A stretch of DNA of 64,000 nucleotides, taken from an uncultured Clostridium sp. Its GTDB lineage: Bacteria > Bacillota > Clostridia > Clostridiales > Clostridiaceae. The notes beneath the pieces are model-generated. The model ran no database searches. It had not been told where the DNA came from and saw only the letters and a list, made by a program, of their open reading frames with translations. Location of the stretch: positions 9,771-73,770 of the forward strand of contig NZ_CAMQZG010000012.1 of NCBI RefSeq assembly GCF_947039605.1. The letters run 5' to 3'. Shown here piece after piece: positions 1 to 64,000 of the stretch. Made by a program: the position numbers and the translations under genes. The first letter of the stretch is position 1. Each line of letters opens with the position of its first letter.

Positions 1-816
1 AATTTATCATCAGTTGTTTTAGGTAATGTTGATGTTAACTCACAGGAAGAACTTGAAGATATAGTTGAAACTCAAATTAGAGCTATGGATAATGTTATAG
101 ACCTTAATTATTATTCAGTACCATATGCAGAGGTAACTAATAAAAGATACAGAGCAATTGGTCTTGGGACTTCAGGATACCATCATATGCTAACTAACAA
201 TAAAATTGTTTGGGATAGTAAGAAGCACTTTGCTTTTGTTGATAAAGTTTATGAGGATATTAACTATTATGCTATCAAGGCTAGTATTAAAATAGCTAAG
301 GAAAAAGGTAGATATAGTTTATTTGAAGGTTCTGATTGGGATAATGGAGATTACTTTAAGCTTAGAGGATATAATACAGAAAAATGGGATAATATAAGAG
401 AAGAAATATCTCAGTTTGGTATGAGAAATGGTTACCTATTTGCAGTTGCTCCTAATGGCTCAACAGCTACAATAGCAGGAACTTCAGAGGGAATAGACCC
501 AGTAATGGCTAAGTTCTGGCTAGAAGAGAAAAAGGGAAGTATAATTCCTAAAACTGCACCAAATTTAACAGCAGATAATGGATACTTATATATGTCAGCA
601 TATGACATGGACCAACAGTGGTCAGTAGAAGCTGCAGCTATAAGACAAAGACATATAGACCAAGCACAATCATTTAACCTTTATATAACAACAGATTTAA
701 CTATGAGACAAATAGCTAATCTTTATATTCAGGCATGTAATCAAGGCGTTAAAAGTATTTACTACGTAAGAAGTAAGTCTCTTGAAATAGAAGAATGCGC
801 AATGTGCTCAGCATAA
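1..816 (+). CDS. Class I ribonucleoside-diphosphate reductase large (alpha) subunit, C-terminal fragment; the 5' end lies outside the window
   Basis: Frame 1 is open from base 1, upstream of the listed Met at 85. Motifs AVAPNGSTATIAGTSEGIDP and IYYVRS are present. The C-terminal Cys pair (CAMCSA) is typical of RNR alpha tails. The beta subunit gene follows immediately. Confidence 0.9.
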   Translation, partial: NLSSVVLGNVDVNSQEELEDIVETQIRAMDNVIDLNYYSVPYAEVTNKRYRAIGLGTSGYHHMLTNNKIVWDSKKHFAFVDKVYEDINYYAIKASIKIAKEKGRYSLFEGSDWDNGDYFKLRGYNTEKWDNIREEISQFGMRNGYLFAVAPNGSTATIAGTSEGIDPVMAKFWLEEKKGSIIPKTAPNLTADNGYLYMSAYDMDQQWSVEAAAIRQRHIDQAQSFNLYITTDLTMRQIANLYIQACNQGVKSIYYVRSKSLEIEECAMCSA

Positions 817-923
817 GTGACACCCCCAATCTTGATTTGGATAGTGGAACTTACCCAGCTAGCGAAGGGTTTCTTTTAAAGAAGAAAATAGCAATTATAA
901 AATAGATAATAAATAAATTTAGT

Positions 924-946
924 CCCCAATTTAAAAATTGGGGTTT
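924..946 (+). other. Intercistronic hairpin between the RNR alpha and beta genes (CCCCAATTT-AA-AAATTGGGG plus TTT)
   Basis: Perfect 9-bp stem read directly from the sequence. Its function (attenuator or mRNA processing/stability element) is unknown. Confidence 0.3.
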
Positions 947-975
947 AAGTTTCTATAAATATAAAGAGGTGTGTA

Positions 976-2010
976 ATGATAATTAATAAGAAAGCTCTAT
1001 TTAATGAGTTTGGAGATATAGAAGTATCTAAAAAAAGAATGGTTAATGGTAATACTACTAACCTTAATGATTTTAATAATATGAAGTATTCATGGGTTTC
1101 AGATTGGTACAGACAAGCAATGAATAACTTCTGGATACCAGAAGAGATAAACCTTGCACAAGATTTAAAGGATTATAAATTGCTTGAACATGATGAAAAA
1201 ACTGCTTATGATAAGATACTTTCTTTCTTAATTTTCCTTGATTCAATTCAAACAGCTAACCTTGGGAATATAAATAACTATGTTACAGCATCAGAGGTTA
1301 ATTTATGTCTTACAATTCAGGCATTCCAAGAAGCGGTGCACTCACAAAGTTATAGCTATATGCTTGATAGTATTTGTTCACCAGAGCAAAGAAATGAAAT
1401 ATTATATCAATGGAAAGATGATGAAGTTCTTCTTGGAAGAAATAAATTCATTGGTGATTTATATAATGGATTTATAGAAAATCCAACAATGCATACTTTT
1501 ATAAAATCTGTAATGGCTAACTATATTCTTGAGGGAGTTTACTTCTATTCAGGATTTATGTTTTTCTATAATCTTGAGAGAAATGGAAAAATGCCAGGTT
1601 CAGCTCAAGAAATCAGATATATAAACAGAGATGAAAATACTCACCTTTGGTTATTTAGAAATATGATAAGAGAACTTATAGGAGAAATGCCAGAGATATT
1701 TACTAAGGAGTTTGTAGCAGAACTTAGAGGTATGGTTCAAACTGGAGTTGAAAGTGAAATAGCCTGGGGTAAATATGTAATTGGAAATAGAATTAAAGGA
1801 ATGAATGAAACTCTTATAGAGAACTATATTAAATATATAGGGAATTTAAGACTTAAAGATTTAGGCTTTGAAATATTATATCCAGAACATACAGAAAATC
1901 CAGCTAAATGGGTAGACCAATATTCAGATCCTAATATGGTTAAAACAGATTTCTTTGAAGCAAAGTCAACAGCTTATGCAAAGGCTGGAGCTTTAGTAGA
2001 TGATCTATAA
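976..2010 (+). CDS. Class I ribonucleotide reductase small (beta) subunit, ferritin-like di-iron protein
   Basis: 344 aa with FLDSIQ and EAVHSQSYS (E-x-x-H metal ligands) plus a second RDENTH ligand block. RBS AAAGAGG lies upstream. It sits adjacent to the alpha subunit gene. Confidence 0.9.
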   Translation: MIINKKALFNEFGDIEVSKKRMVNGNTTNLNDFNNMKYSWVSDWYRQAMNNFWIPEEINLAQDLKDYKLLEHDEKTAYDKILSFLIFLDSIQTANLGNINNYVTASEVNLCLTIQAFQEAVHSQSYSYMLDSICSPEQRNEILYQWKDDEVLLGRNKFIGDLYNGFIENPTMHTFIKSVMANYILEGVYFYSGFMFFYNLERNGKMPGSAQEIRYINRDENTHLWLFRNMIRELIGEMPEIFTKEFVAELRGMVQTGVESEIAWGKYVIGNRIKGMNETLIENYIKYIGNLRLKDLGFEILYPEHTENPAKWVDQYSDPNMVKTDFFEAKSTAYAKAGALVDDL

Positions 2011-2025
2011 AATATAGAATACAAA

Positions 2026-2064
2026 AGCTATCGAAACTAGTGCATTTTGATAGCCTTTTTCTTT
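2026..2064 (+). terminator. Rho-independent terminator of the nrd operon
   Basis: Stem AGCTATCGAAA / TTTTGATAGC followed by a T-rich run. Confidence 0.6.
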
Positions 2065-2073
2065 TATAAAGAT

Positions 2074-2118
2074 AAAAAAATGTGGATAACTTTTAATAAA
2101 AGTTATCCACATTTTTTA
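2074..2118. terminator. Bidirectional terminator; copy 1 of the dispersed DnaA-box palindrome
   Basis: An A-run, then TGTGGATAACTTTT-AAT-AAAAGTTATCCACA (perfect 14-bp arms), then a T-run. It lies between convergent genes. Confidence 0.75.
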
Positions 2119-2125
2119 TATTATA

Positions 2126-2923
2126 TTAAGCTTTTGCATGTTTTCTTTTGTATAAAGCTCTCCAACAAATGAATCCATAGATAGCACTTGTTAAGTATTG
2201 AATCCAACCTACAGCACCTGACATTGTTGTTACATTTACAGTTCCGTGGTGGATAAGTTGCATTACTACTGGTTTTAAGAATAAAACAACTCCTATTCCG
2301 TTAGATAATAACCAGAATGTCCATTGCTCTAAGTATCTTTGTCCTGTTAACCAAACGGCATATATTGTTAGGATAGCTGTAAGTGAATCTAGTATAAGAT
2401 CACTATCAGGAGCTATTTTAACATGGAATAATGCTTCCATTATATTTGGTAGATAATAAGTGAATGCAGCATATGCTACCCAAAATATTACAAGCCCAAT
2501 TATTGTAAGAATCCATTCTTTTGAACCGAATTTTTTAACATCTATACTATCATCTTGATTATTTGATGCTTTCTTTTTCTTTAAAGCTTTCATCCATGAA
2601 ATAAGACCAATAACTTCTAGTGGGAAAATAAAAACAATATTTTGTATAACTTGTCCATAAAATTGACTCTTATATGCTATAAATGCATAAGTTAAAGTAT
2701 TTATTATCCAGAAGAAGTAAGCTCCTATATCTGCTCTTGCGATATAGATTGAGTTAAATACTCCAGAGACTGCTGAAATAAGACTTATAATTGAAACTAT
2801 TCCAAATACTTCTCCCCATGTTGAACTATGTGTCCAAGCTGGAAGTAAGAATACGATAATACTTATTATTGAGAAAAATACTATAAAACCTATTTGGAAT
2901 GGCGTGAATTTTTTATTTTCCAT
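2126..2923 (-). CDS. PnuC-like nicotinamide riboside transporter family membrane protein
   Basis: 265 aa and multi-TM. Trp-rich helices (QRYLEQWTFWLLSNGIGV, FFWIINTLTYAF) resemble the PnuC family. The call is from pattern recognition only. Confidence 0.5.
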   Translation of the reverse strand: MENKKFTPFQIGFIVFFSIISIIVFLLPAWTHSSTWGEVFGIVSIISLISAVSGVFNSIYIARADIGAYFFWIINTLTYAFIAYKSQFYGQVIQNIVFIFPLEVIGLISWMKALKKKKASNNQDDSIDVKKFGSKEWILTIIGLVIFWVAYAAFTYYLPNIMEALFHVKIAPDSDLILDSLTAILTIYAVWLTGQRYLEQWTFWLLSNGIGVVLFLKPVVMQLIHHGTVNVTTMSGAVGWIQYLTSAIYGFICWRALYKRKHAKA

Positions 2924-3259
2924 TTATGATACCTCGTCCTTTGTTTAAAGTTTATTAAAAATTTGTTTACGATTAATTATTACATTTTTTATTTTAACTG
3001 TTTATGAAAAGGATTTCAAATACAAAATAGTTAAAAAATAATTTCAAAAAGAATGAAAGGATTAAGTGAAAGCTTGCGACTATATTATTGAGCATTCAAA
3101 TGTAAGTGAGGGGTTATAAGTGGTGAAATTAAATTATATAGAGGATTTAGAAATGTTAAGTTATGTTATAGATTTATATTCTAACTTAGTATTCAAAAGG
3201 AAGAGAAAAAATATTAGATATAAAGACTGTTGGAAGAATGAGAGATGATAAAACTGATA

Positions 3260-3412
3260 ATGATGGAATTTTTAGAATTCTTTACAGATAAAGGTGCAAA
3301 ATTATTTGATAAGAAGAAGCTTGCAAAAGGAGAGGCGCTATATTACCTTGCTACTTGGATAATGATTGCGATAGCACTTTTTTATATAGGTAGGGCAATT
3401 ATTAATTTGTAA
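3260..3412 (+). CDS. Hypothetical 50-aa protein with one C-terminal TM helix
   Basis: ORF MMEFLEFFTDKGAKLFDKKKLAKGEALYYLATWIMIAIALFYIGRAIINL lies in a 770-bp gap and is below the ORF-track cutoff. It has no convincing RBS. Confidence 0.2.
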   Translation: MMEFLEFFTDKGAKLFDKKKLAKGEALYYLATWIMIAIALFYIGRAIINL

Positions 3413-3696
3413 AAAATATATTAAAGGTATAGGATTCTACATCTTTTATTTTTATGGTAAAAAAGTAGGGATAGATATATCAATTTGTGTAAAAATATTA
3501 ATGAGTAAAGTAATACTACTAAGATTATATAGAAAATATAACAAAAATGGTTTATACTAAAGGTAAATCAATATCAATCACATAAAAGGAGAATTTTTGT
3601 TAATAAATTATGACAAAATTTTAAAAAATTCAAAAATAATATATAAAATATTATTAAATTACAAAACATAAGATAAAACCGAAAGGGGAAGATTTA

Positions 3697-4935
3697 ATGT
3701 CACATGGTTATTTATTAGACCTTGCATTAATACTTCTAAGTACAAAATTATTTGGACTATTAACAAAAAAGTTTAAGTTACCACAGGTTGTGGGAGCACT
3801 TCTTGCAGGAGTTATTTTAGGACCATCTGTACTTGGAATATTACATGAAACTAATTTTATAGATCAATTATCATCACTTGGAGTTATAGTTTTAATGTTT
3901 GCAGCAGGTCTTGAGACGGATGTAGCAGAACTTAAAAAAACAGGTAAAGCATCTCTTGCAGCAGCTCTTTTAGGAGTTATTATTCCACTTGTAGCTGGAA
4001 TAATATTAGCAATGGTATTCCATGAAGGTTCAGGTTCTAATGTAATGCTTAAATATGTATTTATAGGAATTATATTAACAGCGACATCAGTAAGTATTAC
4101 TGTAGAAACTCTGAAAGAACTTGGAAAACTTAGTACAAGAGCTGGAAATACAATACTTGGAGCAGCACTTATAGATGATATCCTTGGAATCATAGGGCTT
4201 ACAGTGGTTACAAGTATGGCTGATTCAACAGTTAGTATAGGAATAGTTTTACTTAAAATTGTATTATTCTTTGTTTTTGCAGGAATTGTAGGATTTATAG
4301 TAAGAAAATTATTTATAAAATGGACAGCAAAGCATGGAAAAGATATGAAAAGATTTGTTATCATGTCATTTGTATTGTGTTTAGGACTATCATACATAGC
4401 AGAGGAGTTCTTTGGAGTTACAGATATAACAGGTGCATTTATTGCAGGTATGGTTATATCTAATACAGAGAGAACCCACTTTATAAACAAGAAATTTGAA
4501 ACATTATCATACATATTATTATCCCCAATATTCTTCGCAAGTATAGGTATAAAGCTAAATGTAGATTCTATGGATATGAAAACTATCATATTTACAATTG
4601 TTTTAATAGTAGTAGCTATACTAACGAAGATTATAGGTGGAGGGCTTGGAGTCAAGTTCTTTGGTTATAGCAATAGAGAGGCAATGCAAGTTGGGGCGGG
4701 AATGGTTTCAAGAGGTGAAGTTGCACTTATAGTTGCAAATAAAGGAATGGCGGTTGGGCTTATGGCACCAGAGTTTTTAGTTCCTGTAGTTATAATGGTT
4801 ATTGCAACTACAATAGCAGCACCAATATTATTAAAAATAGTATTCAAAAATAAACCAGGTCAAAATGACCCAGGAGAAGAAAGTATTCAACTTGTAAAAG
4901 ACTATGTTGAAGTAGCTAGTGAAAGAATAGAATAA
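3697..4935 (+). CDS. Cation:proton antiporter (CPA2 family, Na+/H+ or K+/H+ exchanger), paralogue 1
   Basis: 412 aa with about 12 TM helices. N-terminus LPQVVGALLAGVILGP and GLETD are typical of CPA2. RBS AAAGGGGA is present. Confidence 0.85.
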   Translation: MSHGYLLDLALILLSTKLFGLLTKKFKLPQVVGALLAGVILGPSVLGILHETNFIDQLSSLGVIVLMFAAGLETDVAELKKTGKASLAAALLGVIIPLVAGIILAMVFHEGSGSNVMLKYVFIGIILTATSVSITVETLKELGKLSTRAGNTILGAALIDDILGIIGLTVVTSMADSTVSIGIVLLKIVLFFVFAGIVGFIVRKLFIKWTAKHGKDMKRFVIMSFVLCLGLSYIAEEFFGVTDITGAFIAGMVISNTERTHFINKKFETLSYILLSPIFFASIGIKLNVDSMDMKTIIFTIVLIVVAILTKIIGGGLGVKFFGYSNREAMQVGAGMVSRGEVALIVANKGMAVGLMAPEFLVPVVIMVIATTIAAPILLKIVFKNKPGQNDPGEESIQLVKDYVEVASERIE

Positions 4936-5202
4936 AATTTTGAAAAGTTATTATAGTGCTAGAAATAGCATGAATAGTAGCTTTTCTTTTTTTATTTTTA
5001 GAGTTAGAGCACAAATAAAGGTTACTTACAAAAAAGTCGGTACTTTTAAAAATTTGTAGGTAGGATATAATAATATTTGTAAGCGACACACAAGTTGCTT
5101 TTAAGACAAGTATAAAAGACTTGTAATAATGAATAATAATATTAGCAGAGTAAAATTGACAACTAAGAATAAAATAGATAAACATAAGAGGAGGAATTTT
5201 CA

Positions 5203-5715
5203 ATGATGAAAATATTAAGTAACTCTATAAATGCACAAGGTCACTTTGAGGACAAGTTCGGTAAGCATGGTGAAGATTTCACAAAGGGAATGCCATCAAG
5301 ATCAATAGATTTTGAAATAGAAGGAGCACCAGAAGGAACAAAAACTTTTGCATTTGTATTAGATGACCATGATGCTATGCCAGTATGTGGATTCACATGG
5401 GTACACTGGGCAGGAGCAAATCTTAAAAGAACTAAGGTTGCAGAAAATGAAAGTATTACAGCAACAGATTTCCTTCAAGGAATCAATAGCTGGGGTGCAG
5501 CAATGATGGGTGAAAATGCTTTATCAAGAGAAGAAGCAGCAGCATATGGCGGAATGGCTCCACCTAACTGTACACACACATATGAGCTAAGAGTTTATGC
5601 ATTAGACTGTGAGTTAAACTTAGAAGAGAACTTCTTTGTAAATGATCTTTACAGTGCTATGAGAGGTCACATCTTAGAGCAAGCTCATTTAACTGGATTA
5701 TATAGACACGAGTAA
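5203..5715 (+). CDS. YbhB/YbcL family Raf-kinase-inhibitor-like (PEBP) protein
   Basis: 170 aa with FAFVLDDHDAMPVCGFTWVHW and YELRVYALD motifs typical of bacterial PEBP. RBS GGAGGA is present. Confidence 0.8.
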   Translation: MMKILSNSINAQGHFEDKFGKHGEDFTKGMPSRSIDFEIEGAPEGTKTFAFVLDDHDAMPVCGFTWVHWAGANLKRTKVAENESITATDFLQGINSWGAAMMGENALSREEAAAYGGMAPPNCTHTYELRVYALDCELNLEENFFVNDLYSAMRGHILEQAHLTGLYRHE

Positions 5716-5799
5716 AAGAAAATCCTAAAAGACCAAAACTAAAAAAAATCTAAAATTCCAAATTTGAATTATATAATAAAGAGTTCTAAGAACAGAGTA

Positions 5800-6120
5800 C
5801 TACTGCTGTTCTAAGAACTCTTTTCCTATTTGTTGAAAAATAATAAGTCCATCAAGGTATCTTCTACCCCAATCTGTTAAAAAGTACTCTACTTTTAATG
5901 GATAACCATCATAGACTTTTTTATCTACTATATCAAATTCTGCTAATTCTTTTAAATGCTGTATAAGCATTTTTTGATTAATACCTTCTATATTTCTCTC
6001 AAGATATGATAATTGGTATGGTCCATGTCTTAAAATCCATATAATTATTGGTTTCCATTTTCCTTTTATCAAATCTAGGGATAATTCTAGTGGGCATGTG
6101 AATTTATCTCTTATTATCAT
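5800..6120 (-). CDS. HxlR family winged-helix transcriptional regulator
   Basis: 106 aa. CPLELSLDLIKGKWKPIIIW and the VEYFLTDWG signature match HxlR/DUF24. Confidence 0.85.
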   Translation of the reverse strand: MIIRDKFTCPLELSLDLIKGKWKPIIIWILRHGPYQLSYLERNIEGINQKMLIQHLKELAEFDIVDKKVYDGYPLKVEYFLTDWGRRYLDGLIIFQQIGKEFLEQQ

Positions 6121-6560
6121 ATATATGTATTGCTATTATTTAGCAATATTTCACCTCCATCATTTTTTATCTTTCCTTATTATAGTATACAAATTTCAAG
6201 TTTTAATAGATATTAAAAAATATTAGATAAAGTTTATGTGAATTTATAGTTTCTGATTAAGAAAAACAGTTGAAGTATGAGATAATATTTTTGAAATCAG
6301 AAATATATAAGTTGAAATATCAGAAATTTATTAAAAAATAATATATAAACCTTTAATAAAGTGTTAATAATTGTTAATAAATACAAAAAATGGAGGTATA
6401 GAGAGGTACACAGAGGATAGAAATGTATTTTAGCTATGTAAAGGTAACAATGAATTAAAATAGATAGAAATCTAAAGAAAGGGATAAAAAGGGGGTTTGT
6501 AGAGAAGTTAAAATAGGAATATAATTTTCTTTAGAATTCAATTTAAGGGGGACAATTGTA

Positions 6561-7793
6561 ATGTCACATAAATTTTTGCTAGACATTGCAATTATTTTGC
6601 TAAGCACTAAACTTTTAGGCTTAATTACAAAAAAATTGCATATGCCACAAGTCGTAGGGGCTTTAATTGCAGGTCTTGTACTTGGACCTGCAGCATTAGA
6701 TATTTTGCATGAAACTGATTTTATTCAGCAAATTGCGTCACTTGGAGTTATAGTTTTAATGTTTACAGCAGGACTAGAAACAGATATAAAAGAACTTAAA
6801 AAGACAGGGAAAGTTTCATTTTGCGTTGCTATAATGGGAGTTTTGTTACCTTTAATCGGGGGATTTATAGTATCACATTTCTTTAATGATGGTGTAGGTG
6901 GAAAAGCTATGCTAGAAAATATTTTTATAGGGATTATTTTAACTGCAACTTCAGTAAGTATTACTGTTGAAACTTTAAAAGAGCTTGGTAAGCTTAATAC
7001 AAGAGCTGGTAATACAATACTTGGAGCAGCACTGATAGATGATATCCTTGGAATAATAGGTCTTACTTTGATAACAAGTATGGCAGATTCTTCTGTAAAT
7101 GTGGGAATAGTTCTTCTAAAGATAATTTTATTCTTTGTATTTGCCGCTATTATGGGGGTTGTTTTCCATTTTGTTTTCATGAAGTGGGTTGCAAATTATA
7201 AGGCTGATTTAAGAAGATTTGTTATAGTTGCTTTTGCATTATGTTTACTTCTTTCATTTGTTGCTGAGGAGTTCTTTGGAGTAGCAGATATAACAGGTGC
7301 TTTTATAGCAGGTCTGATTATATCGAATACAGCAAAAACACATTATATAAATGCTAGATTTGAAACCTTATCATATATGATTTTATCACCTATATTCTTT
7401 GCGAGTATTGGGATAAAAGTTGAACTTACAGAGATGAATGGTACTATAGTATTATTTACATTGTTACTTTTAATAATAGCAGTTACAACTAAAGTATTTG
7501 GTTGTGCTTTAGGTGCAAAACTTTGTAAGTATAATAATAAAGAGGCTTTCCAAATTGGAACGGGAATGGTTTCAAGAGGTGAAGTTGCCTTGATCGTTGC
7601 AAGTAAAGGGATAGCTGTTGGGCTTATGAATCCTAAGTTTCTTGCACCAGTTGTCATAGTTGTTGTTGTAACTACTATAGTTACACCAGTAATGCTTAAA
7701 TTTATATTTAGAAATGATGATAAAGGCAATGGGGAAGATGATACTAGTTTAGTTGATAAGTATGAGACGGTAACTAGAGAGAAAGTTTATTAA
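6561..7793 (+). CDS. Cation:proton antiporter (CPA2 family), paralogue 2
   Basis: 410 aa, colinear with and highly similar to the 3697..4935 product over the full length. Confidence 0.85.
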   Translation: MSHKFLLDIAIILLSTKLLGLITKKLHMPQVVGALIAGLVLGPAALDILHETDFIQQIASLGVIVLMFTAGLETDIKELKKTGKVSFCVAIMGVLLPLIGGFIVSHFFNDGVGGKAMLENIFIGIILTATSVSITVETLKELGKLNTRAGNTILGAALIDDILGIIGLTLITSMADSSVNVGIVLLKIILFFVFAAIMGVVFHFVFMKWVANYKADLRRFVIVAFALCLLLSFVAEEFFGVADITGAFIAGLIISNTAKTHYINARFETLSYMILSPIFFASIGIKVELTEMNGTIVLFTLLLLIIAVTTKVFGCALGAKLCKYNNKEAFQIGTGMVSRGEVALIVASKGIAVGLMNPKFLAPVVIVVVVTTIVTPVMLKFIFRNDDKGNGEDDTSLVDKYETVTREKVY

Positions 7794-7804
7794 ATAGAGT
7801 AAAA

Positions 7805-7839
7805 TAGCTTACTAATGCGGATTAGTAAGCTATTTTTTT
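7805..7839 (+). terminator. Rho-independent terminator
   Basis: TAGCTTACTAAT-GCGG-ATTAGTAAGCTA followed by T7. Confidence 0.8.
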
Positions 7840-7871
7840 GTGTTTAGTGTTAGTAAGGTTTTATTAAGTGT

Positions 7872-7897
7872 AAATTAGTTTACTTGTAAACTAATTT
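7872..7897. promoter_or_regulatory. Perfect 12-bp inverted repeat AAATTAGTTTAC-TT-GTAAACTAATTT upstream of the yhgE-like pair
   Basis: Read directly from the sequence. It could be an operator or a second hairpin terminator. Confidence 0.3.
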
Positions 7898-7993
7898 TTG
7901 ATATATTTAATATAAGAAATAAAATTTATTTTAAATAAATTTCACTAAATAAGAAGACACTATAATATTAAACAAAAGAGGAGGCGATGTTAC

Positions 7994-10147
7994 ATGAGGA
8001 ATGTTTTCAAAGTTTTTAAAAGAGATATTAAGAGTATTTTTACAAATCCAATAGCACTTTTAATAATTGTAGGGCTTTGCATTATTCCATCTTTGTATGC
8101 TTGGATTAATATAAAAGCAGCTTGGGATCCGTATTCAAATACAGGAACACTACCAGTTGCGGTCATTAATGAAGATAAAGGTGCGACACTTGCAGGGAAA
8201 AACATAAATATAGGTGATGGTATAATAGATGAGCTTCATTCAAATGATAAAATTGGATGGAAGTTTGTGAGCAAGGAAGAAGGAAATGTAGGTCTTGTTG
8301 ATGGTAAGTATTATGCTATGATTGAAATTCCAGCAAACTTTTCAGAAAGTTTAGCTAGTATAACTACAGAAAATCCTACAAAAGCAGATATTATTTATAA
8401 AGTTAATACAAAGGTAAACCCGGTAGCAAATAAAATTACGGAAGTTGCTGAACAAACATTAGTCACTCAAATTAAAACGAGTTTTGTTGAATCTGTTAAC
8501 TCAGAGTTATTTACAAAATTAAATGCGGTTGGTGATAAATTAAATGAGAATAAGCAAAATATAATTAATCTTAAAGAGTCAATCATTAATATTAATAATA
8601 ATATGGGACTTATAAATAATGTTTTAAATGGTGTTAGTTCAGGAGCAACTAGTCTTGGGACATATATAAATACAGTTAAAACTGCATTGCCAGCAATTAG
8701 CTCAAGTCTTAGTAATGTTCAAAGTATTACAGTAAATACAAGTTCAATTATTGATAATACAAATTCTACTTTAAATTCAGCATTTAATAATATTAGTGTG
8801 AATTTAAGTACTGCGAAAGCGAATGTCCAAAATGTTCAAAATTCTTTAGCAGGTCTTAATACAGATAATGTTACAGCAGAGCAAGCAAAGGCTACAATTG
8901 CTAATGCAAAGAATAGACTTACTAATGTTGAGACATCACTGAGTGCTATTACTACTTTCTTAGAAAAGATAAATGGGACAGTAAATAATAAGTATGTAAC
9001 ACAAATGATTACTAATGTTACAAATATTAAGAATTCAGTTTCTAATCAAATTAAAAGTTTAGGAATTGCATCAGGTAGTATTGACCAAGCAGGAAAAGTT
9101 AAAGAATCAGTTATTACAGGTTTAACTGATGGAACTAATTCAATTTCTAATTCACTTGGAAATGCTATAGATAATTATAACAACAATACAAAGGGTCAAC
9201 TTCAATCAATAGGAAGTAACCTTTCAAATACAACTAAAACAGCAGCAGGCCTTATAAATGAGGCTAATGGGCTTGTAGGAAAAGTTCAGGATGTTGTTAA
9301 TTCAGCTAGTTCAAATACACAGATGGCCGCAAGGACAGCTGCAAGTTTAAAAACTACATTAAATCAATTTACTGGAGTTATATCAGAACTTGCAAAAAAT
9401 CTTGGAAGTATAAGTAATGATAATTTAGACCAAATGATAGCTGTACTTCAAGGAAATCCAGCTATTATGGGTAATTTCATTTCAACACCATTTAATATAC
9501 ACCAAGAATCAATATTTAAAATTGATAATTATGGTTCAGGAATGACACCTATATATACAGTGTTAGCACTTTGGGTTGGTTCACTTTTACTAACTTCACT
9601 TTTAAAAACTAATCCTCCTAATTTTGAAGGATTAGAGAAAATTAGTATTAGAGAAAGATATTTTGGAAAGTTACTTACATTTATGGTTATAGCAATTATT
9701 CAGGCTATAATAGTTGCACTAGGAGATAAGTATCTTTTAGGAGTTCAAGCAGCTAGTGTTCCATTATTAGTTGGAGTATCAATAGCAACCGCTATAACTT
9801 TCAGTATTATAATCTTTACTTTAGTTTCTATTTTTGGAAACTTTGGAAAAGCTATTGCGATAGTTTTAATGGTTATTCAGATTGCAGGAACTGGTGGGAC
9901 TTATCCAATTCAAGTTTTACCATTATTCTTTAGAATTATAGAACCTTTAATGCCTTTTAGTTATGCAGTAAATGTATTTAGAGAAGCAATTGCAGGACCT
10001 ATATTCTCTCATGTGGCAAGTGATTTGATTGCACTCGCTACGTTTTCAATTATATTCTTACTTTTAGGATATTTCTTTAAACCTAAGTTACATGGTAAGT
10101 TAACTAAATTTGAAGAGAAATTTGAAGAGTCAGGAATTGGGGAATAG
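7994..10147 (+). CDS. YhgE/Pip domain-containing membrane protein (copy 1)
   Basis: 717 aa. An N-terminal TM helix is followed by a long N/S/T-rich coiled extracellular region and a C-terminal ABC-2-like 5-TM block (YPIQVLPLFFRIIEPLMPFSYAVNVFREAIAG). Confidence 0.8.
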   Translation: MRNVFKVFKRDIKSIFTNPIALLIIVGLCIIPSLYAWINIKAAWDPYSNTGTLPVAVINEDKGATLAGKNINIGDGIIDELHSNDKIGWKFVSKEEGNVGLVDGKYYAMIEIPANFSESLASITTENPTKADIIYKVNTKVNPVANKITEVAEQTLVTQIKTSFVESVNSELFTKLNAVGDKLNENKQNIINLKESIININNNMGLINNVLNGVSSGATSLGTYINTVKTALPAISSSLSNVQSITVNTSSIIDNTNSTLNSAFNNISVNLSTAKANVQNVQNSLAGLNTDNVTAEQAKATIANAKNRLTNVETSLSAITTFLEKINGTVNNKYVTQMITNVTNIKNSVSNQIKSLGIASGSIDQAGKVKESVITGLTDGTNSISNSLGNAIDNYNNNTKGQLQSIGSNLSNTTKTAAGLINEANGLVGKVQDVVNSASSNTQMAARTAASLKTTLNQFTGVISELAKNLGSISNDNLDQMIAVLQGNPAIMGNFISTPFNIHQESIFKIDNYGSGMTPIYTVLALWVGSLLLTSLLKTNPPNFEGLEKISIRERYFGKLLTFMVIAIIQAIIVALGDKYLLGVQAASVPLLVGVSIATAITFSIIIFTLVSIFGNFGKAIAIVLMVIQIAGTGGTYPIQVLPLFFRIIEPLMPFSYAVNVFREAIAGPIFSHVASDLIALATFSIIFLLLGYFFKPKLHGKLTKFEEKFEESGIGE

Positions 10148-10158
10148 GAGGTGAGTGT

Positions 10159-12318
10159 ATGAAAAAGATATTTAAGATTTTTACTAAAGATTTAAAAAAG
10201 ATATTTACGAATAGAGCGGCGATACTTGTTATAGTTGGGATATGTTTTATTCCTTCACTATATGCTTGGATCACTCTTAAAGCTAACTGGAATCCATATG
10301 TGAATACAGCTAATATAGCTATTGGTGTTGTTAATGAAGATATGGGGACAATAGTTAATGGAAAGATTATGAATGTTGGAGATCAAGTTATGGATGAGCT
10401 TAAAACCAATACAAGTATAGGTTGGAAGCCTACAACTGTAGAGGCTGGGGATGCACAACTTAGGGATGGTAAGTATTATGCACTTATTATAATTCCAAAA
10501 GATTTTTCACAAGATTTAGCATCACTTACAACAGCTAATACTATGAGACCAACAATAATATATAAAGTTAATGATAAGACTAATATTATTGCTACAAAAA
10601 TTACAGAGGTAGCAAATGAACAGTTAACTAATCAGATTACAGATAATTTTGTAAAAGCAGTTAATGAGCAAACTATAGCACTTGGAAATAGTTTAGGTAA
10701 AAAACTTAAAACTAGTGAGCCAGTTTTAAATCAGCTTAAAAGTGTTATGGATTCAGCTGATACAAAAATTTCAGAGATAAAGGGTAACATAAATAATTCA
10801 AGTGAGAGTGCAACAAAGCTTTCTAATTATCTTGATATTATGAAACATGATTTACCTCAAATAACAGGACAAATAAATTCATTACAATCAGTAGTTGAAG
10901 CTAGTAAAAGTCTTATTTCTTCAACACAGAATAATGTAAATTCAGTTGCTAGTTCAATAAGTAGTAATACTCCCAATATTACAAATACTAATAATGAATT
11001 ATCCAATCTTATAGGTCAGTTAAAGCAGTTAAGTGATACTGCGGGTGATAATTCTAGTCAAAAAGCTATAATTGATAATGCAATTGGTGTTACAAATAAA
11101 CTTATAGCAGCAGTTGATAAAAATATAAATCTTTTAGAGGGAATAAATAATCAGTTTAAAAATCCTATAATTTCAGCTGGTATTCAAAAGCTAAATGATG
11201 TAAAAGCTCTTATTGTTGCAGAGCAAAATCAACTTAGCTCTATAAAAGGTTTATATGAAAAAGGGGAAGCTAAAGCAGCAGATGTAAATGCTAAGCTTAC
11301 AGGACTTCAAACTATGAATACAAATCTTATGAATAGTGTAACTGCACTATCAAGTAACATGTATTCAAGTGTGGTTCCAACTGTAAATAATTTATCATCA
11401 AATCTTACACAAGGTTTAAACAATGCAAATTCATTGTTAGAAAGCAGTAAATCATTAGTTCCACAACTTCAATCACTTGCAAACTTTGGTATTTCAACAA
11501 GTGATATGACAGTTTCAAAAGCTAATGAATTAAAGACAAAGATTAATGGATTTAAAAATACACTTGACGAACTGCAAGAAAAAGCAGGGCAGGTTAATGA
11601 TGCAGATTTAAATAAAATGATAGATATGCTTAGTAAAAATCCAGGGAAAATTTCTTCATTCTTAGCTTCACCTATAAATGTTAAACAAGAAGAAATTTAT
11701 GGTAGTTTTGCATTTGGTGTTGGAATTATGCCATTCTATACTGTTCTTGCAATATGGGTAGGTTCACTTTTACTTACTTCATTATTTACAGTAGAAGCAA
11801 AAAACAATGAGGAGGATAAGCCTAATCATTTACAAGTTCATTTTGGAAAGATGTTACTATTCTTAACATTATCATTTGTTCAGACAACTATAGTAACTCT
11901 TGGAGATAAATTTGTTTTAGGTTTTAGTCCTTATAATATGTGGCTTATGATGGGAATAGCTTGGCTATGTTCATTCACATTTACAATGATAATTTATACT
12001 CTTGTTTCATTATTTGGAAGCATGGGAAAAGCATTATGTGTTGTAATCATGGTATTCCAAGTTGCAGGGTCTGGGGCTATATATCCAATTCAAACAAACC
12101 CAGAAATATTTAGACAACTTGAGTTCTTATGGCCATTTAAATATGCGCTTGATGGATTTAGAGAGGCAATAGCAGGTCCGATTTGGAGTTATGTGCAAAA
12201 TGATGTTATATCATTATTAATATTTGCAGGAGTATTCTTCTTACTTGGATTCTTAAAGCCACTGCTTCATAAGCAAACACACTTTATGGAAACTAAATTT
12301 AAAGAATCAGGATTATAA
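10159..12318 (+). CDS. YhgE/Pip domain-containing membrane protein (copy 2)
   Basis: 719 aa with the same architecture and conserved ends as copy 1. The gap between the two genes is 11 bp. Confidence 0.8.
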   Translation: MKKIFKIFTKDLKKIFTNRAAILVIVGICFIPSLYAWITLKANWNPYVNTANIAIGVVNEDMGTIVNGKIMNVGDQVMDELKTNTSIGWKPTTVEAGDAQLRDGKYYALIIIPKDFSQDLASLTTANTMRPTIIYKVNDKTNIIATKITEVANEQLTNQITDNFVKAVNEQTIALGNSLGKKLKTSEPVLNQLKSVMDSADTKISEIKGNINNSSESATKLSNYLDIMKHDLPQITGQINSLQSVVEASKSLISSTQNNVNSVASSISSNTPNITNTNNELSNLIGQLKQLSDTAGDNSSQKAIIDNAIGVTNKLIAAVDKNINLLEGINNQFKNPIISAGIQKLNDVKALIVAEQNQLSSIKGLYEKGEAKAADVNAKLTGLQTMNTNLMNSVTALSSNMYSSVVPTVNNLSSNLTQGLNNANSLLESSKSLVPQLQSLANFGISTSDMTVSKANELKTKINGFKNTLDELQEKAGQVNDADLNKMIDMLSKNPGKISSFLASPINVKQEEIYGSFAFGVGIMPFYTVLAIWVGSLLLTSLFTVEAKNNEEDKPNHLQVHFGKMLLFLTLSFVQTTIVTLGDKFVLGFSPYNMWLMMGIAWLCSFTFTMIIYTLVSLFGSMGKALCVVIMVFQVAGSGAIYPIQTNPEIFRQLEFLWPFKYALDGFREAIAGPIWSYVQNDVISLLIFAGVFFLLGFLKPLLHKQTHFMETKFKESGL

Positions 12319-12328
12319 AAATAAGGTA

Positions 12329-12360
12329 AAAAGATTGCATGAGAGTGCAATCTTTTTATT
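12329..12360 (+). terminator. Rho-independent terminator
   Basis: AAGATTGCA-TGAGAG-TGCAATCTT followed by a T-run. Confidence 0.7.
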
Positions 12361-12491
12361 TTTTATAAATTTTGATTCTTTAAAATATTAAAAAATAATA
12401 TAGAATCAAAAAAATACATTAAAAAGTTCTATTCTTCATATATTTAAATAAAATGAAGGAATTTTGTAGTAATAGTTTAGGAGAAATTGTG

Positions 12492-14675
12492 ATGAAGGTA
12501 GGAAGGACTAATATTGAATTTTTAGGCCAAAAAAATTTGATGTTCGAAAGTAATAATAAAAATTGTAAGTTTTATTCTTTAAAGTTAAATGCTGAATCAA
12601 CAAATTGTATAAATCACCATATACTTTTAATTGATGTTTCAAAGAGTATGGGGGATGTTATTGATAAGCTTAAAAAAAGCATGAAAGAGACTTTGAAAGT
12701 TTTGAAAAAAGAAGAAAACAACTATGTTTCTATAATTCTTTATTCAGGAGAGAAAGATGTTACTCTTATTGCAAGGGCTATTAAGTGTGATGATAATTCA
12801 TATAGGTTAACAAGAATATATAAGAACATAGATGAAGAAGTTTATTCAAGAGAAAATACTGTGCTTTCTAGTGCTTTAAAAAGAACTGAAGAAATAATTG
12901 AAGATATGGATATAGAGGGCGTAAAGCAACATATAATTTTATTTACAGATGGATATATAGCAGAGCTAGATAACCAAAAAGCTGAGAGAAAAAGTTGTTT
13001 TGATATAGTTAAAAGATTAAGAAAAAGACAAGTATCACTTAGTGCTATAGGACTTGGGTTTTATTATGATAGAAGTTTTCTAAAGGAAGTGTCGAGTTAT
13101 TCGTATAATGGGAGTTTTAATCACATTAGTGATATTAAGGACTATTATAAAGTTGCTATAAGTGAGGTTCAAAGAGTCAATAATAGTGAGGAAGTAAATA
13201 TAGAGATAAGCAATGATGAGTTCTTTATAGTAAATGAAAAGAGAATGTTTTATGATAATAAAAAAATAGAGACTTTAAGTTTAAACAAGGAAAATATAAT
13301 TGTTGTGTTAAATGATGATTTAGTTATTAATGACCTTAAAGTTAAATCAACTAAAAAGGCTATTAAGAAAGAGTATCTTGATGATTTAAGTTATGCGTTA
13401 GCAAGATATTATGTTGCTGTAGATGATATGCACAATATGGAAAATGCCATAGAGCTAAGTGGTGATCAATTTGTATATGATAGCTTAGTTAATTGTAATT
13501 CTTTTATAGAAAAAGGCAGAGCAATAGAACTTCTAGAGTCACTTGTAAATGATAGGGATAAAAGATTTAAGTTGGGTGAAAAAAATACTAAGATTATAAA
13601 AGATAAAGAGCCAATATGTCTTTTAGAACTTTTAAATGAAATTATGAGTGATGATGAATGTAAGCTTTTATGGGATTATTCATATAAGTATAGGAGGATT
13701 GGGGTTAAGGAAAAAGAAGTTAAGGATAAGTATGAGTTTCAAAGACCAGAGGTTGGATTTGGTGAAGTAACAGATATAACTATTGGTGATAAAAAACTGA
13801 ATATAGGTATGAGAGTTAAGATTAAAGGTGAAGTTCAAAATCAGGTTAATAAATTAAAATTGGATGCTTGCATATATAGAGATTATAAATTAGTTGTTAA
13901 TGGAAATATAAATACAGATGAAGTTTGTTGTATTCTTTCTAAAAATGCTAAGTCGATTTTAAGAAAAGAAAAACTTATAAAAGGTATTATAAAAGTTTAT
14001 AACCAAGAGGTTTGTATAATAAATCTGAAAAATATGAAACTTACTAATAAGAAAATTTCAAATTTAATAGATGAGAAAACAATAGCAAGATATCTTTATG
14101 ATATAGAAAAATTAAAATGTGAAACATGGGTTTTAGATAAGTTTGTAAAAGAGATATTTAAAGAAAAAGATGAAAAATTTGATTTAAGATATGTGACAGA
14201 AGAAGAAGTTGAGGCAAGAAGGTTATTTAGAGTTGATAGTAAAGGTGTGTATAATCCTTTGAAAATTGAAAAAGATTTAGATAGACCGTATGAATTTTAT
14301 ATATCAAAAGTAGTTGATTGGAAGATAGAAAAATTCCCAAGAGCAAAAGAGAGAAGTATAGCTTTAGAAAAGTATAGAATGCTTATTGTTGGTGAAGTAA
14401 ATGAAAGTTATCGACGAGTTAAGAGTAAACTCAAAGAACTTAATAAAGAAAAAAGATATAAACAAAGTATAGTTAATATGATTAAAATATCTAACCGTTT
14501 AAATGGTAAGAGTGTGTTTATTTGGGATACTATTAACGAAAAAAAGAAAATTGAAACTGATATAGAGATTAAAAAGAATATGGTTGTTGGTGGTACTGTT
14601 AAGATAAGTCTTAAAGAACTTGATGGAATAAAAATTAGAGAAGATTTTTATGAGGTAATAAATAAATATAACTAA
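12492..14675 (+). CDS. von Willebrand factor A (vWA) domain protein with a large uncharacterised C-terminal region
   Basis: MIDAS motif DVSKS in LLIDVSKSMG, and later IILFTDG. The preferred start is ATG 12492 (RBS AGGAGA 7 nt upstream) rather than 12453. Confidence 0.65.
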   Translation: MKVGRTNIEFLGQKNLMFESNNKNCKFYSLKLNAESTNCINHHILLIDVSKSMGDVIDKLKKSMKETLKVLKKEENNYVSIILYSGEKDVTLIARAIKCDDNSYRLTRIYKNIDEEVYSRENTVLSSALKRTEEIIEDMDIEGVKQHIILFTDGYIAELDNQKAERKSCFDIVKRLRKRQVSLSAIGLGFYYDRSFLKEVSSYSYNGSFNHISDIKDYYKVAISEVQRVNNSEEVNIEISNDEFFIVNEKRMFYDNKKIETLSLNKENIIVVLNDDLVINDLKVKSTKKAIKKEYLDDLSYALARYYVAVDDMHNMENAIELSGDQFVYDSLVNCNSFIEKGRAIELLESLVNDRDKRFKLGEKNTKIIKDKEPICLLELLNEIMSDDECKLLWDYSYKYRRIGVKEKEVKDKYEFQRPEVGFGEVTDITIGDKKLNIGMRVKIKGEVQNQVNKLKLDACIYRDYKLVVNGNINTDEVCCILSKNAKSILRKEKLIKGIIKVYNQEVCIINLKNMKLTNKKISNLIDEKTIARYLYDIEKLKCETWVLDKFVKEIFKEKDEKFDLRYVTEEEVEARRLFRVDSKGVYNPLKIEKDLDRPYEFYISKVVDWKIEKFPRAKERSIALEKYRMLIVGEVNESYRRVKSKLKELNKEKRYKQSIVNMIKISNRLNGKSVFIWDTINEKKKIETDIEIKKNMVVGGTVKISLKELDGIKIREDFYEVINKYN

Positions 14676-14753
14676 TAAAAAGGGAGTTGCCTGTGCACCT
14701 CCCTTTTTATTAAGTTTTTATTCACTTATAAATTATCAGGAGTTTGCTTTAAA

Positions 14754-15341
14754 TTAGCATCCTGATTTAGCCATAGCGCATAATGTTGGATTTTTAACAT
14801 CAAATATTAAAAGCTCTAATGGTGTATGAACTACATTTACTATTCTTACTGAATAAGTTGTACATGCAGGACAAGCATTACCTTCTATTTTTTTGAAGCT
14901 AAAGTTGTGTGTTACTTCATCATTAGCAACTGCTGCTTGATTAAAGTGTGAGTAAGTCCATGTTCCACAAACTGTTTCGCATCCATTTTCGCATTTAACA
15001 AGTTCAAATTCTATTCTTGCTGGCATTGTTTGAGCAGCAGCGAATTTAATAAATACTTGAGCTGAAAATTCTATTTGAGATACAGGGTTTTTTAAACAAC
15101 TTGTATCAAGTGTTAGACATACAAGTGATTTAGGGTTAACAGTTACAGCGATAGCTCCTGTTATATCAAATGAATGAGGAACATTAGTTGTTGAACCAGA
15201 AGAAGCTTCAAATAATACAGGGTGAGCACAAGGGCTTAGTTTAGTTACACATTTTGAATATTTTCTAGGCTCACAGTCACAATAAATTGGATCTGGTGTA
15301 CAGCAACAGTTAGGGTCTTCGTTACAATAATTAAGTTTCAT
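14754..15341 (-). CDS. Cysteine-rich hypothetical protein (possible spore coat/exosporium component)
   Basis: 195 aa with 20 Cys, including an N-terminal [13 protein letters not shown] cluster. RBS GGAGGT is present. The functional call is inference from composition and neighbourhood only. Confidence 0.3.
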
Positions 15342-15444
15342 AATAAAATTTACCTCCGTTTTATCTTAAGTTATTAATTTATTTGCTTTGCATAGTATAT
15401 ACTATGTTAGGTAAACTACTTTGACACAATTTTAATATAATATT

Positions 15445-16236
15445 TTATTGTTTAATAATTCTTGCTACAAGCCCTTTTTTAGTATCAAAACCAACTTCTA
15501 CATGAGCAATTTCATTAGCTGTTTTAATGTTTCCACAAGCATCATACTCAGCTACTACATTAGCATCACCACAAGGTTCTGGTATGAAAACTTTTTGATT
15601 TTGAAGGATAGAAAGTCCAAGAGTTATAATAAGTTTTGTTACATATTCTTTAGAATTTGAATATTCTATTTCCTCAAATTCTTCTTTAAGTTTAGTATAT
15701 TCATGAACCCAAAAAAGTTTTTCAGCTGGTGAAAAAAAATGTTCTGAGGAACAGTTATTTTTTGAATTACTTTTATATTCTGTATCATATTTAGGTTCAT
15801 TTGAATAAGTAATATCTACTATTGTTTTAAATGGAATAGTTATAAGAGTATTTTCTTCCTTTCTTTGCACATCAAAACATATCAAAAGTTTCTTTTCAAC
15901 ATAACCTTCAATTAGTAGCTTTCTATTTTTTGCGACAAGCTTAAATTTTTTGACAATGATTTTACTTTCCTTTGTTTTTATAGAGTGGATAGGATATTTG
16001 TATTTAAGTTCGCAATATATGTCTGTTTCAAATTCAGATAAAATTACAGGAAAGACTCCAACTAGATGTCCAGAAGAGCCCATTGGTGTTTTAAATTTTG
16101 TTTTATTATAGTTTAAGTTTTGTGGCTCTTGGGATTCTGAACAATTGCTTTTTTTAGATTCATTTATAGTAGGATTTTCTTTTGTTTTTGCAGTAAAGAT
16201 TCTAGTTTGTTTATTTAAATCATTAGATTCCATCAT
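15445..16236 (-). CDS. Hypothetical protein, DUF3794/SPOCS-like (spore-associated family)
   Basis: 263 aa. The repeating beta-rich pattern (ILSEFETDIYCELKY...IEGYVEKKLLI) is reminiscent of DUF3794. This is a weak recognition. Confidence 0.3.
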   Translation of the reverse strand: MMESNDLNKQTRIFTAKTKENPTINESKKSNCSESQEPQNLNYNKTKFKTPMGSSGHLVGVFPVILSEFETDIYCELKYKYPIHSIKTKESKIIVKKFKLVAKNRKLLIEGYVEKKLLICFDVQRKEENTLITIPFKTIVDITYSNEPKYDTEYKSNSKNNCSSEHFFSPAEKLFWVHEYTKLKEEFEEIEYSNSKEYVTKLIITLGLSILQNQKVFIPEPCGDANVVAEYDACGNIKTANEIAHVEVGFDTKKGLVARIIKQ

Positions 16237-16324
16237 TCCTCCAAGTTAAAAATGTTTAGTTTTGAAAACTATATTATTAGTTATAATATTCAATATTTTT
16301 GAAAATGATATTAAAATATATTTA

Positions 16325-16353
16325 TTTACAATTAAAAGGAAATAATGTATAAT
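16325..16353 (+). promoter_or_regulatory. Sigma-A type promoter of the met operon (TTTACA, 17 nt spacer, TG-TATAAT)
   Basis: -35 element at 16325-16330, extended -10 at 16346-16353, with 17-nt spacing. Confidence 0.6.
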
Positions 16354-16365
16354 ATTAGAAAAAAG

Positions 16366-16470
16366 AATAACTTATCTAGAGTGGTGGAGGGACTGGCCCT
16401 ATGAAGCCCAGCAACCAATAGTATTTTTACTATGGGTGCTAAGTCCTGCAGATTTCTGAGAGATAAGGGT
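16366..16470 (+). promoter_or_regulatory. SAM-I (S-box) riboswitch aptamer
   Basis: CTTATCTAGAGTGGTGGAGGGACTGGCCCTATGAAGCCCAGCAACC...GGTGCTAAGTCCTGCAG...GAGAGATAAG matches the S-box consensus. P1 is CTTATC / GATAAG. It lies upstream of methionine-cycle genes. Confidence 0.9.
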
Positions 16471-16491
16471 AAAAATTTGTGCGATATTTCG

Positions 16492-16530
16492 TGCCTAAAG
16501 GATACTCCCTTTAGGCATTTTTTTATTTTT
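16492..16530 (+). terminator. Riboswitch expression-platform terminator
   Basis: TGCCTAAAGG-ATACTC-CCTTTAGGCA followed by T7. Confidence 0.8.
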
Positions 16531-16565
16531 TTTGTTTTAGCAATAAGCATTTGGGGGTAATTTAA

Positions 16566-17450
16566 ATGAGAATAAAAGAACTTTTTGATAGTAAGGAATT
16601 AGTTTTTTCCTTTGAGGTTTTTCCGCCTAAGGCAAGTTCATCTATTGATGTTATCTATAAAACTTTAGATGAATTAAAGGGTCTTAGTCCAGATTTTATT
16701 AGCGTTACTTATGGGGCTGGTGGAAATAGTAAGGATAATAGAACTGCTGAGATAGCAGGACTTATAAAAAATAAGTATGGAATTGAATCACTTGCACATT
16801 TAACTTGTATAAACTCAAGTGAAGATGAAGTGAGAGAGATTCTTGAAAATCTAAAGAAGAATAATGTGAATAATATTCTTGCACTTCGAGGTGACATACC
16901 AGAGGGAGAAACTTTGAGAGGGAATTATAGGTATTCAGATGATTTAATTAAAACTGTTAAAGATTTTGGAAGTTTTAATATAGCTGGTGCTTGTTACCCT
17001 GAGGGACACAATAAAGATGAGAGTTTAGATAAGCATATTGATATGCTTAAAAGAAAAGTTGATGCAGGGGCAGAGCATTTAATATCACAACTCTTTTTTG
17101 ATAATGATGATTTTTATAGATTTTTAGATAAATCTAAAAACTTAGGTCTTGATGTACCTATTCAGGCAGGGATTATGCCTGTTTTAAATGGAAAGCAAAT
17201 TGATAGAATTATTTCTATGTGTGGTGTTAAGTTTCCAAATAAGTTTATGAAAATTGTAGATAGATATGGTCATGACAAGATTGCTTTAAGAGATGCAGGT
17301 ATAGCTTATGCTGTAGAGCAGATAATAGATTTAGCATCTAGTGGAGCTGATGGAATACATCTTTACACAATGAATAATGCTTATGTAGCAAGTAAAATAA
17401 ATGATAGTGTAACTTCTATAGTTACATCTTTAAATAGAAAGATAGTTTAG
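16566..17450 (+). CDS. metF: Methylenetetrahydrofolate reductase
   Basis: 294 aa with FSFEVFPPK, VTYGAGG and LRGD motifs. Confidence 0.9.
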   Translation: MRIKELFDSKELVFSFEVFPPKASSSIDVIYKTLDELKGLSPDFISVTYGAGGNSKDNRTAEIAGLIKNKYGIESLAHLTCINSSEDEVREILENLKKNNVNNILALRGDIPEGETLRGNYRYSDDLIKTVKDFGSFNIAGACYPEGHNKDESLDKHIDMLKRKVDAGAEHLISQLFFDNDDFYRFLDKSKNLGLDVPIQAGIMPVLNGKQIDRIISMCGVKFPNKFMKIVDRYGHDKIALRDAGIAYAVEQIIDLASSGADGIHLYTMNNAYVASKINDSVTSIVTSLNRKIV

Positions 17451-17463
17451 GAGGAATTTAAAA

Positions 17464-17916
17464 ATGGAAAAAGTAGAAAGTTTTGAGTTAGATCATAGAA
17501 TTGTAAAAGCACCGTATGTTAGAAAGTGTTGCACACTTGATGGGGTAAAAGGAGACAAGGTTAGTAAGTATGATTTAAGATTTTTACAACCTAATAAAGA
17601 GAGTTTTGGAACAGCAGCGATGCATGGGTTAGAGCATTTACTTGCTACATACTTAAGAGCTGAAATTACAGATATTATAGATATTTCACCTATGGGATGT
17701 AGAACTGGTTTTTATTTAAGTGTTTGGGGAGATAAAGACCCAAGTGAAATAAAAAAAGGTTTAGAAAATGCATTAAAGGTAGTATTAGAAGCTACAGAAA
17801 TTCCAGCAGCAAATGATATTCAGTGTGGAAATTATAAGGATTTATCTTTGTTTGGAGCAAAAGAATATGCAAAAGATGCTTTAGATAAAGGATTTTCTTT
17901 AGAGATATACGGTTAA
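17464..17916 (+). CDS. luxS: S-ribosylhomocysteine lyase
   Basis: 150 aa with the HGLEHLLA (HxxEH) metal site and GCRTGFY. Confidence 0.92.
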   Translation: MEKVESFELDHRIVKAPYVRKCCTLDGVKGDKVSKYDLRFLQPNKESFGTAAMHGLEHLLATYLRAEITDIIDISPMGCRTGFYLSVWGDKDPSEIKKGLENALKVVLEATEIPAANDIQCGNYKDLSLFGAKEYAKDALDKGFSLEIYG

Positions 17917-17968
17917 ATTTTTAAGGCTATCTTTTAGATAGTCTTATTTTAATAAGTTGGTGATTATT

Positions 17969-18646
17969 ATGGAGAGTATATTTATAGATAAATTAGAAGT
18001 GTTAAGGTATCTTGGGCATAAAGGTCAGGATATAGATGCGGATTTAAATTCATTAATTGATAGTTGTATAAATGAAGTTAAAGAAAAAGTAATTCCAAAG
18101 CAAGTTTTTGAAACATATGAAATTGAAAGAATTGATGATGCTATTGAAATTAAAGGGACAAGACTTAAATTAGTTGGTGATGACATAGCAAGTTGTCTTG
18201 AAAATTGTGATAAGGTAATTCTTATGGCAGTGACTCTTGGAAATGAGATTGAAAAAATGATTAGATTATCACAAAGAAGAGATATGACTAAAACAGTTAT
18301 ACTTGATTCTATTGCAACAACTTACGTTGAGGCAGTTTGTGATAAGATTGAAGATGAGATTTATACAAAGTATAAAAAACTTGGGAAGAGTCTTAGTTTT
18401 AGATATAGTCCGGGATATGGAGATTTACCACTTAGTGTTCAAGGTGAATTTTTAGATACTTTAAATGCAAGGCGAGTAATAGGTTTAAATCTTACAAATA
18501 CAAATCTTTTAACTCCAAGAAAGTCTGTTACAGCAATTCTTGGAGTTAAAAATGAGGAGAGTAAAAGATTTAAAAGAACTTGTGAAAATTGCTTGAATTA
18601 TAATACATGCAAATTTAGAAAGGATGGTGTTAAGTGTGGGGATTAA
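17969..18646 (+). CDS. Vitamin B12-dependent methionine synthase activation (SAM-binding) domain protein
   Basis: RYSPGYGDLPL motif and a C-terminal Cys cluster. This is the stand-alone activation domain typical of clostridial split MetH. The ATG at 17969 is preferred over the upstream alternative start. Confidence 0.8.
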   Translation: MESIFIDKLEVLRYLGHKGQDIDADLNSLIDSCINEVKEKVIPKQVFETYEIERIDDAIEIKGTRLKLVGDDIASCLENCDKVILMAVTLGNEIEKMIRLSQRRDMTKTVILDSIATTYVEAVCDKIEDEIYTKYKKLGKSLSFRYSPGYGDLPLSVQGEFLDTLNARRVIGLNLTNTNLLTPRKSVTAILGVKNEESKRFKRTCENCLNYNTCKFRKDGVKCGD

Positions 18647-21020
18647 GGAAAGAATAGCTTCTGAAATTTTGATTTTTGATGGGGCTATGGGAACTATGCT
18701 TCAAAAGAAAGGTTTGAAGCTTGGAGAGAATCCAGAGATTTTTAATATAGAGCAAGAAGAGAAGATATTTGAGGTTCATAAAGAATATATAGATGCTGGT
18801 GCAGATATAGTAACTACAAATACTTTTGGTGCAAATGAGAGAAAATTAAATGAAATAGGATTTAGTGTATCTGATATAGTTACAAAGTCTATAGAGATAG
18901 CTAAAAGAGCTAGAGGTGATAAGAAAGTCTATATAGCACATGATATAGGGCCTATTGGTGAAATGCTTGAGCCTATGGGGACTTTGAGCTTTGATGAGGC
19001 TTATGATGTCTTTAAGAATCAAATGGTTGCAGGTGAGAGAGCTGGAGCAGATTTGTTTATTATAGAAACTATGACTGATTTATATGAAGCAAAGGCGGCG
19101 GTTCTTGCTGCAAAAGAAAATACAAGTTTGCCAGTTATAGTATCTATGAGTTTTGAAGCGAATGGAAGAACTTTTACAGGATGTACAGCTCAAAGTATGG
19201 TTTTAACTTTAGAAGGTCTTGGTGCGGATGCTATTGGAGTTAACTGTTCTCTTGGACCAGAACAGTTATTCCCGGTTGTGAAGGAGATTGTAAGTCATAC
19301 AAATTTACCTGTAATTGTTCAGGCCAATGCAGGGCTTCCAGATATTATTAATGGTGAGGCTGTTTACAATATTTCTGCTAAAGAGTTTGCAAAGGGGGCA
19401 GAGCATTTCTTTAAGCTTGGAGCGACTATAATTGGTGGATGTTGTGGGACAACTCCAGAATTTATAAGTGAAGTAAAAGAGATTTTAAAAGGAAGAGAAA
19501 TACCTAAAAGAGAGAGAGTAATTCAAAATGCACTTTGCACACCATCAAAAGTTATTCAGATAGATGGTGTTAGAGTTGTGGGGGAGAGAATTAATCCTAC
19601 AGGTAAAAAGCTTTTTAAAGAAGCCCTAATCAATGAAGATATGGACTATATACTTAACCAAGCAATAGAGCAGGTTGAGGCAGGGGCAGATATTCTTGAT
19701 ATTAATGTAGGGCTACCAAAGATAGATGAGAAACAAATGATGGTAAATGTTATAAAAGATATACAAGCAGTTCTTGATGTACCACTTCAAATAGATTCAA
19801 CAAGACCAGAGGTTATAGAGAGTGCATTAAGATATTACAATGGAAAGGCTATTGTAAATTCTATAAATGGTGAAGAAGAAGTTATGGAAGCGATTCTTCC
19901 TATAATTAAAAAGTTTGGAGCATCAGTTATAGGACTAACTCTTGATAAAAATGGGATACCGCCAAAGGCTGAGGATAGACTTAAAATAGCAGAGAAGATA
20001 GTTAAAAGATGTTTAAGTTATGGAATTAAAAAAGAAGATATTTATATAGATTGTCTTGTTTTAACTGCATCAGCACAGCAAAAAGAAGTTAAAGAAACTT
20101 TAAAAGCAGTAACACTAGTTAAAGGAAAATTAGGAGTAAGAACTCTTCTTGGAGTTTCTAATATATCATTTGGTCTTCCAAATAGAAAACTTATAAATGA
20201 AACTTTCCTTTCTTTAGCATTTGGTGCAGGTCTTGATTTACCTATAATGAATCCTAATATTCAGGGGATGATGGATGTTGTACATTCATTTAAGGTTCTT
20301 AGTAATGAGGATAAAGATTCTGAGAATTTTATAAATATATATGGTGGGACCAATAATGAACCAACTAAAAAGGTTGTATCTAGTAATAATGAAGAACGAG
20401 ATCTTTTGACAATTGTAGTTAAGGGTTTAAAAGATGAGGCAAAGGGGGCAACACAAAAGCTTTTAAATCATGGAAAAGTAGAGCTAGATATAGTTAACCA
20501 AGATTTGATACCAGCACTTGATATTGTTGGTGAAAAATATGAAAAAGGCGAAATATTTCTTCCGCAACTTATAAGGTCAGCGGAAACAGTTAAGGGTGCT
20601 TTTGAAGTTTTAAAAGAAAGCCTAGTAAAAAGTGGAGCGGCTAAAATTACGAAAGGTAGACTAATACTAGCAACTGTAAAAGGTGATATTCATGATATAG
20701 GAAAAAATATAGTTAAGGTTATTTTAGAGAACTATGGATATGATGTAATTGACCTTGGAAAAGATGTTCCTATAGAAAAGGTTGTTGAGGTTGCAAGAGA
20801 AAAGGATATAAAACTTGTTGGGCTTAGTGCACTGATGACCACAACTCTAGTTAGTATGGAAGAAACTATAAAAGCTATAAGAGAAGCTGGACTTGAGACT
20901 ACTGTATTTGTAGGCGGTGCAGTTCTAACAGAAGATTATGCACAGATGATAGGTGCAGATTATTATGCTAGAGATGCTAAGGAGTCGGTTGAAATAGCAA
21001 AGAAAATATTTAATCAATAA
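18624..21020 (+). CDS. metH: Cobalamin-dependent methionine synthase (Hcy-binding, pterin-binding and B12-binding modules; no activation domain)
   Basis: 798 aa with a GGCCGTTPE zinc site, a pterin-binding barrel, and GDIHDIGKNIV (DxHxxG) in the B12 domain. The exact start is uncertain: the ORF overlaps the previous gene by 23 nt. Confidence 0.9.
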   Translation: MVLSVGIKERIASEILIFDGAMGTMLQKKGLKLGENPEIFNIEQEEKIFEVHKEYIDAGADIVTTNTFGANERKLNEIGFSVSDIVTKSIEIAKRARGDKKVYIAHDIGPIGEMLEPMGTLSFDEAYDVFKNQMVAGERAGADLFIIETMTDLYEAKAAVLAAKENTSLPVIVSMSFEANGRTFTGCTAQSMVLTLEGLGADAIGVNCSLGPEQLFPVVKEIVSHTNLPVIVQANAGLPDIINGEAVYNISAKEFAKGAEHFFKLGATIIGGCCGTTPEFISEVKEILKGREIPKRERVIQNALCTPSKVIQIDGVRVVGERINPTGKKLFKEALINEDMDYILNQAIEQVEAGADILDINVGLPKIDEKQMMVNVIKDIQAVLDVPLQIDSTRPEVIESALRYYNGKAIVNSINGEEEVMEAILPIIKKFGASVIGLTLDKNGIPPKAEDRLKIAEKIVKRCLSYGIKKEDIYIDCLVLTASAQQKEVKETLKAVTLVKGKLGVRTLLGVSNISFGLPNRKLINETFLSLAFGAGLDLPIMNPNIQGMMDVVHSFKVLSNEDKDSENFINIYGGTNNEPTKKVVSSNNEERDLLTIVVKGLKDEAKGATQKLLNHGKVELDIVNQDLIPALDIVGEKYEKGEIFLPQLIRSAETVKGAFEVLKESLVKSGAAKITKGRLILATVKGDIHDIGKNIVKVILENYGYDVIDLGKDVPIEKVVEVAREKDIKLVGLSALMTTTLVSMEETIKAIREAGLETTVFVGGAVLTEDYAQMIGADYYARDAKESVEIAKKIFNQ

Positions 21021-21114
21021 AATTAGTTAGTATTATAAATAGGGGGAACATTTCTCACACATTAATCTTAATTACATATAATAATATGAATTAATTAAGA
21101 AAGGTGAGAGATAA

Positions 21115-21840
21115 ATGGCAGATAATAATAAAAGAAATGTTATATGTGATTATAAAGGTTCTGTAAACCAAGACCAACCAGTAAATCATAGAAGATATAC
21201 ATTTCTTGAGAAAGAAGAAAATGATAAGTTAGTTATAGGTTTAAGATTTGATTCTAGAAATACAAGTTCAAATAGAAATGAAATTTTAGGTCAGTGGGCT
21301 ATATCTGATGATAGATATGTTTTATATTTTCATATAAATATAGAGGCTGATGAGAATGTTCAAAGTATAGCAGTGCGAAATTCTATAATTAGAAGTAAAC
21401 TAGCGGGTTATATTAGAAAAATATTAAATGCAGATAAAAAACTTATAAGTTTAAATGAGGAATTATTTAAATCGCCAATTATTGTTTATTTTAAATGTGC
21501 TCTCCCTTATTATAATCGAGTTGAAAATTGGGGAACTGTAGAAGAGTATTTATCAGAAAAAGATTTAATAATTCTACAATATAACAGAAGAGAAGTAGAA
21601 ATTATAAAATTATTAACAAGAGAACATATTGATAAAAAAATGTTTGAATTTTATAACGGGAGTACAGATTATAAAATAGGGGAAATAGAACTCGTAGAAA
21701 TTGATAGTAAAGAGATTTTAGGGATATATAACTTAGAGTTCTTTGTGAGTGTAATTAAAGAAAATAAAACAGATAAATTTAAAATGAGTTTAAAGATTTA
21801 TGATGATATAGTTGATATAATTCAGTTTGAGAAAGTCTAA
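21115..21840 (+). CDS. Staygreen (SGR, Mg-dechelatase-like) family protein with an extra C-terminal domain
   Basis: N-terminal about 160 aa carry RRYT..., LVIGL, RNEILGQWA, YVLYFH and PIIVYF...YNRVENWGT..EYL. This parallels the bacterial staygreen-family pattern (RKYTLTH...RDEVLAEW...PIYVHF). Recognition is from memory of the family. Confidence 0.45.
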   Translation: MADNNKRNVICDYKGSVNQDQPVNHRRYTFLEKEENDKLVIGLRFDSRNTSSNRNEILGQWAISDDRYVLYFHINIEADENVQSIAVRNSIIRSKLAGYIRKILNADKKLISLNEELFKSPIIVYFKCALPYYNRVENWGTVEEYLSEKDLIILQYNRREVEIIKLLTREHIDKKMFEFYNGSTDYKIGEIELVEIDSKEILGIYNLEFFVSVIKENKTDKFKMSLKIYDDIVDIIQFEKV

Positions 21841-21847
21841 AAGTTAA

Positions 21848-21874
21848 GGGATGTATTAAAAATACATCCCTTTT
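21848..21874 (+). terminator. Rho-independent terminator
   Basis: GGGATGTATT-AAA-AATACATCCC followed by TTTT. Confidence 0.8.
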
Positions 21875-21999
21875 GCAATTTTATTGATAGATTATTCGTT
21901 ATTAGATTGATAAATTTTCATATTATCAGATAAATATCTTGAAAATTATTAAATTAGTAGTATATAATGTAAAAAACATACATGTTAGGGGGATAATAT

Positions 22000-23364
22000 A
22001 TGTCAGTTAAAAAAGAGAAAGGTAGAGAAAAATTCTCGTCAGGTCTTGCAGTATTCTTAGCTACTTTAAGTTCGGCTGTTGGACTTGGAAACATTTGGTT
22101 ATTTCCATATGTAACAGGAGAAAATGGGGGAGCAGCTTTTATTTTTGTTTATTTTATATGTCTATTGCTAATAGCATTACCTGTACTTTTAATTGAATTT
22201 TCAATTGGTAGAGGAACTAGAAAAAATATATATGGAGCTATAAAAAAATTTACAAATAAAAAGATTTTTAGGGCGATAGGATTCATAGGAATTATTTCAA
22301 CATCATTTATATTATTTTTCTATACAGCAGTTGCAGGGTGGGTATATTCTTATATATTTAAAGCAATAAGTGGCTTATTTAATGGAATGAGTGCAGCAGA
22401 AGTTTCTAATGTATTTGTTCAAACTAGTTCGAATCCAATAAGTGCTATAAGTTGGCAAGTTGTTGCAGTTATAGTTGCTTGTGGAATTCTTGCTTTTGGT
22501 GTTAAGGGGGGAATTGAAAAAATAACAAAAACTCTTATGCCAGTTTTAATTGGTCTTTTAGTATTTTGTGTTATTAGAAGTCTTATGCTTCCGGGGGCAA
22601 TGGAAGGTGTAGAATTTTTATTAAAGCCTGATTTTTCAAAGATTAATTTAGGGGTTGTAGTTGCAGCTATGGGACTAGCATTCTTTAAACTTTGTGTTGG
22701 AACTGGGACAATGGTTACATATAGTAGTTATTATACTGATGATAATAATCTTGTAGGGACAGCAACAAAGGTTGCACTTGCTGATACAGGAGTTTCTATA
22801 CTTGCAGGGCTTGCTATATTCCCAGCAGTATTTTCATTTGGACTTGAACCTACAAGTGGGCCTGGATTATTATTTGAAACAATACCTTTAATATTTAGTG
22901 GAATTCCAGGTGGGCAAATTCTTACAGTTGCATTCTTTACATTAACAGCTATGGCAGCAACAATGGCTATGATATCTTTATTTGAAGTATTAACAGCAGC
23001 GTTAGTTGAAGAGTTAAAACTTGATAGAGTTAAAGCACAAGTTATAAATGCAGTGGTTATATTAAGTTTTGGGTCACTTGCAGCATTATCAGGACATTCA
23101 CAGGCACCACTTTCACATATAAAGATTTTTGGAAATACATTCTTTGATTTTTATGATAAAGCAGTACAATTATTTATGTTACCGCTTAATTGCATTTTGA
23201 TGTGTATCTTTGGAATTTACTTTATAAAAAGACAGTTCTTTATAGATCAACTTACGAATTATGGAGCAATTAAAAATGAGAAAATAGCTAAAATAGTATT
23301 ATTTACAGCAAAATATATTACACCAGTTTTAATAGCTATTGTGTTTATTGGTGCATTCATATAA
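22000..23364 (+). CDS. Sodium-dependent transporter, SNF (neurotransmitter:sodium symporter) family
   Basis: 454 aa. GLGNIWLFPY is the NSS signature, with about 11-12 TM helices. Confidence 0.88.
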   Translation: MSVKKEKGREKFSSGLAVFLATLSSAVGLGNIWLFPYVTGENGGAAFIFVYFICLLLIALPVLLIEFSIGRGTRKNIYGAIKKFTNKKIFRAIGFIGIISTSFILFFYTAVAGWVYSYIFKAISGLFNGMSAAEVSNVFVQTSSNPISAISWQVVAVIVACGILAFGVKGGIEKITKTLMPVLIGLLVFCVIRSLMLPGAMEGVEFLLKPDFSKINLGVVVAAMGLAFFKLCVGTGTMVTYSSYYTDDNNLVGTATKVALADTGVSILAGLAIFPAVFSFGLEPTSGPGLLFETIPLIFSGIPGGQILTVAFFTLTAMAATMAMISLFEVLTAALVEELKLDRVKAQVINAVVILSFGSLAALSGHSQAPLSHIKIFGNTFFDFYDKAVQLFMLPLNCILMCIFGIYFIKRQFFIDQLTNYGAIKNEKIAKIVLFTAKYITPVLIAIVFIGAFI

Positions 23365-23383
23365 ATTAATTAAATTAAAAAAA

Positions 23384-23416
23384 GTGTCTATTTTATAAAA
23401 AAATAGGCGCTTTTTT
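23384..23416 (+). terminator. Rho-independent terminator
   Basis: GTGTCTATTT...AAATAGGCGC stem (with G-U pairs) followed by T6. Confidence 0.6.
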
Positions 23417-23552
23417 GCATGAAAGTACACGTGTGAAATACAAGTGTATTTTATTTTTGTGATTTAGTGGTAAAATATGGAATCTAAGTATATAATAATG
23501 TTATAGATTAGTTTCTATATTGGGGTATTTAGAAAAAAAGGGGGTTATATAT

Positions 23553-24851
23553 ATGAAAAAAATTAAAATTGCACTACTAGGATTGGGGAATGTTGGTCGT
23601 GGAGTATGGAAAATATTCGAGTCTAACAAAGATGAGGTATTAAAACGTTCAGGTTATGATGTTGAGATTACAAAAATTCTTGTAAGAGATAAGTCAAAAC
23701 CAAGAGGGGTTGAAGTTCCAGATGAACTTTTAACAACAAGTTACAGTGATATTATTAATGATGATGAAATCAAAATTGTTGTTGAACTTATGGGGGGAAT
23801 AGACCCTGCTAAAGGATATATTCTTGAGGCTATAAAAAAAGGAAAACATATTGTTACAGCGAATAAAATGTTACTTGCTAAAATGGGTGATGAACTTTTT
23901 GAGGAAGCTGACAAACATGGAGTTAAATTCAACTACGAGGCTAGTGTAGCTGGAGGAATTCCAATAATAAGTGGGATAAATGAGAGTCTTACTGCTAATA
24001 AGATAGAAAGAATGTATGGAATAGTTAATGGGACAACTAATTATATATTAAGCAAAATGGAACTTGAAGGTGTTGATTTTGATGATGCACTTAAAGAAGC
24101 ACAAGAAATGGGATATGCAGAAGCAGACCCAACATCAGATATAGAAGGATATGATGCACAGTATAAACTTGCTATTTTAGCATCTCTTGCTTTTGGAACA
24201 AAAGTTGAGGTTGAAGATGTTTATAGAGAAGGGATTACTAATATTACATCACAAGATATTGAATATGCAAAAGAGCTTGGTCTTAAAATAAAGCTTCTTG
24301 CAACAGTTAAAGAAGATGATAAAGGGCTTGATTTAAGAGTTCACCCAACTATGATTCCAGCAACACATCCACTTGCGAATGTTTATGATGCATTTAATGC
24401 TATATTTATAAGAGGTAACGCAGTTGGTGACCTTATGTTTTATGGTAGAGGGGCTGGAGACTTACCTACAGGAAGTGCGGTTGTGAGTGATATTATCTCT
24501 ATACTTAGAAGTAATGTTGACCATGAGAATGATATTCCGGTAGTTAAAAATAATCTTTGGAAGAAAGAAATTAAAGATATAAAAGATGCTGTATGTAGAT
24601 ATTATATTAGAATTACAACTATTGATGAGCCAGGAGTTTTAGGTTCAATAACTAAAGCATTTGGTGATAATGAAGTTAGTATTAGGTCTATAATTCAAAG
24701 AGGTAAAAAAAGAACTGGGCAGTATGTAACATTAGTTCTTGAAACTCATCATACAACTGAAGGTAGTATCATATCAGCAATTGATGATATATATGAAATT
24801 AAAGAAATCAAAAAGATTGATAATCTTATTAGAATAGAAGAGTTTAGATAG
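23553..24851 (+). CDS. hom: Homoserine dehydrogenase (with C-terminal ACT domain)
   Basis: IALLGLGNVGRGV Rossmann motif and NGTTNYIL. The start is taken at ATG 23553 (RBS AAAGGGGG). Confidence 0.9.
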   Translation: MKKIKIALLGLGNVGRGVWKIFESNKDEVLKRSGYDVEITKILVRDKSKPRGVEVPDELLTTSYSDIINDDEIKIVVELMGGIDPAKGYILEAIKKGKHIVTANKMLLAKMGDELFEEADKHGVKFNYEASVAGGIPIISGINESLTANKIERMYGIVNGTTNYILSKMELEGVDFDDALKEAQEMGYAEADPTSDIEGYDAQYKLAILASLAFGTKVEVEDVYREGITNITSQDIEYAKELGLKIKLLATVKEDDKGLDLRVHPTMIPATHPLANVYDAFNAIFIRGNAVGDLMFYGRGAGDLPTGSAVVSDIISILRSNVDHENDIPVVKNNLWKKEIKDIKDAVCRYYIRITTIDEPGVLGSITKAFGDNEVSIRSIIQRGKKRTGQYVTLVLETHHTTEGSIISAIDDIYEIKEIKKIDNLIRIEEFR

Positions 24852-24879
24852 GTAATAAAATTTATCTAAAGCATAGGGA

Positions 24880-24912
24880 AAGGCAAACCTTTATTTGAGG
24901 TTTGCCTTTTTA
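24880..24912. terminator. Bidirectional terminator between hom and the convergent ABC operon
   Basis: AAGGCAAACCT-TTATTTG-AGGTTTGCCTT followed by a T-run. Confidence 0.75.
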
Positions 24913-24947
24913 TTAATTCTTTATAGTTGTTTATTTTATCAACAATA

Positions 24948-25637
24948 TTAAACTAAATTCTCTGAAGGTTGTGTATCAGAAATTAAAACACCATCTTCTA
25001 GCGTTAGTATTCTATTACATTTTTTAGCTACATTAATATCATGAGTTATTATAATAACAGTTTTCCCTTCTTTATTTATCTCTAAAAATAGGTCCATTAT
25101 TTCATCTTTTGTTTTTTTATCTAAAGCGCCAGTAGGCTCATCAGCTAAAATTAATTCTGGATTATTTATTAATGCTCGTCCAATAGCAACTCTTTGTTTT
25201 TGTCCACCAGATAACTCTTCAATTAATTTATGTTTATGCTCATATAAGCCTAGCTGTTTAATCATTTTAGCAACTTTATTATGCATATTATCTTTATTAG
25301 TAGAGTACATAATTGGAATACTAATGTTATCAACTATGGTGTAGTTATTCAATAAATTAAAATTTTGAAATACTATTCCAACTTCTTCATTTCTAAATTT
25401 ACATATATTTTTATATAACATTTTAGTTATATCTTTATCCTTGAATATATATTTACCGCTAGATGCATTATCTATCAATGACAATATATTTAAAAGAGTT
25501 GTTTTTCCTGAACCAGACTCTCCCATTATAGCTACTAATTCACCTTTTTTTATTTCAAGATTTAAACAATCTAATGCTTTAAATTTAGTTGCCTCATTTT
25601 TATTATAAGTTTTATTTATATCAATTAATTTAATCAT
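24948..25637 (-). CDS. ABC transporter ATP-binding protein (MacB/FtsE-like clade)
   Basis: Walker A GESGSGKTT, signature LSGGQKQR, Walker B ILADEPT. Confidence 0.9.
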   Translation of the reverse strand: MIKLIDINKTYNKNEATKFKALDCLNLEIKKGELVAIMGESGSGKTTLLNILSLIDNASSGKYIFKDKDITKMLYKNICKFRNEEVGIVFQNFNLLNNYTIVDNISIPIMYSTNKDNMHNKVAKMIKQLGLYEHKHKLIEELSGGQKQRVAIGRALINNPELILADEPTGALDKKTKDEIMDLFLEINKEGKTVIIITHDINVAKKCNRILTLEDGVLISDTQPSENLV

Positions 25638-25646
25638 TATACCTCC

Positions 25647-26906
25647 CTAGTTTTCTTTTAATAATTCTATTAATTTGAGTTTTTTTAGATGTTTTATAGG
25701 CAAAATTGATATTATCATTGTAATTAATAATATTAAACCTATATTTATTGATATTATTAGTAAAGAAGGAACTTTTCCTATAGAAATACTTATAGAAATA
25801 ATACTCGCTAAAATACAAATAGCTCTAATTTCTTTTTTGAATTCATCTATTATATTATTTATAGTAGCACCATTAGTTAGTTTTATAGCAAATTCTCTTT
25901 GCCTTTGTTTAATAATACCTAATAATATACATGTAGTTCCCATCATAGAGAGTAAACATAATACGACTCCAAGAATTAGTGAAGATTTATAATCTCTAGT
26001 TAAATTTAATGCTGTATTATTAAGCATTCCAAGATCTGATATATCCACCTTGAAATCTAATTTATTAAATTTTTCGTTTAAATAATCTTTTATATAACTT
26101 ATACTTGTATTATCATTTAGTTCTAATATAACTCCACTATCACCTATTGCTGCACCATGAGATAAGGAAAGAAAATTATCAACTGTTGGAATAACAGTAA
26201 AAGCATTTCCGAGTAATACACTACTTGCAAATGCATCTCCATAATTTCTAGTAGCAGGTATAGCATAATCTTCCATTATTCCGACTACTTCAAACATTAT
26301 ATTATCGAACTCATCTATAGTTGCCCAATTTTCAGCTGGTATTTTATCACCTATTTTATAAATGTCTTTAAAGTCGCTTCCTAATAATATTGGTATATTA
26401 TCTTTTTTATAATCTTTTTTTGTATCTTCTGCTGTTAAAGTTCTTCCTTTTGAAACTTTAATAGTATTTTTATTTAAAAAATTATCGCATACTAATATTT
26501 TAGATAATGCCTCCATTTGATTAATTTCTGATAAATTTTGATGCTTTTTTGGAATGTTTTCTAAATTTATTTCTTTTATAGGCATAATACTTGGATAATA
26601 AATAAAATCATTTTTTATTAAATTGCTTTTTTTCAAGTCTAAAAATACATCATAGTTTTCATTAGCTACTGTAAATGATTCAAAATAGTCGAAATTTTCA
26701 TCTTGATTATCAAATCCATCTATTGGAACTAATCTAACTAAATATGACTTACTAGCATTAAATAAAGATTCTAATCCTTTCTTTTTACTTTGATTCGCTA
26801 ATAATAAATTACTACTGTTATTTATTATTGATAAAGACAATGATAATTGTAATAATATCAATATCAATAAATATCCCATCTTTTTAATTCTCTTTAACGT
26901 ATACAT
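25647..26906 (-). CDS. ABC transporter permease, FtsX/MacB-like with a large extracytoplasmic domain
   Basis: 419 aa. One N-terminal TM helix, an extracellular domain of about 270 aa, and a C-terminal 3-TM FtsX block. Confidence 0.65.
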   Translation of the reverse strand: MYTLKRIKKMGYLLILILLQLSLSLSIINNSSNLLLANQSKKKGLESLFNASKSYLVRLVPIDGFDNQDENFDYFESFTVANENYDVFLDLKKSNLIKNDFIYYPSIMPIKEINLENIPKKHQNLSEINQMEALSKILVCDNFLNKNTIKVSKGRTLTAEDTKKDYKKDNIPILLGSDFKDIYKIGDKIPAENWATIDEFDNIMFEVVGIMEDYAIPATRNYGDAFASSVLLGNAFTVIPTVDNFLSLSHGAAIGDSGVILELNDNTSISYIKDYLNEKFNKLDFKVDISDLGMLNNTALNLTRDYKSSLILGVVLCLLSMMGTTCILLGIIKQRQREFAIKLTNGATINNIIDEFKKEIRAICILASIISISISIGKVPSLLIISINIGLILLITMIISILPIKHLKKLKLIELLKEN

Positions 26907-27953
26907 CTAAGACCTCCTAGTAATAACTACGGGTTTAATCTTCATTATATAGATTAAAAACGGTATTATAGATATAATTGAAAAAATTATTATAAATATA
27001 AATGAAACAAATAGATTCATAATAGATATTGATATATTCATATTTCCTAAATATCCTCTAGTAATTAAATTCACTATAAAATGTGATGTTAGAGCAATAA
27101 CTAAAGAGATTAAAGTTATCTTATTAAAGTAAACAAAAAATTCTTTAATAAGACCAAGGTTAGTTGCTCCAACAACCTTTTTTATAATTATCTCTTTTTC
27201 TAAACTTTTTACCAAGAAATATGAAATTCCAATAGTATTAGAAAATGTTATTAAAAATATTAATACTAAAGAAAATATAAGGGAGGTCCATTCGCTTGAA
27301 GTATCATGTGTAAAATAATCATTTACTGTAATTTCTTCATCTAAATTTAGAAATTCTTTCTTTATAAGGTTTATACAATTTGCTATTTCTTTTTCCTCTC
27401 CAGATAATACAATAATTACTTCTTCTCTAGTTAAGTTTTCACTTTTCAAAAATTGATTAAAGAGATTATTAGAAATAATCATCTTACCTTCAATAGAATA
27501 TACTGTTCCAATCTCTTTTAAATTAACATTATTAATGACTCCTACATCATTTTTTATTTCTAAAGTTTTTTCTCCATTAAAAGTATTGCTGAATACAGCA
27601 AAATTATTTTCATCTCTAAAATCCTTCATAGAAAGAACTTCACCTTCAGCAACATCCTGAAGATAAAAATTATCATTGATATTCAAATAGGTTTCTACAA
27701 TCATATCATCATCTCTATATTTTCTTAATTTTATGGTGATATTTTCTTCTTTTAGCAATTCATATAAATTATTTAACTGAATTGTAGATTCTCTTGGCAA
27801 TGTAATTTGTTTATTATATTTGGGGTTGTTGACTTTATACTTTCCTATTTCATGACTAATAAATGATATGCTTAACGAAAATATAAAAATAATTACCGAA
27901 CATGAAATAACAAAAAAATAATCAGATAATTTTAAATTTAGTTTTTTATCCAT
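26907..27953 (-). CDS. FtsX-like permease family membrane protein
   Basis: The topology matches the neighbouring permease. The start is taken at ATG 27953 (RBS GGAGGG). It is translationally coupled to the downstream permease. Confidence 0.6.
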   Translation of the reverse strand: MDKKLNLKLSDYFFVISCSVIIFIFSLSISFISHEIGKYKVNNPKYNKQITLPRESTIQLNNLYELLKEENITIKLRKYRDDDMIVETYLNINDNFYLQDVAEGEVLSMKDFRDENNFAVFSNTFNGEKTLEIKNDVGVINNVNLKEIGTVYSIEGKMIISNNLFNQFLKSENLTREEVIIVLSGEEKEIANCINLIKKEFLNLDEEITVNDYFTHDTSSEWTSLIFSLVLIFLITFSNTIGISYFLVKSLEKEIIIKKVVGATNLGLIKEFFVYFNKITLISLVIALTSHFIVNLITRGYLGNMNISISIMNLFVSFIFIIIFSIISIIPFLIYIMKIKPVVITRRS

Positions 27954-28086
27954 AAAAACCCTCCTTTTTATTAAATAATACAATAAATTATCATAATATT
28001 GGTAATATTTACAAAAATTATTTATATATGTTGGTAATGTTTACATAATATACTAATTATAGAAATGTTTTGATGGAGGTTTTCTT

Positions 28087-37512: not shown

Positions 37513-38677
37513 AGCAATTAAAGTAAAACTATATCCTACTAAAAAACAAGAAGAGTTAATGTGGAAAAGTGCTGGTGTAGCTAGGTTTTCTTATAATTGG
37601 GGACTAAATTATTTAAATAACTATTATGAAGAAAATAAAAAATCTCTATCAATAGGAAATTTAAGAAAAGTCTTTACAGAGATTAGAAAATCAGAAGAAT
37701 ACAAGTGGTTGAAAGAAGTTTCTTCGGAGATACCACAACAAGCACTTAAAGATTTAGGAGATTCGTTTCAACGATTTTTCAAAAAAGAATCTGACTATCC
37801 TAAATTTAAAAGAAAAGGCAAATGTCAAACCTCATTCTTTCACCTAAACAATAAATTTGTTGTTGAGGATAACTATATCAGGTTAGAAAAGATAGGTTAT
37901 GTAAAAATGAAAGATGAAGATAGACTACCAGTTGGAAACTATAAAAAAGATGAAATTAAAGTCTTAAATCCTAGAATAAAACATAACGGAAAGTTTTGGT
38001 ATTTAGCACTTGCTTTTGAGTGTGAAGATAATACAAAGGAAGAACTAACAGGCGAAAGTGTAGGAGTAGATTTAGGCATTAAGAATTTAGCAATAGTTTC
38101 TAATTTTGAAAAAACTTTTAAAAACATTAACAAATCTAAAGAAATGAGAAGATTAAATAAGAAACTTAAAAGACTATAAAGACAAGTTTCAAGAAAATAT
38201 GATATGTTGAAGGATGGCAAAGTTTTTGAAAAAGGTCAAAAACTTATTAAAACTCAAAATATCATAAAACTTGAAAAAGAAATTAAACTTGTTCATAAAA
38301 AAATTGCAGATATTAGATTAAATCATATACATCAAAGCACAAATGCTATCGTGAAAACCAAGCCTAGCAGAGTTGTTGTAGAAGATTTAAATGTTAAGGG
38401 TATGATGAAAAATAAATACTTAGCTAAAGCAATTTCAGAGCAATGTTTCAATAAGTTTATAACTATTCTTAGTCATAAATGTAAGTGGAAAGGTATTGAG
38501 TTTGTAAAAGCAGATAGATTCTTTCCAAGCAGTAAAATGTGTTCTTGTTGTGGAACTATAAAAAAAGACTTGCAACTAAAAGATAGGACTTATATATGTA
38601 TAAATGATAAGTGTAATCTTATAATGGATAGAGATAAAAATGCAAGTTTTAACTTAGCAATGTATAAATTAGCTTAA
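37505..38677 (+). pseudogene. tnpB: TnpB (IS1341/OrfB-type RNA-guided nuclease) with a single in-frame TAA at 38177-38179
   Basis: ORFs 37505..38179 and 38204..38677 are in the same frame, separated only by one stop (..LKRL*RQVSRK..). RuvC D (VGVDLGIKNLA), E (VVVEDLNVKGM), zinc finger (CSCCG...CINDKC) and D (MDRDKNASFNLA) are all present. Confidence 0.85.
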
Positions 38678-38841
38678 AAAATCAAATTAAAAGATTAAGC
38701 TAATATGTAGGCAATGACGAGGTCGAATTTAAGCCTTTGGAGAATTATATCAAATAGAAGTAGCTTTAGAGTGAAACTAGATTCAATGAAAAAGGAAATA
38801 GAACTATAAAAATTATAAAGCATTTATAAGGAATTATAGAG

Positions 38842-39464
38842 TTTATACGTCAGAAAGTATTATAAAAAGTAGAGGTGGAGAGTGTCTTTTGGTTAGAGGA
38901 GATATTACAGAAGAGGATATGTGTAAAGAAGTAGTGAATCAATGTGTGGAGAGGTTTGGGACAGTTGATATTCTTATAAATAATGCAGCAGTTCAGTATC
39001 CACAATATGATATTTGTGATATTACAAAGGAGCAACTTTTAAAAACTTTTAAAACTAATATTTTTTCTGCATTTTATCTTTCAAAAGCAGTTATTCCATA
39101 TATGAAACTTGGGTCTTCTATAATTAATACAACTTCTATAGTTGCGTATAGAGGGAATGAAAAACTTATAGATTATTCATCTACAAAAGGAGCTTTGACT
39201 AGTTTTACAAGGTCACTTGCACTTAATTTAGCTGATAAAGGAATTAGAGTTAATGCAGTTGCCCCAGGACCAGTTTGGACACCTCTTATAGTTTCATCAT
39301 TTAGTGCACAGGATGTTAAAAAGTTTGCAGAGAATAGAGAGTTCTTTAGAGTTGCACAACCAGTTGAAATTGTAGAACCTTATGTCTTTTTAGCTAGTCA
39401 AGCAGGTTCATATACTACAGGGACTACTATTCATGTAGATGGAGGTAAAATTGCTAATACATAA
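38842..39464 (+). CDS. YdaD/YhdF-type SDR, 3' exon
   Basis: The frame is open back to 38802. Sequence reads ...YTSESIIKSRGGECLLVRGDITEED...ILINNAA...YSSTKGA...HVDGG, which is the contiguous continuation of the 36118 fragment. Confidence 0.75.
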
Positions 39465-39473
39465 ACATAAAAG

Positions 39474-39502
39474 ATACTAGATTTCAATTCTAGTATTTTT
39501 TG
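39474..39502 (+). terminator. Rho-independent terminator of the SDR gene
   Basis: ATACTAGA-TTTCAAT-TCTAGTAT followed by T5. Confidence 0.7.
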
Positions 39503-39844
39503 CTTTTTTAAAGAAAAATTAAATTAATGAATTTAGAGAATTTTTTTTGATAAAATATAAAAAATATAATTCATTAATTGCTATTTTATTGAAATTAAAT
39601 GGCAAAAAAAAGAAATATAGAAATCTAATTAGAAAATGAGTTTCTAATTTATAATATTAATAAGTTATATATGCTAATGTGTTATATTCACTCAATTTCA
39701 ATATTTTGATAAGAATAGTATAATTTAGTGTGACTTAGCATTTAGCAAAGTTTTTCAAGGTTATTAAATTAACTTCGATAGTAAAATTTTCACAAGTTTT
39801 TATTGGAGGCAAGCAGTTAATTAGGTTCAAAAATTTAATTAATT

Positions 39845-40423
39845 AAAGCTGTAAGTCTCCCGTGTTCGTAAAGAGCATTGAGTTGTAAGTATTTTGTACT
39901 TACACAAAATCCTTTGAATTGCTGGGAACTCTTAAAGCTAGCTAAACTAAAACATAAGGTTGAAATATATCTAGGTGTGAATGTTACGAAAGTAAAAAAA
40001 ATTAGCTGGATAGCATATGGTTAAATCCTAAGTGCTAGTCCAAAGTAGTAATATCTGTACTACTTAAATTACTTAATAGGTTAAGTAAGGAAAATAGACA
40101 ATCAGCAGGTAAGCCTCGAATAGAGGAAACTTCAACGACTATGGCGTAATGCCAGTACACTATAAGTTATTGATAGTGGAAGTGGAGGACACCTAACTAC
40201 TTTTATAGTAGCAGGTGGTAAGATAGTCTACGCTTATGTGAAAACATAAGAAGTTCATAAGAGAACTGCATAGAAGTAGCGATTCTATGTGAATGAAATG
40301 TCTATGAAAATGACCTAGGTTCATTGATAAATTTAAAACTGAATAATTAAATTTTAGAACAGAAGGCTGTTTTTATATGCAGACATTTCCTCTGTTATTT
40401 TATAGACTCAATTTATGTTTATA
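39845..40423 (+). ncRNA. ORF-less group I ribozyme paralogue (mini-IStron-like) in the mgtA 5' leader
   Basis: Identical blocks are shared with the IStron core: 20/20 nt at 40015-40034, and 17/17 nt at 40126-40142 including the P7 GACTAT strand. P7 3' strand ATAGTC lies at 40223-40228. Three helices are kept by compensatory substitutions. There is no ORF. The ends are approximate. Confidence 0.65.
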
Positions 40424-40463
40424 AAGTGACCAAACCAAAAAAAATGATTGGAGAGGATCGCAT

Positions 40464-43115
40464 ATGAAAAAAGATAAAGCTAAAAAACAGTTTGATAGAG
40501 AGGGTTTTGATAGAGTTGTAAAACATCTACAAAGAAACACTAATTTATCTAAAGAAGAACTATGTGAAAAGTTCACTACATCAGAGAATGGTTTAAAGCC
40601 AGAACAAGTTTCTAAAAATGCTAGTCAGTACGGAAAGAATAATACAAAAGAAGAGAAGAAAGTTCCAGTAGTGGTACAACTCTTTAAATCTTTTGCGAAT
40701 GCGTTTGTATTAGTCCTTTTAATTATAGGAATTATTACATATCTAACTAATGTTGTATTTGTGCCAAAAGCTCAAGAAAGTTGGTCACAGGTAATAATTA
40801 TAGGAATTCTTATATTCACAAGTGGGATTATTTCATTTGTTCAGGAATATAAGTCAGAAAAAGCAGCAGACTCACTTAAAAAACTTATTACTACTACTTG
40901 TAATATTAAAAGAAATAATGGTGAATATGAAAAAGTAGATATGCTTAATATAGTTGTAGGGGATATTATAAAACTTACAACAGGAGATATTATTCCAGCA
41001 GATTTAAGAGTTATAAATTGTAAAAACTTTTTTGTAAGTCAGTCAGCTTTAACAGGAGAATCTGAGCCAATTGAAAAGAAAGTTGAGAATAATATAGTAG
41101 GTAAAGAGGCTGGAAATTATGAAAACATTTGTCTGTTAGGTACAAATGTTGTTAGTGGTACTGCTACTGCAATAGTTATTGGAGTTGGAGAACACACATA
41201 TTTTGGAGCTATGCAAAGCTCAATGGCAGATATTGATGAGGAAACAAGCTTTGAGAAAAGTGTTAAAAAAGTTTCATCTATGCTTTTAAAGTTTATGCTT
41301 ATTATGGTACCTTTAGTTTTTATTATTGATTGGTATCAAACAAAAAGTTTCTTGAATTCATTAGTGTTTGCAGCCTCTGTAGCAGTTGGATTAACACCTA
41401 TAATGCTTCCAACTATAGTTTCAGAAAACCTTGCAAAAGGTGCAATTAAAATGTCTAAGAAGAAAACTGTTGTTAAAAAAATAAGTGCTATCCAAAACTT
41501 TGGTTCAATGGAAATTCTTTGTACTGATAAAACAGGAACACTTACAGATGATAAAATAGCAGTTGAAGCACATATTAATATAAATGGTGAAACATGTGAT
41601 AATGTCCTAAAGTACGGATTTATAAATAGTTCACTTCAAAGTGGACTTCAGAATGTTATAGATTTTGCTATTATGGACCTTGCTAAAGAAAAAAACTTTG
41701 ATAAAGAGTTACAAGGTAAAGTTAATAAAGTAGATGAAATAGCATTTGATTTTACAAGAAGAAGAATGTCAGTTGTAATAAAAGATGAGTTTACAGATAA
41801 AGCAAAAATTATTACAAAAGGTGCATTAGAGGAGATGCTTTCAGTATCTAAATATGTTGAGGTTGATGGTCAAATTCTTGAGATTAATGATAAGATTTTA
41901 TCAAAAATTAGAAAAGAGGCCAGAGCGCTTAATAATGAAGGTATGAGAGTTATTGGTGTTTCTATTAAGAATGACCAAGACCCTGAAAAAAGATTTGCAC
42001 CGGTAGATGAGAGCGACATGATTTTAGTTGGATTCATAGGATTTTTAGATCCACCAAAAGAGAGCACACAAGAGGCTTTGAAAGCTCTTGCATATTATGG
42101 GGTTGATGTAAAAATCTTAACAGGAGACAATGAACTTGTTACAAGAAAAGTTTGTGAGCAGTTAAATTTTGAAATAACTAATATTGTTCTTGGTCCAGAA
42201 ATGGAAGAAATGGATGATGATAAATTATTTAGAGTTGCTATGAAAACAAACATATTTGCAAAACTTAATCCACTTCAAAAAGCTAGACTTGTTAGAGTTT
42301 TAAGAAACGGTGATAAGATAGTTGGGTTCATGGGTGATGGAATAAATGATTCAATCGCTTTAAAAGAAGCAGATGTTGGAATTTCAGTTGATACAGCAGT
42401 TGATATTGCGAAAGATGCTGCCGATGTAATACTTTTAGAGAAGGATTTAATGGTTCTTAAAGAAGGTATTATTGAGGGAAGAAAAGTTTTTGCAAACACT
42501 ACTAAATATCTTAAAATTACAGCTAGTTCAAATTACGGAAATGCTATAAGTGTTCTTATGGCTAGTATTTTCCTACCATTTGTACCTATGCTTCCTATTG
42601 AGCTTTTAATTCAGAACTTGGTTTATGATATCACACAAGTATTTTTACCTTGGGATAATGTAGACGAGGAGCTTATTGCAAGACCAAGAAAGTGGGATGC
42701 TAAGGATATTGGTAAGATGATGGTTGTATTTGGACCTACAAATTCAATATTTGATATTTGTACTTTTGCACTTATGTGGTTTGGATTTGGATGTACTACT
42801 ATTGCTTCAGCAGCAACTTTCCAAACTGGATGGTTTATAGAAGGATTTACAACTCAGGTTCTAGTTCTTTATATGCTTAGAACAGAGAAAATTCCATTCC
42901 TTCAAAGTAATGCATCATGGCAGCTTAATATTTCAATTGTAGTTTCACTTCTTATTGGATGGTTCTTACCATACACAAGTTTTGGACATACAATCGGAAT
43001 GGTTAAACTTACACCATACTTCTTTATATTTATAGTATTTGTAATAATAGCTTACTTCTTCTTAACACAAGGAGCTAAGAAACTTTATCTTAAAAGATTT
43101 GGAACAATATTATAA
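40464..43115 (+). CDS. mgtA: Magnesium-translocating P-type ATPase
   Basis: 883 aa with the CTDKTGTLT phosphorylation site, the GDGINDS hinge, and overall MgtA/MgtB-type architecture. Confidence 0.9.
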   Translation: MKKDKAKKQFDREGFDRVVKHLQRNTNLSKEELCEKFTTSENGLKPEQVSKNASQYGKNNTKEEKKVPVVVQLFKSFANAFVLVLLIIGIITYLTNVVFVPKAQESWSQVIIIGILIFTSGIISFVQEYKSEKAADSLKKLITTTCNIKRNNGEYEKVDMLNIVVGDIIKLTTGDIIPADLRVINCKNFFVSQSALTGESEPIEKKVENNIVGKEAGNYENICLLGTNVVSGTATAIVIGVGEHTYFGAMQSSMADIDEETSFEKSVKKVSSMLLKFMLIMVPLVFIIDWYQTKSFLNSLVFAASVAVGLTPIMLPTIVSENLAKGAIKMSKKKTVVKKISAIQNFGSMEILCTDKTGTLTDDKIAVEAHININGETCDNVLKYGFINSSLQSGLQNVIDFAIMDLAKEKNFDKELQGKVNKVDEIAFDFTRRRMSVVIKDEFTDKAKIITKGALEEMLSVSKYVEVDGQILEINDKILSKIRKEARALNNEGMRVIGVSIKNDQDPEKRFAPVDESDMILVGFIGFLDPPKESTQEALKALAYYGVDVKILTGDNELVTRKVCEQLNFEITNIVLGPEMEEMDDDKLFRVAMKTNIFAKLNPLQKARLVRVLRNGDKIVGFMGDGINDSIALKEADVGISVDTAVDIAKDAADVILLEKDLMVLKEGIIEGRKVFANTTKYLKITASSNYGNAISVLMASIFLPFVPMLPIELLIQNLVYDITQVFLPWDNVDEELIARPRKWDAKDIGKMMVVFGPTNSIFDICTFALMWFGFGCTTIASAATFQTGWFIEGFTTQVLVLYMLRTEKIPFLQSNASWQLNISIVVSLLIGWFLPYTSFGHTIGMVKLTPYFFIFIVFVIIAYFFLTQGAKKLYLKRFGTIL

Positions 43116-43137
43116 GAAAGTTTATGAGGTGATAACT

Positions 43138-43227
43138 ATGAGTGCATTAACAATATTAGGATTTATAGTTGCAGCAATAGCGTATATTATTTTACCAGCT
43201 GTGATTTTAATAAAAAAAGATTTATAA
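43138..43227 (+). CDS. Hypothetical 29-aa hydrophobic peptide downstream of mgtA
   Basis: MSALTILGFIVAAIAYIILPAVILIKKDL, a single TM helix. RBS GAGGTGA lies 6 nt upstream. The ORF sits 22 nt after the mgtA stop and upstream of the shared terminator. Confidence 0.4.
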   Translation: MSALTILGFIVAAIAYIILPAVILIKKDL

Positions 43228-43235
43228 AAAATAAA

Positions 43236-43279
43236 AACCTGTGGACAACTTTTCATAAAAGTTATCCACAGGTTTTTTA
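43236..43279. terminator. Bidirectional terminator; copy 2 of the DnaA-box palindrome
   Basis: AACCTGTGGACAACTTTT-CAT-AAAAGTTATCCACAGGTT followed by T6. Confidence 0.8.
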
Positions 43280-43300
43280 TTTATAACTCAGAATTAAATA

Positions 43301-44110
43301 TTATAATCCTAAAACTAATTTTTCTATTGCTTTTGCAACTCCATCATTATCGTTTGTATCTGTGATGTACTGTGAAGCAGCTTTAATTTCAGGTACTGCA
43401 TTACCCATAGCAACTCCCATTCCTGCATATTCAATCATTGGGAAGTCATTCATTGCATCTCCAATAGTTATAACCTCTTCTTTTGTAATTCCAAGGTGCT
43501 TTACAAGTCTATCAAGTGCGAGTCCTTTGTTTGATTCTTTGTTGAAGAATTCAAGGAAGAAAGGTGTGCTTTTAGCTACACTATATTTATCCCAAAGTTC
43601 TTTTGGAAGTTTAGCCATTGCAGCATCTAAAACTTCTGGCTCATCAATCATCATAACTTTAACTATTGTTTCTTCTGGATTTATATTATCATGAGAAACA
43701 ATATTTATATCTATATCATTTATATCAGCTTCAACTTGTGTGTATTTACTATGTTTAGGTGTTATAAGTCCTCTATCTTTTGAGAAACTATGTATGTTAA
43801 CTCCTACTTCTTTACTATGAGCTAAAAGGTCTATAAGGTCTGAACCTTTTAAAGTAATATCTGAGATTACTTCTTTTGTAGCTACATTTTGCACAAGACA
43901 TCCATTATAACTTAAAGCATAATCATTTTTTGTAATAAGTTCTAATTGGTCTAGTGATTTTAAAAGTCCTTCAAGTGGTCTACCAGATGCTAAAACTACA
44001 TAAACACCTTTTTCTCTTGCTGCTTTTATTGCATCTTTAGTTCTTTGTGTGATTTCCTTCTTACTATTTAAAAGAGTTCCATCCATATCTATTGCTATTA
44101 ATTTATACAT
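43301..44110 (-). CDS. Cof-type HAD-IIB family hydrolase
   Basis: MYKLIAIDMDGTLL (DxD motif) and GDAMNDFPM. The start is taken at ATG 44110. Confidence 0.88.
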   Translation of the reverse strand: MYKLIAIDMDGTLLNSKKEITQRTKDAIKAAREKGVYVVLASGRPLEGLLKSLDQLELITKNDYALSYNGCLVQNVATKEVISDITLKGSDLIDLLAHSKEVGVNIHSFSKDRGLITPKHSKYTQVEADINDIDINIVSHDNINPEETIVKVMMIDEPEVLDAAMAKLPKELWDKYSVAKSTPFFLEFFNKESNKGLALDRLVKHLGITKEEVITIGDAMNDFPMIEYAGMGVAMGNAVPEIKAASQYITDTNDNDGVAKAIEKLVLGL

Positions 44111-44316
44111 ATTAACCCCCAAGTTTTTTTATTTCAGTATATAATTTATCTTCTATAAATAGCTTATATTAATACTAAAAATTTATCAAGGCACTAAAAG
44201 GTAACTAATGATTATGAAATTTATACTTTCTAAAGTATGATTATATAGATAGAAGAAATACATATAGGGTATAATAAATATTAATAAAATACAGATAAGA
44301 AGGGGCGAATAGAGTA

Positions 44317-45129
44317 ATGGCAGTAAGCATAAAAGATGCAAAAAGAATAGTTGTAAAGGTTGGGACATCAAGCCTTACACATAAGAATGGAAATATAAAT
44401 CTTGGGAGCATAGAAAAATTTGCAAGAGTTTTATCTGACCTTCAGAATATGGGGAAAGAAATGATACTTGTTTCTTCAGGGGCAGTTGGAGTTGGAATTA
44501 GTAGAATGGGTCTTAAAGAAAAGCCTACTACTACTAAAGGAAAGCAAGCAGCAGCTGCTGTTGGTCAATGTCACCTTATGAATATATATAGTAAGTTTTT
44601 TGCAGAGTATGGGCATTTAGTTGCACAAGTTCTTTTAACTAGAGATGTTATAGAAGATGAAAGAATGAGAGATAATGTTTGTAATACATTTGATACATTG
44701 CTTGAACAAGGAATAATTCCGATAGTAAATGAGAATGATACGGTTTCTATAGATGAGATAGAGAATATATGTAATTTTGGAGATAATGATAATTTATCAG
44801 CGATAGTTTCACTTTTAACTAGTGCTGATTTACTTGTTATATTATCTGATATAGATGGTTTTTATAATGGGGACCCAAGAAAAGATAAGAATGCAAAGCT
44901 TATAAATGAGATAGAGGAAATAACTGATGAGGTTAGAGGCTGTGCAGGAGATGCTGGTTCATCACTTGGAACTGGTGGAATGAGAACTAAAATTTCAGCA
45001 GCTGAAAAAGTAGTTAATAAAGGTATTAGTATGGTGCTTGCAAATGGTGAGAATCCTGCAATACTTAGAGATATTTTAATTGAAGATAGAAAAGTAGGAA
45101 CATTATTTATTGGTAGAAAGGAGAATTAA
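44317..45129 (+). CDS. proB: Glutamate 5-kinase (short form, no PUA domain)
   Basis: IVVKVGTSSLT, VSSGAVG and TGGMRTK motifs. Confidence 0.9.
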   Translation: MAVSIKDAKRIVVKVGTSSLTHKNGNINLGSIEKFARVLSDLQNMGKEMILVSSGAVGVGISRMGLKEKPTTTKGKQAAAAVGQCHLMNIYSKFFAEYGHLVAQVLLTRDVIEDERMRDNVCNTFDTLLEQGIIPIVNENDTVSIDEIENICNFGDNDNLSAIVSLLTSADLLVILSDIDGFYNGDPRKDKNAKLINEIEEITDEVRGCAGDAGSSLGTGGMRTKISAAEKVVNKGISMVLANGENPAILRDILIEDRKVGTLFIGRKEN

Positions 45130-45130
45130 T

Positions 45131-46375
45131 ATGAGTGAATTAATAGTTAAAGGTAAACTTGCAAAAGAAGCAGCTTATGAACTTGGAATAACAGCAACAG
45201 CTAAAAAGAATGAGGCACTTTTAAATATAGCAGATAAGCTTTGTGAGAGATGTGATGAAATTCTTGTAGAGAATGAAAAAGATGTTAAGGTTGCAAGGGA
45301 AAAAGGAACTAAAGAATCTTTAGTTGATAGACTTGAACTTTCTAAAGAGAGAGTCGAGGCAATGGCAGAGGGTGTTAGACATATAGTAAAACTTGATGAT
45401 CCAATCGGGGAAGTTACTTCTATGAAAAAGATGATGAATGAGCTTAAAATTGGAGTTCAAAGAGTTCCACTTGGAGTTGTAGGAATAATATATGAATCAA
45501 GACCAAATGTAACTGCTGATGCAGCGGCACTTTGCTTGAAAACTGGTAATGCAGTACTTTTAAGAGGTGGAAAAGAAGCTATAAATTCAAACTTGAAAAT
45601 AGTTGAGATTATAAAAGATGCAGTTAAAGAAGTTGGACTTTTAGAGGGAACAGTTCAAATTTTAGAAGATACTTCAAGAGAAACAGCGAGTGAGTTTATG
45701 AAACTTAATGATTATCTTGATGTCTTAATTCCAAGAGGTGGTGCTGGGCTTATAAAAGCAGTAGTTCAAAATGCTACAGTGCCAGTTATTGAAACTGGTA
45801 CTGGAAATTGTCATATATATGTTGATGCAGAGTGTGATATGCAGATGGCAAAGAATATAATTATAAATGCTAAAACTTCAAGACCAGGAGTTTGTAATGC
45901 AGCAGAATCAATGCTTGTGCATAAAGATGTAGCAGAAAAATTCCTTCCAATAGCTTTAAAAGAGTTAATGGATAAAGGTGTTGAAATTAGAGGGTGTGCA
46001 AGAACTAAAGCAATAGTAGAGAATATAGTTGATGCAACAGAAGTAGATTTTAATACAGAATTTTTAGATTTTATACTTTCAGTAAAAGTTGTTGATAGTT
46101 TAGACGATGCTATAGCACATATAAATAAATTTGGAACAGGACATTCAGAAGCAATAGTCACAACTAACTATTTTAACTCAGAAAAGTTCCTTCAAAGAGT
46201 TGATGCAGCAGCAGTTTATGTTAATGCTTCAACAAGGTTTACAGATGGTAGCGAGTTTGGTTTTGGTGCAGAGATAGGAATAAGTACACAAAAGCTTCAT
46301 GCAAGAGGTCCTATGGGGCTTAAAGAGCTTACAACAAGTAAGTATATTATTTATGGAAATGGACAAATTAGATAA
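45131..46375 (+). CDS. proA: Glutamate-5-semialdehyde dehydrogenase
   Basis: IYESRPNVT, CNAAESMLVH (catalytic Cys) and GHSEAIVT. The start is taken at ATG 45131 (RBS AAGGAGA). Confidence 0.92.
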   Translation: MSELIVKGKLAKEAAYELGITATAKKNEALLNIADKLCERCDEILVENEKDVKVAREKGTKESLVDRLELSKERVEAMAEGVRHIVKLDDPIGEVTSMKKMMNELKIGVQRVPLGVVGIIYESRPNVTADAAALCLKTGNAVLLRGGKEAINSNLKIVEIIKDAVKEVGLLEGTVQILEDTSRETASEFMKLNDYLDVLIPRGGAGLIKAVVQNATVPVIETGTGNCHIYVDAECDMQMAKNIIINAKTSRPGVCNAAESMLVHKDVAEKFLPIALKELMDKGVEIRGCARTKAIVENIVDATEVDFNTEFLDFILSVKVVDSLDDAIAHINKFGTGHSEAIVTTNYFNSEKFLQRVDAAAVYVNASTRFTDGSEFGFGAEIGISTQKLHARGPMGLKELTTSKYIIYGNGQIR

Positions 46376-46388
46376 TTAAAATAAAAAA

Positions 46389-46427
46389 ATCTACCTAACC
46401 TTAGAAGAGGATAGGTAGATTTTTTTA
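46389..46427. terminator. Bidirectional terminator
   Basis: ATCTACCTA...TAGGTAGAT flanked by A7 and T7. Confidence 0.75.
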
Positions 46428-47003
46428 TGTAAAAGCTTTTCTTGGGCATATTATTTTGAATAATATAATTCCTACAATAAAACCAAAGCTATTTAATACA
46501 ATATCTCCAATATCAAATATACCAAGAGAGAATATATACTGAGCTATTTCGCATAGAGTAATTATAATGATTCCTGAAATAATTCCTATGCTATATTTTG
46601 CTCTTTTAAATATATAAGCAAGTGGTAAGAATAATATTGCATTCATAAGTGCAATAAGAATATTAGTGCTATTAGCAGTCCATTGATAGTAGTCTGTAAC
46701 TAAATTAAATTCATAGCCCTGTACACCTTTTTGTCTTACAAATAGAACAAAAACAAGTGTTATTAAATAAAGTACACCTATAGCAAAAATACTAATTTTA
46801 TTAATTTTTCTATTTAATATAGAAAATAAAATTATAAAGGTTAAGATGGCTTGGACAATATTAAATCCTAGATACACCCAAATTAAATAATCTTGATTAA
46901 AGTACATAAGGTCAATTAATTTTATAGTCATAAATCTATATATCACAAAAGATAGGACTATTGATATAAGCGCTGTTATAAGTATAGTAACTGGCTTCTT
47001 CAT
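46425..47003 (-). CDS. VanZ-like family membrane protein
   Basis: About 192 aa with 5-6 TM helices and C-terminal DIGDIVLNSFG, typical of VanZ. The start is taken at ATG 47003 (RBS GGAGGT). Confidence 0.55.
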   Translation of the reverse strand: MKKPVTILITALISIVLSFVIYRFMTIKLIDLMYFNQDYLIWVYLGFNIVQAILTFIILFSILNRKINKISIFAIGVLYLITLVFVLFVRQKGVQGYEFNLVTDYYQWTANSTNILIALMNAILFLPLAYIFKRAKYSIGIISGIIIITLCEIAQYIFSLGIFDIGDIVLNSFGFIVGIILFKIICPRKAFT

Positions 47004-47088
47004 TTGTTTACCTCCGAAGTTTAAAATAACTTCTACATTATACAATAAAAAACAGTCGTATAAAAATTATACGACTGCTTAAAATTAT

Positions 47089-47523
47089 TTATCCAAGGTA
47101 TGCATTAAGCATCCAAATATCTTTTTCAAATCCAGCAACATAGCCACTCATTAAGTCTACAATAGCTTGTTTTTTATCTTTATCAGCAAGAGTAGCTATT
47201 TTTTTAGCATCATCTTTCATTAGTGTAAAATCTGCTAAAACAGTTTCCATTGCTTTTCTTGCACTAACTTTTGTATCTGCAAGTTCTTTGATAGTAGTTA
47301 TAGCAAGCTGAGCTTTTAATGAAGCTACTGGCTTAAAACCTGATGATAGAAGAAGTTCTGCAACAGCATCCATTTCTGTAGCCATAGCTGTATAGAGTTC
47401 TTCTAATTTTAGGTGGATTGTAAAAAATCCTTCCCCTGATACATACCAATGTAAATTATGTAGTTTTGTATGAAGTACACTTTGGTTTGCAAGGTATACG
47501 TTCAATTCTTTTTCTAAATGCAA
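47089..47523 (-). CDS. dps: Dps family DNA-protection/ferroxidase protein
   Basis: KLHNLHWYVSGEGFFTIHLKLEELY ferroxidase signature. The start is reassigned to the TTG at 47523, preceded by GGGAGG 8 nt upstream, because the 47580 start has no RBS. Confidence 0.85.
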   Translation of the reverse strand: MHLEKELNVYLANQSVLHTKLHNLHWYVSGEGFFTIHLKLEELYTAMATEMDAVAELLLSSGFKPVASLKAQLAITTIKELADTKVSARKAMETVLADFTLMKDDAKKIATLADKDKKQAIVDLMSGYVAGFEKDIWMLNAYLG

Positions 47524-47601
47524 TGTTAATTCCTCCCTAGATATATTATTTGAAGAACCAATATACTTAGCAAAAGTCAAAACTATATAAGATGTGCTAT
47601 A

Positions 47602-48762
47602 TTAGAAAGCGTTTTTAAGAATTTCTCTACTTACTTCAAGTGTTAAGTCACCTGTTTCTGATAAAGCTACCATTCCATGAGTTTCTAAAGCTTTTACTAT
47701 ATCTTCGATTTGTTCTTCTTTAATATTATAATCAGAAAGGTGTGTTTTTACTCCAAGACTTTCAAAGAAAGCTCTTGTTTTAGCAATTGCCATGTCAGCT
47801 TTTTCTGAATCTGTTCCTTCTGTGATATTCCAAACTCTCTCTGCGAATTGAACAAGTTTAGGTTGTTTTTTATCTTTTCTTATTGTCCAAATTGCTGGTT
47901 GAAGTATTGCAAGAGTTACAGCGTGGTCAAGTCCAAACATAGCTGTAAGTTCATGTCCTATCATATGACATGACCAATCTTGAGGTACTCCTGAACCTAT
48001 AAGACCATTAAGTCCCATAGTTGCACACCAAACAAGGTTTGCTCTCATATCATAATTTTCTTTGTCAGCAAGAGTTTTTGGTCCAACTTCTATAAGAGTT
48101 TGAAGGATTCCCTCTGATGTTCTATCTTGGAATCTTCCCTCAGCTGGGTAAGTTACATACTGCTCACATACATGTATAAATGTATCTATGATTCCATTAG
48201 CAACTTGCTTATCTGGAAGTGTCATTGTAAGAGTTGGATCTACAAATGAGAATTTAGGGAATACTAAATGATTTCCAAATGAAAGTTTAGCATCTCCTAT
48301 ACAAACAACTCCACCGGCATTCATTTCTGAACCAGTTGCAGGAAGTGTACAAACAGTTCCAAGTGCTATTGCATTTGTGAATGGTAATTGTCTTTTATTT
48401 GGGCTTGTTAATATATCTTCAGAATTTCCATCGTAGCAAGTAGCAAGTGATATAAACTTAGTTCCGTCCATAACAGAACCACCACCAACTGCAAGTAAGA
48501 AATCTATTTTTTCATTTTTAACTATTTCTATAGCTTTCATTAATGTAGTAAATTGTGGATTTGGCTCAATTCCACCAAATTCAAAAACTTTTCTACCTTT
48601 AAGTGAAGCTATAACTTTATCTAAAGTACCGAATCTTTTAACAGAACCACCACCGTAAGTTATAAGAACTCTGGCATTCTTTGGAACTACGTTATCAAGC
48701 TCTGCTAATCTATCCTTACCAAATATTATCTTTGTTGGGTTATAAAAATCAAAATTATTCAT
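47602..48762 (-). CDS. Iron-containing alcohol dehydrogenase (YqhD/BdhA-like)
   Basis: 386 aa with FYNPTKIIFG, GGGSVMDGTK and a His-rich metal site (HMIGHELT). Confidence 0.88.
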   Translation of the reverse strand: MNNFDFYNPTKIIFGKDRLAELDNVVPKNARVLITYGGGSVKRFGTLDKVIASLKGRKVFEFGGIEPNPQFTTLMKAIEIVKNEKIDFLLAVGGGSVMDGTKFISLATCYDGNSEDILTSPNKRQLPFTNAIALGTVCTLPATGSEMNAGGVVCIGDAKLSFGNHLVFPKFSFVDPTLTMTLPDKQVANGIIDTFIHVCEQYVTYPAEGRFQDRTSEGILQTLIEVGPKTLADKENYDMRANLVWCATMGLNGLIGSGVPQDWSCHMIGHELTAMFGLDHAVTLAILQPAIWTIRKDKKQPKLVQFAERVWNITEGTDSEKADMAIAKTRAFFESLGVKTHLSDYNIKEEQIEDIVKALETHGMVALSETGDLTLEVSREILKNAF

Positions 48763-49154
48763 ATGAATAATCCTCCTTTGTTTTTAAATAGTTTTGTTAA
48801 ATTTAATTTCATAAAATTATAAATTAATTCTATACTTTATTAATGTGAATTTTATGGAGAATTATTCATTTTTCTAAAGATAATAGTATATTTAGAAGTA
48901 AATAAGATTTTAACTTAATTTGAGAGAATTCTCCCACTTCAAGCTTTAGCTAAGTGGTGAGTAGTTCACACTAAACTAAATTATAAAAATAAATATTATG
49001 AAAAATCAAGAATTTTACAAGATAGCTTAGGTTAACTGAGATAAAATAATCTCTAATGTATAACACTGTTAATAGAAGTTTATATTTATAATAAAAGGAA
49101 ATATATATGAACAAAGAATTTTACATCTAATTGAAAGATATTTTCAATTAAGTA

Positions 49155-49183
49155 TTGACATCAAACTAAATAAGAACTATTAT
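49155..49183 (+). promoter_or_regulatory. Sigma-A promoter of ahpC (TTGACA, 17 nt spacer, TATTAT)
   Basis: Consensus -35 at 49155-49160, a 17-nt spacer, and -10 at 49178-49183. Confidence 0.6.
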
Positions 49184-49200
49184 TAGTACATAAAGATTAT

Positions 49201-49216
49201 TTGATTAATTAATCAA
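49201..49216. promoter_or_regulatory. Perfect 16-bp palindrome TTGATTAATTAATCAA (candidate PerR/Fur-family operator)
   Basis: It lies just downstream of the -10 element. TGATTAA/TTAATCA resembles 7-1-7 Fur-family half-sites. The ahpC context is a typical PerR regulon member. Confidence 0.45.
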
Positions 49217-49311
49217 CGGAATTTAAAACTAAAAATAAATAAGAATAAATATAAAAATTAGATATAAAATAGATATAAAAAAATAGAGAGAAAAATTAGG
49301 AGGAATTAATT

Positions 49312-49875
49312 ATGTCATTAATAAATAAAAAAGTTTCAGATTTTAAAGTACAAGCTTACCAAACAGGTGAATTCAAAGAAGTTTCATTAGAAAATTTAAA
49401 AGGACACTGGTCAGCAGTAGTATTCTACCCAGCAGATTTCTCATTTGTATGTCCAACTGAGTTAGAAGACTTAGAAGACCACTATGCAGAGTTTAAAAAA
49501 GTAGGATGTGAAATATATTCAGTATCATGTGATACACATTTCGTACACAAAGCATGGGCTGATACATCAGAAAAAATTGCTAAAGTAACATACCCAATGT
49601 TAGCTGACCCAAGAGGAGTTCTTGCTAGAGATTTTGAGGTTATGATAGAAGAAGAAGGTCTTGCTTTAAGAGGAACATTCATAATTAATCCAGATGGAGA
49701 AATTAAAGCTTACGAAGTTAACGATTTAGGAATAGGAAGAGATGCTAAGGACTTATTAAGAAAAGTTCAATCAGCTCAATTCGTTGCAGAACATGGAGAT
49801 CAAGTATGTCCAGCTAAATGGCAACCAGGTGAAGATACATTAATTCCAAGTCTTGATTTAGTAGGAAAACTTTAA
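49312..49875 (+). CDS. ahpC: Alkyl hydroperoxide reductase subunit C (typical 2-Cys peroxiredoxin)
   Basis: FYPADFSFVCPTEL (peroxidatic Cys) and VCPAKW (resolving Cys). Confidence 0.93.
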   Translation: MSLINKKVSDFKVQAYQTGEFKEVSLENLKGHWSAVVFYPADFSFVCPTELEDLEDHYAEFKKVGCEIYSVSCDTHFVHKAWADTSEKIAKVTYPMLADPRGVLARDFEVMIEEEGLALRGTFIINPDGEIKAYEVNDLGIGRDAKDLLRKVQSAQFVAEHGDQVCPAKWQPGEDTLIPSLDLVGKL

Positions 49876-50024
49876 GAAATATAAAATTAATAAGGGGGCT
49901 GTCAATGGCAGCTCCCTTTTAATTAAAATGTTATTGAGAAATATTATCAAACCTTTCAAGTAAAGAGCTTGAAATGCTTGATAATATTTTGAATTAAATA
50001 GTAAATTAGTAGGAGGTAAGAATT

Positions 50025-51686
50025 ATGGAAAAGATATATGATTTAGTAATTATAGGTGGTGGCCCAGCAGCATTATCAGCAGGAGTTTATGCTGGTAGAG
50101 CAAAAATGAGTACCCTTATTATAGAGAAAGAAAGATTTGGTGGACAGGTTACTACAACAGCTGAAATAGTTAACTATCCAGGAATTAGAGAAACTACAGG
50201 ACCAGTTCTAATGGAAGATATGAGACTTCATGCAGAAGATTTTGGTACAGAGTTTAAAATTGCAGAGGTTCTTGAGGTTGAACTTGAGGGTGATGTAAAA
50301 ACTTTAAAAACTTCATTAGGTGATATAAAAGCTAGAGCGATTTTAATTGCTACAGGAGCATCACCAAGAAAACTTGGTTTTAAAGGTGAGAAAGAATTTA
50401 CTGGTAGAGGTGTAGCATATTGTGCAACTTGTGATGGTCAATTCTTTGAAGGACTTGAAGTATTTGTTGTAGGAGCTGGTTTTGCAGCAGCAGAGGAAGC
50501 AATGTTCTTAACTAAGTATGCAAGAAAAGTTACTATAATAGCTAGAGAACCTGAATTTACTTGTGCTAAATCAATAGCTGATAAAGTTCTTAGTCATCCA
50601 AAAGTTGAAGTTAGATTCAATATGGAAGTTCTTGAAATTAATGGAGCTCAAATGCTTAACTATGCTAAGTTTAAAAATAATGTTACAGGTGAAATTTCTG
50701 AACATTTTGCAGATGAGAAAGACGGAAGTTTTGGAATGTTTATATTTGTAGGATATGCACCTGCGACTGAATTATTTAAAGGTAAAATAGAGCTTGATAG
50801 AGGCTATGTTGTTACAGATAATGATATGAAAACTAATGTTGCGGGAGTTTATGCAGCTGGAGATTTAAGAATCAAAAATCTAAGACAAATAATAACAGCA
50901 GTAGCTGATGGTGCTATTGCAGCAACAGATGCAGAAAAATATATTATGGATTTAAAACATAGACTTGGAATCAAAGAAGAAGAGAAAGAGTTTGTGAAAA
51001 GAGAAGTTAAAAAAGAAGAATCTAAAGCATCAGTAGATTCAGGTAATGGAAGAAGTGCTCTTTTAAATGATGCTCTAAGAGGTCAAATAAAAGGTGTTCT
51101 TGATAGAATGGAAAGTAGCGTTACTCTTGTTTCAATAGTTGATGAGAGTGATGCAAAATCAGTAGAGCTTAGGGATTTAGTCCTTGATATAGCAGGTCTT
51201 GGAGATAAACTTAATGCACAGATTTATAAAAAAGGTGAGAATAAAGAAGTAGAAGAAAAAGTACATGCTAATAAGTTCCCTATAGTGGCACTTTTAAATT
51301 CAGAGGGGAATTATAGTGGGGTTAAATTCCATGGAGTTCCTGGTGGACATGAGCTTAATTCATTCCTTCTTGCTATATATAATCTAGCAGGTCCTGGTCA
51401 AGCAATTGATGCAGGGGTTCTTAGTGAAATTAAAGCACTTGATAAAAAGATTAATGTTAAAGTAGCAGTTTCACTAGCTTGTCATATATGTCCAGAGGTT
51501 GTTGTTGGAGCTCAAAGAATAGCTGTAGAAAATAAAAATATTGAAGTAGAGATGATTGATATTTCTTTATTTAAAGATATTAAAGATGAATTTAATATTA
51601 TGAGTGTACCAGCTATTATAGTTGATAATGATAAAATTTACTTTGGAGCTAAAAAGATAGAAGAAATAGTTTCAATGCTTAAATAA
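50025..51686 (+). CDS. AhpF-like NAD(P)H peroxiredoxin reductase with permuted domain order (TrxR-like FAD module N-terminal, AhpF-NTD-like double thioredoxin fold C-terminal)
   Basis: GGGPAALSAG, CATCDG and GAGFAAAEEA lie in residues 1-310. The C-terminal about 220 aa carry VKFHGVPGGHELNSFLLAI and the CHICPEV CxxC, which is typical of the AhpF N-terminal domain. Confidence 0.75.
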   Translation: MEKIYDLVIIGGGPAALSAGVYAGRAKMSTLIIEKERFGGQVTTTAEIVNYPGIRETTGPVLMEDMRLHAEDFGTEFKIAEVLEVELEGDVKTLKTSLGDIKARAILIATGASPRKLGFKGEKEFTGRGVAYCATCDGQFFEGLEVFVVGAGFAAAEEAMFLTKYARKVTIIAREPEFTCAKSIADKVLSHPKVEVRFNMEVLEINGAQMLNYAKFKNNVTGEISEHFADEKDGSFGMFIFVGYAPATELFKGKIELDRGYVVTDNDMKTNVAGVYAAGDLRIKNLRQIITAVADGAIAATDAEKYIMDLKHRLGIKEEEKEFVKREVKKEESKASVDSGNGRSALLNDALRGQIKGVLDRMESSVTLVSIVDESDAKSVELRDLVLDIAGLGDKLNAQIYKKGENKEVEEKVHANKFPIVALLNSEGNYSGVKFHGVPGGHELNSFLLAIYNLAGPGQAIDAGVLSEIKALDKKINVKVAVSLACHICPEVVVGAQRIAVENKNIEVEMIDISLFKDIKDEFNIMSVPAIIVDNDKIYFGAKKIEEIVSMLK

Positions 51687-51892
51687 AATAGAATATAGAT
51701 TAATTTAAAGGGAGCTATCATTAATTTGATGGCCCTTTTTTGTATAGAAAAGTATATTTAACTTTTTTCATGGTATATGTGGAAAAGTATAGCTTTTTTA
51801 TTGTGAGAAAATCTGATATTATTTAGACATATTTTCCAATTATAATGATGGGGGTTAGAGAGTTATATAATATTACTTTAGGAGGTTTATTT

Positions 51893-52702
51893 ATGTATAA
51901 ATTAGTTGCAATAGATATGGATGGAACACTTTTAAATAGTGAGAAACAATTATCTGAGAGAAATGGACAAGCTATTAAAGAAGCAGTTGAAAAGGGTGCA
52001 ATGGTAGTTATTTCAACTGGTAGAGGGTTTTCAGGTATAGAAAAATATTTGAAAGAGTTAGGTTTAGAGAGAGAAGGACAGTATGCACTAACAATGAATG
52101 GTGGTGCAGCTTATGATTGTTATACAAAAAAAGCAATAACTAATATAGGGATAAAAGGTTCTGATCTTCATAAAATATTTAAGGTAAATGAAGAATTAGG
52201 TTTAAAGATACAAGCATATACTTTAGATAAATGTGTTGCGTTAGAGGAGAATGAATACACAGAGTTTGAAAGAGTTCATGTTGGAACAAAAATAGAGATT
52301 GTAGATTTTTGTAAAGACATAAAATCAGATGATGATATAATGAAAGTATTACTTATGGAAGAACCAGAGATTTTAGATGAGAAAATAAAACTTATACCTA
52401 AGGAAATTATAGAAGAATATAATTGTGTTAAAAGTCTGCCTATGTGCTTTGAAATACTGAATAAAAGCTGTAACAAAGGGATAGGATTAAAAGAGTTAAT
52501 AGAAAAATTAGGTATTACACCAGATGAAGTCATAGCAATTGGTGATGAGTGTAATGATTATGAGATGATAGAGTTTGCAGGTCTTGGGGTTGCTATGGGA
52601 AATGCCAATCTAAAGATAAAAGAGATTGCAAACTATATTACTGATACTAATGATAATGATGGTGTTGCAAAAGTAATAGAAAAGTTTATTTTAAATAATT
52701 AA
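51893..52702 (+). CDS. Cof-type HAD-IIB family hydrolase (paralogue of 43301..44110)
   Basis: MYKLVAIDMDGTLL and GDECNDYEM. The start is taken at ATG 51893 (RBS GGAGG). Confidence 0.88.
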   Translation: MYKLVAIDMDGTLLNSEKQLSERNGQAIKEAVEKGAMVVISTGRGFSGIEKYLKELGLEREGQYALTMNGGAAYDCYTKKAITNIGIKGSDLHKIFKVNEELGLKIQAYTLDKCVALEENEYTEFERVHVGTKIEIVDFCKDIKSDDDIMKVLLMEEPEILDEKIKLIPKEIIEEYNCVKSLPMCFEILNKSCNKGIGLKELIEKLGITPDEVIAIGDECNDYEMIEFAGLGVAMGNANLKIKEIANYITDTNDNDGVAKVIEKFILNN

Positions 52703-52716
52703 AAAGGAGAAAGTTA

Positions 52717-53451
52717 ATGGGGTTGGAAGTTAAAGGACTTACTAAAAAGTTCAAAGATTTTATAGCTGTAGATGATGTTAGTTTTAATGTGGATGAGGGT
52801 GAAGTTCTTGGGCTTTTAGGTGAGAATGGAGCTGGTAAAACAACTACACTTAGGATGATAGCAACTATGCTAAAGACATCAGCAGGTACAGCAATTATTG
52901 ATGGAAATGATGTAAATAAAGACCCAGTTGCGGTTAGAAAAAGTATTGGGATTCTTTTTGGTGGAGAAGTTGGAATATATGATAGACTTACAGCGCGAGA
53001 AAATATTACGTATTTTGGACAGCTTAGTGGTCTTACAAAAGAAGAAATTAATAAAAATATAGATAAGCTTATAAAAGATTTTAAGATGGAAGAGTATATT
53101 GATAAAAGGGCTGGAAAGTTTTCTAGGGGTATGAAGCAAAAAGTTTCTATTGCTAGAAGTATAATTCACAATCCTAAAGTTATGCTTTTTGATGAGCCAA
53201 GTACAGGTCTTGATGTATCAGCAACAAGGTCAGTTCATAAGTTTATTTTAAATTGTAAAAAAGATAATAAGGCTGTTATACTTTCAAGTCATAGTATGTA
53301 TGAGGTAGAAAAACTTTGTGATAGAGTAGCTATTATAAGCAAGGGTAAAATTGTTGCAATAGGTACTATTCAGGAGTTAAAAGATAAATACAATGAGCAA
53401 AACTTAGAAGAATTATTTATTATGTTAATAGGGGGTGATTCTGATGAGTAA
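52717..53451 (+). CDS. ABC transporter ATP-binding protein (NatA/ABC-2 type)
   Basis: GENGAGKTT, a signature-like FSRGMKQK, and LFDEPSTGLD. Confidence 0.88.
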   Translation: MGLEVKGLTKKFKDFIAVDDVSFNVDEGEVLGLLGENGAGKTTTLRMIATMLKTSAGTAIIDGNDVNKDPVAVRKSIGILFGGEVGIYDRLTARENITYFGQLSGLTKEEINKNIDKLIKDFKMEEYIDKRAGKFSRGMKQKVSIARSIIHNPKVMLFDEPSTGLDVSATRSVHKFILNCKKDNKAVILSSHSMYEVEKLCDRVAIISKGKIVAIGTIQELKDKYNEQNLEELFIMLIGGDSDE

Positions 53452-54634
53452 TATGACATGGATTGTTTTTAAAAAGGAAATAACAGATCTTTTTAGAGAT
53501 AGAAAAGCATTTTTAAGTGCTGTAATATTACCAATATTTTTACTTCCTGTAATGATGCTTATATTAGGTAGTTCTGCTGCTAGTAATACTAATGTTGTTA
53601 AGCAAGGTATTAGAATAGCAATTGTTGGAGAACAAAATTCATCACTTGAAAATGTTTTAAAACAAGATTCTAATATTCAAATTATAAAGACTGATAACCC
53701 AGAACAGTCTCTACAGAATGAACAAATTTACTTATATCTAAATGTTCCACAAAATTTTGATGCTAACATCAAAAATAAAGATGGAAGTGCTAAGGTAAAT
53801 ATTTATTTTGATAATACAAGTCAGAAATCACAGATTGCTCTTGCTCAAATCGAAGGTATCATTAATGAGTATAATGAGGCTGAGGTTGGTGGAAGATTAA
53901 AATCTTTAGGTGTTAGTGAGAGTTTACTAACTCCTGTTAGTGTTAATGCTATTGGTGTTGGAATTAAGAGTGAAAAAGAAGCTCATGCACTTCAACTTGT
54001 AGCAATGCTGCTTCCTATGTTTGTTCTTGTTTATGCAGCTCAAGGTGGAGCAGCAGCAGCTACAGACCTTGCAGCTGGAGAAAAAGAAAGAGGTTCTCTT
54101 GAGCCACTTTTAAGTACAAGTGCAAGTAGGGCATCTATTCTTATGGGAAAACTTATGGCGATTACAGTTATGGGAATACTTTCAACCTTGTCCGGATTTA
54201 TAGGACTTATAGTGTCGATGATTGTTCCAAATAGTTTGCTTATGACTGAGGGAGGAATAGTATTACAACCAGAGGCAATTGTTATAATTGCAATTCTTGC
54301 GATACTTATAACACTTAGTTTTAGTGCACTGCAACTTGCAATAAGTGTTTATGCAAAATCATTTAAGGAAGCTCAAACTTATCTTGGATTCTTAACATTT
54401 GCACCTATGATAATTTCATATGGAACAATGTATATGGATGCTAGTGGTATGGGAGCATTTCTTTATAATATTCCAATTTTAAATGCTGTTCTTGTTATGA
54501 AGGAAGCTATATTTGGAATTTATGACCCTATGCATTTGATACTTACATTTGTTTGGTCAGTAATTTATATAATTTTAGCATTAGTACTTGCGAGGTATAT
54601 GTTTAACAGAGAAGAAGCTTTATTTAGAAGTTAA
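53444..54634 (+). CDS. ABC-2 type transporter permease (NatB-like)
   Basis: An N-terminal TM helix, an extracytoplasmic domain, and 5 C-terminal TM helices. The gene overlaps the ATPase stop. Confidence 0.65.
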   Translation: MSNMTWIVFKKEITDLFRDRKAFLSAVILPIFLLPVMMLILGSSAASNTNVVKQGIRIAIVGEQNSSLENVLKQDSNIQIIKTDNPEQSLQNEQIYLYLNVPQNFDANIKNKDGSAKVNIYFDNTSQKSQIALAQIEGIINEYNEAEVGGRLKSLGVSESLLTPVSVNAIGVGIKSEKEAHALQLVAMLLPMFVLVYAAQGGAAAATDLAAGEKERGSLEPLLSTSASRASILMGKLMAITVMGILSTLSGFIGLIVSMIVPNSLLMTEGGIVLQPEAIVIIAILAILITLSFSALQLAISVYAKSFKEAQTYLGFLTFAPMIISYGTMYMDASGMGAFLYNIPILNAVLVMKEAIFGIYDPMHLILTFVWSVIYIILALVLARYMFNREEALFRS

Positions 54635-54657
54635 AATTATAGAGAAAGATATTATAA

Positions 54658-54698
54658 AACCTGTGGAAAACTTTTTGAAAAGTTATCCACAGGTTTTA
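54658..54698 (+). terminator. Terminator; copy 3 of the DnaA-box palindrome
   Basis: AACCTGTGGAAAACTTTT-TG-AAAAGTTATCCACAGGTT followed by TTTT. Confidence 0.8.
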
Positions 54699-54840
54699 TT
54701 TTTGAAAAATTATATAATATTAGGATGAAAAAGAGTGGAAATTTAGAATTAAGAAAAATTTAAGAAATAAATAATACTATATTAAGAGAGTTATAATACA
54801 ATATTACTAACTTAATTTTTAAAGTGGGGTAAAGATAAAT

Positions 54841-55530
54841 ATGATTTTAATTTCAATTATATTTTTAGTTATAGGTTTAATGATACATGTATTTAAAATG
54901 TATTTTTTAATTTCGGGGTATAGTATGATGACAGATTCTCAAAGGGATAATGAGAATGTAAAACGATTAGGCAAGCATATGGGAATATGCTGTTATGCAA
55001 TTTCAGGGATATTTGCGATTACTTTAATTTTAAGAGAAATACATCCTAATATTGAGATTATAGCATTTGCACTTATGTTTATAATAATAGCTTATATGCT
55101 TATGGTTGGACATAGATTTGATATAAGTGGAGATTCATATCAAAGTGAGAGTAAAGCGGCTATTTTAACAATGCTTCTACCAATATCACTTATAATGTTT
55201 GTATGCTTTTATTCATTTGGAAGTGTTGAAATTGAGGTAGATAGTGATGGAATAGAAGTTGAGAATATAAAGATAGCATTTGATGAGATAGAAGAGTATA
55301 AAATGTTATATGAATTACCAGATAATAAAAAAATATTTGGTGCTAGAATAGGATATTTTAATAGAGGTGATTTTGAGGTTGAGGGCTATGGTGAGTGTAA
55401 GTTATATACAAGTGATAGTGACCATAGTATAGTCATTAAAACTGATGAGGAAACCTATATAGTTAATGATAGTGGAAATACAAAAGTTATTTATCAGCAG
55501 ATTGTTTATGAAATGAATAAATTAGAATAA
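54841..55530 (+). CDS. Membrane protein with an N-terminal DUF3784-like region and a C-terminal bacterial PH-like domain
   Basis: LISGYSMMTDSQRDNENVKRLGKHMG (DUF3784 pattern), 4 TM helices, and C-terminal FGARIGYFNRGDFEVEGYGECKLY...IVIKT. Confidence 0.45.
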   Translation: MILISIIFLVIGLMIHVFKMYFLISGYSMMTDSQRDNENVKRLGKHMGICCYAISGIFAITLILREIHPNIEIIAFALMFIIIAYMLMVGHRFDISGDSYQSESKAAILTMLLPISLIMFVCFYSFGSVEIEVDSDGIEVENIKIAFDEIEEYKMLYELPDNKKIFGARIGYFNRGDFEVEGYGECKLYTSDSDHSIVIKTDEETYIVNDSGNTKVIYQQIVYEMNKLE

Positions 55531-55536
55531 ATTTGG

Positions 55537-55566
55537 GAGTTTGTTGTGAAACAAACTCTTTTTTTA
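55537..55566 (+). terminator. Rho-independent terminator
   Basis: GAGTTTGTT-GTGA-AACAAACTC followed by T8. Confidence 0.8.
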
Positions 55567-55782
55567 TGATAATTATTTAAGAGTATGAAAAAAATATATA
55601 TTAATGTAGAAAAAAGAAAAATATATTGTGAAAAAAGAAATAATATACAATATTTTGTTATCTAGCTAGTATGTAAGTATTGTATAATAGAGTAAATAGG
55701 TAAGATATTTGCTATTTAATTAAAGAAATAGTTTTTAGATAATATGGTGAAAAAAATTAAGGTTTAAAATGGAGGCTTTACT

Positions 55783-58548
55783 GTGGCAAAAAAGATAGAT
55801 GATGTATTAAATGCTGTTAGAGAGCTTGAAAATATAAATAGACAAGCAGTTACAGCTAATGAAGTTAGTGAATTTATGAAACTAGATAGAGCAAATGTGA
55901 GTAGATATTTAAATAAGCTTTATAAAGATAAAGAATTAGAAAAGTTAGATGGTAGACCTGTTAGATATAGTTTAGGTGATAGGTTAAATGAGGTTGAAGA
56001 ACAAAGTGGACAAAAAAATTATGTTGAGTCTTTTGCACCGGCATTAGAGGTTGAAGAAGAAAATAGTTTAGATTCTTTAGTTGGAGCTAATAGTTCGTTA
56101 CAGGTAGCTATCCAACAAGCAAAGGCAGCTATTTTGTATCCGCCAAATGGACTTCATACAATTATTTTAGGCGAAACTGGTGTTGGAAAATCTATGTTTG
56201 CAGAGGCGATGTATGGGTTTGCAAAAGATGCAAATGTTTTAAAGGATAAAGCACCATTCATAAGATTTAACTGTGCAGATTATGCAGATAATCCACAGCT
56301 TGTTATGGCACAAATATTTGGAGTTAAAAGAGGCGCATTTACAGGAGCTGATAAGGATAAGGATGGTCTTTTAAAGAAAGCTGATGGGGGAATATTATTC
56401 CTTGATGAGATTCATAGATTGTCGCCACAGGGACAAGAAATGTTATTTACTTTTATAGATAAGGGAGTATTTAGACCTCTTGGGGAAACTGAGACTCAGA
56501 TAAGTGTTAAACTTCAAATAATTGCAGCAACAACAGAGGATCCAAAATCATACCTGTTGCAGACTTTTACAAGAAGAATACCAATGACAATTATTCTTCC
56601 ACCTCTTAGAGAGAGAAGTTTAAGTGAGAGGTATGATTTGCTTGATGCTTTTATTAAAGATGAGTCAGCAAGACTTGGAGAGCCTGTATATTTCAATAGA
56701 AATGCTCTTTCATCATTTGTTTTATATGATTGTAATAATAATATAGGTCAGTTAAAGAGTGATATACAACTTTCGTGTGCTAAGGCATTTTTAAATTACA
56801 AAAGTGGAAAGAAGAATATTATAGTTGTAGAACAATCTGATTTACAAAGTTCTGTAAAAAGAGGAATAATGAAGCTTCAGGATAAAAGAAGTGAGATAGA
56901 TAAGATGTTTAATACAATAGGGGATGTTGTTTGTTTCTCTAATAATGAAGTGAATAATTTTTTAGATACAGATTTAGTTGTTCATAACAATGATGAGGAA
57001 CATGTTGAGCATTTTTATTTAACGATAGAAAATAAGCTTAAAAAATTAAAAAAACAAGGACTTACTAATAACGAGATTGATGATATTTTAAACCTTGATA
57101 TAGAAGGTTATTTTAGAAAATATATTAGTGAGTTAAAAGGTACGTTTAGAAAAGATGAGATTTCAAAGATTGTTGATAAGAGAGTTGTTGATGTTGTTGA
57201 AGAGGCTTTAGGTTATGCAGCAAAAGAACTTGGAAGAGAGTTTGGGGAAAAAGTTTATTTTGGATTAGCACTTCATTTACAAGGAAGTATTGAGAGAATT
57301 ATAAATGGAAATGAAATTTATCACCCAAAACTTAATAAGGTAAGAAAAGAATACAGAAAAGAGTTTATGGTAGCTATGGAAATAGCAAAACTTATAGAGG
57401 ATAAATTTGAAATAGCGATTTCTCTTGATGAAATAGGATATATAACTATGTTTCTTGCAACGGATGCTGATAAGTTTGAGAAGAAAAATGAAGAGAAAGT
57501 TGCAGTACTTGTTATAATGCATGGAAGAGCAACAGCTACAAGTATGGTAGAAGTAGCAAATACTTTTATTGGTGATGAGTATGTTCAAGCTTTAGACATG
57601 CCACTTGATATGAAGGCTGAGATAATGTTTGAAAAAGTTAAGCATAAAGTTAAAGAGATGAATACAGGCAGGGGGGTAATTATTCTTGCTGATATGGGGT
57701 CACTTGTTAACTTTGGGGATATTATAAAAGAAGAAACAGGGGTTAATATAAAAACTGTTGATATGGTTAGTACACTTGCAGTTATAGAGGCGGGAAGAAA
57801 AGCTTTGAATGGTAGAGATTTAACTTCTATATATGAGTCATGTTCTGATATAAGTAAATTTGGTCTTAGATATGTAGTTGAAAAAGAACAAAGAAAAAAT
57901 CTTTGTATTGTGACAACATGCTTTACTGGTGAGGGTTCAGCAGCAAGACTTAAAAAGTTTATAGAAGAAAAGCTTGTTAATATAGAGAGAGTTAATGTTA
58001 TTCCAATGAATATATTAGAAAGAGAAAAGTTCATAGAAAGCCTTTCAGAGGTTAGAGCAGAAAATAAAGTTCTTGCTATAGTTGGAACTGTAGATATGGA
58101 TGTAGAGAATATTCCTTTTGTTTCAGGTGCTGAGATATTTACAGGTGAAGGTCTTATAAAGCTTAATAAAATGGTTAAAAGAGAAATAGACTATGATCAA
58201 ATAGCCGAATCGTTGAAAACTCAAATTAAAGACATAGATTCATATGAGCTAGTACATAATATAAGGCTGGCTATTGGAGATATGGAGAATAACTTAGAAC
58301 TTGTGATTGATGATGATGCAAAAATGGGAATGCTTATGCATATGGGATTCCTTGTTGATAAGATTAAAAAAGGAAGAAAAGAAACTTTATTTGTTAATCT
58401 TAATGAGTATAGAGCAAAGAATAGTAAAGCATTTATAATGGTTAAACAAAGTTTGAAGTTAGTAGAAAGAGAATATAAAGTAAGTATTGGGGAAAATGAA
58501 ATCGCATTTATAGTAAAAATGATACTAAATAATAGTATTTTTAAATAA
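55783..58548 (+). CDS. Sigma-54-dependent transcriptional activator of the LevR/CelR type (HTH, AAA+, PRD, EIIA-Man-like, EIIB-Gat-like, PRD)
   Basis: GETGVGKS Walker A, GAFTGA sigma-54 contact loop, VLVIMHGRATATSM (EIIA-Man His), TTCFTGEGSA (EIIB Cys) and PRD-like helices. GTG start with RBS TGGAGG. Confidence 0.88.
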   Translation: MAKKIDDVLNAVRELENINRQAVTANEVSEFMKLDRANVSRYLNKLYKDKELEKLDGRPVRYSLGDRLNEVEEQSGQKNYVESFAPALEVEEENSLDSLVGANSSLQVAIQQAKAAILYPPNGLHTIILGETGVGKSMFAEAMYGFAKDANVLKDKAPFIRFNCADYADNPQLVMAQIFGVKRGAFTGADKDKDGLLKKADGGILFLDEIHRLSPQGQEMLFTFIDKGVFRPLGETETQISVKLQIIAATTEDPKSYLLQTFTRRIPMTIILPPLRERSLSERYDLLDAFIKDESARLGEPVYFNRNALSSFVLYDCNNNIGQLKSDIQLSCAKAFLNYKSGKKNIIVVEQSDLQSSVKRGIMKLQDKRSEIDKMFNTIGDVVCFSNNEVNNFLDTDLVVHNNDEEHVEHFYLTIENKLKKLKKQGLTNNEIDDILNLDIEGYFRKYISELKGTFRKDEISKIVDKRVVDVVEEALGYAAKELGREFGEKVYFGLALHLQGSIERIINGNEIYHPKLNKVRKEYRKEFMVAMEIAKLIEDKFEIAISLDEIGYITMFLATDADKFEKKNEEKVAVLVIMHGRATATSMVEVANTFIGDEYVQALDMPLDMKAEIMFEKVKHKVKEMNTGRGVIILADMGSLVNFGDIIKEETGVNIKTVDMVSTLAVIEAGRKALNGRDLTSIYESCSDISKFGLRYVVEKEQRKNLCIVTTCFTGEGSAARLKKFIEEKLVNIERVNVIPMNILEREKFIESLSEVRAENKVLAIVGTVDMDVENIPFVSGAEIFTGEGLIKLNKMVKREIDYDQIAESLKTQIKDIDSYELVHNIRLAIGDMENNLELVIDDDAKMGMLMHMGFLVDKIKKGRKETLFVNLNEYRAKNSKAFIMVKQSLKLVEREYKVSIGENEIAFIVKMILNNSIFK

Positions 58549-58692
58549 AAAATATTTAAAATTTAATAGTGTGTTTAAAAAAAACAGTGTGTAAAATTTG
58601 CACACTGTTTTTTTGCATTTTTACTGAAATAATAAATGGCTTAAATACTAGGTTTGAGGGATAAAAAACTTTTATTTGTGTAAAATAAAAGT

Positions 58693-58708
58693 TGGCACGC
58701 AAATTGCT
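58693..58708 (+). promoter_or_regulatory. Sigma-54 (-24/-12) promoter TGGCAC-GCAAA-TTGCT
   Basis: Exact match to the TGGCAC-N5-TTGC(A/T) consensus, about 90 nt upstream of the PTS IIB gene. Confidence 0.85.
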
Positions 58709-58797
58709 CTATATATAAGCATAGTTAAAAAGAAATAAACAAAACAAAAAATAAAAAAACGGAAGAAGTAGTTAATACTTCGTAGGAGGATTTACTT

Positions 58798-59103
58798 ATG
58801 AAAAATATATTATTAGTATGTTCAGCAGGAATGTCAACAAGCTTATTAGTTACTAAAATGGAAGCAGCAGCAAAAACTAGAGGAATAGATTGTCACATAG
58901 AAGCAGTTGCAGAAGCAGATGCTATAAACAAAGTAGACAATATCGACGTATTATTATTAGGACCTCAAGTTAGATTCTTATTAAAGAAATTCCAAGGTTT
59001 AACAGAAGGTAAAAATGTACCAGTAGAAGTAATTGAAACAATCGCTTACGGAACAATGAATGGTGATAAAGTATTAACAAGAGCTTTAGAGTTAATCGGT
59101 TAA
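58798..59103 (+). CDS. PTS lactose/cellobiose-family EIIB component
   Basis: 101 aa. MKNILLVCSAGMSTSLLV carries the phosphorylatable Cys. Confidence 0.9.
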   Translation: MKNILLVCSAGMSTSLLVTKMEAAAKTRGIDCHIEAVAEADAINKVDNIDVLLLGPQVRFLLKKFQGLTEGKNVPVEVIETIAYGTMNGDKVLTRALELIG

Positions 59104-59171
59104 TATTTAATATAAATTAGAAATTAGTTTAAGTTATATCAAGTTATATTTATAAGAAGGACGTGAATTTA

Positions 59172-59477
59172 ATGGAAGAAATAATCATGAATCTTATCAT
59201 ACACAGTGGGGAAGCTAGAAGTTACGGAATGGAAGCTATGGGATTAGCTAAAGAAGGTAAAATTGCAGAAGCTAGAGAATTAATAACTAAAGCATCAGAG
59301 CAATTAGCTGAAGCGCACAAATCACAAACTGCTTTAATCCAAGGCGAAGCTGGTGGAAATAAAACAGAAGTTTCATTATTACTAGTACATGCTCAAGATC
59401 ACTTAATGACATCAATGACATTAAAAGATTTAGCATCAGAAATAATAGACTTACATGAAAAAATAGATAACAAGTAA
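59172..59477 (+). CDS. PTS lactose/cellobiose-family EIIA component
   Basis: IIHSGEARS and LLVHAQDHLM (active His) motifs. The start is taken at ATG 59172. Confidence 0.9.
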   Translation: MEEIIMNLIIHSGEARSYGMEAMGLAKEGKIAEARELITKASEQLAEAHKSQTALIQGEAGGNKTEVSLLLVHAQDHLMTSMTLKDLASEIIDLHEKIDNK

Positions 59478-59564
59478 TTTGTTTATATGAAAGCTCTAAT
59501 ATTAGTATTAGGGCTTTCTTTATATAATAAAGTACAATAGATAAGGATCAAGGTGGGGAAGATA

Positions 59565-60455
59565 ATGAATTATATTATAGGTGTTGATGGTGGAGGTACT
59601 AAGACAGAGGCAGTTGCTTATGACTTAGAAGGAAATGTTTTAAAGGTATCTTTAAAAGGTTTTGCAAATCTACTTAATAATAAAGAAGAAGCTTTAAAAA
59701 ATATACATGACTCAATTAAAGATCTTACAGATGAGTATGGAATGGAAAGTTTAAAAGGTTTATATCTTGGGATTGCAGGTTCAGAAACAGCTGAAAATAC
59801 AAAACTTATAAAAGATATGGCAGATAAATTTTTAGATACAGCTATAGTTATGAATGATGGAGAATTAGCACTAAAAGCTATGCTTGAAGGTGAAGATGGT
59901 ATTTTAACTATTGCAGGAACAGGGTCAATATCATTTGGAGTAAAAGGCGATAATAGAATCAGATGTGGTGGATGGGGACACCTTTTAGGTGATGAAGGTT
60001 CAGCATATAAAATTTCTATTGAAGCAATAAAAAGAATGATTTTTGAAAATGATAATAATTTAGAAAAATCAGCTCTTACAGAAAAATCAATGGAACATCT
60101 TAAAATAAGTAGCGCAGATGAGGTAATTCCATTTGTATATTCAGCTACTAAGGATGAAGTTGCAAAACTTGCACCAGTAGTTTCAATACTTGCAGAGGCA
60201 GGCGATGAAATTTCTATAGCTATAATGAATGCAGAAGGTTTAGCACTTGCTAAAACTACTGAGAATACATACAAGAAACTTGGATTTGATAAATGTTCAA
60301 TAGGTCTTGTAGGTGGAGTTATAAGAAAAAGCAAAATTGTAAGAGAAGTTTTTGAAAAATACTTAGGTGAAAATATTAATGTAGTATCATATGTTGATTC
60401 AGAAGTTTCAGCAGCAAAAGGTGCTTATTATATATACTTAAAAGAAAATAAATAA
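59565..60455 (+). CDS. BadF/BadG/BcrA/BcrD-type ATPase, N-acetylglucosamine-kinase-like sugar kinase
   Basis: IIGVDGGGTKT phosphate-1 motif and GTGS. The start is taken at ATG 59565 (RBS AAGGTGGGG). Confidence 0.75.
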   Translation: MNYIIGVDGGGTKTEAVAYDLEGNVLKVSLKGFANLLNNKEEALKNIHDSIKDLTDEYGMESLKGLYLGIAGSETAENTKLIKDMADKFLDTAIVMNDGELALKAMLEGEDGILTIAGTGSISFGVKGDNRIRCGGWGHLLGDEGSAYKISIEAIKRMIFENDNNLEKSALTEKSMEHLKISSADEVIPFVYSATKDEVAKLAPVVSILAEAGDEISIAIMNAEGLALAKTTENTYKKLGFDKCSIGLVGGVIRKSKIVREVFEKYLGENINVVSYVDSEVSAAKGAYYIYLKENK

Positions 60456-60503
60456 AAATTACTTTTAAGAGGTAAAAATAAATAAGAGTAGGAGTGGCTT
60501 AAT

Positions 60504-61595
60504 ATGAGAAGACTTGGAATATCAGTATATCCTAACAAAGATAACATTCAAGAGGTTGTAGACTATGTACATTTAGCGGGAAAGTATGGATTTGAAAGAA
60601 TCTTTACATGCTTAATATCAGCTACAGAAAGACCTTTAGATGAAGTAATAGCAGAGTTTAAAATAGTTTTAAAAGCAGCAAACGAAGAAAAAATGGAAGT
60701 TATTGCTGACCTTGATCCTGCTGTTTTCAAAATGCTTGGTGGTTCAATAACTGACTTAAAAGCATTTAAAGAGATGGGACTTTCAGGTATCAGACTTGAT
60801 GCTGGTTTTAGTGGACATGAAGAATCAATAATGTCATACAATAAGTATGGATTAAAAATAGAGCTTAATGTAAGTAACGGAAACAAATATGTAGAGAATA
60901 TTCTTTCATATGCAGCAAATAAAGAAAATATATATGGATGTCATAACTTCTATCCTCATGTTTACACAGGATTATCTTATGAGCATTTCATAAAAACAAG
61001 TAAGCAATATAAAGATTTAGGAATTAAAACAGCTGCTTTTGTAGATTCAAAAGATGCAACTCATGGACCATGGCCTGTATCAGAAGGGCTTTGTACTCTT
61101 GAAGAGCACAGAACTATGCCAATAACTGTTCAGACTAAGCATTTATTTGCAACAGGTTTAATTGATGATGTTATAATAGCTAATGCTTTTGCATCAGAAA
61201 CTGAATTAAAAGCTTTAAGTAAGCTTAATAAATCAATGATTACTTTAACAGCTGAAGTTTTTGAAGAAACATCAGAGCTTGAAGAAAAAATTATATTTGA
61301 AGAGCACCACTTTAATAGAGGGGATGTTTCAGAGTATATGATAAGAAGTACTCAAAGTAGAGTTAAGTACAAAGGTGAAAAATTCCCACCTAAAAATACT
61401 AGAGAGATAAAAAGAGGAGATATATTAATCGACTCAGATTTATATGCTAGATATGCAGGGGAACTTCAAGTTGCTTTAAAAGATATGAAAAATTCAGGTA
61501 AAACAAGTGTAGTTGGAAGAATAGCAGAAGATGAGATATTCTTATTAGACTATATTACACCTTGGATGAGTTTTGGTTTTTCAAAGAAAAAATAG
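60504..61595 (+). CDS. DUF871 family protein (MupG-like 6-phospho-N-acetylmuramidase family)
   Basis: MRRLGISVYP...GFERIFTCL N-terminus and a length of 363 aa are typical of DUF871. Confidence 0.7.
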   Translation: MRRLGISVYPNKDNIQEVVDYVHLAGKYGFERIFTCLISATERPLDEVIAEFKIVLKAANEEKMEVIADLDPAVFKMLGGSITDLKAFKEMGLSGIRLDAGFSGHEESIMSYNKYGLKIELNVSNGNKYVENILSYAANKENIYGCHNFYPHVYTGLSYEHFIKTSKQYKDLGIKTAAFVDSKDATHGPWPVSEGLCTLEEHRTMPITVQTKHLFATGLIDDVIIANAFASETELKALSKLNKSMITLTAEVFEETSELEEKIIFEEHHFNRGDVSEYMIRSTQSRVKYKGEKFPPKNTREIKRGDILIDSDLYARYAGELQVALKDMKNSGKTSVVGRIAEDEIFLLDYITPWMSFGFSKKK

Positions 61596-61890
61596 ATTTA
61601 CACCATAAATTTTAATCAGATATAAAAGCCCGTACGAGTTTTGAACTTGTATGGGCTTTTTTGAAGTTATAAAGAATTATAAAGTTAATAAAATATGAAT
61701 ATTATTGATAAAAGTTAACTAAATGATTAAGTTAGTTAACAGAATGTAATTTAAAGTGGCATTACACTAACAGAGTGTAAAAATAGAAGTATTTTACATT
61801 GCAAGTGTGTAAGAATTTGTCGAATTCAAAAATGGCTTAAATAAAGGGTTTAAAGAACATTGGTCTATACAAATAAGTAGAACTTAAAGT

Positions 61891-61906
61891 TGGCACAGTT
61901 ATTGCT
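61891..61906 (+). promoter_or_regulatory. Sigma-54 (-24/-12) promoter TGGCAC-AGTTA-TTGCT
   Basis: Exact consensus about 65 nt upstream of the GH4 start. It shows that the listed ORF start at 61890 is spurious. Confidence 0.85.
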
Positions 61907-61970
61907 ACTATATATAAGTGTAAGAACAAAAGAGAGAGTACGTTATAAGAGAAAAGAAGGTGGGAGTAAA

Positions 61971-63308
61971 ATGATAAAGAAGTTAAAGATAGTTACAATT
62001 GGTGGGGGATCAAGTTACACACCAGAACTTGTAGAAGGATTTATAAAAAGATATGACAGATTACCAGTTTCAGAATTATGGCTGGTTGATATAGAGGCAG
62101 GAAGAGAAAAATTAGAAATTGTAGGAAACCTTGCAAAGAGAATGGTAGAAAAAGCAGGAGTTCCTATGGAAATTCATATTACTTATGATAGAAGAGAAGC
62201 ATTAAAAGGTGCAGATTTTGTTACAACGCAAATGAGAGTAGGTCTTTTAGATGCAAGAGTAAAGGATGAAAGAATTCCTTTAAGCCATGGAGTTATAGGA
62301 CAAGAAACTAACGGAGCAGGTGGAATGTTTAAGGCATTCAGAACAATTCCAGTTATTCTTGAAATAGAAAAAGATATTGCAGAGCTTTGTCCTAATGCTT
62401 GGCTTATAAACTTTACTAACCCAGCAGGGATGGTTACAGAGGCACTTAATAGATATGGTGCAAGACAAAATGGAAAATATATTGGATTATGTAATGTTCC
62501 AATAGGAATGGAAAAAGCAGCAGCAGGAGTTTTAAATGTTAAACATGAAGATTTAAATATGACTTTTGCAGGTTTAAATCATATGGTATTTGGAACTAAG
62601 GTAGAAGTTAATGGAGTTGATAGAACTAATGATTTAATTGAAGCATTAGCAAATGGTGAGATTGGTCAAATAGTTAGAAATATATCAGATTTCTCATGGA
62701 ATCCAGAATTTATAAGAGGACTTGGAATGATGCCTTGTCCATATCATAAATACTATTACCAAAGAGAAAAAATGTTGCAAGAAGAGCTTAAAGAGTTTGC
62801 TAAGGGGCAAACAAGAGCTGAGGTTGTTAAAAGTGTAGAGGGAGAGTTATTTGACCTTTATAAGAATCCAGATTTAAAAGATAAACCTACACAACTTGAA
62901 AAAAGAGGCGGAGCTTATTATAGTGATGCTGCTTGTAGACTTATAACATCAATATATAATGATACACAAGATATTCAACCAGTAGATTTTAGAAATGGTG
63001 ATTCAATATCAGATATAGACCCAGAGTCTGTAGTAGAAGTTTCATGTGTAATCACAAAGGATGGTCCAAAGCCACTTAAAATAGGTGAGTTACCACTTGC
63101 TTCAAAAGGGTTAATTCAAGAAATTAAGACTTTTGAAAGATTAGTAGTAGAAGCAGCTGTTGAAGGAAATATTGAAAAAGCAGTGCTAGCACTTACAATA
63201 AATCCTCTTGTAGCATCAGATTCTCTTGCTAAAACTTTAGTAGAAGAGTTATTAGAAGCTCACAAAGAATATTTACCACAGTTTAAAGAATACTTTGAGA
63301 AAAAATAA
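61971..63308 (+). CDS. Glycoside hydrolase family 4 6-phospho-beta-glucosidase (CelF/ChbF-like)
   Basis: KIVTIGGGSSYTPELV NAD-binding N-terminus, FTNPAG, and GLCNVPI (Cys metal ligand). The start is taken at ATG 61971 (RBS AAGGTGGGA). Confidence 0.88.
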   Translation: MIKKLKIVTIGGGSSYTPELVEGFIKRYDRLPVSELWLVDIEAGREKLEIVGNLAKRMVEKAGVPMEIHITYDRREALKGADFVTTQMRVGLLDARVKDERIPLSHGVIGQETNGAGGMFKAFRTIPVILEIEKDIAELCPNAWLINFTNPAGMVTEALNRYGARQNGKYIGLCNVPIGMEKAAAGVLNVKHEDLNMTFAGLNHMVFGTKVEVNGVDRTNDLIEALANGEIGQIVRNISDFSWNPEFIRGLGMMPCPYHKYYYQREKMLQEELKEFAKGQTRAEVVKSVEGELFDLYKNPDLKDKPTQLEKRGGAYYSDAACRLITSIYNDTQDIQPVDFRNGDSISDIDPESVVEVSCVITKDGPKPLKIGELPLASKGLIQEIKTFERLVVEAAVEGNIEKAVLALTINPLVASDSLAKTLVEELLEAHKEYLPQFKEYFEKK

Positions 63309-63409
63309 GACAAGTTACGTTACAAATTTAAATTAGAGTACGAGTAAAATTAAAATACATGTAGAAGAAAGAAATGACTTTAAGAATAACAAACAAGGGG
63401 GAAATACAG

Positions 63410-64000
63410 ATGAAAAAGTTTTTTGATTTCATGGACAGATACTTTGTGCCGTATGCGGCTAAGGTGGGTTCACAAAGACACTTAGTGGCAATTAGAGATG
63501 GTTTCGTTACAATCAGTCCACTTATCATGGCAGGTGCATTTGCAACTTTATTAAATAATATAGGGTTTGAATGGTACCAAAACATGATGAATACAATATT
63601 CCCAGCTAACTGGAAAGATTTTGGTGGCGGAATATATGCAGGTTCACTTGCTATAATGTCAGTGCTTGCAGCATGTACAATAGCTTATCACCTTGCAAAA
63701 GGTTATGGCAAAGATGGTTTAGCAGCAGCTATGCTATCACTTGGATGTAATATGTTATTATTTACACCGAATGCAGATGGAAGTATTCCAGCAACATTCC
63801 TTGGTGGATCAGGATTATTCGTAGCAATTATAGTAGCATTAGTAGGTACAGAAATTTTTGTTAAACTTGCAGGAAACCCAAAATTAATCGTTAAGATGCC
63901 AGAAGGGGTTCCTCCAGCAGTAGCAAAATCATTCGCAGCATTAATACCAACAATTATTGTTATATCAATCGTAGCATTGGTTAAATATTTATTCGCATAC
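63410..64000 (+). CDS. PTS cellobiose/lichenan-family EIIC component, N-terminal fragment (runs off the 3' edge)
   Basis: Open frame from ATG 63410 (RBS AAGGGGGA) to the window end. MKKFFDFMDRYFVPYAAKVGSQRHLVAIRDGFV is the canonical EIIC-cellobiose N-terminus. It is absent from the ORF track because it has no stop codon. Confidence 0.88.
   Translation, partial: MKKFFDFMDRYFVPYAAKVGSQRHLVAIRDGFVTISPLIMAGAFATLLNNIGFEWYQNMMNTIFPANWKDFGGGIYAGSLAIMSVLAACTIAYHLAKGYGKDGLAAAMLSLGCNMLLFTPNADGSIPATFLGGSGLFVAIIVALVGTEIFVKLAGNPKLIVKMPEGVPPAVAKSFAALIPTIIVISIVALVKYLFAY

Follow-up and report, generated by a model that had tools for sequence, protein, structure and literature searches.

An ORF-less, IStron-derived group I ribozyme in the mgtA 5' leader of several Sarcina genomes and its predicted link to mgtA translation

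The DNA analysed here (the window: 64,000 nucleotides of contig NZ_CAMQZG010000012.1 from an uncultured Clostridium sp.) carries the magnesium transporter gene mgtA and, further upstream, a full IStron that was used as a comparator (Table 1). The 5' leader of mgtA contains, on the same strand and between a putative −10 box and the Shine-Dalgarno sequence, an element of 573 nt (39810-40382, + strand) whose ends were set by homology with the nearest IStrons, and this placement is kept in the Sarcina genomes L001 and L002. A first-pass annotation of the same DNA had situated the element at 39845-40330, in a region reaching 40463, and had its end about 40 nt before the ribosome-binding site. These limits are replaced here, and the inferred 3' end lies 67 nt upstream of the mgtA Shine-Dalgarno sequence. 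Its statements that the element shares the strand of mgtA (TIGR01524, 1042 bits) and that 39465-40463 holds no ORF longer than 60 aa were both correct. In addition, neither TnpA nor TnpB of the window's IStron gave a tblastn match in the mgtA leader.

Table 1. Features of the mgtA leader and comparator IStron; a slash in the text marks an insertion or splice boundary.
Feature	Position	Strand	Remarks
Comparator full IStron, interrupting an SDR gene	36380-38853	+	Group I 5' part, IS607 tnpA, split tnpB, RAGATH-18 right end
Putative −10 box, TATAAT	39719-39724	+	AGTATAAT conserved in window, L001 and L002
Leader 5' exon, about 79 nt, ending ...UUAUUGGAGG	39731-39809	+	Boundary by homology with IStrons inserted after ...GAGG
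GGAGG, insertion target, P1 5' strand and proposed post-splicing anti-anti-Shine-Dalgarno	39805-39809	+	
Internal guide sequence GUCUCC, P1 3' strand	39855-39860	+	Homologous to GCCUCC of nearest IStrons
P3 5' strand (39910-39915), J3/4 AAU, P4 5' strand (39920-39925), 'P' element	39910-39925	+	
Two extra P5-extension hairpins	40044-40087	+	Only in mgtA-leader copies (window, L001, L002)
P4 3' strand, P6 (40114-40117 with 40123-40126), J6/7, P7 5' strand (40137-40142), 'Q' and 'R' elements	40102-40142	+	
P7.1 (40143-40145 with 40151-40153) and P7.2 (40158-40163 with 40173-40178)	40143-40178	+	Helix pair typical of subgroup IA
P3 3' strand (40184-40189), P8 (40190-40194 with 40213-40217), P7 3' strand (40223-40228), 'S' element	40184-40228	+	
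P9 (GAAA loop), P9.1, P9.2 hairpin CAUAGA-AGUAGCGA-UCUAUG	40233-40289	+	
IStron right-end-derived tail, finishing ...UUUUUAUAUGCAG	40290-40382	+	G40382, inferred terminal G and 3' splice site
UCCUCU, proposed anti-Shine-Dalgarno in 3' exon	40388-40393	+	Unchanged in four orthologues
14-bp A/U-rich hairpin in 3' exon	40394-40430	+	Predicted in all three species
mgtA Shine-Dalgarno GGAGAGG (40450-40456) and start codon (40464-40466)	40450-40466	+	Read from sequence
mgtA, Mg-translocating P-type ATPase, 883 aa	40464-43115	+	TIGR01524 equivalog, 1042 bits (cut-off 610.75)

The stretch around the −10 box is otherwise poorly conserved (67-72% identity) and a simple promoter scan did not call the box, at 39719-39724; from it we infer the mgtA leader promoter, with transcription starting near 39731. 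Three further candidates in the leader were rejected. A small ORF spanning the 3' splice site (40377-40424) shifts frame in L002 and is not a conserved leader peptide, the spacing of a putative internal promoter in the tail (TTGATA-18-TAAATT) is disrupted by a 9-nt indel in L001 and L002, and the P9.2 loop GCGAUUCU, inspected by eye as a second anti-Shine-Dalgarno, is not kept in L002 and L005.

The group I identity proposed by the first-pass annotation was confirmed by covariance model, with Rfam Intron_gpI (RF00028) aligning along its whole length (model positions 1-253) to 39856-40250. The match scores 50.9 bits (gathering score 50, E = 5.2e-12). The window's own IStron reached only 38.9 bits on this model. 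It must be noted that the scan for Intron_gpI and riboswitches covered 39790-40400, and that Rfam scans of the whole window and of a 5.5-kb region gave no Intron_gpI match owing to a speed-filter artefact. The fold was evaluated by mapping 78 pairs derived from the leader element (P2-P9 and the P3/P7 pseudoknot) on 79 family members, and the family consensus fold was also examined with RNAalifold. Pairing cells amounted to 91.6% in the 79-member family, versus 70.2% in shuffles and 34-41% in slid controls; compensatory (double) changes were present in 61 of the 78 pairs, and the covariation score was 0.57 versus 0.19 in shuffles.

The P3 5' strand pairs with 40184-89 and the P4 5' strand with 40102-07. 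P7, identical in 79 of 79 sequences, makes the pseudoknot with P3, five of whose six pairs showed double changes across the same set. The sequence TTCAACGACTA, in the 40102-40142 region, is near-invariant family-wide, while P6 and P9 covary, as do P7.1 and P7.2, which are unchanged inside the mgtA clade. Compensatory changes among the window, L001 and L002 were found in P9 and P9.2, and also in the stems of the extra P5 hairpins (e.g., AGUAGUA with UACUACU versus AGUAACA with UGUUGCU). The three helices in which compensation had originally been seen are real and correspond to P6, P7.1 and the P9.2 hairpin with its AGUAGCG loop. Only the peripheral P5 hairpins set the clade apart, the catalytic centre being ordinary for the family and free of clade-specific change. 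The element at 39810-40382 is a complete and genuine group I ribozyme.

Regarding its origin, the first-pass annotation took the element for a paralogue of the window's IStron, on account of a 20-mer (ATATGGTTAAATCCTAAGTG, at 36561 and 40015) and a 17-mer (GAAACTTCAACGACTAT, at 36634 and 40126). Both blocks are indeed identical, far above chance, but they are invariant in at least 119 loci of many Bacillota and are thus uninformative about any specific kinship between the window's two copies. The two cores are 54% identical, and the window's IStron ranks 72nd of 78 relatives. The likeness reported between their tails, CTAGGTTCATTGA and CTAGATTCAATGA, scored 36 against a null of 30 ± 5 and is not above chance. 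The comparator itself was identified by Pfam and NCBIfam matches and RAGATH-18 (68 bits), and its boundaries were taken from the restored reading frame DAYKT/ESIIKSRG in comparison with PDB 3i3o; its ends, AG/...CAG, agree with CsISt1 as described (PMC4227781).

The nearest relatives are the IStrons L039, L116, L073, L051, L046, L033 and L088, with 72-76% identity by blastn and 77-81% over the aligned core columns. TnpB is present in all of them except L046, which is itself an ORF-less copy of 927 nt. The best non-orthologous relative among the matches listed is 72-76% identical by blastn, with no near-identical copies signalling recent mobility. Most of the nearest relatives are inserted after ...GAGG/ (...GAGG/UAACUAACAGUUA in L039, L033, L116 and others, versus ...UUGGAGG/CAAGCAGUUA in the leader), and their guide GCCUCC, homologous to that of the leader, pairs with exon GGAGG plus the first intron nucleotide. 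This preference for GGAGG leads the subfamily to land repeatedly between ribosome-binding sites and start codons: in L033, L043, L046 and L010 the insertion precisely separates a GGAGG-type Shine-Dalgarno sequence from a start codon that follows 5-10 nt further on, and the genes concerned include ALS, ferredoxin and others. At the other end, the leader tail shows colinearity to the final ~190 nt of its closest IStron relatives (z = 4.2, 4.3 and 3.2); RAGATH-18 was not detected at E≤10 in the leader element, where only this colinear right-end remnant was found (z about 4).

The ribozyme lies at the 5' end of the element and the insertion is downstream of a target ending in GG, as defined for group B IStrons. 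Given a left end with P1, the core, a right-end-derived tail and the GGAGG target, the element is best read as a group B (IS607-type) IStron derivative, ORF-less through the loss of tnpA and tnpB; without these genes it is a derivative and not an IStron in the strict sense.

Beyond the identity, fold, location, conservation and target-site logic reported here, splicing itself and its exact sites are predictions. In P1, GGAGG pairs with GUCUCC (39855-39860), in which the putative exon end G39809 faces U39856; L001, with GCCUCC, has C there and turns one G.U into G-C. GGAGG is unchanged in the window, L001 and L002, the three that cover that site. The first intron nucleotide would be C39810, paired with G39855. 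Relatives have U at this position, so that the U.G wobble expected of group I introns at the 5' splice site is a C-G pair in the window, L001 and L002. In this regard, group B IStrons are atypical at P1, their exon ending in G (PMC4227781). A different P1 and 5' splice site, CAG/U at 39816/17 with GCUG (39848-51) by analogy with CsISt1, was dropped since the guide of nearer relatives is G(U/C)CUCC paired with GGAGG, and the CAGU/GCUG pairing is read as part of a P1 extension.

At the 3' side, the candidate splice site follows G40382, which does not vary among the four orthologues and lines up with the G that closes related right ends. P10 and P9.0 pairings were sought by eye, none being convincing, and the element ends in GCAG versus AACGG in the nearest relatives; the 3' splice site is accordingly a putative one. 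An alternative site after G40362 (gaaCAG/aagg) was rejected because L002 and L005 read CAC at 40360-62, and also because related IStrons, when aligned, have their right-end termini at ...UAUGCAG (40382). A metagenome scan gave 0 matches for a 24-mer of the tail and 11 unrelated chance matches for an 18-mer of the spliced junction, with no intron-less (empty-site) allele to fix the boundaries.

At least three further genomes of related Sarcina gut bacteria (L001, L002 and L005) carry the element at the orthologous position. Their MgtA proteins share 91, 89 and 88% identity with that of the window, and the partial L005 contig covers only the last ~95 nt of the element. Its length is 576 nt in L001 and 574 nt in L002. 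Identity to the window in L001 and L002 was 92.8 and 86.9% in the core, 100 and 96.5% in the tail (96.5% also in L005) and 91 and 85% in the 3' exon, while mgtA four-fold sites reached 76 and 70.5%, and promoter plus 5' exon 67.5 and 72%, the 5' exon evolving at a near-neutral rate. Of the helix substitutions within the clade, 10 are compensatory, 19 are one-sided but compatible and 10 break pairing; these last are mostly in misaligned peripheral hairpins, and the core helices are unchanged in the window, L001 and L002. In L002 the near-invariant J6/7 lacks 1 nt and has U in place of C at another position. Conservation of the element (87-100%) above that of four-fold sites (70-76%), together with helix substitutions that preserve pairing, indicates that the ribozyme fold is under purifying selection. 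The first-pass annotation had argued the same from covariation.

In the 3' exon, the Shine-Dalgarno sequence is unchanged in four orthologues. UCCUCU has two complementary sequences, the Shine-Dalgarno bases AGAGGA (40452-57) and GGAGG/A across the predicted junction. The A/U-rich hairpin carries U.G to C-G and U-A to U.G changes in L001 and a 40-nt insertion at its tip in L002 and L005. Since tail and 3' exon are conserved at least as well as the core, constraints beyond catalysis are suggested. In L003, whose MgtA is 75% identical, the leader keeps a tail-like sequence (shuffle test, z = 5.4) with no ribozyme core and no UCCUCU; the ribozyme is therefore dispensable for mgtA in at least one lineage. 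Tail remnants perceived by eye in the L006 leader were discarded (z = 0.8), only L003 being significant. It must be considered that all the ribozyme-bearing leaders go back to one insertion, so that finding ribozyme and anti-Shine-Dalgarno together counts only once in evolutionary terms.

Our preferred reading, which we regard with modest confidence as probably right, is that an ORF-less IStron derivative became fixed in the leader and that splicing is required for efficient mgtA translation. An ancestral IStron would have inserted directly after the GGAGG of the mgtA 5' leader, the preferred target of the subfamily, whose guide (G)CCUCC resembles the anti-Shine-Dalgarno terminus of 16S rRNA. 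This event would be older than the split of several Sarcina species, and the element would have been inherited vertically as a single copy. Transcription would begin near 39731 and the ribozyme would fold, with exon GGAGG(C) paired to GUCUCC in P1. In the precursor, with the exon GGAGG locked in P1 and 573 nt away, UCCUCU would be free to pair, together with the last ~11 intron nucleotides, with the Shine-Dalgarno/AUG region of mgtA. Guanosine-initiated splicing would then ligate G39809 to A40383, giving the predicted junction GGAGG/ACAUUUCC, i.e., TTTTATTGGAGG/ACATTTCCTCTG. There a GGAGGA-CAUU-UCCUCU hairpin may form, capturing the anti-Shine-Dalgarno and opening the ribosome-binding site. 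Splicing as a precondition for mgtA translation would explain the purifying selection on the ribozyme.

Partition-function folding is consistent with this masking and unmasking of the Shine-Dalgarno sequence, whose mean unpaired probability was 0.02, 0.02 and 0.21 in unspliced RNA of the window, L001 and L002, and 0.41, 0.52 and 0.38 in spliced RNA. Its main predicted partner in unspliced RNA is position +3 to +10 of the 3' exon (UCCUCU), and the minimum-energy structures of all three species include the junction hairpin. The predicted unmasking, which comes from thermodynamic folding of long RNAs only, is weak in L002 (0.21 to 0.38).

The same element might instead be a passenger, constitutively spliced and with no specific link to the ribosome-binding site, its conservation being due to the generic harm (to stability, processivity or translation) of the 573 nt of structured RNA left by non-splicing mutants, and to the rarity of precise DNA deletion. 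Such an account, which we judge unlikely although worth keeping in sight, explains the location without any host function, since the subfamily targets GGAGG and repeatedly enters 5' UTRs. It would also suit the joint conservation of ribozyme and mgtA, a further ORF-less copy (L074) that lies in non-coding DNA of another Sarcina genome, and the vertically inherited ORF-less IStrons already known, such as BcISt1 of emetic B. cereus (PMC4227781). Against it, tail (96-100%) and 3' exon (85-91%) equal or exceed the catalytic core in conservation, and it would have to be a coincidence that UCCUCU, in all four orthologues, is the exact complement of the exon end as well as of the Shine-Dalgarno sequence.

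A regulatory role was also considered, in which splicing efficiency would follow free Mg2+ or guanosine nucleotides and so regulate mgtA in a clade devoid of the M-box. Group I ribozymes depend on Mg2+ and on guanosine as cofactor. A regulatory role in a 5' UTR has one natural precedent among them (PMC9481103), the whole leader is strongly conserved, and splicing is predicted to switch Shine-Dalgarno accessibility. The M-box (ykoK, RF00380), an unrelated RNA of another fold that works by Mg2+-induced compaction and termination, is found in Clostridium at the corresponding place ahead of mgtA: the C. botulinum mgtA leader (L130), our positive control, has one at 672-833 (107.9 bits). The initial expectation of an M-box was thus reasonable and its absence was verified, with no match at E≤10 in the leader (5.5-kb region and 39790-40400). 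Nevertheless, the M-box was absent from every Sarcina-clade mgtA leader examined, ribozyme-less species included, and the ribozyme is consequently not an M-box stand-in. No known riboswitch family was found at E≤10 in 39790-40400 and no aptamer adjoins the ribozyme. Furthermore, if splicing turns mgtA on, higher Mg2+ would yield more importer, the wrong sign for homeostasis, only peripheral hairpins of an otherwise ordinary ribozyme are clade-specific, and L003 lost the core. We consider a Mg2+ or guanosine sensor improbable. The first-pass annotation had left a choice between a neutral mini-IStron and a leader remodelled by Mg2+- or GTP-dependent splicing; the ORF-less IStron derivative stands as the best reading and remodelling is predicted, as Shine-Dalgarno exposure, by folding, whereas the sensing of Mg2+ or GTP found no support. 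A broader proposal seems to us similarly doubtful: a riboswitch-less ribozyme, domesticated as the expression platform, would gate mgtA translation, and the rate at which it splices would follow the state of the cell, for example free Mg2+, the pools of guanosine nucleotides, folding during transcription, or ribosomes translating the small ORF that spans the 3' splice site.

Finally, a catalytically dead relic, or a non-splicing structured leader kept as a protein-binding or stabilising 5' structure or for a single cleavage or 3'-splice-site hydrolysis that makes the mature mgtA 5' end, would accord with the C replacing U by the 5' splice site in all copies, the lack of evident P10 and P9.0, the altered J6/7 of L002 and the diverged right-end terminus, but is very improbable, as a structural spacer would not need core helices and a P7 G-binding helix that are invariant or compensated, and 3'-exon-only RNA is predicted to leave the Shine-Dalgarno sequence partly masked (0.33, 0.17 and 0.02).

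With splicing-dependent translation as the preferred reading, the element can be compared with known systems. The ORF-less BcISt1 IStrons of emetic Bacillus cereus (Tourasse et al., 2014; PMC4227781) resemble it in belonging to group B (IS607-type), in having lost both ORFs while keeping the ribozyme and a short 3' stem region, in their size of about 0.5 kb and in their vertical transmission at orthologous loci. BcISt1 copies, however, interrupt coding genes and are common to closely related strains only, whereas the mgtA element occupies a 5' leader, after a Shine-Dalgarno-like GGAGG, across species with MgtA 9-12% apart, and has no full-length parent above ~76% identity among the matches listed. 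As in the c-di-GMP-II aptamer/group I ribozyme tandem of Clostridioides difficile (Lee et al., 2010; reviewed in PMC9481103 and PMC3984707), a group I ribozyme stands in the 5' UTR of a protein gene with a Shine-Dalgarno-like 5' exon. Splicing of the tandem alters the ribosome-binding context and gates translation, as predicted for the mgtA element. Unlike the tandem, the latter has no adjoining ligand aptamer and its 5' exon is poorly conserved; moreover, splicing of the tandem puts the ribosome-binding site beside the start codon, while in mgtA both Shine-Dalgarno sequence and AUG are in the 3' exon and splicing is predicted to undo an anti-Shine-Dalgarno pairing.

The full IS607-family IStrons CboIStron, CseIStron and CsISt1 (Zedaveinyte et al., bioRxiv 10.1101/2023.11.20.567912) share with the mgtA element the ribozyme family, the left-end/P1/right-end layout and insertion after a motif ending in GG. 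In those IStrons splicing should take place right at the ends of the transposon, and the same would be expected here. The mgtA element differs in having no tnpA, tnpB or detectable RAGATH-18/omega-RNA scaffold and in its target (GGAGG vs. TGGG), first nucleotide (C vs. U) and end (GCAG vs. UCGG). The freestanding group I introns of C. difficile 630 are likewise IStron-family ribozymes without IS genes in a clostridial chromosome; the accessible text of the preprint lists them only, with no conserved 5'-UTR placement or transporter link described (bioRxiv 10.1101/2023.11.20.567912).

The only natural group I ribozyme known to control a bacterial gene from a 5' UTR is the c-di-GMP-II tandem, found in C. 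difficile only, and reviews stress the rarity of ribozyme-based gene control (PMC9481103). The mgtA element adds a second group I ribozyme located in a 5' UTR; purifying selection has maintained it in several species, ahead of a major ion transporter. The three-part pairing scheme of GGAGG, UCCUCU and Shine-Dalgarno sequence is concrete and testable. The targeting of GGAGG by the subfamily, for its part, offers a general route by which selfish introns may become conditions for host translation. If the ribozyme were a domesticated expression platform, regulatory group I ribozymes known from nature would number two, and this one would be the first to work with no separate aptamer. As a corollary, the whole IStron subfamily would insert at ribosome-binding sites by means of an anti-Shine-Dalgarno-like guide, tying host translation to splicing. 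If splicing is condition-dependent, the element would represent a new class of aptamer-free ribozyme regulators; if it is not, it would be a clean case of a host dependent on an intron fixed in a non-coding leader.

The ribozyme candidate that the first-pass annotation had placed in the mgtA 5' leader was recovered with the Rfam model Intron_gpI, which matched 39856-40250 end to end (50.9 bits against a gathering score of 50, E = 5e-12) in a search limited to 611 nt; on the full IStron of the window the same model reached only 38.9 bits. Default and 5.5-kb cmscan runs missed Intron_gpI in both copies owing to a speed-filter artefact, and the matches emerged only when about 0.6 kb was searched. 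Whole-window negatives for this model are not trustworthy. The helices of the leader element were assigned by hand (Table). When its P2-P9 structure, including the P3/P7 pseudoknot, was mapped on 79 family members, 91.6% of the cells were pairing; shuffled sequences gave 70%, and sliding the partners gave 34-41%. Compensatory changes were present at 61 of the 78 pairs, P7 was invariant and the nested helices were recovered independently by RNAalifold.

Table. Location of the features described in the window and in related loci
Feature	Location	Remarks
Leader element	39810-40382 (+)	573 nt
Intron_gpI match, leader element	39856-40250	
P1	39805-10 with 39855-60	
P3	39910-15 with 40184-89	
P4	39920-25 with 40102-07	
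P6	40114-17 with 40123-26	
P7	40137-42 with 40223-28	
P7.1, P7.2, P8, P9, P9.1, P9.2		also assigned in the leader element
Small ORF at 3' splice site	40377-40424	
3'-exon hairpin	40394-40430	
mgtA	40464-43115	
Hydrophobic ORF	43138-43227	
Window IStron	36380-38853	
Intron_gpI match, window IStron	36435-36760	
tnpA (IS607), window IStron	36895-37512	intact
tnpB, window IStron	37505-38179 and 38204-38677	broken, two ORFs
SAM-I riboswitch	16369-16469 (+)	RF00162, 80.4 bits
L033 element	1803-3697	host gene: 122-aa protein
L043 element	1777-3788	host gene: acetolactate synthase
L046 element	reverse strand	927 nt, ORF-less; host gene: 56-aa clostridial ferredoxin
L010 element	259-2328	host gene: 87-aa protein
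L074 element	~4366-5099	ORF-less
L003 leader, colinear stretch	4537-5000	
L002 J6/7-P7 change	~4640	window 40130-40137
68-aa ORF	L001 3723-3929; L002 3883-4089	
L130 M-box	672-833	107.9 bits

By its MgtA homologues the host belongs with Sarcina MAGs. The same element occupied the same place in three other Sarcina genomes (L001, L002 and L005, the last on a contig that starts within the element), with MgtA proteins 91, 89 and 88% identical to that of the window, respectively. Identity of the window to L001 and L002 was 92.8 and 86.9% in the ribozyme core, 100 and 96.5% in the tail, 91 and 85% in the 3' exon leader, 76 and 70.5% at the four-fold degenerate sites of mgtA, and 67.5 and 72% in the promoter plus 5' exon. 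In this mgtA-leader clade the core helices were invariant, and the substitutions in P5b, two extra P5 hairpins, P9 and P9.2 were compensatory or wobble-compatible. The RNA fold is thus under purifying selection, in agreement with the earlier proposal that it is selected. In L002 one nucleotide is deleted and a C is replaced by U (UUC-AUGACUAU) within J6/7-P7, a segment that does not vary in the other 78 of the 79 family members; an assembly error, or weakening of the ribozyme in this lineage, may be the reason. The related leader L003, whose MgtA is 75% identical, shows colinearity with the window tail and 3' exon (z = 5.4), without the ribozyme core or UCCUCU, and seems to have arisen by deletion from the same old insertion. 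No similarity was seen in the leaders of the more distant orthologues (L006, L007 and L127-L129).

The element had been considered a paralogue of the window IStron given an identical 20-mer and 17-mer, both of which are indeed present where they had been located and are far above chance. In species-representative genomes the 16-mer GGTTAAATCCTAAGTG was found at no fewer than 119 loci, most of them in Clostridia and other Bacillota, so these blocks are family-wide invariants. Close paralogy itself had to be abandoned: the two cores are only 54% identical, and the window IStron ranked 72nd of the 78 relatives listed. The closest non-orthologous relatives among the matches listed (L039, L116, L073, L051, L033, L088 and L046; 72-76% identity by blastn) all carry TnpB except the ORF-less L046. 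They are mostly inserted after GAGG, start with UAACUAACAGUUA and end in UUUUAUGCAACGG, and have GCCUCC as the guide that pairs with the GGAGG of the exon. The leader element, with the 5' junction GGAGG/CAAGCAGUUA, the 3' terminus UUUUUAUAUGCAG and the guide GUCUCC (GCCUCC in L001), can be aligned to them along its full length, which defines its boundaries by homology, and the colinearity of its tail with their right ends is significant (z up to 4.3). Its sequence indicates that it is an IStron derivative whose ORF region was lost, as happened in those BcISt1 copies that lack ORFs (PMC4227781). Another ORF-less group I ribozyme of the family was observed in a different Sarcina genome (L074), from GGAGG/UGAUUAAUACCUCC to AUAACGG, in a non-coding stretch, between a small acid-soluble spore protein gene and the terminator-like hairpin of that gene; a ZnuA-like metal-binding lipoprotein gene comes ~300 nt later.

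In 4 of 12 relatives (L033, L043, L046 and L010) the insertion point falls precisely between a Shine-Dalgarno sequence of the GGAGG type and the start codon, which is 5-10 nt downstream, and translation of these host genes should depend on splicing. No mention of such an insertion was found in the IStron literature consulted. The subfamily guide sequence (G)CCUCC has the same bases as the 16S rRNA anti-Shine-Dalgarno core; thus, insertion at GGAGG in 5' leaders follows from target choice, and location alone is no sign of co-option.

Splicing would join G39809 to A40383, giving GGAGG/ACAUUUCCUCU. In the minimum-energy structures of the window, L001 and L002, the three species folded, the joined junction makes a hairpin of 6 bp (GGAGGA-CAUU-UCCUCU). 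The mgtA Shine-Dalgarno bases AGAGGA are also complementary to UCCUCU, and GCAUAUGAAAAA, around the start codon, offers a possible partner for the final ~11 intron nt (UUUUUAUAUGC). In partition-function folding, the mean unpaired probability of the Shine-Dalgarno sequence was 0.02, 0.02 and 0.21 in the unspliced RNA of the window, L001 and L002, where its predicted partner is 3'-exon +3..+10, and 0.41, 0.52 and 0.38 in the spliced RNA. On these predicted shifts we propose that the mgtA ribosome-binding site would be unmasked only after splicing, a requirement that, if real, would account for selection on the ribozyme. Several points call for caution: the nucleotide adjoining the 5' splice site is C instead of U, neither P10 nor P9.0 pairing is evident in the leader element, J6/7 is altered in L002, and metagenome scans yielded neither cDNA evidence nor an empty-site allele. 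The inferred 3' splice site and UCCUCU are spanned by a small ORF (MQTFPLLFYRLNLCL) that begins 6 nt before the intron 3' end; L001 and L002 also have an ORF there, in a different frame in L002, and the act of translation, not the peptide, could be relevant. The 3' exon also contains a 14-bp A/U-rich hairpin kept by compensatory changes and followed by an unstructured CCAAACCAAAAAAAA tract and the Shine-Dalgarno sequence; in L002 and L005 the hairpin tip is extended by 40 inserted nt that form a hairpin of their own.

No M-box was detectable by Rfam search in the mgtA leader, as the annotation had anticipated, nor in any of the Sarcina-clade mgtA leaders examined, ribozyme present or not; the C. 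botulinum orthologue (L130, 52% identical) has a canonical one. The suggestion that the ribozyme senses Mg2+ is unsupported and its expected sign is wrong, since with splicing as an ON switch, stimulation by Mg2+ would produce the opposite of what an importer needs.

The downstream gene is a true mgtA (TIGR01524, 1042 bits) and no ORF longer than 60 aa lies between it and the SDR stop, both as previously annotated. The upstream SDR gene is split by the full IStron, the ends of which were set by comparison with PDB 3i3o such that the SDR reading frame was restored; these ends (AG left, CAG right) match the CsISt1 type of Tourasse et al. (PMC4227781), and RAGATH-18 is found at the right one. A contig of the window's species (L142) breaks at position 38765, inside this right end, suggesting that the element is repeated. 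The IStron-bearing SDR gene is absent from L001 and L002; between the mgtA leader and the first SDR gene these two have an ORF of 68 aa with a high content of charged residues. Despite the different upstream neighbours, the leader and the -10 box are kept. Directly 3' of mgtA, a hydrophobic 29-30 aa ORF (MSALTILGFIVAAIAYIILPAVILIKKDL) is conserved in five of the Sarcina-clade loci checked (L142, L006, L127, L128 and L129), and its product could partner MgtA as a small membrane protein, in the manner of enterobacterial MgtS or MgtR. The window also has a SAM-I riboswitch, unconnected with the mgtA leader.

No report linking mgtA to a group I intron was found in the literature searched. Among natural group I ribozymes, only the C. 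difficile c-di-GMP-II tandem (PMC9481103) is known to be regulatory; it shares with the leader element a 5'-UTR position and a splicing-dependent ribosome-binding-site logic, predicted in the case of the latter, but has an aptamer that the leader element lacks. We class the leader element as an IStron derivative without ORFs that became fixed in the leader of a transporter gene and is kept there by selection.
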